Origin: Candidatus Rokuibacteriota bacterium
GTDB lineage: Bacteria > Methylomirabilota > Methylomirabilia > Rokubacteriales > CSP1-6
Reading direction: 5' to 3'
Length of the DNA: 64,000 bases
Assembly: GCA_003220345.1 (NCBI GenBank)
Contig: QHSC01000080.1
Location: forward strand, 5,999-69,998
Shown: one piece after another, positions 1 through 64,000 of the stretch
Layout of the letters: each line of letters opens with the position of its first letter
Position numbering within the stretch: position 1 is the first letter of the stretch
Position numbers and translations under genes: made by a program
Notes under the pieces: generated by a model
Seen by the model: only the letters and a program-made list of their open reading frames with translations
Database searches by the model: none
Told to the model about the DNA's origin: nothing

Positions 1-1107
1 GATGTAGCCGATCCTCTCCGCCACCCCCGCCTGATGGACGGCCGCGATGGTGTCACCGCCCCCGATGACGGAGAAGGCGGCGGAGCTCGCCACCGCGCGA
101 GCCGTGCCGAGGGTGCCCGCGGAGAAGGGCGCCTTCTCGAAGACGCCCAGCGGCCCATTCCACACGATGGTCCGGGCGGAGGCCAGGGTGGCCGCGAACT
201 GGGCGACGGTGACGGGACCGATGTCGAGCCCCATGAGGTCGCGGGGCATCTCTCGGACGCTCGCCACGCGAATGCCCGCCACGCTGTCCGGGCCCGGCGC
301 TACCACGAGGTCCACGGGCAATCGCACACGCACGCCGAGGGCGCGGGCGCGCCCGAGGATCGCCCGGGCGGCTTCGACCCGGTCGGGCTCGAGAAGCGAG
401 CGCCCCACACCGTGCCCGAGGGCGACGAGAAAGGTATAGGCCATGCCGCCGCCGATGAGGACGGCGTCGACGCGCGCGAGCAGATGCTCGACGAGGCCGA
501 GCTTGTCGGAGACCTTGGCGCCGCCCAGCACGGCCATGAAGGGACGCTCGGGGCTCTCGAAGATGCGCCCGAGGGCCTCGAGCTCGCGCGCCATGAGAAG
601 ACCCGCCGCCGCGGGATGCAGGATGCGAGCGATCCCCTCCGTGGAGGCATGGGCGCGATGGGCGGCGGCGAAGGCGTCATTCACATAGACGTCGGCCAGG
701 GAGGCGAGCCGGCGCGCGAAGCCGGGATCGTTGGCCTCCTCCTCGGCGTGAAAGCGCAGGTTCTCGAGCAGCACCACCTCGCCCGGCTTGAGGGCGGCCG
801 CGGCGGCCTCGACCTCGGGCCCGACGCAATCGGGCAGGAGAGGAACGGGGCGGCCGAGCAGCTCCTCGAGCTTGATCGCGACCGGGCGGAGCGAATAGTG
901 GGGGTCTGGTGTGCCCTTGGGGCGCCCGAGATGTGAGGCGAGCAGGACGGCAGCGCCCGCCTTGAGACACAGCTCGATGGTGGGGAGGGCGGCGCGTATG
1001 CGCGTGTCTTCGGCGACGCGCCCGTCCTCCAGCGGGACATTGAAGTCCACGCGGAGGAACACGCGCTTTCCCGCGAGCTCCACGCGATCGACGGTGAGCT
1101 TCGACAA
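1..1107 (-). CDS. pgk: Phosphoglycerate kinase (3' end runs off window start)
   Basis: Manual translation from TTG at 1107 gives MSKLTVDRVELAGKRVFLRVDFNVP, the PGK N-terminal signature; directly downstream of gap; missing from the ORF track because there is no stop in the window. Confidence 0.95.
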   Translation of the reverse strand, partial: MSKLTVDRVELAGKRVFLRVDFNVPLEDGRVAEDTRIRAALPTIELCLKAGAAVLLASHLGRPKGTPDPHYSLRPVAIKLEELLGRPVPLLPDCVGPEVEAAAAALKPGEVVLLENLRFHAEEEANDPGFARRLASLADVYVNDAFAAAHRAHASTEGIARILHPAAAGLLMARELEALGRIFESPERPFMAVLGGAKVSDKLGLVEHLLARVDAVLIGGGMAYTFLVALGHGVGRSLLEPDRVEAARAILGRARALGVRVRLPVDLVVAPGPDSVAGIRVASVREMPRDLMGLDIGPVTVAQFAATLASARTIVWNGPLGVFEKAPFSAGTLGTARAVASSAAFSVIGGGDTIAAVHQAGVAERIGYI

Positions 1108-1108
1108 G

Positions 1109-2113
1109 CTAGAGCGACTTCGACATGTACCGGATAAGGTCTTTCACCCGATTCGAGTAGCCCCACTCGTTGTCGTACCACGCGAGGACCTTGACCATGC
1201 TGCCGTCGATGACCGCGGTCGAGGCGAGGTCCACGATGGAGGAGTGCGGGTTGCCGTTGAAGTCCACGGAGACGAGCTCCTCATCCGTGGCGTCGAGGAT
1301 GCCGTGCAAAGGCCCGCTCGCCGCGGCCCGGAAGGCGTCGTTGACCGCCTGGGCGCTCGCCGGCTTCTCGAGCTCGGCGGTGAGGTCGACCACGGAGACA
1401 TTGGCGGTGGGCACGCGGATAGCGAGCCCGTCGAGCTTGCCCTTGAGCTGGGGCAGCACGAGCCCCACCGCGGTGGCCGCGCCCGTGGTCGTCGGGATCA
1501 TGCTCACCGCGCCGGCGCGCGCGCGGCGGAGATCCTTGTGCGGGAAGTCGTGGATGGGCTGGTCATTGGTGTAGGAATGCACGGTGGACGCGAAGCCCCG
1601 CTTGATGCCGAAATTGTCGAGCAGCACCTTGGCCACGGTGGCGAGGCAATTGGTCGTGCACGAGGCGTTCGAGACGAGCTCATGACGGGCGGGATCGTAC
1701 TTCTGCTCGTTGACCCCCAGGACGATCGTGATGTCCGGATCCTTGGCGGGCGCCGTGATCACCACCTTCTTGGCCCCGGCCTGGAGGTGCTTGGTCGTGG
1801 TCGCCTTGTCCCGGAAGACGCCGGTGGACTCGACCACGATGTCCACCCCGAGCTCGCTCCAGGGCAATGCCGCGGGGTCCTTGGCGGAGCACACGCGCAC
1901 CTCGCGGCCATTGACGAAGATGGCCTCGCCCTTGTGGGTGACCTCGGCGTTGAGGATGCCGTGGACGGAGTCGTACTTGAGCAGGTGGGCCAGGGTCTTG
2001 GCATCCGCCAGGTCATTGACGGCGACCACCTCGAGCTCCGGCGCCGTGAGCGCCGCGCGGAAAAAGACCCGGCCGATACGCCCGAATCCGTTGACGCCGA
2101 CTCGCACACCCAT
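1109..2113 (-). CDS. gap: Glyceraldehyde-3-phosphate dehydrogenase type I
   Basis: GVNGFGRIGR, ASCTTNCL and WYDNEWGY motifs; start trimmed to ATG 2113. Confidence 0.98.
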   Translation of the reverse strand: MGVRVGVNGFGRIGRVFFRAALTAPELEVVAVNDLADAKTLAHLLKYDSVHGILNAEVTHKGEAIFVNGREVRVCSAKDPAALPWSELGVDIVVESTGVFRDKATTTKHLQAGAKKVVITAPAKDPDITIVLGVNEQKYDPARHELVSNASCTTNCLATVAKVLLDNFGIKRGFASTVHSYTNDQPIHDFPHKDLRRARAGAVSMIPTTTGAATAVGLVLPQLKGKLDGLAIRVPTANVSVVDLTAELEKPASAQAVNDAFRAAASGPLHGILDATDEELVSVDFNGNPHSSIVDLASTAVIDGSMVKVLAWYDNEWGYSNRVKDLIRYMSKSL

Positions 2114-2174
2114 GATGGACTCCTTGATGGTGATAATTGAGGATTGGCGATGACTTCCGCCTACTGGGACCCTG

Positions 2175-2204
2175 ATTATAGGGGCCAAGCGCGGGGGGGC
2201 GCAA
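2175..2204 (-). promoter_or_regulatory. Sigma70-type promoter for gap-pgk
   Basis: TTGCGC-N18-TATAAT on the minus strand upstream of gap. Confidence 0.65.
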
Positions 2205-2211
2205 GCATCTA

Positions 2212-2442
2212 CCGGGCACGGTACGGGGCCAAGTTCCGAGCCACATCTGCTCAGCCCTCGCCTAGGGCTTTTCCCTCAGCTCGAACCACCACGCCCGAGG
2301 GAGCCGGCAACGCGAGGCGTACGTAGGTGTACGTTGAGCGTTGCTGGCGACCGAGAACGCGGCCGTTCGAGCCGAGCCGCTCTGCCGCGAGGCGAGAGCT
2401 AAATAGAACTGGCGAAGGAAATTGGCCGCGTAACCTGCCCGG
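2212..2442. repeat. Rod-like palindromic dispersed repeat, family A copy 1
   Basis: Long imperfect inverted repeat with apex GCGTAC-N6-GTACGT; colinear with 33554-33770 with compensatory substitutions. Confidence 0.85.
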
Positions 2443-2443
2443 G

Positions 2444-3250
2444 TCAGTCGACCCGCGCGACTGTCAGCACCCCCACCGCGGCCGCGCCCGCGCGGGTCAG
2501 GCAGCGGGCGCATTCTCCCGCCGTGGCTCCCGTGGTCAGAATGTCGTCGACGAGCAGCACGTGACGGCCGACGATGAGCTCAGGCCGGCGCGCGACGAAG
2601 GCGCCCCGGACGTTCTGGCGGCGGGCCGCGGCGTCGAGGTCGGTTTGCGGCGCGGTGGCCGTCGCTCGGCCGAGCGCATCGAGGGCAACGGGTACGCCCC
2701 AGACCTGCCCGAGGCGCGTGGCGAGAAGGGCCGACTGGTTGTAGCCACGCGCTCGCTCGCGGCGCGCGTGGAGCGGTACGGGCACGAGCAGATCGGGCGC
2801 GGCTCCCGGCAGCGCCCCCAGGCCGAGCTCGGCCAGCAGCTCGGCGAGCGGGGCCGCCAGGGCGCGGCGGCCGCCGAACTTGAAGGCGTGAAGCGCCTCC
2901 CGCGCGATGGGTCCATAGCGCACCGCTGCCCGCGCATACGAAAATGGCCTCCGTCGCGTCCGGCACTCGCCGCAGAGCCCCTCGATGGACAGCGCGACGC
3001 CGCAGCGTCGGCACCATGGAGGCGCGAGGCGCTCGAGACCCTGCCAGCATGTCCCGCACAGCGGATCGCGGCGGCCCGCCCCGAGCGGCGCCTGACACAC
3101 GGGACAGAAGGGTGGGAAAAGCAGGTCGAGGGCGGCCGTGAGCCATGGCCAGACGTGGGAAGGCTTCGGAAGGGGGACGGAGCCCTCTTCCGAGCTACCT
3201 AGGGGCGCGACGTGTTCCAGCGCCGGCACGACGGGCAGCGCTCGATCCAT
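2444..3250 (-). CDS. comF: ComF family phosphoribosyltransferase-like protein (start uncertain)
   Basis: LDLLFPPFCPVC double Zn-ribbon, RGYNQS, VLLVDDILTTGAT; nearest in-frame ATG (3250) overlaps the upstream gene. Confidence 0.88.
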   Translation of the reverse strand: MDRALPVVPALEHVAPLGSSEEGSVPLPKPSHVWPWLTAALDLLFPPFCPVCQAPLGAGRRDPLCGTCWQGLERLAPPWCRRCGVALSIEGLCGECRTRRRPFSYARAAVRYGPIAREALHAFKFGGRRALAAPLAELLAELGLGALPGAAPDLLVPVPLHARRERARGYNQSALLATRLGQVWGVPVALDALGRATATAPQTDLDAAARRQNVRGAFVARRPELIVGRHVLLVDDILTTGATAGECARCLTRAGAAAVGVLTVARVD

Positions 3251-4485
3251 CGGCCGTGCTCCGCGCCGCAGGAGGCGCAGCGGTGCGGCCACTCGAAGGT
3301 GCCGGTGGACTGGAGCGCGCGGCGGTACTCCAGCAAGGCCTCCGCCGGCTGTCCCCGGCGCTCGAAGATGGCCCCCAGGTAGGCGTGCAGGCCCGGAAGG
3401 TCCGGGGCGCGCACCTCCACCTTCTGGAACTGGTCGGCCGCCTCGTCGAGCATGGCGAGCTCGAAGTAAACGCGGCCGAGGGCGAAGGCGAGGGCGAGGC
3501 TTTCCGGAGCGCGGGCGCTCGCATCCTGGTAGAGGGCGATCATCCGGGTGGGCCGCCCTCCGTCGCGATAGAGCTGCTCGACGCGCGCCAGGAGGGGCAG
3601 CGCGGGATTCGTTTCGAGCGCACGCTCCCAGACGCGGAGCGCCTCTCGACTGTCACCGCTCCGGAGATGCGCGTCGCCCAGGGCCACGGTGGCGGGGAGG
3701 AAGTCCGGCTCCGCGCGCAGCGCCTCGCGGAAGCGGCCGATGGCGGGCTGAATCTGCCCCTGCCCCAGGAGCGATCGGCCGAGCTCGAAGTAGATCCCCG
3801 CCAGCCAGGCCTGCTCGGTCGATCGCTCGGCGGGGCTGGCGGATGCCTCGAGGCGCTCCTGAGCCTGCAGGGCGCGCGTCCAGTCCCCGCGCTCCGCGCT
3901 CAGATCGCGGAGCGCGCGCATGGCGGTCAGGTGGTCCGGCGCCTTGACGAGCAGCCGCTCGAGCATGGCGGCTGCGTCGTCGGGCCGGCCCGCGCGCCGG
4001 TAGTCTTCCGCAGTCGCCAGCACGAGCTCGGGACGGTCGTCCGTGCGAAGCGCGTCGAGGTGGTGCACGAGGGCACCATGGGCGTCGCCGCGCTCGAGGG
4101 CCATCTCTCCCAGGCGCGCGTGGGCCTGGGCGTGATCGGGGAACCGCTTCAGGAGCTCGCCATAGGCCTGGATAGCCGCCTCCGGCCGACCGGAGAGCTG
4201 GGCATCTACGCCGCGGTGGTAGAGATCGTCGAGCGATTCCGATCGCCGCGCGTCGCGGGTGCGCTGATAGTCGGCGTAGGTCCGGCGAAGATCCCGGGCG
4301 AGTCCGAACAGGAAGGCGAAAACGGACCCCGCGAGAAAGGCGCCCACCACGAGGGCGACCAGGGGGACGTCCCAGGCCCAGTCCGTGGACAGCGCAACAC
4401 GGACACGGGTGGCATTCACCGAGGCGAGATACGCGACAGCCGCCCCGAACGCCAAGGCCACGAAGACGCCGGAGCGAACGGACAC
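3199..4485 (-). CDS. lapB: LapA-LapB-like fusion (N-terminal TM segments, TPR repeats, C-terminal rubredoxin-like domain)
   Basis: Two hydrophobic segments then TPR repeats; C-terminal CASCG...WIERCPSCRRWNT; GTG start 4485. Confidence 0.75.
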   Translation of the reverse strand: MSVRSGVFVALAFGAAVAYLASVNATRVRVALSTDWAWDVPLVALVVGAFLAGSVFAFLFGLARDLRRTYADYQRTRDARRSESLDDLYHRGVDAQLSGRPEAAIQAYGELLKRFPDHAQAHARLGEMALERGDAHGALVHHLDALRTDDRPELVLATAEDYRRAGRPDDAAAMLERLLVKAPDHLTAMRALRDLSAERGDWTRALQAQERLEASASPAERSTEQAWLAGIYFELGRSLLGQGQIQPAIGRFREALRAEPDFLPATVALGDAHLRSGDSREALRVWERALETNPALPLLARVEQLYRDGGRPTRMIALYQDASARAPESLALAFALGRVYFELAMLDEAADQFQKVEVRAPDLPGLHAYLGAIFERRGQPAEALLEYRRALQSTGTFEWPHRCASCGAEHGRWIERCPSCRRWNTSRP

Positions 4486-4508
4486 GGCGGTGGGCGAGGG
4501 TACCCGCG

Positions 4509-4874
4509 CTATCCCGCGGCCGTGCGCTCTTCTTCTTCGACGGCCCGCTGGCAGTCGATGCAGTAGCGGGCGAAGGGCAGCGCCTCGAGGCGCTTGTCCG
4601 CGATGGCCTCGCCGCAGCGCTCGCAATCTCCGTAGCTGCCCTCATCGAGCTTCTGCAGCGCGGAGACGACTTCTTTCAGGAGTCGCTGCGTGCCGTTGCC
4701 GAGCTCGAAGAGAAACTCGCGGTTATAGGACGTCGCGGCCTGGTCCCCGAGGTCCTTCGTCGAATCGTCATCCGGGCCCTTGCCGTAGAGCACGTTCTTG
4801 CCCACTTCTTCGACGAGCTCACGGTGCTTCTCCTCCAGCTTCTTCCGGAACTGCGCGACACGATCCTTCTTCAT
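4509..4874 (-). CDS. dksA: DksA/TraR C4 zinc-finger protein
   Basis: DLGDQA (DxxDxA) coiled-coil tip; YGDCERCG...RLEALP...CIDCQ. Confidence 0.88.
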   Translation of the reverse strand: MKKDRVAQFRKKLEEKHRELVEEVGKNVLYGKGPDDDSTKDLGDQAATSYNREFLFELGNGTQRLLKEVVSALQKLDEGSYGDCERCGEAIADKRLEALPFARYCIDCQRAVEEEERTAAG

Positions 4875-4923
4875 CACTGTCTCCTCCACGACACGGCGAA
4901 CGATTCGCCGGAATTAGACGCGA

Positions 4924-4952
4924 AGGCTACCACGCCCTCCGAGGGAAATCAA
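4924..4952 (-). promoter_or_regulatory. Sigma70-type promoter for dksA
   Basis: TTGATT-N17-TAGCCT with upstream TG. Confidence 0.5.
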
Positions 4953-5320
4953 TCGCGCGGCCGCGCCCCGACCTCGACGGAGAGGAGCGGCGCGTCTCCC
5001 CACAGGCGCTCGAGCGCGTAGAACTGGCGAGTCTCTTCGAGAAACACGTGCACGACCACGTCGACGTAGTCCAGGAGCACCCAGCCGCTCTCCGCGCCGC
5101 CTTCCTGGTGGCGAGGTCGCGAGCCCTCGGCCTTGAGGGCGGCCCGGACGGCGTCCACGATGGTGTCGGCCTGGGTCGTCGAGCGCGCGCTGCACACGAT
5201 GAAGAAATCGGCCACCGTGGACAGGCCCTGCAGGTCGAGCACGACGAGGTTCTCAGCGTTCTTGTCGAGGGCGGCTTTGGCGGCGAGACGCGCGGTGGCC
5301 TCCGCGGACAGGGCGACCAT
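4949..5320 (-). CDS. rsfS: Ribosome silencing factor RsfS
   Basis: DKNAENLVVLDL, WVLLDYVDVVVHVF, YALERLW; next to nadD. Confidence 0.95.
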   Translation of the reverse strand: MVALSAEATARLAAKAALDKNAENLVVLDLQGLSTVADFFIVCSARSTTQADTIVDAVRAALKAEGSRPRHQEGGAESGWVLLDYVDVVVHVFLEETRQFYALERLWGDAPLLSVEVGARPRD

Positions 5321-5943
5321 CAGGCTCCGGGTCCGTAGAGGCCGTGCGCGCGGATGTACGCCGCCACCGCTTCCGGCATGCGATAGGCCAGGCTGCGTCC
5401 TTCGCGAGCCCGCCGGCGCAAGTCGGAGCCCGAGATGGGCAGAGAAGCCGCGCGATGGAGAATCGGGCCGTCCGGGGCGCCGAAGGCGCCCAGCCCGAGC
5501 TCGGCGAGCACCTTCTGGGCCGCGGGAGCGTCGGGGTCGAAGTCGGCGCCCGTGCGCGGCACCACCACGAGCCGGGCGAGCCGGGCGACCTGGCGCGGCT
5601 CGCGCCAGCTCAGCAGATCGAGGAAGGTCTCCGAGCCGATGAGCAGGAAGAGCTCGCCTTCCGAGGCCAGCGCGCTCAGGGTGTCCACCGTGTACGACGG
5701 ACCGGACCGGCGCAGCTCGATGTCGGAGACGGCGAAGCGCGGATGCTCGTGGACGGCGAGGGCGGTCATCCGATAGCGATGCTCGACCGCCGCCAGCTCG
5801 GAGGCGGGCTTGTGGGGCGGCTGGGCCGCCGGCACGAAAAGGACCCGGTCGAGGCGGAGCGCTTCACAGATGTCGTCGGCGAGAAGGAGGTGTCCGAAGT
5901 GGATGGGGTTGAAGGAGCCTCCGAAGACGCCGACCGTGGGCAC
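5320..5943 (-). CDS. nadD: Nicotinate-nucleotide adenylyltransferase
   Basis: FGGSFNPIHFGH, SYTVDTL, ISGSDLR. Confidence 0.95.
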   Translation of the reverse strand: MPTVGVFGGSFNPIHFGHLLLADDICEALRLDRVLFVPAAQPPHKPASELAAVEHRYRMTALAVHEHPRFAVSDIELRRSGPSYTVDTLSALASEGELFLLIGSETFLDLLSWREPRQVARLARLVVVPRTGADFDPDAPAAQKVLAELGLGAFGAPDGPILHRAASLPISGSDLRRRAREGRSLAYRMPEAVAAYIRAHGLYGPGA

Positions 5944-5951
5944 CGGTACCG

Positions 5952-7210
5952 CTACTCCCGCACCTGGCCGTCACCCATGACGACGAACTTGGTCGTGGTC
6001 AGCTCCCGCACGCCCACCGGCCCGCGCGCGTGCAGCCGCGATGTCGAGATCCCCATCTCCGCCCCCATGCCGAACTGCGAGCCGTCGACGAGGCGCGTGG
6101 AGGCATTGACGACCACGGCCGCCGCGTCGATCTCCTGGGTGAAGCGCCGCGCGCGGCGGAGGTCCGAGGTGACGATCGCCTCCGCGAGCCCCGAGCCATG
6201 GCGCCGGATATGGTCGACGGCCTCCTCGAAGCTCGCCACCACCCGCACGGCCAGGATGTAGTCGAGGTACTCCGTGTCCCAGTCGCTCTCCGCGGCCGGC
6301 CGCGCCGCGGGCACCAGCGCGCGCGTGCGCTCGCAGCCGCGCAGCTCCACGCCCGCGGCCTGGAGGCGGACGGCCGCCGCGGGCAGGAAGCCCTCGGCCA
6401 CCGCCGCGTGGACGAGGAGTGTCTCCGCCGAGTTGCACACGCTTACCCGCTGCGCCTTCGCGTTCACCACGATCGCCGCGGCCATCTCCAGATCGGCGCT
6501 CTCATCGACGTAGACGTGACACAGGCCCCTGTCGTGCTTGAGCACGGGCACCGTGGCCTTCTCGGCGACGAGGCGCACGAACTCCTCCCCCCCGCGAGGA
6601 ATGATGAGGTCGATGTACCGGTCGAGGGTGAGCATGCTCATCACGGCCGCGCGGTCAGCGGTGTCCAGGACCTGCACGGCCTCCGCGGGAAGGCCGGTCT
6701 TCTCCACCGCCCTCGCCAGCACCTGGGTGATGGCCGTGTTGGAGTCGAGCGCCTCGCTCCCGCCTCGCAGGAGCACCGCGTTGCCCGACTTCAGGCAGAG
6801 CCCGGCCGCATCCGCCGTCACGTTGGGACGGGACTCGTAGATGAACCCGACGACGCCGAGAGGGACACGCACCCGCGAGATCTCGAGGCCATTGGGCCGC
6901 CTCCACGCGTCCACGGTCTCCCCCACCGGATCCGGGAGGGCCGCGATCTGGCGCAGGCCCGTCGCCATCTCCGCGATGCGGGCCTCCGTCAGGGTCAGGC
7001 GATCGAGAAAGGCGCGGGTCAGCCCCGCCGCGCGCCCGCGCTCGAGGTCGCCGCGATTCGCCTCGATGATGGCCGCCGTCTTCTCCTCGAGCCCGCGCGC
7101 CATCTGCTGGAGCGCCTCGTCCTTGGTCCGGGTCGAGGCGAGAGCGAGGGCCCGGGCCGCTGCCTTGGCCGCCCGCGCCTTGCCGGTGACGTGCGCCGCC
7201 GCGTCCATGA

Positions 7211-7217
<7 letters not shown>
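5952..7217 (-). CDS. proA: Gamma-glutamyl phosphate reductase
   Basis: VPLGVVGFIYESRPNVT, GAEMGISTSRLHARGPVG. Confidence 0.97.
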
Positions 7218-9378
<2,161 letters not shown>

Positions 9379-9636
9379 TTAGGCGGGCTGCTGGGCGATG
9401 CTGACGTACTTGTCGTCGCCCTTGCGCTCGAAGCGGACGTATCCGTCGGAGGTGGCGAACAGCGTGTGGTCGGTGCCGAGCCCGACATTGGACCCCGGCT
9501 TGAACCGGGTGCCACGCTGCCGCACGATGATGCTGCCGGCGGTCACGAACTGCCCGCCGAAGCGCTTGACGCCGAGCCGCTGGGCATTGGAATCGCGGCC
9601 GTTGCGAGAGCTGCCGACGCCCTTCTTGTGTGCCAT
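9379..9636 (-). CDS. rpmA: 50S ribosomal protein L27
   Basis: [16 protein letters not shown]. Confidence 0.99.
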
Positions 9637-9640
9637 GTCG

Positions 9641-9952
9641 CTATGCCTCGATCTTGGTGATGCGGACCGCCGTCATGATCTGCCGGTGCCCGCGCTTCCG
9701 CCGGTAGTTCTTCCGTCGCTTGAACTTGACCACGAGGACCTTGGCGCCCTTCTTCTCGGCCACGACCTCGCCGGTGACCCTGGCCGAGGCGAGGGCCTGA
9801 GGCTCGGCCGTCACCTGCCCGTCCTTGGTGACGAGCAGCACGTGCTTGAACTCGACCGAGGCGCCGGCCGACTTGGCCAGTCGCTCGACCTTGATCACCT
9901 GCCCCGGGGTCACCCGATACTGCTTGCCGCCCGTCGCGATCACCGCTTCCAT
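9641..9952 (-). CDS. rplU: 50S ribosomal protein L21
   Basis: [22 protein letters not shown]. Confidence 0.99.
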
Positions 9953-10066
9953 GAGCCGCTGGCCTCTTCCTTTACGTTAATGGATGGTGCCCCGTGAACT
10001 GACGCGAGCGCTCATCAAACCACACACGCGGCACGAAAGTCAAGCATGACGGCACCTTAGCCGGTG

Positions 10067-10717
10067 TCAGGCAGCTTCGAGATAGCGGGCCAGGCGTTCG
10101 CGAAGGAAGAGGCGCGAGCGGTGCACACGAGACTTCACGGCGGGCAGGCTGATGTGTAGGGTCTCGGCGATCTCCGGATTCGAGAGCCCCTCGACATCGT
10201 GCATGAGAAACGCCGTTCGATAGTCCGTGGGCAGATCGTTGATGGCCGTGGTCAGCACCGTCCGCAGCTCCGTCTGCAGCGCGGGCTCCTCGACCTTCCC
10301 CGACCAGTCCGCCACCGGCTCGATATACGGGCGCTGCTCGTCGACTCCGGGCGAGAGGGCATCCCATGACACTTCCTGGCGCCGGCTCTTCCGCGTGCGC
10401 AGCTTCTGGTAGGCGGCGTTGGCGGTGATGCGATAGACCCAGCTGCCGAAGGCCGACTCGCCCTTGAAGGTGTCGATCTTCCGGGCCGCCGTCCATAGCG
10501 CATCCTGGACCACCTCTTCAGCGTCCTGCTCGTTGCCGGTGATACGAATGGCCAGGCGATAGACGCGATCGCCGTACGTATCGAGCAAGTGCTCGGTCGC
10601 GTCCTCATCGCCGCGGCGTAGACCCGCCACGAGCGCGGCGTCACGGTCGACGCGCACTGTGCCGGTAGGAACCTGCTTTTCGGGCTCAGCCATCGCTTCC
10701 GCCTGGGGCGCGCTCAT
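10067..10717 (-). CDS. ECF sigma-70 factor
   Basis: Region 2 DAEEVVQD...FGSWVYRITAN; region 4 EGLSNPEIAETL...VKSRVHRSR. Confidence 0.92.
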   Translation of the reverse strand: MSAPQAEAMAEPEKQVPTGTVRVDRDAALVAGLRRGDEDATEHLLDTYGDRVYRLAIRITGNEQDAEEVVQDALWTAARKIDTFKGESAFGSWVYRITANAAYQKLRTRKSRRQEVSWDALSPGVDEQRPYIEPVADWSGKVEEPALQTELRTVLTTAINDLPTDYRTAFLMHDVEGLSNPEIAETLHISLPAVKSRVHRSRLFLRERLARYLEAA

Positions 10718-10775
10718 CGAATCTCCCCGGTGCCCGTGGGGGCACGTCCTCTCTTCCTCTGGTCAGGGCCTTGAA

Positions 10776-11402
10776 TCAGGATTTCGCATACAGCGTCAGG
10801 TGCTGCTTCAGCTCGTCCACGCACTTTTCCATGACCCCGATGTCCTTGGTCACTTTGGTCATGAGGATGGCGCCTTCGAGGGCGGCCACGAGGAAATGCG
10901 CGGCCCGCTCCGGGTTGCAGTCGGCCCGGAGCTCCCCTCGTGCCTGCCCCCGCGCCAATGCCTCGGTGAGCGTGCGCCGCCACTCCGCGAAGATCTGGGC
11001 CAGCCGCTGCCGGAACCCCTCGTGCACGTCGGACAGCTCGGAGGCGAGATTGCCCATGGGGCAGCCGCCGACGCAGTTCCGCTGGCGCTGATTGTCCAGC
11101 ACGAGATCGAGGAAACCCTCGATCTGACCCATGACGTCGGGCTCGGGATCGGCGAAGGCTGGCTCGAGGGTTCGCGCGAGAAAGGCCGTCACGAGGCGCT
11201 CGATGATGGCGTAGCCGAGGTCTTCCTTGCTCCTGAAGTGGTAGTAGAAGTTGCCCTTGCCCACCCCGCTCTCACGCAGCACGTCGTCCAGCGACGTGCA
11301 GTGATAGCCCTGAAGGTGGATGAGACGGCTCGCCGCGTCTAGGATCTGGTCCCGCGTGGCGGCGCCCTTGGCGCTCTTCGTCTCGGCCAGCATCTGCGGC
11401 AT
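10776..11402 (-). CDS. TetR/AcrR family regulator (NemR/LmrA-like)
   Basis: TetR HTH GKGNFYYHFRSKEDL; GCPMGNLASE. Confidence 0.92.
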   Translation of the reverse strand: MPQMLAETKSAKGAATRDQILDAASRLIHLQGYHCTSLDDVLRESGVGKGNFYYHFRSKEDLGYAIIERLVTAFLARTLEPAFADPEPDVMGQIEGFLDLVLDNQRQRNCVGGCPMGNLASELSDVHEGFRQRLAQIFAEWRRTLTEALARGQARGELRADCNPERAAHFLVAALEGAILMTKVTKDIGVMEKCVDELKQHLTLYAKS

Positions 11403-11438
11403 GGCTCCCCCTACTGGGACTCTCGCCAGGAGATTTTG

Positions 11439-11485
11439 TACCAAACGGTCGGTAAAAGGCTAAACCACACTTCTAGATCTGTCAA
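11439..11485 (-). promoter_or_regulatory. TetR promoter with a candidate autoregulatory operator
   Basis: TTGACA(11485-11480)-N17-TAGCCT; imperfect palindrome TACCGACCGTTTGGTA (11454-11439) just downstream of the -10. Confidence 0.6.
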
Positions 11486-11510
11486 TCCCGGCAATGTTAA
11501 ACAAGACGAG

Positions 11511-12233
11511 CTAATTCAAGTACTTGGAAAGCCATAGACTGGTTAGATTCCAGGCTCCTGCCGCCGCGTCGGGATGAAAGGACGGCCGGTCGTCGCAGAA
11601 GAACCCGTGTCCCGCCCCGGCATACACTTTGACCTCGAACGTCTTCTTGAGCCGCCTGAGCGTGTCTTCCAGCCGGCGCACCTGGTCCATAGGGATCATG
11701 CGATCAGCCTCGCCGAAAAGGCAGAGCACAGGACACTGGATGCGTGCGGCGTCGTGGAGGGGAGCGGTCGGAGTGTCGGCGGCGATGCCGCCGCCATAGA
11801 AGGCAATGGCGACCTTGACGGCGGCGGGATGCCGACACGCCGTGAGGAAGGCGATACGTCCGCCCACACAGAAGCCCATGATCCCGATCCTGTCGCCGCG
11901 CACCTCCGCGAGGGACTTGAGGTGCTGGATGACCACGCCCATCTCGGCCATGAGAGCGGCATCGTCCAATCGCTGGATATAGCCCATGGCGCGAGACACG
12001 TCCTCATAGGCCACGATGGGGCTGCCGAAGCGGTAGAAGAAATCGGGCGCGATCGTCACGTAGCCCTCGCGGGCGACCCGCTCCGCCACGGCCTTGATAT
12101 GCGCGTTGAGCCCGAAGGCCTCCATCACCACGATGACGGCCGGATAGGGGCCGCCGGTCGCGGGCCGGCAGACATAGGCGGGCATGAGACCGTCGGCAGT
12201 GGGCAGCGAGTCCGTGTCTGTCCTGATGTCCAT
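11511..12233 (-). CDS. Dienelactone hydrolase family protein
   Basis: EAFGLN, GFCVGG nucleophile elbow, GAGHGF; true start ATG 12233. Confidence 0.93.
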   Translation of the reverse strand: MDIRTDTDSLPTADGLMPAYVCRPATGGPYPAVIVVMEAFGLNAHIKAVAERVAREGYVTIAPDFFYRFGSPIVAYEDVSRAMGYIQRLDDAALMAEMGVVIQHLKSLAEVRGDRIGIMGFCVGGRIAFLTACRHPAAVKVAIAFYGGGIAADTPTAPLHDAARIQCPVLCLFGEADRMIPMDQVRRLEDTLRRLKKTFEVKVYAGAGHGFFCDDRPSFHPDAAAGAWNLTSLWLSKYLN

Positions 12234-12244
12234 GGCCTCCCCCG

Positions 12245-13129
12245 CTACACGGTCAGGAGCTTGAGCAGATCCGACGTCAGATCGTAGAGCTGGGCGCAGC
12301 CGGCGGGGCCGCCGACGAGCGCCTGGATGCGCTTCCGGAGTCCCGCGTCCACCGTCTCCCCTCTGAGCGAGGCAATCTTGCCCTGGGGCTCGGTGCACAG
12401 GCCCTGATACGGGAGCCGTGAGGTGATGGAATCGGCGGCAGCGATGCGGCCGGACTCGACCTCGATCTCGTAGTGGATGTCGAAACCGTGGACATTGTCG
12501 TGCATGGAGTGGAAGCAGTGGAGCCGCGGGCCCGTGCGCACGAGCCGCAGCACTCTCTTGCGGACGAAGACGCGCGAGGCGCCGGGAGGCGGGCTGTAGA
12601 GGTCGGCCACCATGGGCGTAGTCACCTCTCGCGCCTCGAGCAGCGCGCGCCCCGCCTGGCTGTACGTGAAGCACGAGTCGGGAAGGTCGATCCAGCCCGT
12701 GGTGTCGAGATCCCAGCACGCGCGCGGGCCGCCCGTGGCCATGGCCGCCGTCGCCTCGCGCGGAAGCTTGGCGACCTGGCGAGCAAGCCGGGCGACCTCG
12801 ATGCCCGCGTCCACGAAGAAGCTCGAGCCGGCGCCCGCGCCGGCCAGAACGGTCAGCCGTCGCGCGAAGCCCGCCACCATCCGCGCGCCGCGGAGCTCGG
12901 CGAGCCGGGAGGCCGCCGCCCTGTCCATCCGGTCCGTGAGCGCGCGGGCGCGAGCCTCGCGCACCTCGTAGCCCGGAGACGGCGTGCACACCGCGCTGAG
13001 CTCGACGCCGAAGGAATCGTCGTGCACGCGCACGGTGTGGGTGAACGCGTCCTCGTGGGAATTGTCCACCCACCCTTCCACCACCCGCTCGTAGCGGTCG
13101 CGTCCCTGGAGGAGGGTCGAGCCGATCAT
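12245..13129 (-). CDS. DUF2889-like protein, apparently two repeats
   Basis: [26 protein letters not shown] resemble DUF2889. Confidence 0.6.
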
Positions 13130-15390
13130 GAGGCGGGGCCGGAGAGCGCCGGCGAGAACCGGCGAAGCCGGAGGCTGTTCGCGACGACCGACACGGAGGA
13201 GAGCGCCATGGCGAGTCCGGCCAGGATGGGCGAGAGCGTGATCCCCCAGAGCGGGTAGAGCGCGCCTGCCGCCACCGGCACCAGGAGCAGATTGTAGCCG
13301 AACGCCCAGGCAAGATTCTCCCGGATGATGCGGATGGTGTGTCGCGAGAGCAGGACGGCCGCGACGACGCCGGCGAGATTCCCGCTCATGAGGGTGACGT
13401 CGGCCGCCTCCATGGCCACGTCGGTGCCCGAGCCCATGGCAATGCCCACCGAGGCCTGGGCGAGAGCCGGTGCGTCGTTGATCCCGTCGCCCACCATGGC
13501 GACGAGCCGGCCCCCGTTCTCCTGAAGCCGCTTGATCTCGGCGGCCTTGCCGTCGGGCAGCACTTCGGCGAGCACGTGCTCGATGCCGGCCCCGCGGGCC
13601 ACGGCCTCCGCGGTGGGGCGGGCGTCGCCCGTCAGCATCACGACCTGCAGCCCAAGGGTCCTGAGCGCCCGCACCGCGCCGGGAGCTTCTGGCTTGAGCC
13701 GGTCGGCCACGGCGATCAGGCCGAGGGCGCGACCCCCCGCCCCCACGAAGACCGTGGTCTTCCCCGTCGCGGCCAGCTCACGTGCGGGAGCCTCGAGCGC
13801 GCTCACATCGATCCCGCGCGCCATCATGAAGCGGGCGTTTCCGAGAACGATACGCCCGGCGGCGTCCTGGGCCTCGACCCCGAAGCCGCCAAGTGCGCGA
13901 AAGCCGTGGAGCGGAGGCAGCGCGAGGCCACGCGTCTTGGCCTCGCTCACGATGGCTTCACCAAGCGGGTGCTCGGAGCCCTGCTCGACGGCGGCGGCGA
14001 CGGCGAGCACATCAGCCTCCTCCACGCCGGAGGCGGGCACCACGTCCGTCACCGTCGGCTTGCCCACGGTGAGCGTCCCTGTCTTGTCGAAGACCACGAC
14101 CTCCACCTTGTGGAGCAGCTCGAGAGCGGCAGCGCTCCGGATCAGCACGCCGAGCTCGGCGCCCCGGCCCGTGCCCACCATGATGGCGGTGGGGGTGGCG
14201 AGCCCCATGGCACAGGGACAGGCGATGACGAGCACGCCGACGGCGATCGTGAGCGCTCGGACGAAGACGGGGTCGGGCCCGAGCCAGAGCCAGGCGACGA
14301 AGGTCACGCTCGCGATCACGAGCACGACCGGGACGAAGACGGCGGCCACGCGATCGGCGATTCGCTGGATCGGGGCCTTTGAGCCCTGCGCCTCTTCGAC
14401 GAGCCGGACGATCCGCGCGAGCACGGTGTCGGCGCCCACCCGGGTGGCCCGGACGACGACGCTGCCCGTGCGGTTGACCGACCCGCCGACCACGCTCGAC
14501 CCTGGTCGCTTCTCCACGGGCAGACTCTCGCCCGTGAGCATGGACTCGTCGACGGTCGAAGCGCCTTCGCTCACCACGCCGTCCACGGGCACCCGTTCTC
14601 CCGGACGGACTCGCACCGTATCGCCCACCGCGATCTGCCCCGCGGGGACATCCACCTCCTGCCCGTCGCGGAGCACGCGTGCCGTCCGAGGCGAGAGGTC
14701 CATGAGGCGGCGGATGGCTTCGGAAGTGCCCCCCCGCGCGCGCGCCTCGAGCCAGCGTCCCGTCACCAGGAAGGTCATGAGGAGTGCCGACACCTCGAAG
14801 TAGTGCATGGCCCCCGCGGCCATGAAGGCGTGAGGCCACAGGGTCACCGCCACGCTGAAGAAATACGCGGCATTGGTGCCGAGCGAGACCAGCGTATCCA
14901 TGCTCGCCGAGCGGTGTCGGAGATCACGTGCGAAGCCCGCGTGAAACTGCCCCCCGACCCAGAACTGGACGGGCGTGGTGAGGACCCACAGAAGCCAGGG
15001 ATTTCCGAGCCAGGCGGGGGCCCACGTGAAGATCTCGCGCATGCCGCCGATGAGCACGGGCACGGAAAGGGCGGCGCCGACCAGGGCCTTGACGAGAAGG
15101 CTTCGATCCAGGGAGGCGCGGGCCGCGCGGTCGCGGGCCTCCGATTCAGGAGTCCGCTCGATTTCCTCGGGCACGGCGTAGCCGGCGCCCTCGACGGCGC
15201 GGCGCAGGGTCGCGAGATCGGCAGACTCCGGCCGTGCCCACACGGTAGCCCGCCCCGTGGCCAGGTTGGCGTTGGCGTCCTCGACGCCGGGGACGGCGCG
15301 CAGGGCCCGCTCCACCTTGCCAACGCAGGCGGCGCAGTGCATCCCCTGGACGGGAAGCTCCACTCGGGTCTTAGGCTCCGGGACGGCCAT
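13126..15390 (-). CDS. copA: Copper-translocating P1B-type ATPase
   Basis: GMHCAAC HMA domain, TGES, CPC, DKTGT, GDGIND, YN and MALSS motifs. Confidence 0.95.
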
Positions 15391-15393
15391 GGC

Positions 15394-15675
15394 TCAGCGC
15401 CCGCCGAAGCGCGAGAAGACTTCGAGGAGCTCGTCTACCTTCTTCTGCCTGTCCCGCGCCGAGCCGGATCGGATGGCGTCGGCGACGCAGGACTCGATGT
15501 GGCGCCCGAGGATCAGGCGCTGCACCTGCTCCACGGCGCCCTGCACCGCCGTCAGCTGGAGGAGGATGTCCACGCAGTACTTGTCCTCTTCGACCATGCG
15601 CTGTATGCCCTGCACCTGCCCCTCGATCCGGCGCAGCCGTCCCAGGGCCTTCGCCTTGCTCTCGTCGTCGATCAT
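15394..15675 (-). CDS. csoR: CsoR/RcnR family metal-sensing repressor
   Basis: RLRRIEGQVQGIQRMVEEDKYCVDIL...HIESC; directly upstream of copA. Confidence 0.92.
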   Translation of the reverse strand: MIDDESKAKALGRLRRIEGQVQGIQRMVEEDKYCVDILLQLTAVQGAVEQVQRLILGRHIESCVADAIRSGSARDRQKKVDELLEVFSRFGGR

Positions 15676-16475
15676 CCCGTCGTCTCCTGTTCGGGCAGTC
15701 GCCTCGAGGGACGCCTGGCCATGGTGCCCGCAATCAGCCACCAGCAGGCCAGCGCCGCCATCAGGTGCTTGAGAGTGTGTCCGCTCACCACGCCGCCCAT
15801 CGCGAAGATCCGGCCGTCGAGCACCTCGAAGATCTTGGCCGCCCCGTAGATGACGAGGACGACCACGATGTCGCCGCCGCGCGTGTAGCGGGCCGGGAAC
15901 AGCCAGAGCATCAGCGGGATGGCGAGCGCGGGGAAGAACTGGACCAGCACATAAGGTCGGAGATCGCCCGCCCCCGCCGCCTCGCTCGCGTGCCAGTACG
16001 CAATGCTGGCGAGGCCCGACGCGAGGAACACGGGCAGGAGGACGAGACCCGCGGCCACGCCGATACGCTCGGCGACCACGGCCGACAGCATGCCCATGAA
16101 GACGAGCGTCATGGGCAGCCGGTCCCACACGAGCCGGGCGTTGTCGGGAGCGGCGTGATACCAGGCCGAGCCCAGGCCCGTGAGGGCCACGCCGACGCAG
16201 ACCACCGCAAAGGGCCAGCGCTCCCGGGGATCGGTGAATGGATCGTCCCGCCCCCCGGCCGGCGCCGACACGACTCGGATCAGGCCCCAGAGGCCGACGA
16301 GGGGAAAGGCGAGATTGGACCAGACGTCGAGGCCGTGGGGAACGCCCCAGAGCGTGCGCCTGTCGGCAAAGCGATGGTAGGCGGGATCCTGGGCGATGCG
16401 CGGCAGGAGGGCGACCAGCGCCGTCGCCGCCACCGCGGCTCCCACCACCACTCCCACGCGAGCCCCTGGAGTCAT
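15672..16475 (-). CDS. Alkaline phytoceramidase-like (CREST family) membrane protein
   Basis: QDPAYHRFADRR, SNLAF, GSAWYH, LVWDRLPM, SGHTLKH. Confidence 0.8.
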   Translation of the reverse strand: MTPGARVGVVVGAAVAATALVALLPRIAQDPAYHRFADRRTLWGVPHGLDVWSNLAFPLVGLWGLIRVVSAPAGGRDDPFTDPRERWPFAVVCVGVALTGLGSAWYHAAPDNARLVWDRLPMTLVFMGMLSAVVAERIGVAAGLVLLPVFLASGLASIAYWHASEAAGAGDLRPYVLVQFFPALAIPLMLWLFPARYTRGGDIVVVLVIYGAAKIFEVLDGRIFAMGGVVSGHTLKHLMAALACWWLIAGTMARRPSRRLPEQETTG

Positions 16476-16489
16476 TCGCCAAGAACCAT

Positions 16490-16570
16490 GGGGGAGCGAC
16501 CGCCGGATTTCCCCGGGGTTGGCTCGGCTCGCCTTCGGCTGCGCCTCACACCGCATCCCCAGACCTCCCC
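16490..16570. repeat. Dispersed repeat family B copy 1
   Basis: 34-bp core 16516-16549 identical to 28196-28229; G-run/C-run termini. Confidence 0.8.
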
Positions 16571-16590
16571 GGGTTCGAGATCGGATTCGT

Positions 16591-16607
16591 ATACCCTACA
16601 GGGGTAT
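16591..16607. promoter_or_regulatory. CsoR operator
   Basis: ATACCCTACAGGGGTAT matches the TACC-N-GGGGTA CsoR box; overlaps an extended -10 (TGGTAGCAT) on the minus strand. Confidence 0.85.
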
Positions 16608-16643
16608 GCTACCACGCGCGGCCCGCCCCCGCGAGGGCGCCCC

Positions 16644-16994
16644 TCAGAGGTCGGGGAAGAGCGAAGGCTGGCTGGGGGAGATCGAGCGCTTTCGGCCGGC
16701 CGCGCGCTTGCCGCGGCCCGGCGCTTTGGCCGAGGGCTTCGGGCGCTCGCGCTTGGGCCGGGTCCAGCCCTTCTGGTGGGCGATCTTGTCGCCCTGCTTG
16801 ATGACGAGCAGATCGGCGAGGCGGGCCATGGGGTGGGCGATCAGGTCGAGGTACTTGTCCCAGTAGCGGGGTGTGTAGGCGAGCGTCTTCATCTGGTCGA
16901 GGGCGAGGGTGAGGGCGGCGCGGTCGCCCTTCCTCGCGGCCAGGCGCAGGAGATCGAGGACCCGGGCCCGGCTGATGCGCGACGGGCGAGTCAC
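16644..16994 (-). CDS. Hypothetical basic protein with C-terminal QPSLF motif
   Basis: GTG start overlaps the stop of the upstream metE-like gene (GTGA); fills the gap. Confidence 0.65.
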   Translation of the reverse strand: MTRPSRISRARVLDLLRLAARKGDRAALTLALDQMKTLAYTPRYWDKYLDLIAHPMARLADLLVIKQGDKIAHQKGWTRPKRERPKPSAKAPGRGKRAAGRKRSISPSQPSLFPDL

Positions 16995-18043
16995 GCGCGC
17001 CCCAGCTCGCGCCGGAGCATCCGCGCGGCCTCGACCATCGAGCGCAGTTTGGACACCCCGACCCACCGCGGCGTCTCCCAGAGCCCGCAGTCGGGCACGA
17101 GCCAGAGGCGCTCCGCGGGAACGTGCTTGAGAGCCAGCCGCGCGCGCTCCGCCACTTCCGCGGGTGTCTCGACGCGGAAGGCCTTGACGTCGACGACCCC
17201 CACCGCCACCTCGGCGTCGGTGGGGAACTCGCTCCACAGCTCGAGCTCGCTCATCTCGCGGTTGGCGTACTCGAACACGAACTGTTGCACGCGCGCGTCG
17301 AGGAGGGCGGGGAAGAGCGGCCGGTAGCGTCTCGGCGTGGCGAAGGAGTTGTTGTGAGCGTTGCCGAAGCAGACGTGGAGCGCGACCTTGGCGCGGACGC
17401 CCTCCAGGGTGGCATTGAGGGCCGAGACCATGGGGCGCGCCTCACCCTTGAGGACGCGATGCTTGCCCGCGGTCATGACGTAGTTGGGCTCGTCGACCTG
17501 GACGAAGTCGCAACCCGCGGCCACCAGGGCCTTGATCTCGGCGTTGACCACCGAGATCAGGTCCGCGATCAGGCTGTCCTCGGAAGCGTAGGGACCGCCC
17601 CGTCGCAGGGGGATGAGGAGGGTGATGGGGCCCGGCACGGCCACGCGCATGGGCCGGTCGGCGTGGGGGCGGGCGAAGCGGAACTCCTCCACGATGCCGA
17701 GACCCTGCGGCGCGCTGATGCGATCGACGACCTCGTAGGGGCAGTGCGCGTCGTAGTTGGGCGGGCCGAGGCGGCGCGGCACCGGGAGCGCCCGGATGCC
17801 CTGCAGGCGGTCGTAGAAGCCGCGGATGAAGGTGACCCGTCGCATCTCGCCGTCGGAGATCACGTCGACCCCGGCCTCCACCTGATCGCGGATGGCCAGG
17901 CGCACGGCGTCCTCGTACGCCTCCTGGAGATCGATGGGTCCGAGGCGATCGGCCTGCGCGGCCTCGCGGACGAGATGGATCCAGGAGGGCAGCCCGTGGC
18001 TGCCGCACACCGTGGTGGGGATGAGCGGCATGGCCCTCGTCAT
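16991..18043 (-). CDS. Cobalamin-independent methionine synthase II / MetE C-terminal-like protein
   Basis: ISDGEMRR, VQVDEP, HVC..E..PDCGL zinc ligands; single domain. Confidence 0.85.
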   Translation of the reverse strand: MTRAMPLIPTTVCGSHGLPSWIHLVREAAQADRLGPIDLQEAYEDAVRLAIRDQVEAGVDVISDGEMRRVTFIRGFYDRLQGIRALPVPRRLGPPNYDAHCPYEVVDRISAPQGLGIVEEFRFARPHADRPMRVAVPGPITLLIPLRRGGPYASEDSLIADLISVVNAEIKALVAAGCDFVQVDEPNYVMTAGKHRVLKGEARPMVSALNATLEGVRAKVALHVCFGNAHNNSFATPRRYRPLFPALLDARVQQFVFEYANREMSELELWSEFPTDAEVAVGVVDVKAFRVETPAEVAERARLALKHVPAERLWLVPDCGLWETPRWVGVSKLRSMVEAARMLRRELGRA

Positions 18044-18070
18044 GGCTCGCTCCCCTCTTCTGGGTGGAGG

Positions 18071-19624
18071 CTACCGGAAGGCGACGTCGTACTGCTCCCG
18101 CTGGTAGGACGGCACCGCCTGCACGGAGACCTTGCGGTCGATGGTGGCCTCCAGCCGCTCGAGCCCCTCGCGCTCGTCGGTTTCCAGGTGACGCGCGAGC
18201 TCGGGATGGGCGCGGATCACCGCCTCGCGCCCCGTCGCCTCGCGGGCCCCCGCCTGGACTTTGCGGAAGATCTCCGCGGCCAGGGTGGGATCCGAGCGGA
18301 CCACGCCGCTGCCCTTGCAGGTGGGGCAGGAGGCCGTGAGGAGCGACTGCAGCCCCTTGCGCACGCGCTTGCGCGTCATCTCCACGAGCCCCAGCTCCGA
18401 GATCTCGAGGACATTGGTGCGCGCCTTGTCGTCGACGAGGGTCTTCATGAGCGCGGCATAGACCTGATCACGATGCTCCGCCCTCTCCATGTCGATGAAG
18501 TCGATGATGATGATGCCGCCCAGATCGCGCAGGCGGATCTGGCGCATCACCTCCACCGCGGCCTCGAGGTTGATCTTGAGCACGGTCTCCTCGAAGTCGC
18601 GCTTCCCCACGTACTTTCCCGTGTTGACGTCGATGGCCACCAGGGCTTCCGTGTGGTCGATGACGATGTAGCCGCCGGACTTGAGCCACACGCGCCGCCG
18701 CAGCGCCTTGTCGATCTCCTTCTCGATGCCGGTGGCCTCGAAGATCGGCGCGGGCTCCTCCCAGAGCTTGACGCGAGAGGCCAGCTGGGGCACGAGGGAC
18801 TCCGCGAAGTGCAGGCACTTCTCGTAGGCGGCGGGGGTGTCGACGAGAAACTCCTCCACGTCCGCGGAGAAGAGATCGCGGACCACGCGGAAGGTCAGGT
18901 CCATCTCCTCGTGGAGCAGGGACGGCGCGCGGGCGGATTCGAATCGGCTCTGCACCTGACCCCAGAGCCGGGTGAGGAACTCGATGTCGGCCGCGATCTC
19001 CTGGGTCTCCTTCCCTTCGGCGACGGTGCGGACGATGAAACCGCCGGGGGGCGGGGGCAGCGACTTGACGATGTCCCGGAGGCGCTCCCGCTCGGCGTCG
19101 TCGTGGATGCGCCGGGAGACGCCCACGTGCCCAGATTGCGGCATGTACACGATGTACCGTCCAGGGAGAGAGACGAACGCGGTGATGCGCGCGCCCTTGG
19201 TGCCGAGCGATTCCTTGGAGACCTGGACGAGGACCTCCTGCCCCTTGCGCAGCATGTCCTCGATGGGCACCGTCGTCTCGCGCCGCGAGGCCTCGCGGTC
19301 TCCGTTCGCGCCCGCGCCGCGCTCGCTCTCGTCGAGATCGGCGACGTCGTCCTCGGCCTCGCTCTCGGGCAGGACGGCGCGCGGGTCCTCTCCCCGGCTC
19401 GCCGTGTAGTCGCCGGCGTAGAGGAAGGCGTCCTTCTGAAGACCGATGTCCACGAAGGCAGCCTGCATGCCGGGCAGGACGTTGGTGACGACGCCCTTGT
19501 AGATGTTGCCTACGATGGAGCGTCGACCGGCGCGCTCCACGTACAGCTCGACGAGCTGAGACCCATCCTGCACGGCGAGACGTGTTTCCGTCACGCCGGC
19601 ATTGACGACGATCCGCTTTCCCAC
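18071..19624 (-). CDS. rng: Ribonuclease G (Rne/Rng family)
   Basis: GNIYKGVVTNVLPGMQAAFVDIG, DVNTG, RLRDLGGIIIIDFIDM; follows rodA. Confidence 0.93.
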   Translation of the reverse strand: MGKRIVVNAGVTETRLAVQDGSQLVELYVERAGRRSIVGNIYKGVVTNVLPGMQAAFVDIGLQKDAFLYAGDYTASRGEDPRAVLPESEAEDDVADLDESERGAGANGDREASRRETTVPIEDMLRKGQEVLVQVSKESLGTKGARITAFVSLPGRYIVYMPQSGHVGVSRRIHDDAERERLRDIVKSLPPPPGGFIVRTVAEGKETQEIAADIEFLTRLWGQVQSRFESARAPSLLHEEMDLTFRVVRDLFSADVEEFLVDTPAAYEKCLHFAESLVPQLASRVKLWEEPAPIFEATGIEKEIDKALRRRVWLKSGGYIVIDHTEALVAIDVNTGKYVGKRDFEETVLKINLEAAVEVMRQIRLRDLGGIIIIDFIDMERAEHRDQVYAALMKTLVDDKARTNVLEISELGLVEMTRKRVRKGLQSLLTASCPTCKGSGVVRSDPTLAAEIFRKVQAGAREATGREAVIRAHPELARHLETDEREGLERLEATIDRKVSVQAVPSYQREQYDVAFR

Positions 19625-19641
19625 GGCAGCAGTCCCCAGTC

Positions 19642-19694
19642 CGGGGGCGGAGGCCCCCGATGAACGATGCGTGACCCGCCCCGCAGGGCGGGTC
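19642..19694. repeat. Pair of GC-rich REP-like hairpins
   Basis: CGGGGGC-GGAG-GCCCCCG and GACCCGCCC-CGCA-GGGCGGGTC between rodA and rng. Confidence 0.5.
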
Positions 19695-19698
19695 CCGG

Positions 19699-20796
19699 TT
19701 ACTGGAACTGCCGCATTCGCACCGAGAGAAGGAGTCCCAAAGCCATGAAGGACACGACCATGGACGAACCACCATAGCTCATCAGCGGCAACGGAATGCC
19801 CACGACGGGCAAGAGGCCCGTGACCATGCCCAGGTTGACGAGCGTCTGGGCGGCAAACAGCGCCGTCACGCCCAGCGCCACGATGCGCCCGCGCGCCTCC
19901 CTCGCGCTCAGCGCGATCTCGAAGCCCCGGAGAACCAAGAGCCCGTAGGCCAGGACCAGGACCAGGCAGCCGATGAATCCCCACATCTCGGCGAACACGG
20001 CAAAAATGAAATCCGTATGGCGCTCCGGAAGAAAGGCGAGGCGGCTCTGTGTGGCGCCGCTGATGCCCTTACCGAGGAGCTGACCGGAACCAATGGCGAT
20101 CTTCGCCTGAATCACATTGTACGCCGTTCCCAGCGGGTCGCGGAACGGATCGAGGTAGACGAGCAGCCGATCGCGCTGATACGGCTTGAGCGCGAGCCAG
20201 GCGAGCGGCATCACCGCCACCGCGCCCGCGGCCAGGGCCCCCAGGATGCGCAGCCGCAAGCCCATCCCCACGAGGATGGCCCCCAGGACGGGCACGAGGA
20301 CGAGAGCGGTGCCGAGGTCCGGTTGACGGACCACGAGCACGAACGGCACCGCCACGAGGGCCAGCATCCAGCCCAGGGTTCCCCGCGTCGTCTGCGGGGT
20401 GCTCCGGCGCCAGGTGAGCGCCCACGCCAGGGTGATGATGAAGATGATCTTGAAGAGCTCCGAGGGCTGAAAGGTGATCGGCCCCACGTGGATCCACCGC
20501 CGGGCCCCGGAGACCGTGCGGCCCAGCACGAAGACAGTGACGAGCAGGCCGACACCAAGGAGGTAGAGCCCGGGGGCGGCCCGGACGATGTTGCGGTAGT
20601 CGAGAGCGGCAAGGACGAGCAGGGCCACCAGCCCCACCCCGACCCAGACGAGCTGGCGCCAGGCGAGGGCGGGGCCGCCCCGCCCCGCGCCGAGATTGGA
20701 GAGGCACACCACGCTGAGGGTGACGAGAACGAACGCCGCCCCGAGCAGCGGCCAGTCGACATTTCGGAGGAGACGACGATCGAAGCGCAGGATCAT
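19699..20796 (-). CDS. rodA: Rod shape-determining protein RodA
   Basis: GARRWI, FQPSE, QPDLGT, LPERHTDFIF, SYGGS. Confidence 0.96.
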   Translation of the reverse strand: MILRFDRRLLRNVDWPLLGAAFVLVTLSVVCLSNLGAGRGGPALAWRQLVWVGVGLVALLVLAALDYRNIVRAAPGLYLLGVGLLVTVFVLGRTVSGARRWIHVGPITFQPSELFKIIFIITLAWALTWRRSTPQTTRGTLGWMLALVAVPFVLVVRQPDLGTALVLVPVLGAILVGMGLRLRILGALAAGAVAVMPLAWLALKPYQRDRLLVYLDPFRDPLGTAYNVIQAKIAIGSGQLLGKGISGATQSRLAFLPERHTDFIFAVFAEMWGFIGCLVLVLAYGLLVLRGFEIALSAREARGRIVALGVTALFAAQTLVNLGMVTGLLPVVGIPLPLMSYGGSSMVVSFMALGLLLSVRMRQFQ

Positions 20797-20820
20797 CACG
20801 GGATCACCCCCATTGCGGGA

Positions 20821-22632
20821 TCACCCATCGATGCCGAGAGTGACCATGGCGACCTTCTCGAGGAAAATCGCCTGGTAGATCTGGTGCGCGATGGGAGCGG
20901 CCACCTGCCCACCCTTGCCGCCCCGCTCGACGAGTACCACCACCACCACCTGGGGATCGTGCACGGGCGCGAAGGAGGCGAACCAAGCGTGGTCCTGTCC
21001 CTTGGCGCTGTCGCTCTTGGCCACACTCTGCGCCGTGCCCGTCTTGCCCGCCACCTCGATGCCGGGAATGCGCGCCGCCGCCCCCGTCCCTCCCTCGTTG
21101 ACCACGCCCGAGAGCGCGTGCTGGAGGAAGGCGAGCACGACAGGCGAGAGGTCGACGTGGCCGGTCATCTTGGTCGACGTGGCATAGGCGATGGAGCCGT
21201 TCACGCGCTCCACCCGCTGCACGAGGCGCGGCTGCCAGAGGATGCCGCCGTTGGCGACGGCCGCCATCATCCGCGCCACCTGGATGGGCGTGACGAGGAG
21301 TTGGCCCTGCCCGATCGACATGTTCACGGTGTCGCCCGCCTGCCACGGCCGGCCGTCCGCGCGCCGCTTCCCCGTCCGGAACGGCACGAGGCCCGGCTTC
21401 TCGCCGACCAGGTCGACGCCCGTCGCGGCGCCGAGACCGAAGGCCTGGGCGTAGCGGGCGATGGCCTCGGGCCCGACCTTGAGCCCTGCCTGGTAGAAGA
21501 AGATGTTGCAGGAGTGGATCAGCGCGGAGCGCGTGTCCACGTGGCCGTGGCCGCCCTCCTTCCAATCCTTGAAGGCCCACTGGCCGAGATGGAACTGGCC
21601 GTTGCAGTAGATACGGTCCATGGGCGTGAGGCTGCCTTCCTGCAGCCCCGCCGCCGCCACGATGATCTTGAAGACGGAGCCCGGGGCGTACTGGCTCTGC
21701 AAGGCGCGATTCATGAGGGGCGACAGGGGATCCCGCACGAGCTTGAGCCACTCCTCGCGGTCGAGGTTGCCCGTGAAGCGGTCGAGCGCGAAGGCCGGGC
21801 TCGAGGTCAGGGCGAGGATGTCGCCACTTCGCGGGTCGAGAACGACCACGGCGCCGGACTTGCCCGCCATGGCGCGCTCGGCCGCCTCCTGGATGCGCCG
21901 ATCCACCGTGGTGATGACCTGGGCGCCGGGATTCGGCTCCTCTCGCCGCATGACCTGCACTTGCCGGCCGAGGGCGTCGACCTCGATACGCTCGCCGCCG
22001 TCGCGGCCGCGGAGGTATTCGTCGAGAAGGCGCTCCAGCCCCGACTGGCCGATCATGTCTCCGCGCCGGTAGCGCCCCTGCTTCATCTGCTCGTCGCTGA
22101 CCTCGCGCACGTACCCGAGGAGGTGCGCGGCGAAGGTGCTCGTGGGGTAGACGCGCTGGGGCTCGACCTCGATGACCACGCCCGGCAGATCGAGCTTGAG
22201 CTCCTCGACGCGGGTCACCTCCTCGAGAGTGAGGCCTCGCCGCATCCGGACCGGCCGGATGGAGTCGGGGGGGACGCGCTCGAGCCCCTCTTCCAGCTCC
22301 CGCAGGGGGATCTTGAGGAGCACGGAGAGCCTGGCCAGGACCGTCCCGCGGTCCTCCATCTCTCGCGGGATGAGCGAGAGCGTGAAAGCGGGGCGATTGT
22401 CCACGAGGGCGAGACCATTGCGGTCGAAGAGAATGCCGCGCGGCGCCGCCACGGGCCGGATACGGATCCGGTTCTTGTCGGAGAGCTCCTGGAGCTTGCC
22501 GCCCTCGAGAACCTGGAGATACCAGAGCTGGCCGAGGAGGCCGACGAAGGCGACGGCGACCACGGCGGCGAGGGCCAGGACACGCCGCCGCCAGGCTTCC
22601 CGCTTGGCCGCGGACTCCTGGTTCAGATCCAT
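20821..22632 (-). CDS. mrdA: Penicillin-binding protein 2
   Basis: APRG, PGSVFK (SxxK), SCN, KTGT motifs; mre operon context. Confidence 0.96.
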   Translation of the reverse strand: MDLNQESAAKREAWRRRVLALAAVVAVAFVGLLGQLWYLQVLEGGKLQELSDKNRIRIRPVAAPRGILFDRNGLALVDNRPAFTLSLIPREMEDRGTVLARLSVLLKIPLRELEEGLERVPPDSIRPVRMRRGLTLEEVTRVEELKLDLPGVVIEVEPQRVYPTSTFAAHLLGYVREVSDEQMKQGRYRRGDMIGQSGLERLLDEYLRGRDGGERIEVDALGRQVQVMRREEPNPGAQVITTVDRRIQEAAERAMAGKSGAVVVLDPRSGDILALTSSPAFALDRFTGNLDREEWLKLVRDPLSPLMNRALQSQYAPGSVFKIIVAAAGLQEGSLTPMDRIYCNGQFHLGQWAFKDWKEGGHGHVDTRSALIHSCNIFFYQAGLKVGPEAIARYAQAFGLGAATGVDLVGEKPGLVPFRTGKRRADGRPWQAGDTVNMSIGQGQLLVTPIQVARMMAAVANGGILWQPRLVQRVERVNGSIAYATSTKMTGHVDLSPVVLAFLQHALSGVVNEGGTGAAARIPGIEVAGKTGTAQSVAKSDSAKGQDHAWFASFAPVHDPQVVVVVLVERGGKGGQVAAPIAHQIYQAIFLEKVAMVTLGIDG

Positions 22633-22647
22633 GGGTTCAGATCCATG
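22620..22647. repeat. 14-bp tandem duplication at the mreD/mrdA junction
   Basis: GGTTCAGATCCATG x2. Confidence 0.85.
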
Positions 22648-23131
22648 GCTGCCACCGGCGCAGCGTGTGGGCCGCCTCGACGGCGAGGAGGAAGGCCGCG
22701 GCCATGAACCCGTTGTAGAGCGCCTGGGGCAGGATGACGTGGAGCAGGAGATCGCCGAGCGACGCCGGGAAGTGGAAGAGCTGCAGCAATCCAAAGCGGA
22801 GCAGCCCTTCCGAGACGGTCAGGAGCAGCATCCCGGGAACCTGCACGAGAGGATGATCGACCCAGATGCGGCCGGGCAGATGACCCATGGCGAAGCCCGT
22901 GAGGGCAAGCGTGGCCGCTTGAATTCCGATGAGACCGCCCCCCGCGGCGTCCTGGAGGAGCCCGAGCGCGAAGCCCACGAGGCAGGCCGCCTCGGGTCCG
23001 CGTCTGAAGGCGAGGAGGGCCGTCAGGATGAGGGGCAGGTCAGGGGTGACGCCGACCACGGCGAGGGAGGGGACCACGCTCGACTGCGCGAGGGTACCTC
23101 CGAAGGCCATGAACAGGAGAGAGAGTCGCAC
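22637..23131 (-). CDS. mreD: Rod shape-determining protein MreD
   Basis: Hydrophobic protein with PDL and GLLQD motifs, between mreC and mrdA. Confidence 0.93.
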   Translation of the reverse strand: MRLSLLFMAFGGTLAQSSVVPSLAVVGVTPDLPLILTALLAFRRGPEAACLVGFALGLLQDAAGGGLIGIQAATLALTGFAMGHLPGRIWVDHPLVQVPGMLLLTVSEGLLRFGLLQLFHFPASLGDLLLHVILPQALYNGFMAAAFLLAVEAAHTLRRWQPWI

Positions 23132-23134
23132 CGT

Positions 23135-23974
23135 CTAGCCGTCCGGCGTGAAGAGGCTCGCCACGTCATGGGAGGCCTGGCCGGTGAGCACCAGCACTTC
23201 CTCGACGCGGGCGAAGTCGACCACGGGGACGAGCACGGCGAAATGGAAGAGGGCCGAGCCCTTGTCCTCGATGGCGGTGACGCGTCCGACGGGGATGCCC
23301 TTGGGGAAGAGCGTGCCCAGTCCCGAGGTCACGATGAGGTCCCCCGCGGCCACGCCGGTGCCGTCGCGCGCCATGAACTTGAAGCGCAGGCCTCCGCCCG
23401 GCTCGCCCTCCACGAGACCGGCGGTGCGGGTGCGCTGCACGACGGCCCCGACCGTCGAGGTCGGATCGTTCAGGAGCTGGACGACGGAAGCCCCGGCTCG
23501 CACCTGCACGACGCGTCCCACGAGGCCGTCGGGGACGATCACGGGCATCTGCTGCGCGACCCCGTCGGCGCGGCCCCGATTGACGGTGAGCGAGCGCGCC
23601 CAGCCGCCGCCTTCCCGCCCGATGATCTCTCCGCCCAGAGTCGTCAGGGGCAGGCGCTCGCGGAGCGTGGCGAGCCGCCGGAGGCGACGGTTCTCCTGAT
23701 CCGTCTCCCGCGCCTGGAGCGCCTCGATGCGGAGGCGCTCGTTCTCTGCGTGGAGGGCGAGGTTCTCGGCGCGCACCCGCTTCCAGTCGGCATACGAGTT
23801 CCAGACGGAGAGGGCGCCGCGGTGGGCCTTGGTCAAGAGGTTCTGCACGGGGGTCAGGGCCAGCGCCACGAGATCGCCCGCCCGGGCCGGCCCGCCGCCC
23901 CTCGTCTGAACGGTCAGGAGCAGGAGGGACGTCAGCAGCACTGCGACGAGCAGCGCGTATCTCCGAAATCTCAC
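23135..23974 (-). CDS. mreC: Rod shape-determining protein MreC
   Basis: Coiled coil ENERLR, GLVGRV, GDLIVTSGLGTLFPKG. Confidence 0.94.
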   Translation of the reverse strand: MRFRRYALLVAVLLTSLLLLTVQTRGGGPARAGDLVALALTPVQNLLTKAHRGALSVWNSYADWKRVRAENLALHAENERLRIEALQARETDQENRRLRRLATLRERLPLTTLGGEIIGREGGGWARSLTVNRGRADGVAQQMPVIVPDGLVGRVVQVRAGASVVQLLNDPTSTVGAVVQRTRTAGLVEGEPGGGLRFKFMARDGTGVAAGDLIVTSGLGTLFPKGIPVGRVTAIEDKGSALFHFAVLVPVVDFARVEEVLVLTGQASHDVASLFTPDG

Positions 23975-24029
23975 CTGAGACCACCCAGGCCGACGACCGC
24001 GCCGTAGCCGCCGCGAGACCGCGGCCTCG

Positions 24030-25223
<1,194 letters not shown>

Positions 25224-25306
25224 CTACTTGAATCCGCATCCGGAGGGCCCCCGGGGGCCGCGAGAAGCGGGGCCGGGCATGACAAGCGCGCGGAGACTAT
25301 GCCACC

Positions 25307-26374
25307 ATGACGCAGCCGACCCCGCAGGCCGGCCACGCACCGATGGACGATCTCGAGAGCTGGTTCGACAAGGGCGTCACCGACGGCTTGCCCGTGGTGC
25401 CGCCGACGCGCGAGCGGGTGGAGCGGATGCTCGCGGGCTCCACGCGCGCCCGCGGGGAGCTCATCGGCGAAGTCGCGCCCAACTACGGGCGCGCGACGGC
25501 GGAGAAGGTCGCCATCAATGCCGTGATGGCGGGGTGCCGTCCCGACTATCTCCCCGTGGTCCTGGCCGCCGTGGAGGCCGCGTGCGAGCCCGCCTTCAAC
25601 CTGCACGGGATGTCGACGTCCACCCACTTCTCCGCGCCCCTCATCGTCGTCAACGGCCCCATTCGCGAGCACATCGGTCTCAACTGCTCCTTCGGGGTCT
25701 TCGGCCCCGGGTATCGCGCCAACGCGACGATAGGTCGGGCCCTCCGCCTCGTCATGATCAATGTCGGCGGGGCCAAGCCCGGCGAGACCTCCATGTCCAC
25801 CTTCGGCCATCCCGGGCGCTACACGTACTGCATCGGCGAGCACGAAGAGGCGAGCCCCTGGCCGCCCTACAGCGCGGCGCGGGGGATCGCGAAGGGCGAG
25901 AGCGCCATCACCGTCTTCGCGGGTGAGGCGCCGCACGGCATCTCCGATCACGCGAGCCGCACCGCGCGAAGCCTCGCGGGCTCGCTCGGCTGGTCCATGA
26001 GCGGCCTGTGGAACATCAAGCACTTTCCCCTCTACTCGCACACCATGCTCGTGGTGGGGCCCGAGCACGCGCGCACCTTCGCCGACGACGGATGGACGAG
26101 GGACGATCTCAGGCGCCACCTCTTCGAGACGGTACGGGCGCCGTATCGAACGCTCATCCCCGATGCCGAGAACGGCGAGGGCACCAACCTGCGATTCGCC
26201 AGAGGCGGGGAGCCGGACCCGGACGAGCTCATCCCGAAATTTCCGTCCGTCGACGAGATCCACGTCGTGGTGGCGGGCGGGACGGCGGGGCGCTTCTCCA
26301 TGGCCATCCCCGGCTGGCTGGGGACAAAAAACGGCTCGGCTCCCGTCACCGTCCCCATCCGCAATATTCCTTGA
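25307..26374 (+). CDS. Conserved uncharacterised protein (type recalled as partner of UGSC-type selenoproteins)
   Basis: DGLPVVPPT, KVAINAVMAGC, RANATIGRALRL, GHPGRYTYC; family assignment from memory. Confidence 0.7.
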   Translation: MTQPTPQAGHAPMDDLESWFDKGVTDGLPVVPPTRERVERMLAGSTRARGELIGEVAPNYGRATAEKVAINAVMAGCRPDYLPVVLAAVEAACEPAFNLHGMSTSTHFSAPLIVVNGPIREHIGLNCSFGVFGPGYRANATIGRALRLVMINVGGAKPGETSMSTFGHPGRYTYCIGEHEEASPWPPYSAARGIAKGESAITVFAGEAPHGISDHASRTARSLAGSLGWSMSGLWNIKHFPLYSHTMLVVGPEHARTFADDGWTRDDLRRHLFETVRAPYRTLIPDAENGEGTNLRFARGGEPDPDELIPKFPSVDEIHVVVAGGTAGRFSMAIPGWLGTKNGSAPVTVPIRNIP

Positions 26375-26399
26375 CAGGTGCGACCCGAGCCGGTATCCT
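26371..26399 (+). promoter_or_regulatory. Sigma70 promoter of cold-shock gene 1
   Basis: TTGACA-N17-TATCCT. Confidence 0.75.
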
Positions 26400-26588
26400 C
26401 CCGGGCAGGTTGTAGGTTCACCCGGTAGTCGGATAGTAGCGAGCGGATAGCCGCTAGATTCGAGTTCAACGCCGCGAGGACCTCAAGTCCTGCGGCGTTT
26501 TTGTTTGTCCTCCGATCCCGGAGGGCGCCCCCGTCATGGTGACGGGGCATCACCGAGGCGGTATGCCTCAAAGAAAGAGGTCGTAGAA
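26400..26588 (+). promoter_or_regulatory. Structured csp 5' leader 1 with internal intrinsic terminator (26468-26506)
   Basis: AACGCCGC..GCGGCGTT followed by a T-run; downstream hairpins homologous to leader 2. Confidence 0.7.
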
Positions 26589-26789
26589 ATGGCTCAGGGA
26601 AGCGTGAAGTGGTTCAACGATGCGAAGGGGTATGGCTTTATCTCCCAGGAAGACGGCGAGGACGTGTTCGTGCACTTCAGCGCCATCCAGGCCCAGGGCT
26701 TCAAGAGCCTGGCCGAGGGTGACAAGGTCGAGTTCGAAGTGACCAGGGGCCCGAAGGGGCTCCAGGCGGCCAACGTCCGCAAGGTCTAA
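26589..26789 (+). CDS. cspA: Cold-shock protein (CspA family) 1
   Basis: [15 protein letters not shown] (RNP1), VFVHFS (RNP2). Confidence 0.96.
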
Positions 26790-26798
26790 CGACACCTC

Positions 26799-26852
26799 GC
26801 CGCGGCCGGCTTCCGCGAGGCATCGGACACGCCGGCCGCGGCTTCTTCATTT
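26799..26852 (+). terminator. Probable terminator after csp1
   Basis: 12-bp stem GCCGCGGCCGGC/GCCGGCCGCGGC followed by TTCTTCATTT. Confidence 0.5.
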
Positions 26853-26872
26853 CCACCGCGGGCACAAGCGTC

Positions 26873-26901
26873 TTGACAGGGGGAGACCCCCTCTGCTAGC
26901 G
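26873..26901 (+). promoter_or_regulatory. Sigma70 promoter of cold-shock gene 2
   Basis: TTGACA-N17-TAGCGT with extended TG. Confidence 0.7.
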
Positions 26902-27099
26902 TGTCGCTGGTCGCATCGTGACGTGCCTGATCCGTACGTGAGCGAAAAGTTCGAGCCTTAGCAAGCGGCGCCGAGAGGACCTGAGTCCTCGACGGCGCTT
27001 TTTTTGTTTCCCCCGATCCTGGGGAAGCCCCAGCCATGGTGGCGCGGGGATCACGGGGGCGGTCTCAGGGGCCGTCCCAAGGAGAGAGGAACCAGACGT
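26902..27099 (+). promoter_or_regulatory. Structured csp 5' leader 2 with internal intrinsic terminator (26968-27009)
   Basis: GCGCCG-AGAGGACCTGAGTCCTCGA-CGGCGC followed by T7; homologous to leader 1. Confidence 0.7.
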
Positions 27100-27300
27100 A
27101 TGGCACAAGGCACGGTCAAGTGGTTCAACGACGCGAAGGGGTACGGCTTCATCCAGGTCGAGGGCGGCGAGGACGTCTTCGTCCACTACAGCGCCATCCA
27201 GGCCCAGGGCTTCAAGAGCCTGGCCGAGGGCGACAAGGTCGAGTTCGAAGTCACCAAGGGTCCGAAGGGACTACAAGCCTCCAACGTCCGCAAGGTCTAA
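27100..27300 (+). CDS. cspA: Cold-shock protein (CspA family) 2
   Basis: [21 protein letters not shown]; near-identical paralogue of csp1. Confidence 0.96.
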
Positions 27301-27319
27301 TCTCTCCGATTGATCACTT

Positions 27320-27357
27320 GACGGCCCGCCGGGTTCTCCGGCGGGTCGTTTTATTTT
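27320..27357 (+). terminator. Intrinsic terminator after csp2
   Basis: GACGGCCCGCCGG-GTTCT-CCGGCGGGTCGTT followed by TTATTTT. Confidence 0.8.
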
Positions 27358-27380
27358 CTCGGCCGCGGAGGCCCTCGAGC

Positions 27381-27608
27381 AAAAAAAAGCCCCGACGGCT
27401 TCTGCGGCCTCGGTACGTCCGTGCCGCCCCGCTGGTGAAAAGCGGGACCGTCGGGGCCGGTGGCTCCTGGGTCCTCCAGGCCCACCTGCGCCTGCTTTAC
27501 GTCAGGGCCTTAGGAGGTGACCACCTCACAGATCACCGTAGGGGTACACATCGGCTGGATCACCTCCCTTTCTCGGCGCGGCCCATAGCGGGGCCCAGGA
27601 CCACCACC
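27381..27608 (-). ncRNA. Candidate structured RNA with an anti-16S (helix 45/anti-SD) segment and a mini-ORF
   Basis: Closing stem 27459-27474/27591-27605; terminal stem GCCCCGACGG/CCGTCGGGGC plus T8 on the minus strand; 16S 3'-end match at 27535-27573. Confidence 0.6.
27510..27551 (-). CDS. Putative 13-aa mini-ORF MCTPTVICEVVTS
   Basis: ATG immediately preceded by AGAAAGGGAGGTGATCCAGCCG (extended SD); TAA stop. Confidence 0.4.
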   Translation of the reverse strand: MCTPTVICEVVTS

Positions 27609-27754
27609 ACGCGCCGGACGCCGACTCCCGGCTCGAGGCTCGGTCACGTCGCCCACGGCGAGATTGCCACGGGGGACGATCCAGGGAAGCCTGTGTGAGC
27701 TCCGACCGATTTCCCTTATCCTACCTAAGTCGTCTGCGGCGGAAAAGAGTTTTT

Positions 27755-28072
27755 TCACTTCACCGCGATGCGCCCGTGGTTCTTGTCGAGCACGGCCTTG
27801 CCCACGCCCGGCACCTTCTCGAGATCCTGGGCGCGCTTGAAGGGGCCGTGCGCCTCGCGCCAGGCAATGATCTTCTTCGCCATGCCCGCGCCCACGCCCT
27901 CGAGCTTCATGAGCTCGGCGTGATCCGCCTCGTTGATGTTGACCTTGTCGTCGGCGCGCGCGTGCGCCTTCGTCTGCGGAGGATGCGGCTTGTCGTCGGC
28001 GCTCCACGCCGGTCCACCCGCCAGCCACCACGCGCTCACCACCATCGCTGCCAGCCACCGTGTCGTCCTCAT
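27755..28072 (-). CDS. comEA: ComEA family helix-hairpin-helix DNA-binding protein
   Basis: Signal peptide; KVNINEA, LEGVG, GPFK...VPGVG. Confidence 0.9.
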   Translation of the reverse strand: MRTTRWLAAMVVSAWWLAGGPAWSADDKPHPPQTKAHARADDKVNINEADHAELMKLEGVGAGMAKKIIAWREAHGPFKRAQDLEKVPGVGKAVLDKNHGRIAVK

Positions 28073-28168
28073 GCTCGCCTCCTTGGAGGAATGTGGTACC
28101 GCTGACGCGCATTCCACTCCGGGAAGGCGTGGGCTGACAATGCCCAGAATTGCAGACAGATTGGATCC

Positions 28169-28250
28169 GGGGGGAGCGAGCGCCGCTCCTCCTCAGGGTT
28201 GGCTCGGCTCGCCTTCGGCTGCGCCTCACCCAGCGCCACGGCCCCCCCCC
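28169..28250. repeat. Dispersed repeat family B copy 2
   Basis: 34-bp core identical to 16516-16549; GGGGAGCGA head at the same spacing. Confidence 0.8.
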
Positions 28251-28306
28251 ACCGCTCGTGGGCGAGGGAGTGCCGTTGGCATTCGGCTCCCATTGCTTGT
28301 GCGTAT

Positions 28307-28621
28307 CTAGTCGGTGTCGGAACGGGTGAGGCGAACGAGATACGCGTCCCACTCCCACGGCAGGAGCGACCGCTTCTTGATGTTGCAGTCCTTGCAGGCG
28401 GGCGCGACGTTACCCTTGACGGAGCGGCCGCCGCGGATCAACGGCACCACGTGATCGAGGGTGAGGGCGCGCGCGCCCACCGCGCGCGCGCAATAGTGGC
28501 ACCGCCCGTCGGCAATGCGCCGCTTCCACCAGCCGCTCTGGCGAAGCTCGCGCGCGCGGGCCCGCTCGCGCCGGAGGGCGGCGGTGTCCTCGATGGGAAC
28601 GAACCGCTCTGCGGGCGTCAT
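28307..28621 (-). CDS. Small HNH endonuclease
   Basis: CHYC...TLDHVVPLIRGG.S.KGN...CKDCN. Confidence 0.9.
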   Translation of the reverse strand: MTPAERFVPIEDTAALRRERARARELRQSGWWKRRIADGRCHYCARAVGARALTLDHVVPLIRGGRSVKGNVAPACKDCNIKKRSLLPWEWDAYLVRLTRSDTD

Positions 28622-30582
28622 GGCTTCTCGACGGAGGCAAGGGAAAGCGAGAGGTCTTCCCATTCCTTCATGAGCCAGGCCACCTTCTGCTCGGCGTCCT
28701 TTCGCTGCTGCGCGATGGTGCGGGCGCGCTCGCCATCGCGATAGAGATCGGGATCGGCCAGCGCGAGGGCGATCTCCTCGAGACGCCTCTCCAGCTCGGC
28801 GATCTGAGTCTCCACGGCGGCCAGCCGCGTCTTGAGGGCCTTGATCTCCTTCGAGACGGCTTTGGGCATCTTGGACTTCGCCGGGGTCGGCGGCGCGGAT
28901 GCGCCCTTTGGATGCGACACGGGCGAATGCGGCGCGGGCCGACGGGGCGCGGGGCCGGTCGCGACGGGCGCCGCCTTGGGCGGCGTCGCCATGGCCGTTT
29001 TGCGCTCGAGATAGTCGTCGTAGCTGCCGAGGTGAACGTGCAGGCGGCCGTGGTCGACCTCGACCACGTGGCTGGCGATCCGGTTGATGAAGTACCGGTC
29101 GTGCGAGATGAACACGATGGTGCCCGAGAAGCTCACGAGCGCGTCCTCGAGCACCTCCTTGGAGGCGAGGTCGAGGTGGTTGGTGGGCTCGTCGAGACAC
29201 AGGAGCGCGGCGGGCCGGACGAGCATCTTGGCCAGGGCCACGCGGGCCTTTTCTCCGCCCGACAGCACGGCCACGCGCTTGTCCGCGTCGTCGCCGCTGA
29301 AGAGAAAGGAGCCGAGGATCGTGCGCAGGCGCTCGATGCTGGACGCCGGATCCGCCACCTCGAGCTCCTCGAGGACCGTGCGTGACGGCTCGAGGGCGTC
29401 GAGCTGATGCTGCGCGTAGTAGTGCACCCCGACGTGTGTGCCCAGCGTCCGCTCGCCCGCGTCGATGGGGAGAACGCCCGCCAGGATCTTGAGGAGGGTG
29501 GACTTGCCCGCGCCGTTGATGCCCACGAGCGCCACCCGCTGCCCCCGCTCGACCTCGAAGTCGACGCCGTCGTAGACCACGGTGGGACCGTACGCCTTGT
29601 GGATGCCCACCAGGCGTCCCACGAGCCGCCCCGTGCGCGGCGGCTGAGGAAAGGTGAAGCGGATGCGCCGCGCCCCCCGCCCGACCTCGATGCGCTCGAG
29701 CTTGTCCAGCATCTTGACGCGGCTCTGCACCTGGCGCGCCTTGGTCGCCTGGTAGCGGAAGCGCTCCACGAAACGCTCGATCTCGGCCACGCGCTTGGCC
29801 TGGTTGCGCGCCCGCGCCTCGAGGAGGGCCTGGCGCGCCTCGCGCTCGACGAGGAAATGATCATAGTCGCCCACGTAAAGGGTGATGGCGCCGTCCGCCA
29901 CCTCCGCGATGGAGGTGACCATACGGTTGAGGAAATACCGGTCGTGGGAGACGACGACCACGCTGCCCTCGTACGACGAGAGAAATCCCTCCAGCCACTG
30001 CAGCGACTCGATGTCGAGGTGGTTGGTCGGCTCGTCGAGGAGGAGGAGATCGGGGGCGAGGAGGAGGAGTCTGGCCAGGGCCGCCCGCATGCGCCAGCCT
30101 CCCGAGAACTCCGCGAGCGAGCGGTGGACGTCGTCGGGAGCGAAGCCGAGACCGCCCAGGATGACCTTGGCCTGGGCCTCGAGCCGGTACCCGCCCAGGG
30201 CCTCGAAGCGATGCTGGATCTCGCCGTAGCGCTCGGTCGCCGCCTCGCCCGCGGCGGGATCGGCCATGAGACCGGCCAGCCGCTCGAGCTCGGCCTCGAG
30301 CCGCCACACTTCCTCGAACCCGGACAGCGCCTCCGCGAGCACGGTGCCGGCCTCGTGGCCGCCAACGTCCTGGGGGAGGTAGCCCACGCTCACGCCCGTA
30401 TCACGATGGACGTGACCGGCATCCGGCGGCTCCTCGCCCGCCAGGATACGGCAGAGCGTGGTCTTGCCCGCGCCATTGGGACCGACGAGACCGATGCGCT
30501 CGCCGCGGCCGATGCGCCAGGAGGCCTCGCGAAGCAGCAAGCGACCGCCGAAGCCCTTGGAGATGGCGTCGAGCGCGATCAT
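28618..30582 (-). CDS. ABC-F family ATPase
   Basis: Two ABC domains (GPNGAGKT, FSGGWRMR, LDEPTNHLD), no TM domain, C-terminal coiled coil. Confidence 0.94.
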   Translation of the reverse strand: MIALDAISKGFGGRLLLREASWRIGRGERIGLVGPNGAGKTTLCRILAGEEPPDAGHVHRDTGVSVGYLPQDVGGHEAGTVLAEALSGFEEVWRLEAELERLAGLMADPAAGEAATERYGEIQHRFEALGGYRLEAQAKVILGGLGFAPDDVHRSLAEFSGGWRMRAALARLLLLAPDLLLLDEPTNHLDIESLQWLEGFLSSYEGSVVVVSHDRYFLNRMVTSIAEVADGAITLYVGDYDHFLVEREARQALLEARARNQAKRVAEIERFVERFRYQATKARQVQSRVKMLDKLERIEVGRGARRIRFTFPQPPRTGRLVGRLVGIHKAYGPTVVYDGVDFEVERGQRVALVGINGAGKSTLLKILAGVLPIDAGERTLGTHVGVHYYAQHQLDALEPSRTVLEELEVADPASSIERLRTILGSFLFSGDDADKRVAVLSGGEKARVALAKMLVRPAALLCLDEPTNHLDLASKEVLEDALVSFSGTIVFISHDRYFINRIASHVVEVDHGRLHVHLGSYDDYLERKTAMATPPKAAPVATGPAPRRPAPHSPVSHPKGASAPPTPAKSKMPKAVSKEIKALKTRLAAVETQIAELERRLEEIALALADPDLYRDGERARTIAQQRKDAEQKVAWLMKEWEDLSLSLASVEKP

Positions 30583-30612
30583 GCTGAGGCTGTCCCCTGC
30601 CCTTCGCCCCGT

Positions 30613-31008
30613 CTAGCCCGTGACCTGGACGCGGTCCAGCGCGATGGTGAAGGTGACGCGCACCTCGTCGGCCTTCCGGTACGGGTAGCGATCCTTGCCC
30701 AGATATTTCTTGGCGAGCGCGTCGATGTGGGCGTCGGCGCCCGTCTCGGTGACGGAGGCGACCCGGCCTTTGATCTGCAGGTACCGGTAGGGGTTCTCGG
30801 GATCCATGATGGCCAGCGCCACCGTCGGCCGGCTCCGCATGTTCTTGTCCTTGATCCGACCCTTGGCCGTGTTGACGCGGATGTGGCTGCCATCCCAGTC
30901 GAACCACACCGGGGTCACCTGCGGGGTGCCGTCGGCATTGACGGTGGCGAGGCTGGCGAAGGCTTTCTTCTCCAGCAGGTCCTTGTAGGCGGACGGTACG
31001 GTGCTCAT
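30613..31008 (-). CDS. PPOX-class (pyridoxamine 5'-phosphate oxidase-like, putative F420-dependent) oxidoreductase
   Basis: LATVNADGTPQVTPVWF, K..NM, LAKKYLG. Confidence 0.88.
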   Translation of the reverse strand: MSTVPSAYKDLLEKKAFASLATVNADGTPQVTPVWFDWDGSHIRVNTAKGRIKDKNMRSRPTVALAIMDPENPYRYLQIKGRVASVTETGADAHIDALAKKYLGKDRYPYRKADEVRVTFTIALDRVQVTG

Positions 31009-31358
31009 CTCGCGGATCCTTTCCCGGTGATCTCATCCATGACAGCGAAGGCGTGGCGCACCGACTTCATGCTCACCGTCCCTCCCATGATCGCTCCCAC
31101 GTCGAGGGTCTCGGCGATCTCCGCGGCGGTGGCGCCCAGGTGGAGGACCTCCTCCACGCGGTGCTCGATTCAGTCAAAGCAGTTCTGGACGACGGCCACG
31201 CTGAGGGCGGTCAGCTCCTTGTGCTTCTTGCTCAGGGCGCCGTCGGAGAACACGCGCTTGGAGAGCTCACTGACGGTGCCGGGCACCTGCATCGGGCTCT
31301 TGGCGATGAGACCGTTCAGCCGCTTCCGCTCCTGGTTCTTCTCGTGCAGGTGGATCAT
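31005..31358 (-). CDS. AhpD/carboxymuconolactone decarboxylase-like selenoprotein (CxxU, Sec at TGA 31170-31172)
   Basis: DGALSKKHKELTAL...C-F-D-TGA-IEHR...LGATAAEIAETL..IMGG continues in frame; SECIS-like hairpin 12 nt downstream; ATGA overlaps at both ends. Confidence 0.85.
31140..31157 (-). promoter_or_regulatory. Bacterial SECIS element
   Basis: GUGGAGG-AGGU-CCUCCAC hairpin starting 12 nt after the in-frame UGA. Confidence 0.75.
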
Positions 31359-31873
31359 GTCGTCTCCTTTGGTGGCTCTCCCGTGAGCATGCGGGCGCGG
31401 GCCTCCGCGAGCCCCCGGAGCGCCAGCAGCAATCGTACCAGGCACTGCTGGACGAGGGCCGCGTCCTGGGCGGTGGGATCGGACATCCATTGTCGCGCCC
31501 ACTCGCGGCTCTCGGACTTCAGGCCGAGGGTCGGCGACAGCGCTTCGAGGCGCAGGAGGAGATCGTCGGCGGGCAGCCCCTGCGCGCGCAGGCGAGAGAC
31601 CACCGCCCCGCGCACCGCCGCGTTCCACATCCCGGTCAAGGCCTCGAGGAGCGCCGCGTAGCACGTCGTCTCGGGCTTCTGCCTCAGGTGCTCCACCACG
31701 GCGGCCACGAGCGGGTGAATGGCCGGCTCGCCGTCCTCGTCCACGCCCGCCAGGCCGGCCAGGAGAGGATCGCGTCCGGGCTCCTCCATGCGCTCCAGCA
31801 GCTCCACGAGCTCCCCCACCGATACGGCAGGCAGACCCGCGAGGCGCTCGAGGAGGGGGGCGTCGCCAGGCAC
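31355..31873 (-). CDS. Hypothetical protein
   Basis: 172-aa ORF whose stop overlaps the selenoprotein start. Confidence 0.7.
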   Translation of the reverse strand: MPGDAPLLERLAGLPAVSVGELVELLERMEEPGRDPLLAGLAGVDEDGEPAIHPLVAAVVEHLRQKPETTCYAALLEALTGMWNAAVRGAVVSRLRAQGLPADDLLLRLEALSPTLGLKSESREWARQWMSDPTAQDAALVQQCLVRLLLALRGLAEARARMLTGEPPKETT

Positions 31874-31887
31874 GATTAGGAAAGATT

Positions 31888-31906
31888 GCGCCGGCGAAGC
31901 CGGCGC
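31888..31906. repeat. Perfect hairpin with GAA triloop
   Basis: GCGCCGGC-GAA-GCCGGCGC. Confidence 0.6.
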
Positions 31907-31958
31907 TCGAAGCGAAATATTCTGGCTCGCGAGAGCATGGAGATCACTTAGACAGAGA

Positions 31959-33506
31959 CTAGTCGCCCGAGGGCGTGGCTGGCTCCTGCGCGGCGGCCAG
32001 CTCGTGAGCCTGCCCGGCGGGCACGAGGAAGGCCGAGGCCAGCGCGGCCACCGCGACCACGAGCCCCACGACGAAGACGCCGCCCACCGCGTGCGCCATG
32101 GCCGGGCGCATCTGGGCGAGCACGTCGGCCCCGAGGGCCACGCGGGTGATCGGATTGACGATGAGGTCGGGGTGGGCCACGGTCTCGCGCAGCCGGTCTT
32201 GAAGCTCGGCGGGGGCGGCGGCGAGCAGCCCCGACAGCTCCTGGTGAAGGCGCTGCGCCATGACCGAGCCCATCACCGCCACACCCACCGCGCCGCCGAT
32301 GCTACGGAAGAAGCTGGTGAGCGAGGTGGCGGAGCCGAGCATCGAGCGGGGAACGGCATTCTGCACGGCGATGAGCATGGGCACGAACACGAGCCCCATG
32401 CCCACACCGGCCAGGCTGATGTCGCGCATGGCAATGCCCCGCGTGAGCCCTTCATTCCACCCCGCGAGGAGCACGAAGGCCGCGGTGAGCAACAGCATGC
32501 CCACGAACACGATCGAGCGGTATCCCACGCGCAGCACGAGCCGCGCGGCAAGGACGGAGAAGACCACCCAGCCGATCACGAAGGGCACGAGCACGATACC
32601 GGCCTCGGTTGCGCTGGTGCCGGTGACCGCCTGCAGGAAGAGCGGCACGAACGTGATGGCGCCGAACATGGCCATGCCGGAGAGGAAGCCCGTCACCGAG
32701 GCGGCCCGGACCATGGGATTGGCGAAGAGGGCAAGAGGAACCACCGGCTCGGCAGCCCGCCGCTCGATCAGGACGAAGACGACGAGGAGCACCGCGGAGA
32801 GCCCGAGAAGGGCGAGCACCGAGGGTCTCCACCACGAGGCCCCGCGGCCTCCCTCGAGGAGCCCGACGAGAAGCGCGGAGATCACCGCTGCGAAGACGGC
32901 CGTACCCGCGTAGTCGAACGCAGAGGCACGCCGCTCCGATCGTTCGCTCGCCAGTCCCCATCGGATCGCCGCCATGGCGAGAAGGCCAAAGGGAAGATTG
33001 ATGTAGAACACCCAGCGCCAGGACACGGCGTCCGTGAGCACGCCCCCGATGACCGGTCCCACGAGGGAGGCGACGCCCCACACGCCCGAGAAGTACCCCT
33101 GCATCTTGGCGCGACGCTCGAGCCCGTAGAGATCGGCGATGATGGTCATGCCGATGATGATCAGCGAGCCCGCCCCGAGTCCCTGGATGGCGCGGAAGGC
33201 GATCAGCTGGGCCATGGTCTGCGACAGCCCCGAGAGCGCCGAGCCCACGAGAAACAGGCTGAGCCCCACCAGGTAGACGCGCCGGCGACCGTACTGGTCG
33301 GCCAACCGGCCCCAGAGCGGCATGGTCACCGTCGAAGCGAGGAGGAAGCCCGAGAAGGTCCAGGAGTAGATCCGGATTCCGCCCAGGCTCGCGATGACCG
33401 TGGGCATCGCCGTGGCGACGACCGTCGACTCCATGGCCGCGAGGAACATGGAGGCCATGACGCCGGCGACCACGAGCCTGCGGTGTGGCTCGCCGGGCGT
33501 GACCAC
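31959..33506 (-). CDS. MFS drug resistance transporter (DHA2, EmrB/QacA-like)
   Basis: GRLADQYGRRR, RAIQGLG, GPVIGG, WRWVFYINLP. Confidence 0.92.
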   Translation of the reverse strand: MVTPGEPHRRLVVAGVMASMFLAAMESTVVATAMPTVIASLGGIRIYSWTFSGFLLASTVTMPLWGRLADQYGRRRVYLVGLSLFLVGSALSGLSQTMAQLIAFRAIQGLGAGSLIIIGMTIIADLYGLERRAKMQGYFSGVWGVASLVGPVIGGVLTDAVSWRWVFYINLPFGLLAMAAIRWGLASERSERRASAFDYAGTAVFAAVISALLVGLLEGGRGASWWRPSVLALLGLSAVLLVVFVLIERRAAEPVVPLALFANPMVRAASVTGFLSGMAMFGAITFVPLFLQAVTGTSATEAGIVLVPFVIGWVVFSVLAARLVLRVGYRSIVFVGMLLLTAAFVLLAGWNEGLTRGIAMRDISLAGVGMGLVFVPMLIAVQNAVPRSMLGSATSLTSFFRSIGGAVGVAVMGSVMAQRLHQELSGLLAAAPAELQDRLRETVAHPDLIVNPITRVALGADVLAQMRPAMAHAVGGVFVVGLVVAVAALASAFLVPAGQAHELAAAQEPATPSGD

Positions 33507-33553
33507 TAGTGCGACTCCGACGGGCACTGGGAACAACTCGCGGATGACCGCAG

Positions 33554-33770
33554 AGTGCCGGGCCAAATGACGAGCCACATTAGCTCAGCTCTCGCCTCGG
33601 GGCTTCGCCCCTCAGCTCGAACTGCCACGTCCGAGGAAGGCAGCAACCCGAGGCGTACGTGGGTGTACGTTGAGGGCTGCTGCCGACCGAGAACGTGGCG
33701 TTTCGAGCTGAGCGGCTCCGCCGCGAGGGGAGGGCTGAGTAGATCTGGCGAAGTCAGTTGGCCCGGCACT
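33554..33770. repeat. Rod-like palindromic dispersed repeat, family A copy 2
   Basis: 13-bp terminal IR AGTGCCGGGCCAA/TTGGCCCGGCACT; colinear with 2212-2442. Confidence 0.88.
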
Positions 33771-34095
33771 AGTGGCCTCCGGTGCACCCGGCGCAGCGGC
33801 ACAGGGCGCGGAGTGCGCGGAACGGGTAGAGGCTCTCGTGGCCGTCCGACCATGTCACGCGGAGGCCGTCGGGCTGCTTCTTGATGTCCTTGGGCCAGCC
33901 CATGGCCTGGGTCAGCGCTGCTCCCGCCTCGATCGGGTGGGCGGGATCGTCGAGGCGCAGCCGCTCGAAGGGATAGATGCTCGCGTGGTTGTCGGCCCAC
34001 GTGACTCCGAGCGCGTAGCGGCCGACCAGATGCACATCCTTGGGCTCGTCGGGATTCGGCTGGCCGAGGATGGGCAGGCTGACCTTGATGGCCAT
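33769..34095 (-). CDS. DUF971 (gamma-butyrobetaine hydroxylase N-terminal-like) protein, two repeats
   Basis: VGRYALGVTWADNHASIY; VTWSDGHESLY...LRALCRCAGC. Confidence 0.85.
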   Translation of the reverse strand: MAIKVSLPILGQPNPDEPKDVHLVGRYALGVTWADNHASIYPFERLRLDDPAHPIEAGAALTQAMGWPKDIKKQPDGLRVTWSDGHESLYPFRALRALCRCAGCTGGH

Positions 34096-34102
34096 GGCGC
34101 CC

Positions 34103-35011
34103 TCAGGCCGCCTTGAGGCGAAGCCGCTCGCCCGCCAGGAGATAATGCACGGCCACGTTCTGGTGCCGCCCCCAGGCGAGCGAGCGCTTGCGAATGGCCG
34201 CCTCGCTCAGCTCCCGGCCCCGACCGTAGAAGTGCTCGAAGGCCCGGCGCACGCCGAGATCGCCGGCGGCGCAGACATCACCGCGACCCAAGTGCCGGGC
34301 GAGGAACCATTCCGCCGTCCACCGCCCGAAGCCACGGACGGCCGTGAGGGTCTCGATCACCTCGTCGTTCGTGTTGCGGGCGAGGGCGTCGAGGTCCAGC
34401 TCGCCCGTGGCGACCCGACGGGCGAGACCAACGACGTACTCGGCCTTGCGGGTGGTGAACTGCATGCGGCGCAGCTCGCCCACGGGCGCGCGAGCGAGTC
34501 GCGATGCGCGCGGGAATCCGTACACGGTGTGAGGCCCGACCTTGACGGGCGTTCCGTAGCGCCGAACGAGACGCGCGCGCACGGTGAAGGCGAAGGCGAG
34601 ATTGATCTGCTGTGCGCACACGGAGCCCACGAGCATCTCGAATGGCCTCGGCTGGAGGGTGGGCCGGAGGCCGCGCAGGCGCGGGATGAGGGCGCTCAGC
34701 ACCGGGTCCGCGGAAGTCTCCCGGTAGAACCCCTCGATGTCCAGATCGAGACCGTAGAGGTGGCGCGCCTCGACGACAGCCGCATCGAGCACGCGCGCGC
34801 TCCGGGTGCCGGGAACGGACACGGACAGGCGCGCGCCGTCGACCGGGCCCGACCACCGCAGCTCGTAGCCATGCCAGCGCCCGGCCACTTCCACCGCGCG
34901 CACGAGGGAGCCGCCGACCAGGCGATTGCACGGATCCTCGCCCCAGAGGTGAAAGCGTGCGAGGGTCTGCGCCGCGTCGAGCGGCCCGGGGACGACGATC
35001 TCCGTCTTCAT
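34103..35011 (-). CDS. alkA: DNA-3-methyladenine glycosylase II (AlkA family)
   Basis: PFEML...QQINL, HhH VRGFGRWTAE, DLGVRR. Confidence 0.88.
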   Translation of the reverse strand: MKTEIVVPGPLDAAQTLARFHLWGEDPCNRLVGGSLVRAVEVAGRWHGYELRWSGPVDGARLSVSVPGTRSARVLDAAVVEARHLYGLDLDIEGFYRETSADPVLSALIPRLRGLRPTLQPRPFEMLVGSVCAQQINLAFAFTVRARLVRRYGTPVKVGPHTVYGFPRASRLARAPVGELRRMQFTTRKAEYVVGLARRVATGELDLDALARNTNDEVIETLTAVRGFGRWTAEWFLARHLGRGDVCAAGDLGVRRAFEHFYGRGRELSEAAIRKRSLAWGRHQNVAVHYLLAGERLRLKAA

Positions 35012-35054
35012 GGCGGGCTCTCAGTCTACCAGAGCGGCGCCGGGGAAAGACCGG

Positions 35055-36029
35055 TCAGTGGCGAATATCGAAGAAGAGCGGGCCGGGCGGCACGGGCCCG
35101 CTGTCGTCCAGGCACTTGACCACGAAGTTCAGATCCACGATCTCTTCGGCGAACGGGCGCAACATCGCGCAGGCGGCCGACTCGGCCGGCAGGGGCACGA
35201 GGAGCTGCCGGACGCCATGCAGGCGCAGCACCCCTGCCAGATTCGTGAAAGCGTCGAGAGCCTCGCGGCCCTCGATCATCACGTCGAAGGCCTTGACCGC
35301 GCGAAAGGCGAACGGGTCGAGACCTCTGGCCGGTCTATCGTCCCACAGGGACAGCCAGGCCGTCCCTGTGCGCTCGCCCGCCGTCCAGCTTCCCGTATAG
35401 GCGCCATCGGGGGGCGGAGAGAAGAGCTCGCGCTCGAGGAACACGGGCACGAAGTGATGGGACTGCACGGCGGCCAGTCGCAGGCGCATCAGGTGCGGGT
35501 CGCGGTACAGGTCGAACTGGACCGCCCTCGGCGTCCCATCGGGCTCGAAGCGGGCAAGATCCAGCACGAGATAGTCGAAGCGCCCGATGGTCTGCCAGCC
35601 CAGAGACGTGACCATCTTCATGGACGGCGCATTGGAGGTCTTGATGAGACCCGTGAGGTAGCTGGCCCCCTGATCGATGGCCCACCGCTCGGCGGCCTCG
35701 AGCATGCCGGGTCCGAGGCGCCGTCGCTGCAGTCCCGGCAGGACGCGGGTATTAAAGGAGTAGGCGGTCTTGCGGTGACCGCCCGCCACCCGGACCTCGG
35801 TCATGGCGACGCACTCGACCCCCACCACTACCCCGTCCTGCTCGACCACGAGGACCCGGGACGAAGGATAGGCGTCGGTACGAGCGAAGAAGTTCCGGCG
35901 CGCCTGAAGAAGCTCCGCGCCGGCGTTGGGGGCGGTGCCCTCGAGGGCTATGAGGGCCTCATGGTCTTCTTCGGTTGCCGCGCGCAGAACGATGTCCTGC
36001 ACAACCCTATTCAGGACCGTGTGCGACAT
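35055..36029 (-). CDS. GNAT family acetyltransferase
   Basis: RVLPGLQRRRLG acetyl-CoA motif, N..S...LGW. Confidence 0.8.
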   Translation of the reverse strand: MSHTVLNRVVQDIVLRAATEEDHEALIALEGTAPNAGAELLQARRNFFARTDAYPSSRVLVVEQDGVVVGVECVAMTEVRVAGGHRKTAYSFNTRVLPGLQRRRLGPGMLEAAERWAIDQGASYLTGLIKTSNAPSMKMVTSLGWQTIGRFDYLVLDLARFEPDGTPRAVQFDLYRDPHLMRLRLAAVQSHHFVPVFLERELFSPPPDGAYTGSWTAGERTGTAWLSLWDDRPARGLDPFAFRAVKAFDVMIEGREALDAFTNLAGVLRLHGVRQLLVPLPAESAACAMLRPFAEEIVDLNFVVKCLDDSGPVPPGPLFFDIRH

Positions 36030-36214
36030 AGGCCCTCCTCCCCGGGCGGGGGGACACGTACTTCACCGGCCACGAGCGGCGCCATCGTACCGCACCGCGC
36101 AAACCTCTGCCGGAGAAAGTGCGCTATTCCCGACCCTGCCCCGATCCTGGGCGGCGAGGCTTGCCTGGGCCCCACGGACCCAGCAACCGGCTGAAAAGGG
36201 CCCTTTTCAGCCGC

Positions 36215-38035
36215 CTAATGGAGGTGGTAGGGGACGTCCGTCACCACGACATTCTTCCGGAAGAGCAGCGCGCCTTTGATCAGGAGCGCCGTCTGGTTGT
36301 GCAGGAGGTGCTGCCACCAGTGCTTGGGCACGAACTCGGGGATGACGATGGTGACCATGTGGTTGTCGCCGAGGGCGAGGAGATGGTTGAGGTACTCGAG
36401 AAAGGGCTGGAGGAGCGATCGATAGGGCGAGGAGAGGACGACGAGGGGCGCGCCCATGCCCCACTTGATCCACTTCTCCTCCAGGCGACGCGTCTTGTCC
36501 GGATCGAGCTCGACGTAGACGCCCTTGACCGAGGGGGCCAGCGTCCGCGCGTACTGCAGGGCGTGGATGACGCCGCGATGGATGTCACCCACGAGCACGA
36601 GCACGGTGTGCTCCAGGGGCGGCGGCCCCTCGTAGCCGTCGAGAGAGAGCTGCCCGGCCACATCGGCGTAGTGGCGATGGATGGCCATGAACATCACGAC
36701 GAGGAGCGGGATCAGGAGCACCACGACCCAGGCGCCGTGGGTGAACTTGGTGGCCGTGATGACGAGAACGACCGCGCCCGTGGTGGTGGCGCCCACGGCA
36801 TTGACCCACCAGCGCCAGCGCCAGCCCGGCTCGTGGCGCGCGAGCCAGCGACGGACCATGCTCGCCTGCGAGAGCGTGAAGGAGAGAAAGACTCCGACGG
36901 CATAGAGCGGGATGAGTCCGTGAGTGCTGCCGCCGAAGATCACGAGGAGGAGCGCCGCCGTCCCCCCGAGGATGAGGATGCCGTTGGAGAAGACGAGGCG
37001 ATCCCCGCGCGAGCCGAACTGCCGCGGGAGGAAGCCGTCCCGGGCCAGGAAGAAGGACAATCGCGGGAAATCGGCGAAGGCCGTGTTGGCCGCGAGCACC
37101 AGGATGAGCATGGTGGCGCCCTGGATGAAGAAGTAGAAGAGGCTCTCCCCGAAGATCTGGCGGGCGAGCTGGGAGACGATGGTCTCCTCGACCATCGGAG
37201 TCAGATGGTAGTGCCGCGCCAGGAACGTGATGCCCATGAAGAGCGAGACGAGGATGACGCCGAGCCACCCGAGCACGATGCGGGCGTTCCTGGCTTCCGG
37301 AGGCTTGAAGGCGGGAATGCCGTCGGAGACGGCCTCCACGCCGGTGAGGGCCGCGCACCCCGAGGCGAAAGCCCGGAGGATGAGAAAGATGGTCAGGTCC
37401 TGCGCGGCGGGAGTGAACGGCCGCGTCGCCTGCGCGGCCACATCCCACGCCAACGCCCAGCGCACGAGCCCGTAGAGGATGAGGATGCCCGCGGCACCCA
37501 CGAAGAGATAGGTGGGCAGCGCGAAGAGCTTGCCCGACTCGCGCAGGCCGCGGAGGTTGGCGAGGGTGATCGCCGCCACGAAGCCGACGCCGATGGCCAC
37601 GCGATAGTCGAAGAGGGCAGGAACGGCCGAGGTGAGGGCGGCCACGCCGGCGGCCATGCTCACGGCGACGGTGAGCACGTAGTCGATGAGGAGCGCCCCC
37701 GCCGAGATGAGGCCGGGCAGCGTCCCCAGGTTGTCCTTGGTGACGATGTACGAGCCGCCGCCTTGCGGGTAGGCGAGGATGGTCTGGCGGTACGAGCTCA
37801 CCACCACCGCGATCAGGATGGCGATGGCCACGCCGATGGGGATGGACAGGTAGAGGGCCGCGCTGCCCGCGAGCACGAGGATGAGGAGGATTTCTTCCGT
37901 CGCGTAGGCCACGGAGGACAGCGCGTCGGAGGAGAATACCGCGAGCGCCGCGGTCTTGGAGAGCCGCTCGTGACGGGCCTGGGCCGTGGCCAGAGGGCTC
38001 CCGACCACGAGTTTCTTGAGCGCGTGGAGATTCAC
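36215..38035 (-). CDS. kimA: APC family permease, KimA/YdaO-like K+ transporter (paralogue 1)
   Basis: SSDALSSVAYA, YPQGGGSY, TGVEAVSDG, LIPLYAVGVF, LHNQTA. Confidence 0.8.
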   Translation of the reverse strand: MNLHALKKLVVGSPLATAQARHERLSKTAALAVFSSDALSSVAYATEEILLILVLAGSAALYLSIPIGVAIAILIAVVVSSYRQTILAYPQGGGSYIVTKDNLGTLPGLISAGALLIDYVLTVAVSMAAGVAALTSAVPALFDYRVAIGVGFVAAITLANLRGLRESGKLFALPTYLFVGAAGILILYGLVRWALAWDVAAQATRPFTPAAQDLTIFLILRAFASGCAALTGVEAVSDGIPAFKPPEARNARIVLGWLGVILVSLFMGITFLARHYHLTPMVEETIVSQLARQIFGESLFYFFIQGATMLILVLAANTAFADFPRLSFFLARDGFLPRQFGSRGDRLVFSNGILILGGTAALLLVIFGGSTHGLIPLYAVGVFLSFTLSQASMVRRWLARHEPGWRWRWWVNAVGATTTGAVVLVITATKFTHGAWVVVLLIPLLVVMFMAIHRHYADVAGQLSLDGYEGPPPLEHTVLVLVGDIHRGVIHALQYARTLAPSVKGVYVELDPDKTRRLEEKWIKWGMGAPLVVLSSPYRSLLQPFLEYLNHLLALGDNHMVTIVIPEFVPKHWWQHLLHNQTALLIKGALLFRKNVVVTDVPYHLH

Positions 38036-38098
38036 CGGCGGTTCTCGGAGGCCTACCCTAGCCGCGGCCGCGGCGGCCGTCAAGCTTCAGGCGCTGGC

Positions 38099-39916
38099 TC
38101 ACGCTTTGAGATGAAAGGGCACGTTGACGACGACGAGGCCGGGCCGGAAGAGGAGCGCCCCCTTGACGAGGAGCGCCGTCTGATTGTGCAGGACGTGCTG
38201 CCACCAGTGGCGCGGCACGAATTCGGGGATGACAATGGTGACGATCTGATGGGGTGATTGGGCCCGCAGGCGCTCGACATAGTCGAGAAGAGGGCCCAGC
38301 ACCGACCGGTAGGGAGAGGACAGAACCACGAGGGGCACGCCGCACCCACCCTTTTCCCACCGCTCCTCGAGGCGCAGGGTGCGGGCGGGATCGATCTCGA
38401 CGTATACGGCCTTGGGATTCGGGCTCAGCGACTGGGCATAGCGCAGGGCCCGCACCACCCCCATGTGCAGGTCTCCCGCAAGGACGAGCACGGTGTTGAC
38501 CACGGGCGGCTCGTCGGCGAGGTGCTCGAGCGACAGCTCCTCGGCCACGGCCTCGTAGTGGCGATGGACGGCTTGAAAGGCCGTGACCATGAGCGGGATG
38601 AGCAGCACCACGATCCAGGCTCCGTGCGAGAACTTGGTGGCGGCGATGACGAGCGTCACGAGGCCGGTGACCACGGCGCCCGTGCCGTTGATGGCGAGCC
38701 GCCAGTGCCAGCCCGACCCGTGATCCGTGAGCCAGTGGCGCACCATGCCGGCCTGCGAGAGCGTGAACGAGAGGAACACGCCCACCGCGTAGAGGGGGAT
38801 GAGGGCGTGAGTCTCCCCCTGGAAGATGACGATGAGGAGCGCGGCCAGCCCGCCCAGGATGAGGATCCCGTTCGAAAAGACGAGACGGTCGCCGAGGGTG
38901 GTGAACTGGCGCGGAGCGTAGTGGTCCCGGGAAAGAAGACTGGCCAGTCTCGGAAAGTCCGCGAACGAGGTGTTGGCGGCGAGCACGAGGATGAGCACGG
39001 TCGAGACCTGGATGAGGTAGTAGAAGAGGCCCGTCCCGAAAAGAGCCCGCGCGATCTGCGACACCACCGTCTCGTTCTCGATGGGCGTCACCTGCAGGGC
39101 GGAGGCCAGTATGGTGATGCCGAGAAAGAACGTGCCCAGGATGCCCGCCATCCAGCCCATGGTGATGGCGGCGTTGCGCGCCTCCGGCGGCTTGAAGGCG
39201 GGCACGCCGTTCGAGATCGCCTCGATCCCCGTGAGGGCCGTGCAGCCGGAGGAGAACGCGCGCAGCACGAGAAACCAGGTCAGAGGGACGGCGGTCTCTC
39301 CGGCGCGTGGAGACAAAGGCGTCAGGTCGCCGTGGAGCCAGCGGTACACTCCCGCCAGGATCAGCGCGGCGAAGGCGACGATGAAGAGATAGGTGGGGAC
39401 GGCGAAGACCCGACCCGACTCGCGGACGCCGCGCAGGTTGGCGAAGGCGATGAGGCAGATGAAGCCCACGCCGAGGGCCACGCGATGGGTCAGGAGCTCT
39501 GGGAACGCCGAGGTGAGCGCGGCCACCCCGGCAGCCACGCTCACGGACACGGTCAGCACGTAGTCGATGAGGAGCGCCGCCGCGGCCACCAGCCCCGGGG
39601 TCGGGCCGAGGTTCGCGCGGGCCACGATGTAGGAGCCGCCGCCCGACGGATACGCGTGGATGGTCTGCTGATACGAGATGGCGACCACCGCGAGGAGCCC
39701 GGTGATGGCCACGGCCACCGGCACGGCCAGATGGGCCGCGGCCATGCCGGCCAGGATGAGCACGAGGAGGATCTCTTCCGTCGCATACGCCACGGAGGAG
39801 AGCGCATCGGAGGAGAAGACGGCGAGGGCGACGCGCTTCGAGAGCCGCTCGTGGCGCGCCTGGGCCAGGGGCATCGGCCGCCCGACCACCCAGCGCTTCA
39901 GCAGGCTGGCGTTCAT
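38099..39916 (-). CDS. kimA: APC family permease, KimA/YdaO-like K+ transporter (paralogue 2)
   Basis: Same motifs as paralogue 1. Confidence 0.8.
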   Translation of the reverse strand: MNASLLKRWVVGRPMPLAQARHERLSKRVALAVFSSDALSSVAYATEEILLVLILAGMAAAHLAVPVAVAITGLLAVVAISYQQTIHAYPSGGGSYIVARANLGPTPGLVAAAALLIDYVLTVSVSVAAGVAALTSAFPELLTHRVALGVGFICLIAFANLRGVRESGRVFAVPTYLFIVAFAALILAGVYRWLHGDLTPLSPRAGETAVPLTWFLVLRAFSSGCTALTGIEAISNGVPAFKPPEARNAAITMGWMAGILGTFFLGITILASALQVTPIENETVVSQIARALFGTGLFYYLIQVSTVLILVLAANTSFADFPRLASLLSRDHYAPRQFTTLGDRLVFSNGILILGGLAALLIVIFQGETHALIPLYAVGVFLSFTLSQAGMVRHWLTDHGSGWHWRLAINGTGAVVTGLVTLVIAATKFSHGAWIVVLLIPLMVTAFQAVHRHYEAVAEELSLEHLADEPPVVNTVLVLAGDLHMGVVRALRYAQSLSPNPKAVYVEIDPARTLRLEERWEKGGCGVPLVVLSSPYRSVLGPLLDYVERLRAQSPHQIVTIVIPEFVPRHWWQHVLHNQTALLVKGALLFRPGLVVVNVPFHLKA

Positions 39917-39947
39917 GGCCGCCGCGAGCGGGGCACCACGCGGCGGG

Positions 39948-40136
39948 TCAGGAGCTTCCGCCCTTGGGCTCGCCCTCCTTGGCGGTGGTCTTGGCCTCGG
40001 GCTCATCCGTGCCCTTCTTGAACTCGCGAATCGCCTGCCCGAGCGAGCGCCCCAGCTCCGGGATCTTGGCGCCGCCGAAGAGGACGAGGGCGATCAGCAA
40101 GATGACGATCAGCTCCTGTGCTCCAAGACCAAACAT
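39948..40136 (-). CDS. tatA: Twin-arginine translocase subunit TatA
   Basis: LFGGAKIPELGRSLGQAIREFKK. Confidence 0.95.
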   Translation of the reverse strand: MFGLGAQELIVILLIALVLFGGAKIPELGRSLGQAIREFKKGTDEPEAKTTAKEGEPKGGSS

Positions 40137-40193
40137 GGTGTGTGCTCCTCTGACCGCGATTCGTCCACGCCGACGGCCGGCTCGACCGCTGCC

Positions 40194-40223
40194 AGCCTAC
40201 GCCCCCGGCCGCGACAGTGTCAA
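40194..40223 (-). promoter_or_regulatory. Sigma70-type promoter for tatA-kimA-kimA
   Basis: TTGACA-N18-TAGGCT. Confidence 0.6.
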
Positions 40224-40327
40224 ACCCGCTCGCCCCAAGCGTTTCTTGGCGCCGGGGCCCCTCGGTTGCTAGGCTGACCGCAGCCGGCCGACCGCCCTCG
40301 ACTCCCGGGGACTCCAAGGAGACGCCC

Positions 40328-40810
40328 ATGAACATCCTGGTGCCGGACATCGCCGTGGCGGAGAAGATCCTCCGCTCCGTCGCCGTCTACGGCTTCCTGC
40401 TCGTAGCCTTTCGCATCGCAGGCAAGCGCCAGCTCGGCCAGATGACGGCCTTCGATCTCATCGTGCTCCTCATCATCAGCAACGTTCTCCAGAACGCAGC
40501 CATCGGCAACGACAACTCCCTGGGCGGGGGGCTCCTGGGCGCCACCGTGATCATCGTCCTCAACTATCTCATCGCGTGGCTGACCTACCGCCACCGGGGG
40601 CTCGAGCGGATCGTCGAGAACTCTCCGACCATCCTCGTCAAGCACGGCCACGTCTTGCGCTCGAATCTCGATAGAGAGTGCATGAGCCTCCCCGAGCTCC
40701 GGGCAGCCCTGCGCAAGGAAGGCATCACCACGATGAGCGAGGTGCGCTACGCCATCCTCGAAGAGGATGGCCACGTGACCGTGATCCCGAGAAGGGCCAC
40801 GCCGGCGTGA
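40328..40810 (+). CDS. DUF421/YetF family membrane protein
   Basis: GKRQLGQMTAFD, AILEEDG.VTVI. Confidence 0.88.
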   Translation: MNILVPDIAVAEKILRSVAVYGFLLVAFRIAGKRQLGQMTAFDLIVLLIISNVLQNAAIGNDNSLGGGLLGATVIIVLNYLIAWLTYRHRGLERIVENSPTILVKHGHVLRSNLDRECMSLPELRAALRKEGITTMSEVRYAILEEDGHVTVIPRRATPA

Positions 40811-41466
40811 GCCTGATCGCGGGCTGGTTCTCGGCGGGCCCGGGGGTGGGTGACCCCGCGACCCTGCTCGCGCACTGGGGCTATGTCGCGGTCTTCGTCC
40901 TCGTCATCCTCGGCAACGCGGGAGTGCCCGTCCCCGAGGAGACCGTCCTCCTCCTCGCGGGCTACCTCGTGTGGCGCGGAGAGCTCGAGCTGCACATCGT
41001 GCTCGCCGTCGGCTTCGCGGCCGCCGTCATCGGCGACAATATCGGCTACTGGCTGGGGCGCCGCTTCGGCAAGGGCGCGCTCGAGCGCCACGCGCACTGG
41101 ATCCTCGGACACCCGGAGCGGCTCGAGTCCATGCAGCGCTTCGTCGCTCGGCGCGGCGCCCTGGCCGTCTTCGTCGCCCGCTTCGTGCCCGGGCTCAGGT
41201 TCACGGCGGGCCCGCTCGCCGGCGCCCTCGGCCTCGATGCGTGGTCCTTCATGGGCGCCAACGTGCTCGGCGCCGCCTTCTACGTTCCCCTCACGGTGGC
41301 GGGCGGGTGGGCCATCGGCTATGGACTGGGCGGCTACGTCGAGCGGCTGAGGCGGGTCGTGGGCAACGTGGAGCACTTCGTGCTGCTGGCCGCGGTGGCC
41401 AGCGCGGGCGCGCTCATCGCGTGGCGCGCCGCGCGCTGGCTGAGCCGACGGCCCAAGGCCTCCTGA
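40807..41466 (+). CDS. DedA family membrane protein
   Basis: PVPEE, GDNIGYWLGRRFG, ARFVPGLR. Confidence 0.9.
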   Translation: MSLIAGWFSAGPGVGDPATLLAHWGYVAVFVLVILGNAGVPVPEETVLLLAGYLVWRGELELHIVLAVGFAAAVIGDNIGYWLGRRFGKGALERHAHWILGHPERLESMQRFVARRGALAVFVARFVPGLRFTAGPLAGALGLDAWSFMGANVLGAAFYVPLTVAGGWAIGYGLGGYVERLRRVVGNVEHFVLLAAVASAGALIAWRAARWLSRRPKAS

Positions 41467-41481
41467 GCCGCCTCGGCGGGC

Positions 41482-42453
41482 TCAGGGCGCCTTGACGTCG
41501 CCGAACCCGTCCGACCCGCGCAGGCGATCGTCCGTCCCCGGGATATAGCGCCGCTCGAGCTCCTGGAAATGGGCGACTCTCGCCATCACGTGATGGCTCT
41601 CCGTGGGGTGGCCCACCTTGGTGCGCTCGAGCCCCCATTGCCCCTGTTCCTCGTTCTTGACGAGATCGTGCATGGCATTCCACACCGCGTACATGGCGGC
41701 GTGCGCGCCGTAGAGGGTGATGAAGATGAACTTGTAGCCGAGCTCGCCCAGCTCGCGGAACGTGAAGGGATGGGGATCCTTGTGCCACCGGAAGGACGAC
41801 GAGTAGTTGAAGGCGAGAGGGAGCTTCGGGTGGGTCTGGCGCATGGCCCGGGCGAACTCGATGGCGGGGCCGCGGTCGGAGTTCGACAGCTCGCACCAGA
41901 CCAGATCCACGCCGGCGTCGGCATACGCCCGCCCGCGCCAGATCGCCTCCTCCATGCTTCCCCCCACCGCCCCGTAGGCGTCGGTGCGCGCGATGACCAC
42001 GAAGTCTCGGTCGAGCCTGTCTCGCTCGGCGAGGGCGGCGCGATACTTCCCGATGGCCTCCTCGCGTGACACGACGGTCTTGCCCGCGATGTGGCCACAG
42101 CGCTTGGGGAAGCGCTGATCTTCGAGGTGGATGCCCGCCACCCCGGTCTTCACGAACTCCTGTACCGTGCGCATGGTCGAAAGGGCATTGCCGTAGCCGT
42201 CGTCGGCGTCGGCGATGATCGGGACCTCGACGGCGCTGGCGACCATGGAGGCCGTCTTGGCGACCTCGGTCATGGTCAGGAGGCCCATGTCCGGCCACCC
42301 GTTGAGCATGGCCACCGAGTATCCGGACAGGTAGATGGACTTCATGCCCGCGCTCTCCGCGATCTGAGCGTCGAGGGGCGAGTAGATTCCGCCCGTGTAG
42401 AGGTACGGCTCGTCCCGGAGCAGCTGACGGAAGATCGTGCCCTTGCTCTCCAT
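41482..42453 (-). CDS. aceA: Isocitrate lyase (ICL/PEP mutase family, resembling the haloarchaeal type)
   Basis: DADDGYG, HLEDQ, KRCGH, ARTDA, AFNYSSSF, LGYKFIFITL. Confidence 0.8.
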   Translation of the reverse strand: MESKGTIFRQLLRDEPYLYTGGIYSPLDAQIAESAGMKSIYLSGYSVAMLNGWPDMGLLTMTEVAKTASMVASAVEVPIIADADDGYGNALSTMRTVQEFVKTGVAGIHLEDQRFPKRCGHIAGKTVVSREEAIGKYRAALAERDRLDRDFVVIARTDAYGAVGGSMEEAIWRGRAYADAGVDLVWCELSNSDRGPAIEFARAMRQTHPKLPLAFNYSSSFRWHKDPHPFTFRELGELGYKFIFITLYGAHAAMYAVWNAMHDLVKNEEQGQWGLERTKVGHPTESHHVMARVAHFQELERRYIPGTDDRLRGSDGFGDVKAP

Positions 42454-42467
42454 GTCTTCCTCCGCGC

Positions 42468-42653
42468 TCAGATCCGCGCGGGCGCCGATGGCGCCCAGGG
42501 CAGCTCGAGCAGGTTCTCGGCACAGTGGCCGCAGTAGTGGGTGGACTCGAGCTGGTACGCGCACGCGGAACAGCAGGGCGCCCCGCATGCGATGCATCCA
42601 AGCTGCTCGAAGGCGAAACGCACTTCGCTTCCGCACCGGCAGTGACCGGCCAT
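42468..42653 (-). CDS. Small Cys-rich putative zinc-binding protein (61 aa)
   Basis: AAAGGAGG SD; HCRCG...CIAC...CCSAC...YCGHC. Confidence 0.72.
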   Translation of the reverse strand: MAGHCRCGSEVRFAFEQLGCIACGAPCCSACAYQLESTHYCGHCAENLLELPWAPSAPARI

Positions 42654-42688
42654 GGCAGACCTCCTTTGGTCTTGGCCGTGGCATGGCG

Positions 42689-42703
42689 GCAAGAAGCGTT
42701 CCG
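42689..42703 (-). promoter_or_regulatory. Sigma54 -24/-12 promoter
   Basis: CGGAACGCTTCTTGC (GG-N10-GC). Confidence 0.65.
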
Positions 42704-42766
42704 AGGCGCTAAGTGGCTGGAAGAATGCGAGTCTCGCCAGCTCGATCCCTGTGGAGTGATCAGAAA

Positions 42767-42900
42767 GTGAGACGCTAAGGTCTCACAAATTCACGTCCAG
42801 GCAAGCCATCTGAATCTCAAACTATTATGGAACCTGGCGCGATTGCCTTTTCATCAGTATGGGACTCGCAGGTCTCACTACTGAGACTCATATGTCCCAC
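42767..42900. promoter_or_regulatory. Three enhancer-like palindromes TGRGAC-N6-GTCYCA
   Basis: Copies at 42767-42786, 42859-42878 and 42881-42900. Confidence 0.75.
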
Positions 42901-44242
42901 TTCTGAAAGACTTTGTTTTGATTCGGTATTTCAATATGAGGCGATGGAGATTGCGGCGGGTGATCCCGGCTCGCCTGGCCGCCACCGAGACATTGCCGCG
43001 GGCCTCTGCCAACAAGCGGCTGATGGCCTCACGCTCGAAGAGAGCCAGGGTCCTGGCGCGGGCTTGCAGGAATCCTTCGCCCGCCCGGAGCGTCGCCGGC
43101 GCAGGCTCCTGCAGGTGCAACGGAAGATGAGCGACGTCAACCTGGCGACTCGTGGCCAGCACTACCGCGCGCTCGATGATGTTCTCGAGCTCGCGTAAAT
43201 TGCCGGGCCACGGATACCGCTTGAGGAGGTCGAGGGCTTCCGGGGCAAAGCGGTCCACGCGCTTGTTGACCTTGGCCTCGGCCTTGCGAAGGAAGTGATG
43301 GGCGAGCACGGGAATGTCCTCGGTCCGCTCACGCAGCGGCGGAAGCGTGATGGTGAAAGTGTTGAAGCGGTAGAAGAGATCCTCCCTGAACTCGCTGACC
43401 GCGAGCGCCTTCTCGAGATCACGGTTGGTGGCGGCGATGACGCGCACCCGGACCTTGCGAGTGACCACGTCCCCCACGGGCTTGATCTCGCCCGTCTGCA
43501 GCACGCGGAGGAGCTTGGCCTGCATCTCGAGCGGCATGTCGCCGACCTCGTCGAGGAAGATGGTGCCGCCGTCCGCCCGCTCGAAGAGGCCAGGCTTGTC
43601 CGCCACCGCGCCCGTGAAGGCCCCGCGCTTGTGGCCGAAGAGCTCGGATTCGAGCAGGGTGGGAGCGAGGGCCGTGCAGTTGACGGTGACGAGGGGCCGC
43701 TCCCGCACGTTCGAGTACCGGTGAATGGCGCGAGCCACCAGCTCCTTGCCCGTGCCCGACTCGCCGCGGATGAGCACGGTGGTGGGGGTGGCGGCCACGC
43801 GCACGATCAGCTCGGCCAGCTCCTTCATCTTGGGATTCTGGCCGAGGATGAAGTCGCCCTCGGCCTGCGCCTGGATCTCGCGCAGCATCATCCCGTACCG
43901 GTCTTCCAGCTCCTCCGAGCGCTTGCGCTCCGCGAGCAGGTCCCACATGAACTTGGCGCTCGCCCCGCCCATCACCTCGGCGGTGGGAGGTTTGAGCGTC
44001 TGGATGGCCCGCTCGACGTCGGGACTCCCCGTGACGTCGATGATGAGATCCACCGTCGGGTCGGCCACGAGGGCGCCGAGCTCCGTGGCCACGGGGACAT
44101 TGAGTCGCCGCGCCAGCTCGAGACCGGGGGCCCACGGATTGAGATCGGCAATCCCGAGGATGGTGACGGTGGGATCGCCCACGAACATCTCGAGGAGGGC
44201 GCGCCCTCCCTTGCCGGCCCCGATGATGACGACCTTGGTCAT
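42878..44242 (-). CDS. Sigma54-dependent activator with N-terminal Rossmann-like (BkdR-type) domain
   Basis: IIGAGKGG N-terminus; GESGTGKE, ESELFGHKRGAFTGA, WPGNLREL; C-terminal HTH. Confidence 0.92.
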   Translation of the reverse strand: MTKVVIIGAGKGGRALLEMFVGDPTVTILGIADLNPWAPGLELARRLNVPVATELGALVADPTVDLIIDVTGSPDVERAIQTLKPPTAEVMGGASAKFMWDLLAERKRSEELEDRYGMMLREIQAQAEGDFILGQNPKMKELAELIVRVAATPTTVLIRGESGTGKELVARAIHRYSNVRERPLVTVNCTALAPTLLESELFGHKRGAFTGAVADKPGLFERADGGTIFLDEVGDMPLEMQAKLLRVLQTGEIKPVGDVVTRKVRVRVIAATNRDLEKALAVSEFREDLFYRFNTFTITLPPLRERTEDIPVLAHHFLRKAEAKVNKRVDRFAPEALDLLKRYPWPGNLRELENIIERAVVLATSRQVDVAHLPLHLQEPAPATLRAGEGFLQARARTLALFEREAISRLLAEARGNVSVAARRAGITRRNLHRLILKYRIKTKSFRSGTYESQ

Positions 44243-44261
44243 GGGCGGCGGCGAGGACCGA

Positions 44262-45623
44262 TCAGAACGGCTGCGGCACCTGGTCGCGTTCTGCGCGGTT
44301 CTCGAAGGACGCGTACTCGGGGATGAAGGTCAGGTTGATCGTCCCCGTGGGACCGTTCCGCTGCTTGCCGATGATGACCTGGGCGAGGTGCTCGTTCTCC
44401 GCCGGCTGCACGCCGTACCGATCGGGCCGGTAGAGAAAGAGGATGAGGTCGGCGTCCTGCTCGAGAGCGCCGGACTCGCGCAGGTCGGACAGCTGGGGCT
44501 CCTTGCTCTGGCGGCTCTCCACCGCGCGCGAAAGCTGGGAGAGGGCCACCACGGGCACGTTGAGCTCCTTGGCCAGGGCCTTGAGCGAGCGCGAGATCTC
44601 GGAGATCTCCTGCTGTCGGTTCTCGGGGTTCCGGCCCCGCATGAGCTGGAGATAGTCGATGACGATGAGGTCGAGGCCGTGCTCGGCCTTCATGCGTCTC
44701 GCCTTGGCCCGGGCCTCGAGCACGGACAGGGCGGGCGAGTCGTCGATGTAGATGGGCGCCTCCGCGAGCCGGCCCGCGGCGTTGGTGAGGCTCGTCCAGT
44801 CGCGCGTGTCGAGGTAACCCGTGCGCACCTTGTGCGAATCCACGCGCCCCTCCGCGCAGAGGAGACGCTGGACGAGCTGCTCCTTGGACATCTCGAGGCT
44901 CAGGACGAGGACGCGACGCTGGCTCCGCACGCCCGCGTACTTGGCGATGTTCATGGCGAAGGCGGTCTTGCCCATGGAGGGCCGCCCCGCAATGATGATG
45001 AAATCGCTCGACTGGAAGCCCGAGGTCTTCTCGTCGAGCCCGGAGAAGCCCGTGGCCAGTCCGGTGATGTGCTCCTTCTGGTCGTAGAGCTTCTCGATCT
45101 GCTCGAAGGTGCCCTTGAGGATGGAGCGCACGGGGAAGGCGGTGCCCTGCATGCGCCGCTCGGAGATCTGGAAGATGAGCCGCTCGGCGTCGTCCAGCAC
45201 CTTCTCGACGTCGTCGCGCCCGTCGTAGCTCCGGCCGATGATCTCGGTGGCGATCCGGATGAGGTCGCGCAGGACGGCCTTCTCCCGCACGATGGCGCCG
45301 TAGGAAAGGAGATGGGCGGCCGTGGCCGCCTCCTCGGCGAGGGCGCCGAGGGCGGCGGGACCTCCGACCTCGTCGAGCTCGCTGCGCCGGCGGAGCTCCT
45401 CGGAGATGGTGAGCAGGTCCACCGGCTCGTTGCGCTCGAAGAGCGCGAGCATGGAGTCGAAGATCTTGCGGTGGCCTTCCTTGTAAAAGTCGGCGGGCTT
45501 GAGGAGCTCGACCGCCTTGGGAAGGCTCTCCCGATCCAGGAGCATTCCCCCCAGCACCGCCCGCTCCGCCTCCAGGCTGTGCGGCGGGATCTTGGAGGTG
45601 AGGAGATCGGCGAGCGTCGCCAC
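44262..45623 (-). CDS. dnaB: Replicative DNA helicase
   Basis: PPHSLEAE, AGRPSMGKT, DYLQLM, SDLRESG. Confidence 0.98.
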   Translation of the reverse strand: MATLADLLTSKIPPHSLEAERAVLGGMLLDRESLPKAVELLKPADFYKEGHRKIFDSMLALFERNEPVDLLTISEELRRRSELDEVGGPAALGALAEEAATAAHLLSYGAIVREKAVLRDLIRIATEIIGRSYDGRDDVEKVLDDAERLIFQISERRMQGTAFPVRSILKGTFEQIEKLYDQKEHITGLATGFSGLDEKTSGFQSSDFIIIAGRPSMGKTAFAMNIAKYAGVRSQRRVLVLSLEMSKEQLVQRLLCAEGRVDSHKVRTGYLDTRDWTSLTNAAGRLAEAPIYIDDSPALSVLEARAKARRMKAEHGLDLIVIDYLQLMRGRNPENRQQEISEISRSLKALAKELNVPVVALSQLSRAVESRQSKEPQLSDLRESGALEQDADLILFLYRPDRYGVQPAENEHLAQVIIGKQRNGPTGTINLTFIPEYASFENRAERDQVPQPF

Positions 45624-45625
45624 GT

Positions 45626-46069
45626 CTACTCGCGGGTGACGGAGACCTTGAGCTGCGCGGTCACCTCGGCGTGAAGGCGGACGGGGACGGAGAACTCACC
45701 CACCGACTTGATCGGCTCGTCCAGGGCGATGCGCCGCCGCTCGATGTCGACGCCGTGCTCCGTGAGGTAGGCGGCGAGGTCGGCCTTGCCCACGGAGCCG
45801 AAGAGGCGCCCTTCGTCGGAGGCGGGGCGGACCTGGGTGAAGTGCAGCGCCTCGATCGCCGCCGCCTGGCTCTGGGCCTGGGCCTTGAGCTTGGCCGCCG
45901 CCGCGTCCTGGCGGCTCTTGATCTGCTCGAGGTTCTTGAGATTGGCGGGGGTGGCGTTGAGGGCCAGCTTCTGGGGCAGGAGGAAGTTGCGCGCGTAGCC
46001 GTCGGACACGTCACGGACCTCGCCGCGGCGGCCCAGCGACGGCACGTCGTCCATGAGAATGATCTTCAT
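45626..46069 (-). CDS. rplI: 50S ribosomal protein L9
   Basis: [16 protein letters not shown]. Confidence 0.98.
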
Positions 46070-46078
46070 GCGCGCCCC

Positions 46079-46324
46079 CTACTCCGACGTCTGGGCCAGG
46101 AGCGCGACGGTACGCGCTCGCCGGATGGCGCGGGTGAGCTGGCGCTGGTGCCGGGCGCAGCTGCCCGAGATTCGGCGCGGGGTGATCTTGCCGCGCTCTG
46201 ACACGAAGTTCTTCAGCCGGCGCACGTCCTTGTAGTCGACGAGCTGCACCTTGTCCATGCAGAACTTGCAGACCTTGCGCCGGCCGAACCGGCGCCGCTT
46301 GACGGGCTTGCTAGTAGGCGGAAT
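46079..46324 (-). CDS. rpsR: 30S ribosomal protein S18 (Zn-binding form), probable ATT start
   Basis: Manual translation RRKVCKFC...DYKDV...[19 protein letters not shown]; missed by the ORF track. Confidence 0.93.
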
Positions 46325-46357
46325 AGCTCTCTCTCCTTGTCGTGACGTTTCCCGCGC

Positions 46358-46771
46358 CTAGAAGGGGACTTCGTCTTCCCCTGCTTCGGCGGCGGCCTCG
46401 ACAGCCTCGGGCGGGCCGCCCGGCGCGGTCGCCGGCGCCTTGCTCCGTCCCATGAACTGCACGCGCTCTGCGACCACCTCGACCACGTTGCGCTTCTGGC
46501 CGTCCTTGGTCTCCCAGTCGCGCGTCTGCAGCCGCCCCTCCACCAGGATGGGGCTACCCTTGTCGAGGTACTCGCCGCAGCTCTCCGCCTGCTTGCCCCA
46601 CACCACCACCGTGAGGAAACAGGTCTCCTCGCGCTTCTCACCGCCCTGGGTCGTGTAGTTGCGATTCACCGCGAGGCGCAGGTCCGCCACCGCGGTGCCG
46701 CTGGGCGTGTAGCGAAGCTCCGGAGGACGCGTCAGGTTGCCCATGAGGAACACTTTGTTGAGGTTCGCCAT
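46358..46771 (-). CDS. ssb: Single-stranded DNA-binding protein
   Basis: NKVFLMGNLT, ELRYTPSG, C-terminal DEVPF. Confidence 0.98.
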   Translation of the reverse strand: MANLNKVFLMGNLTRPPELRYTPSGTAVADLRLAVNRNYTTQGGEKREETCFLTVVVWGKQAESCGEYLDKGSPILVEGRLQTRDWETKDGQKRNVVEVVAERVQFMGRSKAPATAPGGPPEAVEAAAEAGEDEVPF

Positions 46772-47124
46772 CAGGCGTTCTCCTCGACGGCCGCCGGCTG
46801 TGGCTTGGGCGTTCCGCGCACGCGCTTCTTGACAGGCACCCGCGTGGTCATGAAGCGCAGCACGTGCTCGTTGAGCTTGAGCTGCCGCTCGAACTCCTTG
46901 ACGGTGGCCGGCTCGGCAGAGCACTCGATGACCGCGTACGTGCCCTCCCGCTGCTTGCGCAAGTCATATGCGAGCCGACGCTTCCCCCAGCTCTCGGACT
47001 TGCCCGGCTCGGCGCCGAGTCCCTTCAGGGTCTCGGTGAGGCGACCGAGCAGCACCGGGACTTCCTCGTCGGTCAGTCGCGGATCGATGATGAGCAATAT
47101 CTCGTACGGATACAGACGATTCAC
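46771..47124 (-). CDS. rpsF: 30S ribosomal protein S6
   Basis: YE...WGKRRLAY...VLRFM; GGAGGAG SD before GTG. Confidence 0.96.
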   Translation of the reverse strand: MNRLYPYEILLIIDPRLTDEEVPVLLGRLTETLKGLGAEPGKSESWGKRRLAYDLRKQREGTYAVIECSAEPATVKEFERQLKLNEHVLRFMTTRVPVKKRVRGTPKPQPAAVEENA

Positions 47125-47264
47125 CTCCTCCAACTCCCCACGGTCAATTGGAAAAGCACTTGACCATACCACAGATGCCATTCCCGAACACCACCCATGC
47201 CCGTCATGTCCGCCCGTCCTGTCCGGATGATGGATGGGTCCGTGGCCCGCGTCAAGACGTGAAC

Positions 47265-47305
47265 AAAAAGACACGGCCCCCGCCGGATATCCGGCGGGGG
47301 CCGTG
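47265..47305 (-). terminator. Intrinsic terminator after groEL
   Basis: CACGGCCCCCGCCGG-ATAT-CCGGCGGGGGCCGTG followed by TCTTTTT. Confidence 0.85.
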
Positions 47306-47321
47306 AGCGTTTCAGATTCTC

Positions 47322-48941
<1,620 letters not shown>

Positions 48942-49041
48942 CTGACTCTCCTCCTCGTTCGTTCGTATGGAATTGACCGGCCTGGATGGCCGGCCGGGTG
49001 TCTGCCGGGCGCGCGCGCCCGGTCGTGTGCCGACCTACCGG

Positions 49042-49329
49042 CTACTCAAGAATGCAGAGCACGTCCTCTTCACGCAGGATCAGGTACTCCTCGTCGTCCA
49101 GCGTCACCTCGGACCCCGAGTACTTGCCGAAGAGGATCTTGTCGCCCGCCTTCACGTCGAGCGCGACCTTCTTGCCCTCGTCCGTGACCTTGCCATTTCC
49201 CACGGCGATCACCTTGCCCTCCTGCGGCTTCTCCTTTGCGGAGTCGGGGATGATGATCCCGCCCTTCTTGGTCTCCTTCTCTTCCTGGCGCTTGACGAGA
49301 ATCCGGTCATGCAACGGACGAATCTTCAT
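49042..49329 (-). CDS. groES: Co-chaperonin GroES
   Basis: [24 protein letters not shown]. Confidence 0.99.
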
Positions 49330-49394
49330 AGCCAAATCGCCTCCCGATAGATAAGATGTTGTGGCTCCTGATCCCTTCGTGACCGTTTCGGAGG

Positions 49395-49421
49395 TTAGCA
49401 CTCACCGACTACGAGTGCTAA
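49395..49421. promoter_or_regulatory. CIRCE element (HrcA operator)
   Basis: Perfect TTAGCACTC-N9-GAGTGCTAA overlapping TTGACT-N17-TATATT (49448-49420). Confidence 0.97.
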
Positions 49422-49495
49422 TATAGTCAACAAGGCTGGTCAAGTCAAGCGGCAATAATTCCAGCCATTTCAGCAGTTTATACGGAGGCTTCCTC

Positions 49496-50491
49496 ATGCC
49501 CGCCATCCCGTCGAAGCCCCGCGTCATGATCTCGCGAGCCCTGCCCGAGGAGGTCATCGCGCGCGCCAGGAGCCGGGCCGACGTGGATCTGCACGCGGGA
49601 GACAAGCCCCTGTCGAAGACCGAACTGATCGCGAGGGTGAAGGATCGCGAGGGTCTCGTGTGCCTCATCACCGACACCATCGATTCGTCGGTTTTCGAGT
49701 CCTCTCCCGGTCTCAAGGTGGTCTCCAACGTCGCCGTCGGCTTCAACAACATCGACGTGGCGGCGGCGACCAAGCGGGGCGTCGTGGTCACCAACACGCC
49801 GGACGTCCTCACGGAGACCACGGCGGACTTCGCGTGGACGCTCTTGATGGCCACGGCCCGGCGGCTGGTCGAGGCGGATCGCTACGTCCGCGACGGCAAG
49901 TTCACGCAGTGGGAGTACATGGTCCTGCTCGGCGGCGACGTCCACGACAAGACGCTGGGCATCATCGGCTTCGGGCGTATCGGCCGGGCCATGGCCCGGC
50001 GCGCCCTCGGCTTCAACATGCGCGTCCTCTATCAGGATGCCGTGGCGGCAGACCCCGCCACCGAGCGGGAGCTTCGCGCCACGCGCACGGATACGGCCAC
50101 GCTCCTGCGCGACTCCGATTTCGTCAGCATCCACACGCCGCTCCTCCCGGACACCCGCCACCTCATCAATGCGCAGTCGCTCCGCACCATGAAGAAGACG
50201 GCCTACCTCGTCAATGCCTCCCGCGGTCCCGTGGTCGACGAGGCGGCGCTGGTGCAGGCTCTGAAGGAAGGCTGGATCGCGGGAGCCGGTCTCGACGTCT
50301 TCGAGGAAGAGCCGAAGGTCCATCCCGGCCTCATGGGTCTTTCCAACGTGGTGCTCGCCCCGCATATCGCCAGCGCCTCCTCGGATACGCGGATCAAGAT
50401 GGCGGCCCTCGCCGTGGACAACTGTCTCGCGGTCCTCGAAGGGCAGACTCCCCCCACGCCCGTCAATCCGGAGGTCCTGGGGAAGCGCTAG
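49496..50491 (+). CDS. D-2-hydroxyacid dehydrogenase (glyoxylate reductase / D-glycerate dehydrogenase)
   Basis: VGFNNIDV, TNTPDVLT, GFGRIG, NASRG, GLDVFEEEP, PHIAS. Confidence 0.92.
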   Translation: MPAIPSKPRVMISRALPEEVIARARSRADVDLHAGDKPLSKTELIARVKDREGLVCLITDTIDSSVFESSPGLKVVSNVAVGFNNIDVAAATKRGVVVTNTPDVLTETTADFAWTLLMATARRLVEADRYVRDGKFTQWEYMVLLGGDVHDKTLGIIGFGRIGRAMARRALGFNMRVLYQDAVAADPATERELRATRTDTATLLRDSDFVSIHTPLLPDTRHLINAQSLRTMKKTAYLVNASRGPVVDEAALVQALKEGWIAGAGLDVFEEEPKVHPGLMGLSNVVLAPHIASASSDTRIKMAALAVDNCLAVLEGQTPPTPVNPEVLGKR

Positions 50492-51720
50492 GAGCCGGAT
50501 GAGCGAGGCCCGCCGAGACGGCGGGTCAAGCGGTCCAGCCGGTAGACAAGCGCAGAGAGCACGATCTCGGAGGCGCGATGCAGACGCGCGCGCTCCAGAG
50601 CTTCGGTCACCACCGAGTGCGCCCGGGCGAAGTCGCGCAGACGGTGCTCGTGGATCTTGGCCATCTCCTCCCAGGGGCGCGGATCGAATCCTCGCCCGCC
50701 GCGGGCCGCGGCTTCCCAGAGCGTGTGAGAAGCTTCCCAGCGCGCCCGCCGCTTTTCTCCCCAGGCCAGGCGCGCGAGCAGCCGCTCTCGCGCGGGGCTG
50801 TCGAGCCCGCGCTCGAGGGCCATCCGGTAGCACGCCTCGCCCCGATCCGGATCGACCAGCTCCCAGAGCCTCCCGAGCCCGCTGAGCTCGTCGGGGCCGA
50901 GCTCGGCGACCGGAGCGCGATCGAGGGCGTCGGCGACCCAGCCCGTGAGGGCCGCCAGCGAGAGAACGTCGTGGCGATTGTGCTCGAAGACGCGGGGAAG
51001 CTCCCCGGGCGCCTTGCGCCTGAGGTACTCGAAGTACACGGAGGGGATCAGCGCGCCCGGCAGGTCCCCCGCCCGCTCGAAGCCCAGCGCGTGCAGCTCG
51101 ACGGTGACGAGCCGGCAATCGGAGAGCCGGGCGCTCCAGAGCCGGCGCGCCGCGGGCAGGAGGTCGAGGTGGGGAATCGTCCCCGGCCACCGACGGCGCG
51201 CGAGCACGAAGCGTGTCTCGAGAAGGGGTAGATCGAAGCCGGCGCCATTGTAGGTGACGAGGCCGTCCACCTCGCGCAGCAGCGGCTCCAGCGCGGCCAG
51301 GAGCGCCGGCTCGTCGTCGAGATCCCGCATGAAGTACTGCCGCACCTCGAACTCGTCGCCGTCGAAAAAGCCCACGCCGACGAGAAAAGCGTAGGTCCCG
51401 GTTCCCCCCGCGAGGCCGGTGGTCTCCGTGTCCAGATAGAGGAGCCGGGGACCCTTCGGCGGCTCCCCGCGGCGGGCGAGAAGGGCGAGGGGCTGGTGGG
51501 CCATGGCCCGCGCGGCATCGAGGGGCTGACGGCCGTGGCAGTGGCCGGCCACGAAGCGGCGGCGGACGCAGAGGATCTGCCCCTTGTCGGTCTCCTCGAC
51601 ACTCCCGCCCAGGAGGTCCTCCAGCGAGCCCGTGCGCCGGAAGGGCGCGGGCGCGCGGCTCTTGGCTTCGAGACGACGGATGACCTGGCTCAGATCGGAG
51701 AGGGAGGGATTCTGCGTCAC
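50488..51720 (-). CDS. mrfB: YprB/MrfB-like RNase H-fold exonuclease with TPR tail
   Basis: LDTETTGLAGG, TYNG..FD, HLDLL, HNRHD; adjacent to mrfA. Confidence 0.82.
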   Translation of the reverse strand: MTQNPSLSDLSQVIRRLEAKSRAPAPFRRTGSLEDLLGGSVEETDKGQILCVRRRFVAGHCHGRQPLDAARAMAHQPLALLARRGEPPKGPRLLYLDTETTGLAGGTGTYAFLVGVGFFDGDEFEVRQYFMRDLDDEPALLAALEPLLREVDGLVTYNGAGFDLPLLETRFVLARRRWPGTIPHLDLLPAARRLWSARLSDCRLVTVELHALGFERAGDLPGALIPSVYFEYLRRKAPGELPRVFEHNRHDVLSLAALTGWVADALDRAPVAELGPDELSGLGRLWELVDPDRGEACYRMALERGLDSPARERLLARLAWGEKRRARWEASHTLWEAAARGGRGFDPRPWEEMAKIHEHRLRDFARAHSVVTEALERARLHRASEIVLSALVYRLDRLTRRLGGPRSSGS

Positions 51721-51733
51721 GCGGACGGCGGAT

Positions 51734-54085
51734 CTAGCGGCGGGCGACGAGCCGCTGGAGAAGCGCCAGGGCAATGGGCTTGGCGCGCCGGCCGACCTCG
51801 TTCACGGGCCCGACGCAGGACGGGCAGCCCGCGGGGCACGCGCAGGTCCGGAGGACCTCGAGCCCGCGCGCGAGCAGGTCGGGCAGCACCTCGAAGATGC
51901 GCTCGGCCAGCCCGATGCCGCCGGGCTGATTGTCGTAGAGATAGATGGTGGGGGTGAACTCGTCGCCCTGGACGAGCTGGGCGCGCATGATCTCGCGCGT
52001 GACCACCTTGCCCTCGGCATAGGGCGAGCCGTCCCCGAGCCAGGCGCCGATATCGCGGATGTCGCACAGAAGGAAGATGGGGGCGAGGGAGTGGAGCAGC
52101 CGCGTGAGGGCGCGCAGCCCATCCACCAGCTCGTCGCGGTGGGAGGAGATCTCCGCGAGGAGCGCGGGCGCCACGGTCAGCCACGCCGCCGTCGTCTGCA
52201 TCTCCTGCTGGGGCAGCTCGACTTCGCCCGCCCCCACGTTCTCCAGCGTGCCCATCTTGATCTTCTTGAAGCCCACCACCTTCTCGGCGACGAGCACCTC
52301 GCCCTGCTCGGCCACGAGGCCCGGAGTCTCCTGGCGGCTGAAGCGCTGGAGGATCCACACGCCCTTGGCGCTGATGGCGTCGGTGAAATAGTCGACGACG
52401 ACCTTCTTCACGTAGGCGACCTTTTCCTCGTCCTCCCGATAGCGAAGCTCCTGGACCTCGAAGGGCTCGCCCTCGACCATGTAGATGGCCTTGGGATAGA
52501 TCATGGCGAAGGCGCTCTTCCAGTCCACCTCGGCGATGATCTGCCGCCGCTTGATCTGCTTCTCGTCGCGCGCCGTCGTGTCGATCACGAGGAAGTTGTC
52601 CGAGGTGACGGTGCGCAGGGAGACGTGGTCCGCCGGGTACGTCTCCGAGGTCCAGTGGAACTGCTGGCCCGCCCGGTGGAGCAACCCTTCCCCCTCGAGG
52701 GCCTGGAGATGGGCCTGGACGTCGCCCCCGAATGTCTCGGCGGTGGCGAAGGGCAGCTCGAAGGCCGCGCACTTGAGGTGGTTCACGAGGATGAACGGGT
52801 TCTCCGGGTTGACGCGCGCATGCTCGGGCGGCGCCCCGAAGAGATAGTCCGGATGCGTGGCCAGGTACTGGTCCATGGGCGCGCTGGTGGCGACGAGGAC
52901 GGCCACCGATCCGCCGCTCCGCCGGCCCGCCCGGCCCGCCTGCTGCCACATCGAGGCGATCGTGCCGGGATAGCCGGCGAGGACGGCCGCGTCGAGGTGA
53001 CCGATGTCGATGCCGAGCTCGAGCGCGCTCGTGGCCACCACCCCCAGCACCTCGCCCGAGCGCAGCCCCTGCTCGACCTCCCGCCGGCGCAGCGGCAGGT
53101 AGCCGCCGCGGTAGCCGCGAACGATGCCCGAGTCGCCCGTCCGGTCCTCGACTCCCTGCTTCACGGTCGCGAGCACCACCTCGGTGGAGAGGCGGCTCTG
53201 GCAGAAGACGATGGTGGCGACCCTCTCCTTGAGAAAGCGGATGGCGAGCCCCGCCGCCTCCCCGAGATACGGCGCGCGAATCCCCAGCTCGGGATTGATC
53301 ACGGGCGGGTTGTAGCAGAGAAAGAGCTTCTCCCCCGTGGGCGCTCCGCTCTCGCCGACCTCGCTGACGTGCTCGCCCGTCAAACGCTCCGCGAGCTCGC
53401 GAGGATTGGCGATGGTGGCCGAGGCCATGATGAACTGCGGGGCCGAGCCGTAGTGGCGGCAGATGCGCGTGAGCCGTCTCAGCACGTTGGCGAGGTGGCT
53501 GCCGAAGACGCCGCGATACGCGTGCAGCTCGTCGATCACGACGTAGCGGAGATTCTGGAAGAGGTTCACCCACTTGGTGTGGTGCGGCAGGATGCCGGAG
53601 TGGAGCATGTCGGGATTGGTGAGCACGAGGTTGGCCCGCGCGCGCACCGAGCGGCGGGCGTCCTGCGGAGTGTCACCGTCGTACGTGTACATGCGCATGT
53701 CGGGCAGCGACTTCGCGAGCTCCGTCAGCTCGGCGAGCTGATCCTGGGCGAGGGCCTTGGTGGGGAACAGATACAGCACGCGAGACTCCGGCTGCTGGAC
53801 GAGGGCCTGGAGCACGGGCAGGTTGTAGCAGAGCGTCTTGCCGGACGCGGTCGGCGTCACCACGACCACGTGCTCGCCCTTGGCGACGGTCTCGAAGGCC
53901 CGCGCCTGGTGCGAGTAGAGCTGCTGGATCCCGCGCCCGCGGAGTGCCTCGACGAGGCGAGGATCGAGCGAGGAGGGAAACGGCGCGTAGACGGCGGGGC
54001 GGGCCTCGAAGTGCCGGACGGCGGTGATGAGAGGGCCGGTCCTGGACGATGTCAGCAGCTCGTCGAGAACATCCTGGAGCGGCAT
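51734..54085 (-). CDS. mrfA: MrfA/YprA-like DExH helicase with DUF1998
   Basis: TPTASGKT, DELH, SAT, QQAGRAGRR, C-terminal CACPAGCPSC. Confidence 0.88.
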   Translation of the reverse strand: MPLQDVLDELLTSSRTGPLITAVRHFEARPAVYAPFPSSLDPRLVEALRGRGIQQLYSHQARAFETVAKGEHVVVVTPTASGKTLCYNLPVLQALVQQPESRVLYLFPTKALAQDQLAELTELAKSLPDMRMYTYDGDTPQDARRSVRARANLVLTNPDMLHSGILPHHTKWVNLFQNLRYVVIDELHAYRGVFGSHLANVLRRLTRICRHYGSAPQFIMASATIANPRELAERLTGEHVSEVGESGAPTGEKLFLCYNPPVINPELGIRAPYLGEAAGLAIRFLKERVATIVFCQSRLSTEVVLATVKQGVEDRTGDSGIVRGYRGGYLPLRRREVEQGLRSGEVLGVVATSALELGIDIGHLDAAVLAGYPGTIASMWQQAGRAGRRSGGSVAVLVATSAPMDQYLATHPDYLFGAPPEHARVNPENPFILVNHLKCAAFELPFATAETFGGDVQAHLQALEGEGLLHRAGQQFHWTSETYPADHVSLRTVTSDNFLVIDTTARDEKQIKRRQIIAEVDWKSAFAMIYPKAIYMVEGEPFEVQELRYREDEEKVAYVKKVVVDYFTDAISAKGVWILQRFSRQETPGLVAEQGEVLVAEKVVGFKKIKMGTLENVGAGEVELPQQEMQTTAAWLTVAPALLAEISSHRDELVDGLRALTRLLHSLAPIFLLCDIRDIGAWLGDGSPYAEGKVVTREIMRAQLVQGDEFTPTIYLYDNQPGGIGLAERIFEVLPDLLARGLEVLRTCACPAGCPSCVGPVNEVGRRAKPIALALLQRLVARR

Positions 54086-54090
54086 GGCTC

Positions 54091-54120
54091 ATCCTATGTT
54101 TAGTGGCGGAGCCTTGTCAA
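54091..54120 (-). promoter_or_regulatory. Sigma70 promoter for a probably leaderless mrfA mRNA
   Basis: TTGACA-N18-TAGGAT ending 5 nt before the ATG. Confidence 0.6.
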
Positions 54121-54149
54121 CTTTGGGCGGTTCGTGACACCCTCAGGAG

Positions 54150-54551
54150 ATGGTCCGGCTCCTGCCTCCCCTCTGCTGGACCGGGCTCATCGCGTGGCTG
54201 GGAAGCGGCTACTGGAGCGGCGCGCACACGTCGACCTGGCTCTATCCCACGCTGCGCGCGATCTTTCCCCGCGCCTCCGCCGCACAGATCGAGACCATCC
54301 ACTTCTTCATTCGAAAGGCCGCTCATGTCCTCGAGTACGCGGTCCTGAGCGGTCTCTGGCGGCGCGCCCTCGGCGGCTGGCGCGTCCCCCTCCTCCTCTG
54401 CCTCCTCACCGCCACCCTCGACGAGCTCAGACAGACGGTGACCCCTGGGCGCTCCGGCGCCCTCGCCGACGTCCTCCTCGACGGCGCGGCGGCGGCCGTC
54501 GTGCTCATGACCTACTGGCCGCCCCGATTCGGTCGCGGGGCGCCCTCGTGA
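54150..54551 (+). CDS. VanZ family membrane protein
   Basis: RKAAHVLEYAVL, DELRQ..PGRSG...DV. Confidence 0.88.
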   Translation: MVRLLPPLCWTGLIAWLGSGYWSGAHTSTWLYPTLRAIFPRASAAQIETIHFFIRKAAHVLEYAVLSGLWRRALGGWRVPLLLCLLTATLDELRQTVTPGRSGALADVLLDGAAAAVVLMTYWPPRFGRGAPS

Positions 54552-56023
54552 GCACCACCGCGACCAGGCCAGGCGTGAGCTGGCGGCACTCCAACCTGCC
54601 CCAGCCCCCTCCCTACACGCTCCGGAACGTCATCCGCGTGATCGGGCCGGGCGCTATCCTGCTCGGCCTCTCTCTCGGCTCGGGCGACTGGGTGCTGGGC
54701 CCGGTGGTGACGGCGCGATGGGGGACGACGTTTCTCTGGATCTGCGCCGTGTCCGTCCTGCTGCAGGCCCTTCTCAATACCGAGATGGCGCGCTACACCC
54801 TCGCCACGGGCGAGTCCATCTTCGCCGGCTTCATGCGGGGCAGGCCCGGCCCTCGACTCTGGGGCTCCGTTTACACGCTCCTTCATCTCGCGCAGGTCGG
54901 CTGGCCCGGCTGGGCCCTGGCCGCGGGAGCCGCTCTCGTAGGGGCCTTCCTCGGCCGGCCGCTCCGTCCCGAAGATGGCCCGGTCATCGTGGCGCTGGGG
55001 TATCTCATCTTCCTCGGCGCCGTCTTCGTCACTTTCCTCGGCCCGCAGGTGCGACGCACGGTCGAGCTCTGCGAGTGGCTCGTCATGGGACTGGCCCTGC
55101 TCTTCCTCGCCGCCCTCGCGCTGTCGATCGTGCACTGGGCCACGTGGGTCTCCGTCATCGTCGGCTTCCTGCCTCCCGTGCTCGGCGAGCCCGCCCCGCC
55201 CTCGGACATGGACTGGTGGCTCCTCGTCGCCTTCGCCGCGTACTCGGGCGGCGGAGGGACAATCAATGCCTCTCTCACGCACTGGCTACGCGACAAGGGC
55301 TTCGGCATGGCCGGCACCGTCGATGGGCGCGCCGTCGTCGTAGGCGGAGAGACCGTCCGCTTCGCCCGGGACGGCATGACGTTCGCGCCCACGGAGATGA
55401 ATCTCGCGAAGTGGCGCCAGTGGTGGCGTTATCTCCGCACGGACTTCTGGTACCTCTGGGCGGCCGGCTGCGTCGCGGGCATGGCCCTGCCCGTCCTGGT
55501 GACGGCGCAGCTCGTGGCGCCCGGTGAGACATGGATCGACTTCGCGGCCGCCGTCGGCCTCGCCCAGGTCCTGGGGAAGAGCTATGGCCTCGTCCTCTGG
55601 ACGGGAGCGCTCCTGATCGGCTTCGGCGTCCTCGCCGCCACGCAGGTGGGCATCGTGGCCGGCTACGCGCGGAGCGTAACGGACATCCTCTGGACGGCCA
55701 GCGCCCGGTCGCGGCCCGCGGGCGCCGAGGGCGGAGCGGGGGGCGTCTACTGGTTGTCCCTGGCCGGTTTCACGCTGGCGGGCTGCCTCGCCATGACCCT
55801 CGCCGACCCGCTGCTGCTCATCGTGATCAGCGCCAGCGTGGCCGCGTTCAACTTCGTCGTCCTGTCGCTCCACACGCTATGGGTCAACCGCACTCTCCTG
55901 CCCCGCGCGCTCCGGCCCACCCTGTGGCGGGAGCTCGCCGTGCTTGCCTGCGCGCTCTTCTTCGCGGCGCTCCTCGCGCGGGCGATCCTGAGCTCGTCGA
56001 TCCTGGCGGGATTTCTCGGCTGA
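54548..56023 (+). CDS. Nramp-like (YcsG-type) membrane transporter
   Basis: IGPGAILLGLSLGSGDW, E.ARYTLATGE; many TM segments. Confidence 0.75.
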   Translation: MSTTATRPGVSWRHSNLPQPPPYTLRNVIRVIGPGAILLGLSLGSGDWVLGPVVTARWGTTFLWICAVSVLLQALLNTEMARYTLATGESIFAGFMRGRPGPRLWGSVYTLLHLAQVGWPGWALAAGAALVGAFLGRPLRPEDGPVIVALGYLIFLGAVFVTFLGPQVRRTVELCEWLVMGLALLFLAALALSIVHWATWVSVIVGFLPPVLGEPAPPSDMDWWLLVAFAAYSGGGGTINASLTHWLRDKGFGMAGTVDGRAVVVGGETVRFARDGMTFAPTEMNLAKWRQWWRYLRTDFWYLWAAGCVAGMALPVLVTAQLVAPGETWIDFAAAVGLAQVLGKSYGLVLWTGALLIGFGVLAATQVGIVAGYARSVTDILWTASARSRPAGAEGGAGGVYWLSLAGFTLAGCLAMTLADPLLLIVISASVAAFNFVVLSLHTLWVNRTLLPRALRPTLWRELAVLACALFFAALLARAILSSSILAGFLG

Positions 56024-56051
56024 TCCGGTTGACCGGGCGAAATCGACCCGG

Positions 56052-56750
56052 TCAGCCCAAATCGAAGAGGAGCACTTCGGCGGGCGCGGAGGCGCGGATG
56101 TCGAGCGCGCCTTCCTCGCTCAGCGCCGCCCCATCACCGACGCCGAGGGCGACGCCGTTGAGGCTCACCGCTCCCCGCGCCACGTGCACCCAGGCGTGGC
56201 GGTCCCTGCCGAGCGCGTGGCGCACCGCCTGGCCCGGCTCGAGGAGGGCCGTCCACACCAGGGCGTCCTGGTGAATGGTCACGGCGCCGTCCCGGCCGTC
56301 GCGCGCGGCGAGGAGGCGCAGCCGTCCGCGTCGCTCCGAATCCTCGAAGCGCTTCTGCTCGTAGCTCGGGGCGAGCCCGCGCGCGCTCGGGAGGAGCCAG
56401 ATCTGCAGGAGATGCACGGGCGCCTCGCGTGACGGGTTGAACTCGCTATGCGTCACCCCCGTGCCCGCGCTCATTCGCTGCAGGTCGCCCGGGACGATGA
56501 CCGAGCCATTGCCCATGCTGTCCTTGTGCTCGAGCGCGCCTTCGAGGACCCAGGTGATGATCTCCATGTCGCGGTGGCCATGGGTGCCGAAGCCCTCGCC
56601 CGGCTGGACGCGGTCGTCGTTGATGACACGAAGCGAGCGAAATCCCATGTGCTTCGGGTCGTGATAGGAGGCGAACGAGAAGGTGTGATACGTGTCGAGC
56701 CATCCGTGATCGAAATGCCCGCGCTCGGCGGCCGGCCGCAGCGTCATCAT
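56052..56750 (-). CDS. Pirin family protein (YhhW-like)
   Basis: HTFSFASY, LRVINDD, HGHRDMEI, MSAGTGVTHSE. Confidence 0.93.
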   Translation of the reverse strand: MMTLRPAAERGHFDHGWLDTYHTFSFASYHDPKHMGFRSLRVINDDRVQPGEGFGTHGHRDMEIITWVLEGALEHKDSMGNGSVIVPGDLQRMSAGTGVTHSEFNPSREAPVHLLQIWLLPSARGLAPSYEQKRFEDSERRGRLRLLAARDGRDGAVTIHQDALVWTALLEPGQAVRHALGRDRHAWVHVARGAVSLNGVALGVGDGAALSEEGALDIRASAPAEVLLFDLG

Positions 56751-57931
56751 GGCGACTTGATCATCGCACCTCGCGCAAGCACGAGCCGGACGTCCGCGAG
56801 CGCCTGGATGCGCTCGGCGGCCTCGCCCACCACCGCCACGAGGTCGGCGGCCAGGCCGGGCGCAACGCGGCCGGTCTCGTTCTCGAGGCCGAGCGCCTGC
56901 GCAGCCACGACGGTGGCCGCGCGGATCGCTTCGAGGGGGGACATGCCGTGCTTGATCATGAGCTCGAGCTCGGGCAGCAGGCTGCCGTGAGGATTGAAGG
57001 GCGTCCCCGAATCGGCGCCGGCCGCGATGGACACGCCCGCCTGCGTCGCGCGCTGGAAGCTCGCGAGGTGATGGGCGGCGACCGTCTCGGACTTGCGCAC
57101 CATGAACTCCGGGATGCCCGCAGCCAGCCCGCCCGCGCAGATGGCGGCGGGGGCGGCCAGCGTGGGCACGAGGAAGACGCCCTTTGCCTTCATCGACGCG
57201 ATGATCTCGTCGGTGAGATAGATCCCGTGCTCGATGGTGGTGATGCCGGCCTCGATGGCATCGGCGATGCCCGTGGAGCCCTGGGCATGCGCGGCCGTTC
57301 GGCGCCCGGCCTTGCGCGCCTCGTCGATGGCCGCGCGCATCTCCTCCAGGGTCAGCTGGGACGAGCCCGGCTCCACGCCCGGTGTCATGACGCCGCCCGT
57401 GGCGATGAGCTTGATGACGTCGGCGCCCGCCTTGAGCTGCTCGCGCACGGCCTTGCGCGCATCGTCGGGACCATCCGCTTCGCGCCCGAGAAAGCTGCCG
57501 TGACCGCCCGTCATGCAGATCGGCCGTCCCGCGGCCAGGATGCGCGGACCCGGGAAGTGGCCCTCGGCGATGGCGCGGCGCACGGCGAGCTCGACGTATT
57601 CGCGCCCGCCGAGGTCCCGCACGGTGGTGACGCCGGCCTCCACGGTCTCCTGCGCGCGCCGCAGCGCCTTGAGCGCGGTGAGGGGGGCCGGATCGTCCTT
57701 GAGCGCGCGCACCGGGTCCGCCTCGGCGCCCAGACAGAGATGCACGTGGCAATTGATGAGACCCGGGAGCAGGGTGTGGCCCTCGAGGTCGATCCGCCGG
57801 GCGCGCGGCGCCCGCGAGATGTCCACGACCTGAGCGATGCGGCCCTGCTCCACCACGACGGCGCGGCCGCGCACGGGCTCCGCGCCCGTGCCGTCGATCA
57901 GGGTGGCGCCCACCAGGACGAGTGATTCCAT
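56747..57931 (-). CDS. Amidohydrolase family metallo-hydrolase (Xaa-Pro dipeptidase-like)
   Basis: PGLINCHVH, GADVIK, AAHA, IEHG, GADSG. Confidence 0.88.
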   Translation of the reverse strand: MESLVLVGATLIDGTGAEPVRGRAVVVEQGRIAQVVDISRAPRARRIDLEGHTLLPGLINCHVHLCLGAEADPVRALKDDPAPLTALKALRRAQETVEAGVTTVRDLGGREYVELAVRRAIAEGHFPGPRILAAGRPICMTGGHGSFLGREADGPDDARKAVREQLKAGADVIKLIATGGVMTPGVEPGSSQLTLEEMRAAIDEARKAGRRTAAHAQGSTGIADAIEAGITTIEHGIYLTDEIIASMKAKGVFLVPTLAAPAAICAGGLAAGIPEFMVRKSETVAAHHLASFQRATQAGVSIAAGADSGTPFNPHGSLLPELELMIKHGMSPLEAIRAATVVAAQALGLENETGRVAPGLAADLVAVVGEAAERIQALADVRLVLARGAMIKSP

Positions 57932-57938
57932 GCGCCCC

Positions 57939-58853
57939 CTAGACTTTCAGGCGCGGGTCGAGCGTGTCGCGGAGCCCGTCACCGAGGAGATTGATGCCGA
58001 GGACGGTGACGAGAATGGCCAGCCCCGGGAAGGTCGCGAGCCACCACGCGGTCGAGAGGTACACGCGGCCGTCGGCGAGCATGCCGCCCCAGGTCGGGGT
58101 GGGCGGCTGGACGCCCAGACCCAGGAAAGACAGCGCGGACTCGATGACGATGACACGGGCCATGTCGAGGGTGGCAACCACGAGCCACGGCGTGAAGGCA
58201 TTGGGCAGCACGTGGCGGAGGACGACGCGGCCGTCGCGGCTCCCCAGGGCGATGGCCGCCTGCACGAACTCGCGCTCGCGGATGGACAGCACCTCGCCGC
58301 GCACGACGCGCGCGTAGACGACCCAGGACGACACGCCGATGACCACGATGATGTTGCGCAAGCTCGGCCCCAGCACGCCGATGACGGCGATGGCGAGCAG
58401 GATGAAGGGAAAGGCGAGCTGGATGTCGGCCAGGCGCATGAAGAAGTCGTCGACCTTTCCGCCGAAATAGCCGGACACGAGGCCGATGGCCATGCCGAGC
58501 ACGCCCGAGATCAGCACGGCGGAGAGCCCGACCACCAGGGCCACCCGCGAGCCGTAGATGATGCGCGCCAGGATGTCGCGCCCCAGGTGATCCGTGCCCA
58601 GGACGTGCGCCTGTCCCGCCGCGTTCCGCCACCCCGGCTCTTTCAGGCGCTGGTTGATGTCCTGCTCGATGGGGTCGAAGACGGTGACGAGCGGAGCGCC
58701 CACGGCGCACAGGATCACCACCGCCACCACGGCCAGCCCGAACAGGGCGGTCCGGCGGCGGGCGAGACGCTTGAGGGTCGTCACCCACTGCCGCTCCTCG
58801 GGCGCGGAAGGCAGGGGCAGGACGACGGTGGAGACGCCGTTGGGAGGGGCCAT
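57939..58853 (-). CDS. Peptide/nickel ABC permease (DppC/OppC)
   Basis: LGTDHLGRD, EAA-like loop FVQAAIALG, LSFLGLG. Confidence 0.92.
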   Translation of the reverse strand: MAPPNGVSTVVLPLPSAPEERQWVTTLKRLARRRTALFGLAVVAVVILCAVGAPLVTVFDPIEQDINQRLKEPGWRNAAGQAHVLGTDHLGRDILARIIYGSRVALVVGLSAVLISGVLGMAIGLVSGYFGGKVDDFFMRLADIQLAFPFILLAIAVIGVLGPSLRNIIVVIGVSSWVVYARVVRGEVLSIREREFVQAAIALGSRDGRVVLRHVLPNAFTPWLVVATLDMARVIVIESALSFLGLGVQPPTPTWGGMLADGRVYLSTAWWLATFPGLAILVTVLGINLLGDGLRDTLDPRLKV

Positions 58854-59770
58854 CAGCGGAACCGGATGCGCGGATCGAGCCAGGTGTAGGCCACGTCCAC
58901 GATGAAGTTCAGGAACACGAAGGTGCTGGCGAGGAGAAAGACGGCGGCCTGCACCACGGGATAGTCGCGGTTGAAGATCGCCTGCACGGACAGCCGCCCG
59001 ACTCCAGGCCACGCGAAGATCGTCTCGGTTATCACGGAGCCGCCGAGGAGCGTGCCCAGCTCGATGCCCACGATGGTGATGATGGGGATAGAAGCGTTCT
59101 TGAGGGCGTGCTTCCAGACCACCGGCTGCTCGGAGACCCCCTTGGCCCGCGCCGTGCGGATGTAGTCCTGCCCCATCACCTCGAGCATGCCCGAGCGTGT
59201 GAGCCGCGTGATGCGCGCCGTGGTGAAGAGGCCGAGGGTGACGGCGGGCAGGATGAGATGCTCGAGACCGCCGCGCCCGGAGGAGGGCAGCCAGTTGAGC
59301 CGGACCGAGAAGACGAGGATCAGCATGATGCCGAGCCAGAAGGTGGGCATGGCCTGGCCTGTCAGGGCAACGACCGTCGAGACGTAGTCGACGGGGCTAT
59401 TGCGCTTGACGGCGGACAGGATGCCGGCCGGGATGGCCAGGCACAGCGCCAGGAGCAGGCCCGCCCCCGCGAGCTGGAAGGTCGCGGGCAGCCGCTCGAG
59501 CACGAGCGTCATGGCGGGCTCCCCGTGGCGCAAGGACTCGCCGAAGTCTCCGCGCAACGCTCCCTTCAGGAAGCGCAGGTACTGGACGGCCACGGGATCG
59601 TCGAAGCCCATGGCCTTGCGGAAGCGGGCGATGTCCTCGGCGGTCGCATCGGGCGGGAGGAGGAGCGCGGCAGGATCGCCCGTGAGATGCAGGATGAGGA
59701 AGACCACGACGGAGACACCTAAGAGAACGAGGACGGCCTGCCACAAGCGCCGCAGCAGGTAGGACTTCAC
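58853..59770 (-). CDS. Peptide/nickel ABC permease (DppB/OppB)
   Basis: GDFGES, DYIRTARAKG, ETIFAWPG, RDYPVVQ. Confidence 0.92.
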   Translation of the reverse strand: MKSYLLRRLWQAVLVLLGVSVVVFLILHLTGDPAALLLPPDATAEDIARFRKAMGFDDPVAVQYLRFLKGALRGDFGESLRHGEPAMTLVLERLPATFQLAGAGLLLALCLAIPAGILSAVKRNSPVDYVSTVVALTGQAMPTFWLGIMLILVFSVRLNWLPSSGRGGLEHLILPAVTLGLFTTARITRLTRSGMLEVMGQDYIRTARAKGVSEQPVVWKHALKNASIPIITIVGIELGTLLGGSVITETIFAWPGVGRLSVQAIFNRDYPVVQAAVFLLASTFVFLNFIVDVAYTWLDPRIRFR

Positions 59771-61218
59771 GTCCGGGTTCGTTCCAGTCTGGCCACGGCC
59801 TCGATGTGGGGCGTATGCGGGAACATGTCCACCGGCTGCACCCACTCCACGCGATAGCCCGCCCGCGCGAGGTCCCCGAGATCGCGGGCGAGCGTGGCGG
59901 GGTTGCACGAGACATAGATGATCCGCGCCGGAGCGAGGTGGGCGAGAGCCGAGAGGGCCTTGGGATGGAAGCCCGCCCGGGGCGGGTCGGCCACCACCAC
60001 CTGCGCCGCCACGCCCTGGGCGATGAGCTGGGGCAGGACGAAGCGGACCTCGCCGGCGAGGAAGGTGCAGTTGGCGATCCCGTTGGCGGCGGCATTGCGG
60101 GCGGCGTCGTCCACCGCCGCCTGCGCCACCTCGACACCGTAGACCCAGCGGGAGCGCGCGGCGAGGAGCAGGCTGATGGCGCCCGTGCCCGCGTAGAGGT
60201 CGAACACCGTCTCGTCGCCCGTCAGGGCCGCCGCCTCGAGGACGATGGCGAACAGGCGCTCGGCCTGGGCGGTGTTGGTCTGGAAGAACGAGTTTGCCGA
60301 GACCTGAAAGCTCAGGCCGCCCACGGACTCGCGGATATGATCGCGGCCGCCGAGCAGGTGCTCCTCGACGCCCACGGCCACGCTCGCCTTCTTGGGATTC
60401 ACGTTCATCACCACGCTCGCCGTCTCCTTCACCCGCGCGGCCAGCCGCCCCGCGAGCGGCTCGAGCTCGGAGACCGCGGGCGAAGAGGTGACGACGTTGA
60501 CCATGGCTTCGTCCGTCCGCCGTCCCTCGCGCAGCATGAGGAAGCGCAGGAGCCCCTCGCCCGAGTCCTGCTCGTAGGCGGTGAGCCCGCGCTCGACGAA
60601 GAAGCGGCGCGCCTCGTCCAGCAGGGCGTTCATCCGCTCGGACTGCAGCAGGCAACGGTCGACGGCGAGGACACGGTCGTAGCGCCCGGCCTCGTGCAGC
60701 CCCACGGTGAGGTTTTTACTCAGCCCTCGCCTCACGTCTTCGTCCTTCGGCTCGAACTGCGGATCGTCGGCAGCGTCTTGGCTCGAAATGCGCCCTTGCC
60801 GCTCGCGCGCCACCGTGAACTCCATCTTGTTTCGGTAGCCGTACGTCTCGGGGGCCGCGAGTATGGGCCGCACCTCGATCGGGGGCAGGCCTCCGAGCCG
60901 CTCGAGGGCGTCGACAACCTGCTTGCTCTTGAAGGTCAGCTGGGCGGCATAGTCGATGTGCTGCAGTCGGCAGCCGCCACATCGCCCAAAATACGGGCAG
61001 GGCGCCTCCACCCGGTGGAGAGACGGGGTCAGGATGGCCTCGATGCTGGCCCGGCCGAAGCGCGCCCGCGCCTGATCGAGCCTCACCTGGAGACGGTCGC
61101 CGGGTATGCCGCCGCGCACGAAGATCACATAACCGTCAACCCGACCGACACCTTCGCCGCCGAACGCGAGGTCGTCGATGGTCACGGAAAGACTCTGGCC
61201 GCGCTGCGGTCGGCCCAT
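59767..61218 (-). CDS. rlmD: 23S rRNA (uracil-1939-C5)-methyltransferase with TRAM domain
   Basis: CPYFGRCGGC, SFFQTN, DPPRAG, YVSCNP, DMFPHT; contains a repeat-derived insertion. Confidence 0.93.
   Translation of the reverse strand: MGRPQRGQSLSVTIDDLAFGGEGVGRVDGYVIFVRGGIPGDRLQVRLDQARARFGRASIEAILTPSLHRVEAPCPYFGRCGGCRLQHIDYAAQLTFKSKQVVDALERLGGLPPIEVRPILAAPETYGYRNKMEFTVARERQGRISSQDAADDPQFEPKDEDVRRGLSKNLTVGLHEAGRYDRVLAVDRCLLQSERMNALLDEARRFFVERGLTAYEQDSGEGLLRFLMLREGRRTDEAMVNVVTSSPAVSELEPLAGRLAARVKETASVVMNVNPKKASVAVGVEEHLLGGRDHIRESVGGLSFQVSANSFFQTNTAQAERLFAIVLEAAALTGDETVFDLYAGTGAISLLLAARSRWVYGVEVAQAAVDDAARNAAANGIANCTFLAGEVRFVLPQLIAQGVAAQVVVADPPRAGFHPKALSALAHLAPARIIYVSCNPATLARDLGDLARAGYRVEWVQPVDMFPHTPHIEAVARLERTRT
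60719..60760. repeat. Family A repeat remnant inside rlmD
   Basis: 35/42 identical, ungapped, to the left arm of the 33554 copy. Confidence 0.75.
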
Positions 61219-61227
61219 GGCAGCGCC

Positions 61228-61256
61228 ATGATAAGGGCCGGGATTGGGGGAGTCAA
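61228..61256 (-). promoter_or_regulatory. Sigma70 promoter for rlmD
   Basis: TTGACT-N17-TATCAT. Confidence 0.6.
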
Positions 61257-61323
61257 TTTGACCGGCCGCCTCGCGGCTAAGCGTATGGCGAGAGAGGGAC
61301 GGCTCAAGTATGATGGGGGCGCG

Positions 61324-61821
61324 ATGGGAATGGGACGCCGGAATCCTGTGCGGGTCGGCAGCCTGCTGACCTCGGCCGTCCCGGCCTTGGCCGAGCGGAT
61401 GCTCGAACAGACCATTCGTCGGCAATGGGCGGACATCGTCGGCCCCGACGCGGCCCGGCGCTCACGCCCGGCCTCGCTGCGCCAGGGCACCCTCGAGATC
61501 ACCGTCGACAATTCTCCATGGCTGCAGGAGCTGACGCTCCGCGCGGGGACCATTGCGGCCGCGCTGGCGGCCCGTCACGGCGCAGCGGTCACCGCGGTCC
61601 GCGTGACCATGGGCGCCGCCGTTGCCCCCGCGAGCGATGAAGTCTCCCGCGAGGGCAGAGCCATCTCACGATCCCTCACCGATGCCGAGCGGGGGATCGT
61701 GGAGGCGACCGCGCGTCCCATCGCCGATCCCGTCGTCGCCTCGTCGCTGAGACGCCTCTTGACCAAGGACTTGCTGGCGCGGGGAAAGTCTGGAATCCCC
61801 GTCGCTTCGGAGCAGCCATGA
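61324..61821 (+). CDS. dciA: DUF721 / DciA family protein
   Basis: QWADIVG...SRP...GTL.I.VDNSPW.QEL. Confidence 0.78.
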   Translation: MGMGRRNPVRVGSLLTSAVPALAERMLEQTIRRQWADIVGPDAARRSRPASLRQGTLEITVDNSPWLQELTLRAGTIAAALAARHGAAVTAVRVTMGAAVAPASDEVSREGRAISRSLTDAERGIVEATARPIADPVVASSLRRLLTKDLLARGKSGIPVASEQP

Positions 61822-63581
61822 CCCGCATCGCCACCATCGTCTCGGCGGCCCTCCTCCTCGCGGGCTGCGCGTCCACGCTACCGCCGGACCACGGGGGCGA
61901 TCAGAGCGCCGAGACCACGCAGCCGCTTCGCTTCCGCGATCCGCGGGCCGCCGCCTACTACTACTACTCGGTCGCGCAGATGAACGCGCGAGCGGGCCGC
62001 CTCCAGGAGGCGATCGCGGCGCTGCGGGGCGCCCTCGAGCGCGATCCTGACTCCTCCGAGCTCTGGGGCCAGCTCGCCCAGTGGCTGGCGCGCACCAACG
62101 ATCCGGTACGCGCCATCGAGGCGGCCCAGAAGGCCGCCGCCCTCGAGCCGCTGAGCCCTGTCCCACACCTCACGCTCTCGGATATCTTCCGGCGGCAGCG
62201 CCGCTTCGCCGACTCCGAGGCCGAGCTCGAGAAAGCCATCCAGCTCGCGCCCAAGTCGAGCGATTCGTACCTGGCCCTCGCCCAGCAGCACATCGAGCAG
62301 CGCCAGCTCGACAAGGCGCGCGCCGTGCTCCTCCGCCTCGTGGCCGCCCAGCCGAACTCCGCCCAGGCCTATCACCTGCTCGGCCGTGTGGCCATCGACT
62401 CCGAGCAGTGGGACGAGGCGATCGCGCGGCTCAAGCGCGCCGTGGAGATCGACCCGGATCTGGACCCCGCCTGGATGGCCCTCGGCTTCGTCTACGAGAC
62501 GCGGCAGAAGCCCGAGGAGGCGCTCAAGGTTTACCGGCAGGCCCTCCAGGCCAACCCGGACAACATGGCCTTCGTGGAGCGGCTGGGCGATGTGCTCGTG
62601 CGGCTGGGCCGCTTCAAGGAAGCGCAGGGCGAGGTCGAATCGCTTGCCGACTCCGCCCCGCGCGACCCGCGCGTGTGGATCAAGCTCGGGGCCATCTACT
62701 ACGAGCAGAAGCAGTACGAGCGCGCCGCCTCCTCCTTCCGCAAGGCCGTCGAGCTCGAGCCCGGCAATCTCCGGGCGCGCTATTTCCTCGCCACCACGCT
62801 CATGGACGCGGGCAAGGACGCCGAGGCCCAGGGCGAGCTCGAGAAGATCCTCACCGCGGACCCGCGCTCCGTCGACGCCCGCGTGCAGCTCGCCTTCCTC
62901 TACGGCCGCGCCAAGAAGCACGACGACGCCATCAAGGCCCTCCAGGAAGCCGTCAACATCGAGCCCAAGCGCGCCGAGCTCTTCCTCTATCTGGGCACGG
63001 CGTACTTCCGCGCCCAGCAGTACGACCGCGCGCTCGCCTCGCTGCAGGAAGGGCTCGGCATCGACGCCAAGAACCGCGACCTGACCTTCCAGACGGGCGT
63101 GGTCTACGAGAAGCAGGGTCGCTTCGACGACGCCATTGCCGCCTTCCGCAAGGTCCTCGTCATCGATCCCAAGCACGCCGAGTCCTACAACTACATCGGC
63201 TACATGTACGCCGAGCGCGGCCAGAACCTGATGGAGGCCGTGCAGCTCATCAAGCAGGCGCTGGATCTCGACCCCGAGAACGGGTTCTTCATCGACAGCC
63301 TCGGGTGGGCCTACTATCAGCAGGGCCGCTATCCCGATGCCCTGCGCGAGCTCCAGCGCGCCGTCAGCCTCGCCAAGGAAGACCCGACCATCCTCGATCA
63401 CCTTGGCGACGCTCTCCTGAAGACCGGTCGCACGGAAGAAGCCATTGCCACCTGGGAGCGCGCGCTCAAGGCCGATGCCGAGAACACGATCTCGGAGAGC
63501 GTCAAGAAGAAGATCGCCGACGCGCGTGAGAAGGCACGCCGGGCCAAAGGTGCCGACCGCCCGAAAGCCGAGCAGAAGTAA
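61818..63581 (+). CDS. TPR-repeat lipoprotein
   Basis: LAGC lipobox; many TPRs; NYIGY, DSLGW. Confidence 0.9.
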   Translation: MTRIATIVSAALLLAGCASTLPPDHGGDQSAETTQPLRFRDPRAAAYYYYSVAQMNARAGRLQEAIAALRGALERDPDSSELWGQLAQWLARTNDPVRAIEAAQKAAALEPLSPVPHLTLSDIFRRQRRFADSEAELEKAIQLAPKSSDSYLALAQQHIEQRQLDKARAVLLRLVAAQPNSAQAYHLLGRVAIDSEQWDEAIARLKRAVEIDPDLDPAWMALGFVYETRQKPEEALKVYRQALQANPDNMAFVERLGDVLVRLGRFKEAQGEVESLADSAPRDPRVWIKLGAIYYEQKQYERAASSFRKAVELEPGNLRARYFLATTLMDAGKDAEAQGELEKILTADPRSVDARVQLAFLYGRAKKHDDAIKALQEAVNIEPKRAELFLYLGTAYFRAQQYDRALASLQEGLGIDAKNRDLTFQTGVVYEKQGRFDDAIAAFRKVLVIDPKHAESYNYIGYMYAERGQNLMEAVQLIKQALDLDPENGFFIDSLGWAYYQQGRYPDALRELQRAVSLAKEDPTILDHLGDALLKTGRTEEAIATWERALKADAENTISESVKKKIADAREKARRAKGADRPKAEQK

Positions 63582-64000
63582 GCTCGGCCTCCTCGTCCTG
63601 GTGGGCGCCCTTCTCCTCGGGGGCGGGTGCGCCTCGCTGCCTCCGCGAAAGCCCCTCCCGCCCGAGGTCGAGGCCGCCCGCGCCGCGCTCGGGGGGCGCG
63701 CAAAGGCTTTCCACGACCTCCGCACTCAGGCCGATCTGCGCATACGCCGCGGCGACCGTGTCGATCGCCTCACGGGCGTGCTCCTCCTTCGAGCGCCCGC
63801 CGAGCTTCGCTTCGAAGCCCTCGCTCCCTTCGGACCACCCATCCTCGTGGTCGCCTCCAATGCCGACACGGTCACGCTCTGGGAAGTCACCCAGCAGCGC
63901 GCTGTTCTCGCCCGCTCCTCACCGGACGCGACGAAGCGCTGGCTCGGCCTCGCCCTGGGTCCGGAGGAGTTGGTGGCGCTCCTGGCCGGCAACGCGCTGC
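63550..64000 (+). CDS. LolB-like/DUF4292 lipoprotein (partial, runs off window end)
   Basis: GTG 63550; LLLGGGC lipobox; LRFEALAPFG; follows the TPR gene as in TPR-lolB-ispE clusters. Confidence 0.65.
   Translation, partial: MPTARKPSRSKLGLLVLVGALLLGGGCASLPPRKPLPPEVEAARAALGGRAKAFHDLRTQADLRIRRGDRVDRLTGVLLLRAPAELRFEALAPFGPPILVVASNADTVTLWEVTQQRAVLARSSPDATKRWLGLALGPEELVALLAGNAL

Follow-up and report, generated by a model that had tools for sequence, protein, structure and literature searches.

Family A is a composite element in which a small repeat, unit A, is nested in a hairpin element of ~140 nt. We propose, with a probability of roughly 60%, that it is a non-autonomous DNA repeat of the MITE/REP/ERIC kind, made of two nested repeat families and subject to gain and loss. 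The sequence-only reading of this DNA had suggested either a non-autonomous mobile element whose single-strand fold is under selection, or a multicopy structured RNA. Further copies in the genome, covariation, empty sites in related genomes and the lack of an Rfam match all support that view.

The window, a single stretch of 64,000 nucleotides, corresponds to C326:5999-69998 in an assembly of 5.63 Mb (429 contigs, 68% G+C, completeness 96.6%, contamination 7.3%). It contains two family-A copies, found in the sequence exactly where they had been placed (2212-2442 and 33554-33770), and a solo unit A. The features are as follows.

2209..2441, no strand assigned: copy 1 block absent from the closest relative, G001 (233 bp; flank mapping and alignment)
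2212..2442, plus strand: copy 1 hairpin (fold)
2212-2218 and 2436-2442, plus strand: copy 1 outer stem, found in copy 1 only (fold)
2219..2249, plus strand: copy 1 family-A left terminus (alignment of 15 copies)
2250..2293, plus strand: copy 1 unit A, left arm (nhmmer, C326:8248-8291)
2294..2359, plus strand: copy 1 core hairpin (match to model R1, C326:8273-8374)
2314-2338, plus strand: copy 1 cross-phylum apex motif (motif check in sequence)
2361..2402, minus strand: copy 1 inverted unit A, right arm (nhmmer, C326:8359-8400, minus strand)
2403..2435, plus strand: copy 1 family-A right terminus (alignment of 15 copies)
2444..2446, minus strand: stop TGA of the DZR_2/phosphoribosyltransferase-domain gene 2444-3292, 2 nt off the copy 1 hairpin
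33504..33511, with its right copy at 33767-33774, plus strand: 8-nt direct repeat CACTAGTG around the copy 2 insertion (sequence check)
33507-8 and 33770-1: TA dinucleotides bordering the copy 2 insertion (sequence check)
33509..33769, no strand assigned: copy 2 block of ~261 bp, absent in G001 and 6 same-genus genomes (flank mapping)
33509..33553, plus strand: extra 45 nt co-inserted with copy 2, containing GCACTGGGAAC (alignment)
33554..33770, plus strand: copy 2 hairpin (fold)
33554..33583, plus strand: copy 2 left terminus (alignment of 15 copies)
33584..33629, plus strand: copy 2 unit A, left arm (best nhmmer match, C326:39582-39627)
33630..33695, plus strand: copy 2 core hairpin (R1 match, C326:39605-39714)
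33650-33674, plus strand: copy 2 apex motif (motif check in sequence)
33694..33739, minus strand: copy 2 inverted unit A, right arm (nhmmer, C326:39692-39737, minus strand)
33740..33770, plus strand: copy 2 right terminus (alignment of 15 copies)
33769..33771, minus strand: stop TAG of the GBBH-like_N gene 33769-34095, the G of the stop being the last C of the hairpin
60719..60760, plus strand: solo unit A outside any hairpin element (nhmmer, C326:66717-66758)

When aligned, copies 1 and 2 have a mean column identity of 84%. MFE folds and a shuffle test bore out the claim that both form the same long hairpin, with energies of -137.7 kcal/mol for copy 1 (z -7.7) and -167.9 kcal/mol for copy 2 (z -13.5), equalled in each case by 0 of 200 dinucleotide shuffles. 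The apex described earlier, GCGTAC-N6-GTACGT, is present in the sequence, as are the compensating differences between the copies, TTCC/GGAA against TGAC/GTCA and GCCGGCAACGC/GCGTTGCTGGC against GGCAGCAACCC/GGGCTGCTGCC. The proposed four-way junction stood in part: its mini-hairpin words, GGGGC-TTC-GCCCC and GCGGC-TCC-GCCGC, are indeed there, but the minimum-energy fold is not a junction but a continuous rod, with these two words paired from one arm to the other. Imposing the mini-hairpins takes 1.2 kcal/mol in copy 1 and 3.5 kcal/mol in copy 2, and since this energy cost is small, rod and four-way junction are both plausible.

The four genes that flank the two copies all lie on the minus strand. 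Copy 1 is bounded on one side by the DZR_2/phosphoribosyltransferase-domain gene, at its stop, and on the other by a glyceraldehyde-3-phosphate dehydrogenase gene, at its start; copy 2 is likewise bounded by the GBBH-like_N stop and by the start of a gene for an MFS transporter. As had been noticed from the letters, the end of copy 2 supplies the stop codon of a gene called DUF971: CTA at 33769-33771 is the TAG of the minus-strand ORF 33769-34095, which matches PF06155 GBBH-like_N (E 4e-16), a family that we take to be the former DUF971. The inverted word reported at ~33503 is CCACTAGTGC at 33503-33512. Judged by eye, GCACTGGGAAC in the extra segment 33509-33553 resembles the family-A left end.

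The genome holds dozens of copies rather than only the two that had been seen in the window, as found both by blastn and by R1, a covariance model built from 30 cross-phylum sequences with 33 base pairs. With both copies as queries, blastn found 92 places in the 5.6-Mb genome, among them ~8 of full length and 7 module variants. Alignment of the 15 longest matches revealed a modular build, with common ends CACTGGGCCAAGTTGCGAGCC... and ...GGCGAAGCAAATTGGCCCAGTG (family-A elements in the genus begin CACTGGGCCAAG... and finish ...CTTGGCCCAGTG), a central hairpin of ~67 nt carrying the apex motif, and one 46-nt unit A in each arm, the two in opposite orientations. The whole element is an imperfect palindrome with common ends and in this form possesses terminal inverted repeats; sizes range from 140 to 260 bp, and all 15 composites are intergenic with respect to predicted genes. 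In these copies unit A can be there or not in either arm: the left one is missing in four, and in another four the apex loop holds an extra one. As a repeat family in its own right, unit A has 110 matches in the genome (three nhmmer rounds, E up to 1e-3), some of them single, others in tandem, within apex loops or within arms. A family-A element without unit A is a hairpin of ~140 nt, and about a dozen such 'A-basic' copies are present in the genome. What remains is a core with the apex GAGGCGTAC-N6-GTACGTTGAG, internal loops rich in purines, and stems that covary. When 150 of 4068 candidates were scored, R1 gave 62 matches in the genome, of which ~38 belong to a second subtype, the 'N-type', close to the Nitrospira form.

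Strong covariation was found in the stems, both across phyla and within the source genome, in keeping with the base changes first noticed between the two window copies. Among the 30 cross-phylum sequences, 24 of 33 pairs have compensatory changes. A larger set of 79 distinct sequences, whose alignment was fitted to the model, has 89.2% of pair cells standard against 61.9% (sd 0.7) after shuffling, a value that 0 of 500 shuffles reached; with partners slid by 1-3 columns, 32-38% were paired. Double changes occur in 27 of the 33 pairs of this set, and compensatory cells number 710 against 246 expected. Within the source genome, 24 N-type copies with a mean pairwise identity of 80%, their variation concentrated at few stem positions, contain 78 compensatory, 17 one-sided and 23 broken cells. 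A need to keep the fold intact would account for the predominance of double compensating changes between even recent paralogues. Covariation extends to the last five base pairs of family A (GGTAC/GTACC, GGCAC/GTGCC, GGTCC/GGACC, GGCGC/GCGCC). A reading of this hypervariable terminal stem as the duplication of a palindromic target fits GTAC and was rejected, as it fails for the non-palindromic stems.

Compared with its complement, the purine-rich strand gains a mean of 13 kcal/mol on folding, and it is the better folder in 48 of 51 copies from the source genome and in 77 of the 79 from across phyla. Among the 79 sequences, two G.U pairs of the apex never vary. Outside this invariant apex (two per sequence subtracted), strand-against-strand counts of G.U pairs are 95 vs 83 and 230 vs 199. 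The use of G.U counts to assign a strand of action was abandoned, as almost all of the asymmetry comes from the invariant apex and the G.A loops.

The nearest relative has neither window copy at the corresponding site, which means that this DNA was gained or lost as a unit. The copy 2 site is empty in all seven same-genus genomes that hold both flanks: in G001 (contig C144) the flanks (query 1-609 and 871-1501), 95-97% identical, lie one base apart, and in G002, G003, G004, G006, G008 and G009 they are separated by gaps of 6-29 nt. The site reads GACCACTA-T-TAGTGGCC in G001 and GACCAC-TA-[~261 nt]-TA-GTGGCC in the source genome, and the stop of the GBBH-like_N gene is TAA in the former and TAG in the latter. 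The copy 1 site is empty in five of seven same-genus genomes (G001, G002, G004, G005 and G009); in G001 the flanks are contiguous, with query 1-709 and 943-1656 mapping to contig C35 at 6506-7215 and 7216-7929. G003 has an N-type element at this site instead, with TAA turned into TAG, and G006 has a different family-A variant at the same junction, flanked by the 9-nt direct repeat GGTCAGTCG. On contig C337, A-basic, N-type and A-variant elements are each empty or reduced in 1-4 relatives, and orthologous family-A copies differ in module content.

The sequence-only reading had pointed to a target-site duplication and a transposase with matching ends as further marks of mobility; no consistent duplication and no matching enzyme were found. 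Target-site duplications vary. One N-type site has CTAG/TA: where it is filled, in G001, CTAG stands on both sides, and four relatives have a single ...AGCTAG/AGCTAA. Three A-type sites have direct repeats of 8-9 nt, namely the 8-nt CACTAGTG (or TA) at copy 2, the 9-nt repeat in G006 and one of ~8 nt in G002. The CACTAGTG repeat may be the target-site duplication of copy 2, of 8 bp or of TA. For copy 1, alignment with G001 revealed no target-site duplication. The 'empty' sites could reflect precise deletion instead of the state before insertion, and hints of deletion are seen in a 12-nt remnant in G006 at one site and in an extra TAT in G001 at the copy 2 site.

Beyond the genus, the core of the element is widespread. 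The pattern GAGGCGTACNTNNNNGTACGTTGAG contains 20 fixed bases, for which, by our own arithmetic, ~1 chance match is expected in 596 Gb on both strands; a scan of one genome per species with this pattern returned at least 119 stretches, and exact apex matches occur in MAGs of about ten phyla. Taxon names were taken from the record titles of 80 stretches (L043-L122) among the matches listed. Nitrospira/Nitrospirota are the most frequent among these, and their many MAGs with the apex motif bear out the earlier comparison with intergenic repeats in Nitrospira-like genomes. Also among the matches listed are Candidatus Methylomirabilota/Rokubacteria, Geobacter and other Desulfuromonadales, Syntrophales, Acidobacteriota (Bryobacterales, Thermoanaerobaculales, Terriglobia), Planctomycetales, Myxococcota, Saccharibacteria, Uhrbacteria, one gammaproteobacterium and the isolate Sporomusa sp. 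KB1; family-A-like flanks are confined, among the matches listed, to Methylomirabilota/Rokubacteria records. In the loci examined the motif is always the apex of a 110-140-nt hairpin with the core arm words ...AAGGC... (5' arm) and ...AACG(A/C)(A/C)G... (3' arm). The words ...CTCAAAAAGGTCCAGATGC... and ...GCAGATGGGCCTTTTTCAG... are common to many lineages, and the stems between the conserved words are wholly different among lineages.

R1 has at least 129 matches in one Nitrospirota genome (150 candidates scored) and, in one genome each, 66 in Nitrospira, 33 in Bryobacterales, 19 in Geobacter and 17 in Sporomusa. All nine same-genus genomes match family A by DNA. The core model matches 32 of 41 relatives, and a phylum sample gave matches in 112 of 151 genomes (at most 21 candidates scored per genome); these tallies include the unpublished genomes G018, G083 and G129. 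Relatives that are 89-100% complete with 0 core matches also exist. No Rfam 15 family is matched by the element: nothing reached the gathering level in the window, nothing at E up to 1 fell on the element in 20 loci from other phyla, and the two copies, searched at E up to 10, gave nothing beyond an SRP match at chance level (16 bits, E 3.8). Searches of IMG/VR viral contigs and PLSDB plasmids gave 0 matches.

Palindromic intergenic repeats are usually genus-specific and quickly decaying, and the retention of apex and loop words across about ten phyla is not predicted for a decaying selfish MITE. It is possible, if doubtful, that the 140-nt core represents a structured element of a kind not classified before that spreads horizontally, and whose apex and tandem G.A loops are recognised by an enzyme other than the IS630-type or Y1 kind that places the hairpin, in a preferred orientation, at stop codons. 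Were this true, it would constitute a mobile 3'-end module common to Nitrospirota, Methylomirabilota, Desulfobacterota, Acidobacteriota, Patescibacteria and Firmicutes.

Comparison of IS630 ends, arm pairs and co-occurrence yielded no autonomous element with matching ends, which is weak evidence since MAGs often lose IS copies. A link to RAYT enzymes was rejected: the single Y1_Tnp gene in the genome (contig C210) has on its two sides a 24-nt inverted repeat that is unrelated to the hairpins. Y1_Tnp was found in 11 of 41 relatives and is missing in 30 of 41, and no Y1 gene flanked by, and co-present with, the repeats was seen. A link to IS630 was rejected as well, after comparing ends in the source genome, two Nitrospirota genomes and one Bryobacterales genome; the CTAG/TA target is common to both kinds of element, the arms are not. 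The sole IS630-family element in the genome (L215, 838-1995) has ends GTGTCGTGAG..., unlike the hairpin arms, and itself sits in the CTAG ending an N-type hairpin, where it duplicates TA. DDE_3 is present in 21 of 41 relatives and does not track hairpin presence, being missing from the hairpin-rich G006 and G012, Geobacter G044 and Sporomusa G045 and present in the hairpin-free G014. No pair of arms flanks an ORF in the source genome. The word TGAAAAA(C/G)G is common to IS630-family ends and the N-type arm, which we take as chance.

Positions relative to genes were obtained with our own crude ORF caller. The 15 composites comprise 5 sense, 5 antisense (co-directional genes), 4 divergent, 1 at a contig edge and 0 convergent, with no orientation bias among the 14 that have genes on both sides. 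Of the 62 R1 matches, 22 are antisense, 15 convergent, 11 sense and 3 divergent, 7 overlap an ORF call and 4 lie at an edge. For the N-type, the 3' end of the purine-rich strand lies within 5 nt of the stop of an opposite-strand ORF (at least 100 codons) in 20 of 34 copies, and TAG is the stop in 19 of these 20, compared with 35% of the 3431 genes predicted. The same adjacency is found in 7 of 18 A-type copies, with 4 TGA, 2 TAG and 1 TAA as stops, and both window copies obey it. Of 73 loci from other phyla, 28 have such an opposite-strand stop no more than 4 nt from the 3' end, and only 5 have a stop on the same strand equally close to the 5' end (ORFs of at least 60 codons, both counts being limited by 240-nt flanks). 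CTAG is nine-fold depleted in the genome (1839 occurrences vs ~16,600 expected), and because it is so under-represented, an element that seeks CTAG/TA would land mostly at TAG stops. Such targeting explains the N-type pattern, but neither the A-type copies at TGA nor the orientation preference. Copies also lie in tRNA spacers of Sporomusa and Uhrbacteria, so a stop codon is not required.

A mechanism can be outlined for a non-autonomous repeat of this kind. The host element is an imperfect palindrome of ~140 bp, with apex and purine-rich loop words conserved across phyla and stems that vary freely but always with compensation, and insertion of unit A once per arm, in opposite orientations, would have lengthened the rod to ~220 nt. 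New copies would arise by insertion next to stop codons, with the commonest subtype presumably targeting CTAG/TA, a word largely confined to TAG stops in this genome. The single-stranded fold, as DNA or RNA, may need to be intact for copies to propagate or to be tolerated.

The placement of the hairpin might instead reflect a cis-acting module of mRNA 3' ends, which after the stop codon ends or pauses transcription, blocks 3' exonucleases or slows ribosome release, and is kept because it tunes expression. Such a role is compatible with mobility, but we consider it an unlikely explanation of the family. The proximity of stops to one end (4-5 nt or less in 28 of the 73 loci from other phyla and 20 of the 34 N-type copies), the orientation bias of the basic form (22 antisense and 15 convergent vs 11 sense) and the conservation of loop words across phyla would all be expected of it, and the E. 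coli REPs that lie within 15 nt of a stop codon stall ribosomes, according to PMC12306157. In the N-type and Nitrospira forms the inner hairpin is also preceded by A5 and followed by T5, as in a two-way intrinsic terminator; in N-type copies this T5 lies inside the outer stem. Family A, however, has no T-run after its hairpin, its copies being followed by GGGTCAGTCG and TAGTGGCC, and the fold in the mRNA sense is the weaker one, by a mean of 13 kcal/mol, with pyrimidine-rich loops. Copies also occur in divergent promoter regions (4 of 15) and tRNA spacers, and the same genes in close relatives do without it, with nothing visible to compensate.

Quite improbable, in our judgement, is a multicopy trans-acting structured RNA, in which the purine-rich strand is made from its own promoter and the apex and tandem G.A loops bind a conserved protein. 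The superior folding of the purine-rich strand in both copy sets and the two invariant apex G.U pairs would suit such an RNA, but outside the apex G.U is about equally common on either strand, no conserved promoter was seen upstream, and copy numbers that can exceed 100 per genome, with presence/absence between sister genomes, are unlike an RNA gene. A probable Geobacter relative was called a predicted short RNA element in 2009 (PMC2700814). Two of three RNA-library runs, both from one study, do hold 151-nt metatranscriptome contigs inside copy 2, one at 33568-33718 with one mismatch and a second that matches 33688-33771 exactly and then diverges; their depth is ~2, strand, ends and level are not readable from them, and such libraries can contain DNA. 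The third run covers the neighbouring gene only. Recombination sites like integron attC, bottom-strand hairpins after ORFs that are recognised by structure, resemble the element in their position right after or overlapping the stop codon, in a better-folding strand antisense to the ORF and in variable stems with conserved unpaired features, but are a very improbable identity for it, as gain or loss affects only the hairpin and leaves the gene in place, the apex and not the base is conserved, inspection revealed no RYYYAAC/GTTRRRY boxes at the ends, and copies are scattered and form no arrays.

Seen as a non-autonomous repeat, family A adds a new, nested member to a widespread family of hairpin repeats whose behaviour is like that of MITE, REP and ERIC elements. 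The ERIC/IRU elements of Enterobacteria are 127-bp imperfect palindromes, intergenic and multicopy, with size variants that arise from extra sequence at fixed internal sites and compensating changes that suggest a selected fold; we know of no transposase for them. The present element likewise is a long intergenic imperfect palindrome with many copies, size variants and compensating changes, and likewise has no known transposase. It differs from ERIC/IRU in bearing no sequence relation to them, and in its cross-phylum apex, stop-codon position and nested second repeat family. With IS630/Tc1-mariner MITEs and the Correia elements of Neisseria it has in common its short, non-coding nature, inverted-repeat arms and presence/absence polymorphism, and the CTAG/TA that flanks one N-type insertion recalls the TA duplication of IS630-type and Correia MITEs. 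Unlike IS630-type MITEs, its arms differ from the IS630-family ends examined, the transposase does not co-occur with it, and A-type sites have 8-9-nt repeats or none. Like REP, BIME and REPIN sequences, it consists of small palindromic modules in a mosaic of alternating orientation, often just after stops, with compensated hairpins; unlike them, it has no RAYT flanked by repeats, and its unit is 140 nt as against 20-40 nt. Unusual in the hairpin family are the cross-phylum apex, the strict compensation of stems, the placement at stop codons and the lack of an identifiable transposase.

These properties give the family a wider interest. A 25-nt apex and loop words are kept across phyla by a hairpin that can exceed 100 copies per genome and is absent from RNA family libraries, and its base-for-base adjacency to stop codons makes both the choice of site and the effect on termination or mRNA ends testable. 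The element alters stop codons, from TAA to TAG at two sites, and can serve as a marker of recent gain or loss between closely related soil genomes. It also breaks assemblies: no DNA contig is joined across it, and the contigs of the best DNA run stop inside.

Within the accessible portions of the literature on Nitrospira, REP, MITE and Rokubacteria (including PMC12306157 and PMC6006769), no description of the hairpin family was found; literature searches with sequence strings of the element returned primers only, and those with GSU0160.1 / Gmet_R1005 returned a single paper from 2009. That paper lists 24 copies of 'predicted short RNA elements' in Geobacter metallireducens, for example Gmet_R1005 = GSU0160.1 (Aklujkar et al. 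2009, PMC2700814). As far as the available part of PMC2700814 goes, these are intergenic and multicopy, like the present element, with a central palindrome GRCGTAGCGCTGCTACGCC; their apex is GTAG/CTAC, unlike the GTAC/GTAC found here, and that part of the paper takes the elements no further than Geobacter and Desulfotalea and mentions neither mobility nor a rule on stop codons. Judged from its palindrome, its flanking words and a weak model match, the Geobacter element is probably a diverged relative rather than the same family. GRCGTAGCGCTGCTACGCC occurs exactly in 0 of 242 loci checked; allowing up to 2 mismatches, it has 42 matches in Geobacter G044 and, in the source genome, 1 match at 2 mismatches. 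R1 matches 1 of 5 GRCGTAGCGCTGCTACGCC loci in G044, with a weak score (E 0.007), and the flanks of GRCGTAGCGCTGCTACGCC in that genome, read in reverse, have the same word order around the apex.

Unit A, the 46-nt repeat nested in each arm of the ~220-nt composite hairpin (family A), is an independent repeat family. It comprises a mini-hairpin flanked on either side by a CTCAGC word, and nhmmer returned 110 matches in the Rokuibacteriota genome to which the window belongs. A solo copy lies within the window itself:

60719-60760: solo unit A (nhmmer).

Many solo copies share common flanks, with ...CCCCCTGATCTA on the 5' side and a hairpin, GGCCCTCTCCCCC-N4-GGGGGAGAGGG, on the 3' side, while some of the remaining copies stand in tandem arrays; both arrangements look like additional composite elements.

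Elsewhere in this genome, unit A is found within a hairpin of the second, Nitrospira-like subtype (N-type), which adjoins a mobile element:

Locus L215 (contig C109), 838-1995: intact IS630-family insertion sequence encoding a 362-aa DDE_3 + HTH transposase.

This element has the ends GTGTCGTGAG.../...CTCACGAGAC and a TA duplication, and is inserted at a CTAG immediately at the end of the hairpin. CTAG occurs 1839 times in the genome against ~16,600 expected from base composition; predicted stop codons are TGA (57%), TAG (35%) and TAA (8%). A contig from the RNA-library run X19, a library type in which DNA can be present, matches the right half of family A copy 2 (33554-33770) exactly as far as the terminal TA (window 33771), then diverges into ...GTCTCGTGA..., a sequence similar to the end of this IS630-family element. 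This hints at another strain in which that IS is inserted at the end of copy 2.

At the position of an A-variant element (contig C337, 21081-21215), the same-genus genome G006 carries only TGGGC-GT-GACCC (L221/L227), the outermost bases of both element ends. This remnant resembles the footprint of an excision or the outcome of a hairpin-mediated deletion. The Rokuibacteriota genome also encodes a Y1 transposase:

Locus L042 (contig C210), 1365-2350: Y1_Tnp + HTH gene, 294 aa.

A 24-nt inverted repeat (GGGGTCAGGTCTCACATTCCTACA) lies on both sides of this gene, in sequence the layout of a putative RAYT with its own, different candidate REP.

In a Bryobacterales MAG, the hairpin lies near an intron match:

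Locus L073, 390-498, same strand as the hairpin: match to domain 5/6 of a group II intron, scoring 47 bits (above the gathering cutoff) and ending ~65 nt upstream of the hairpin.

Because the Bryobacterales copies have long identical flanks in common, the hairpin in these genomes may travel with an intron or serve as a target for one. The hairpin also occupies tRNA-gene spacers (L057, L068, L110, L174, L179, L184, L189) in Uhrbacteria, in a gammaproteobacterium and in Sporomusa sp. KB1, where the arrangement is repeated across several near-identical tRNA clusters. The palindrome GRCGTAGCGCTGCTACGCC, central to the 'predicted short RNA elements' of Geobacter metallireducens, has 42 matches (<=2 mismatches) in the Geobacter genome G044, several only a few kb apart (C1:208019, 209347, 211288).
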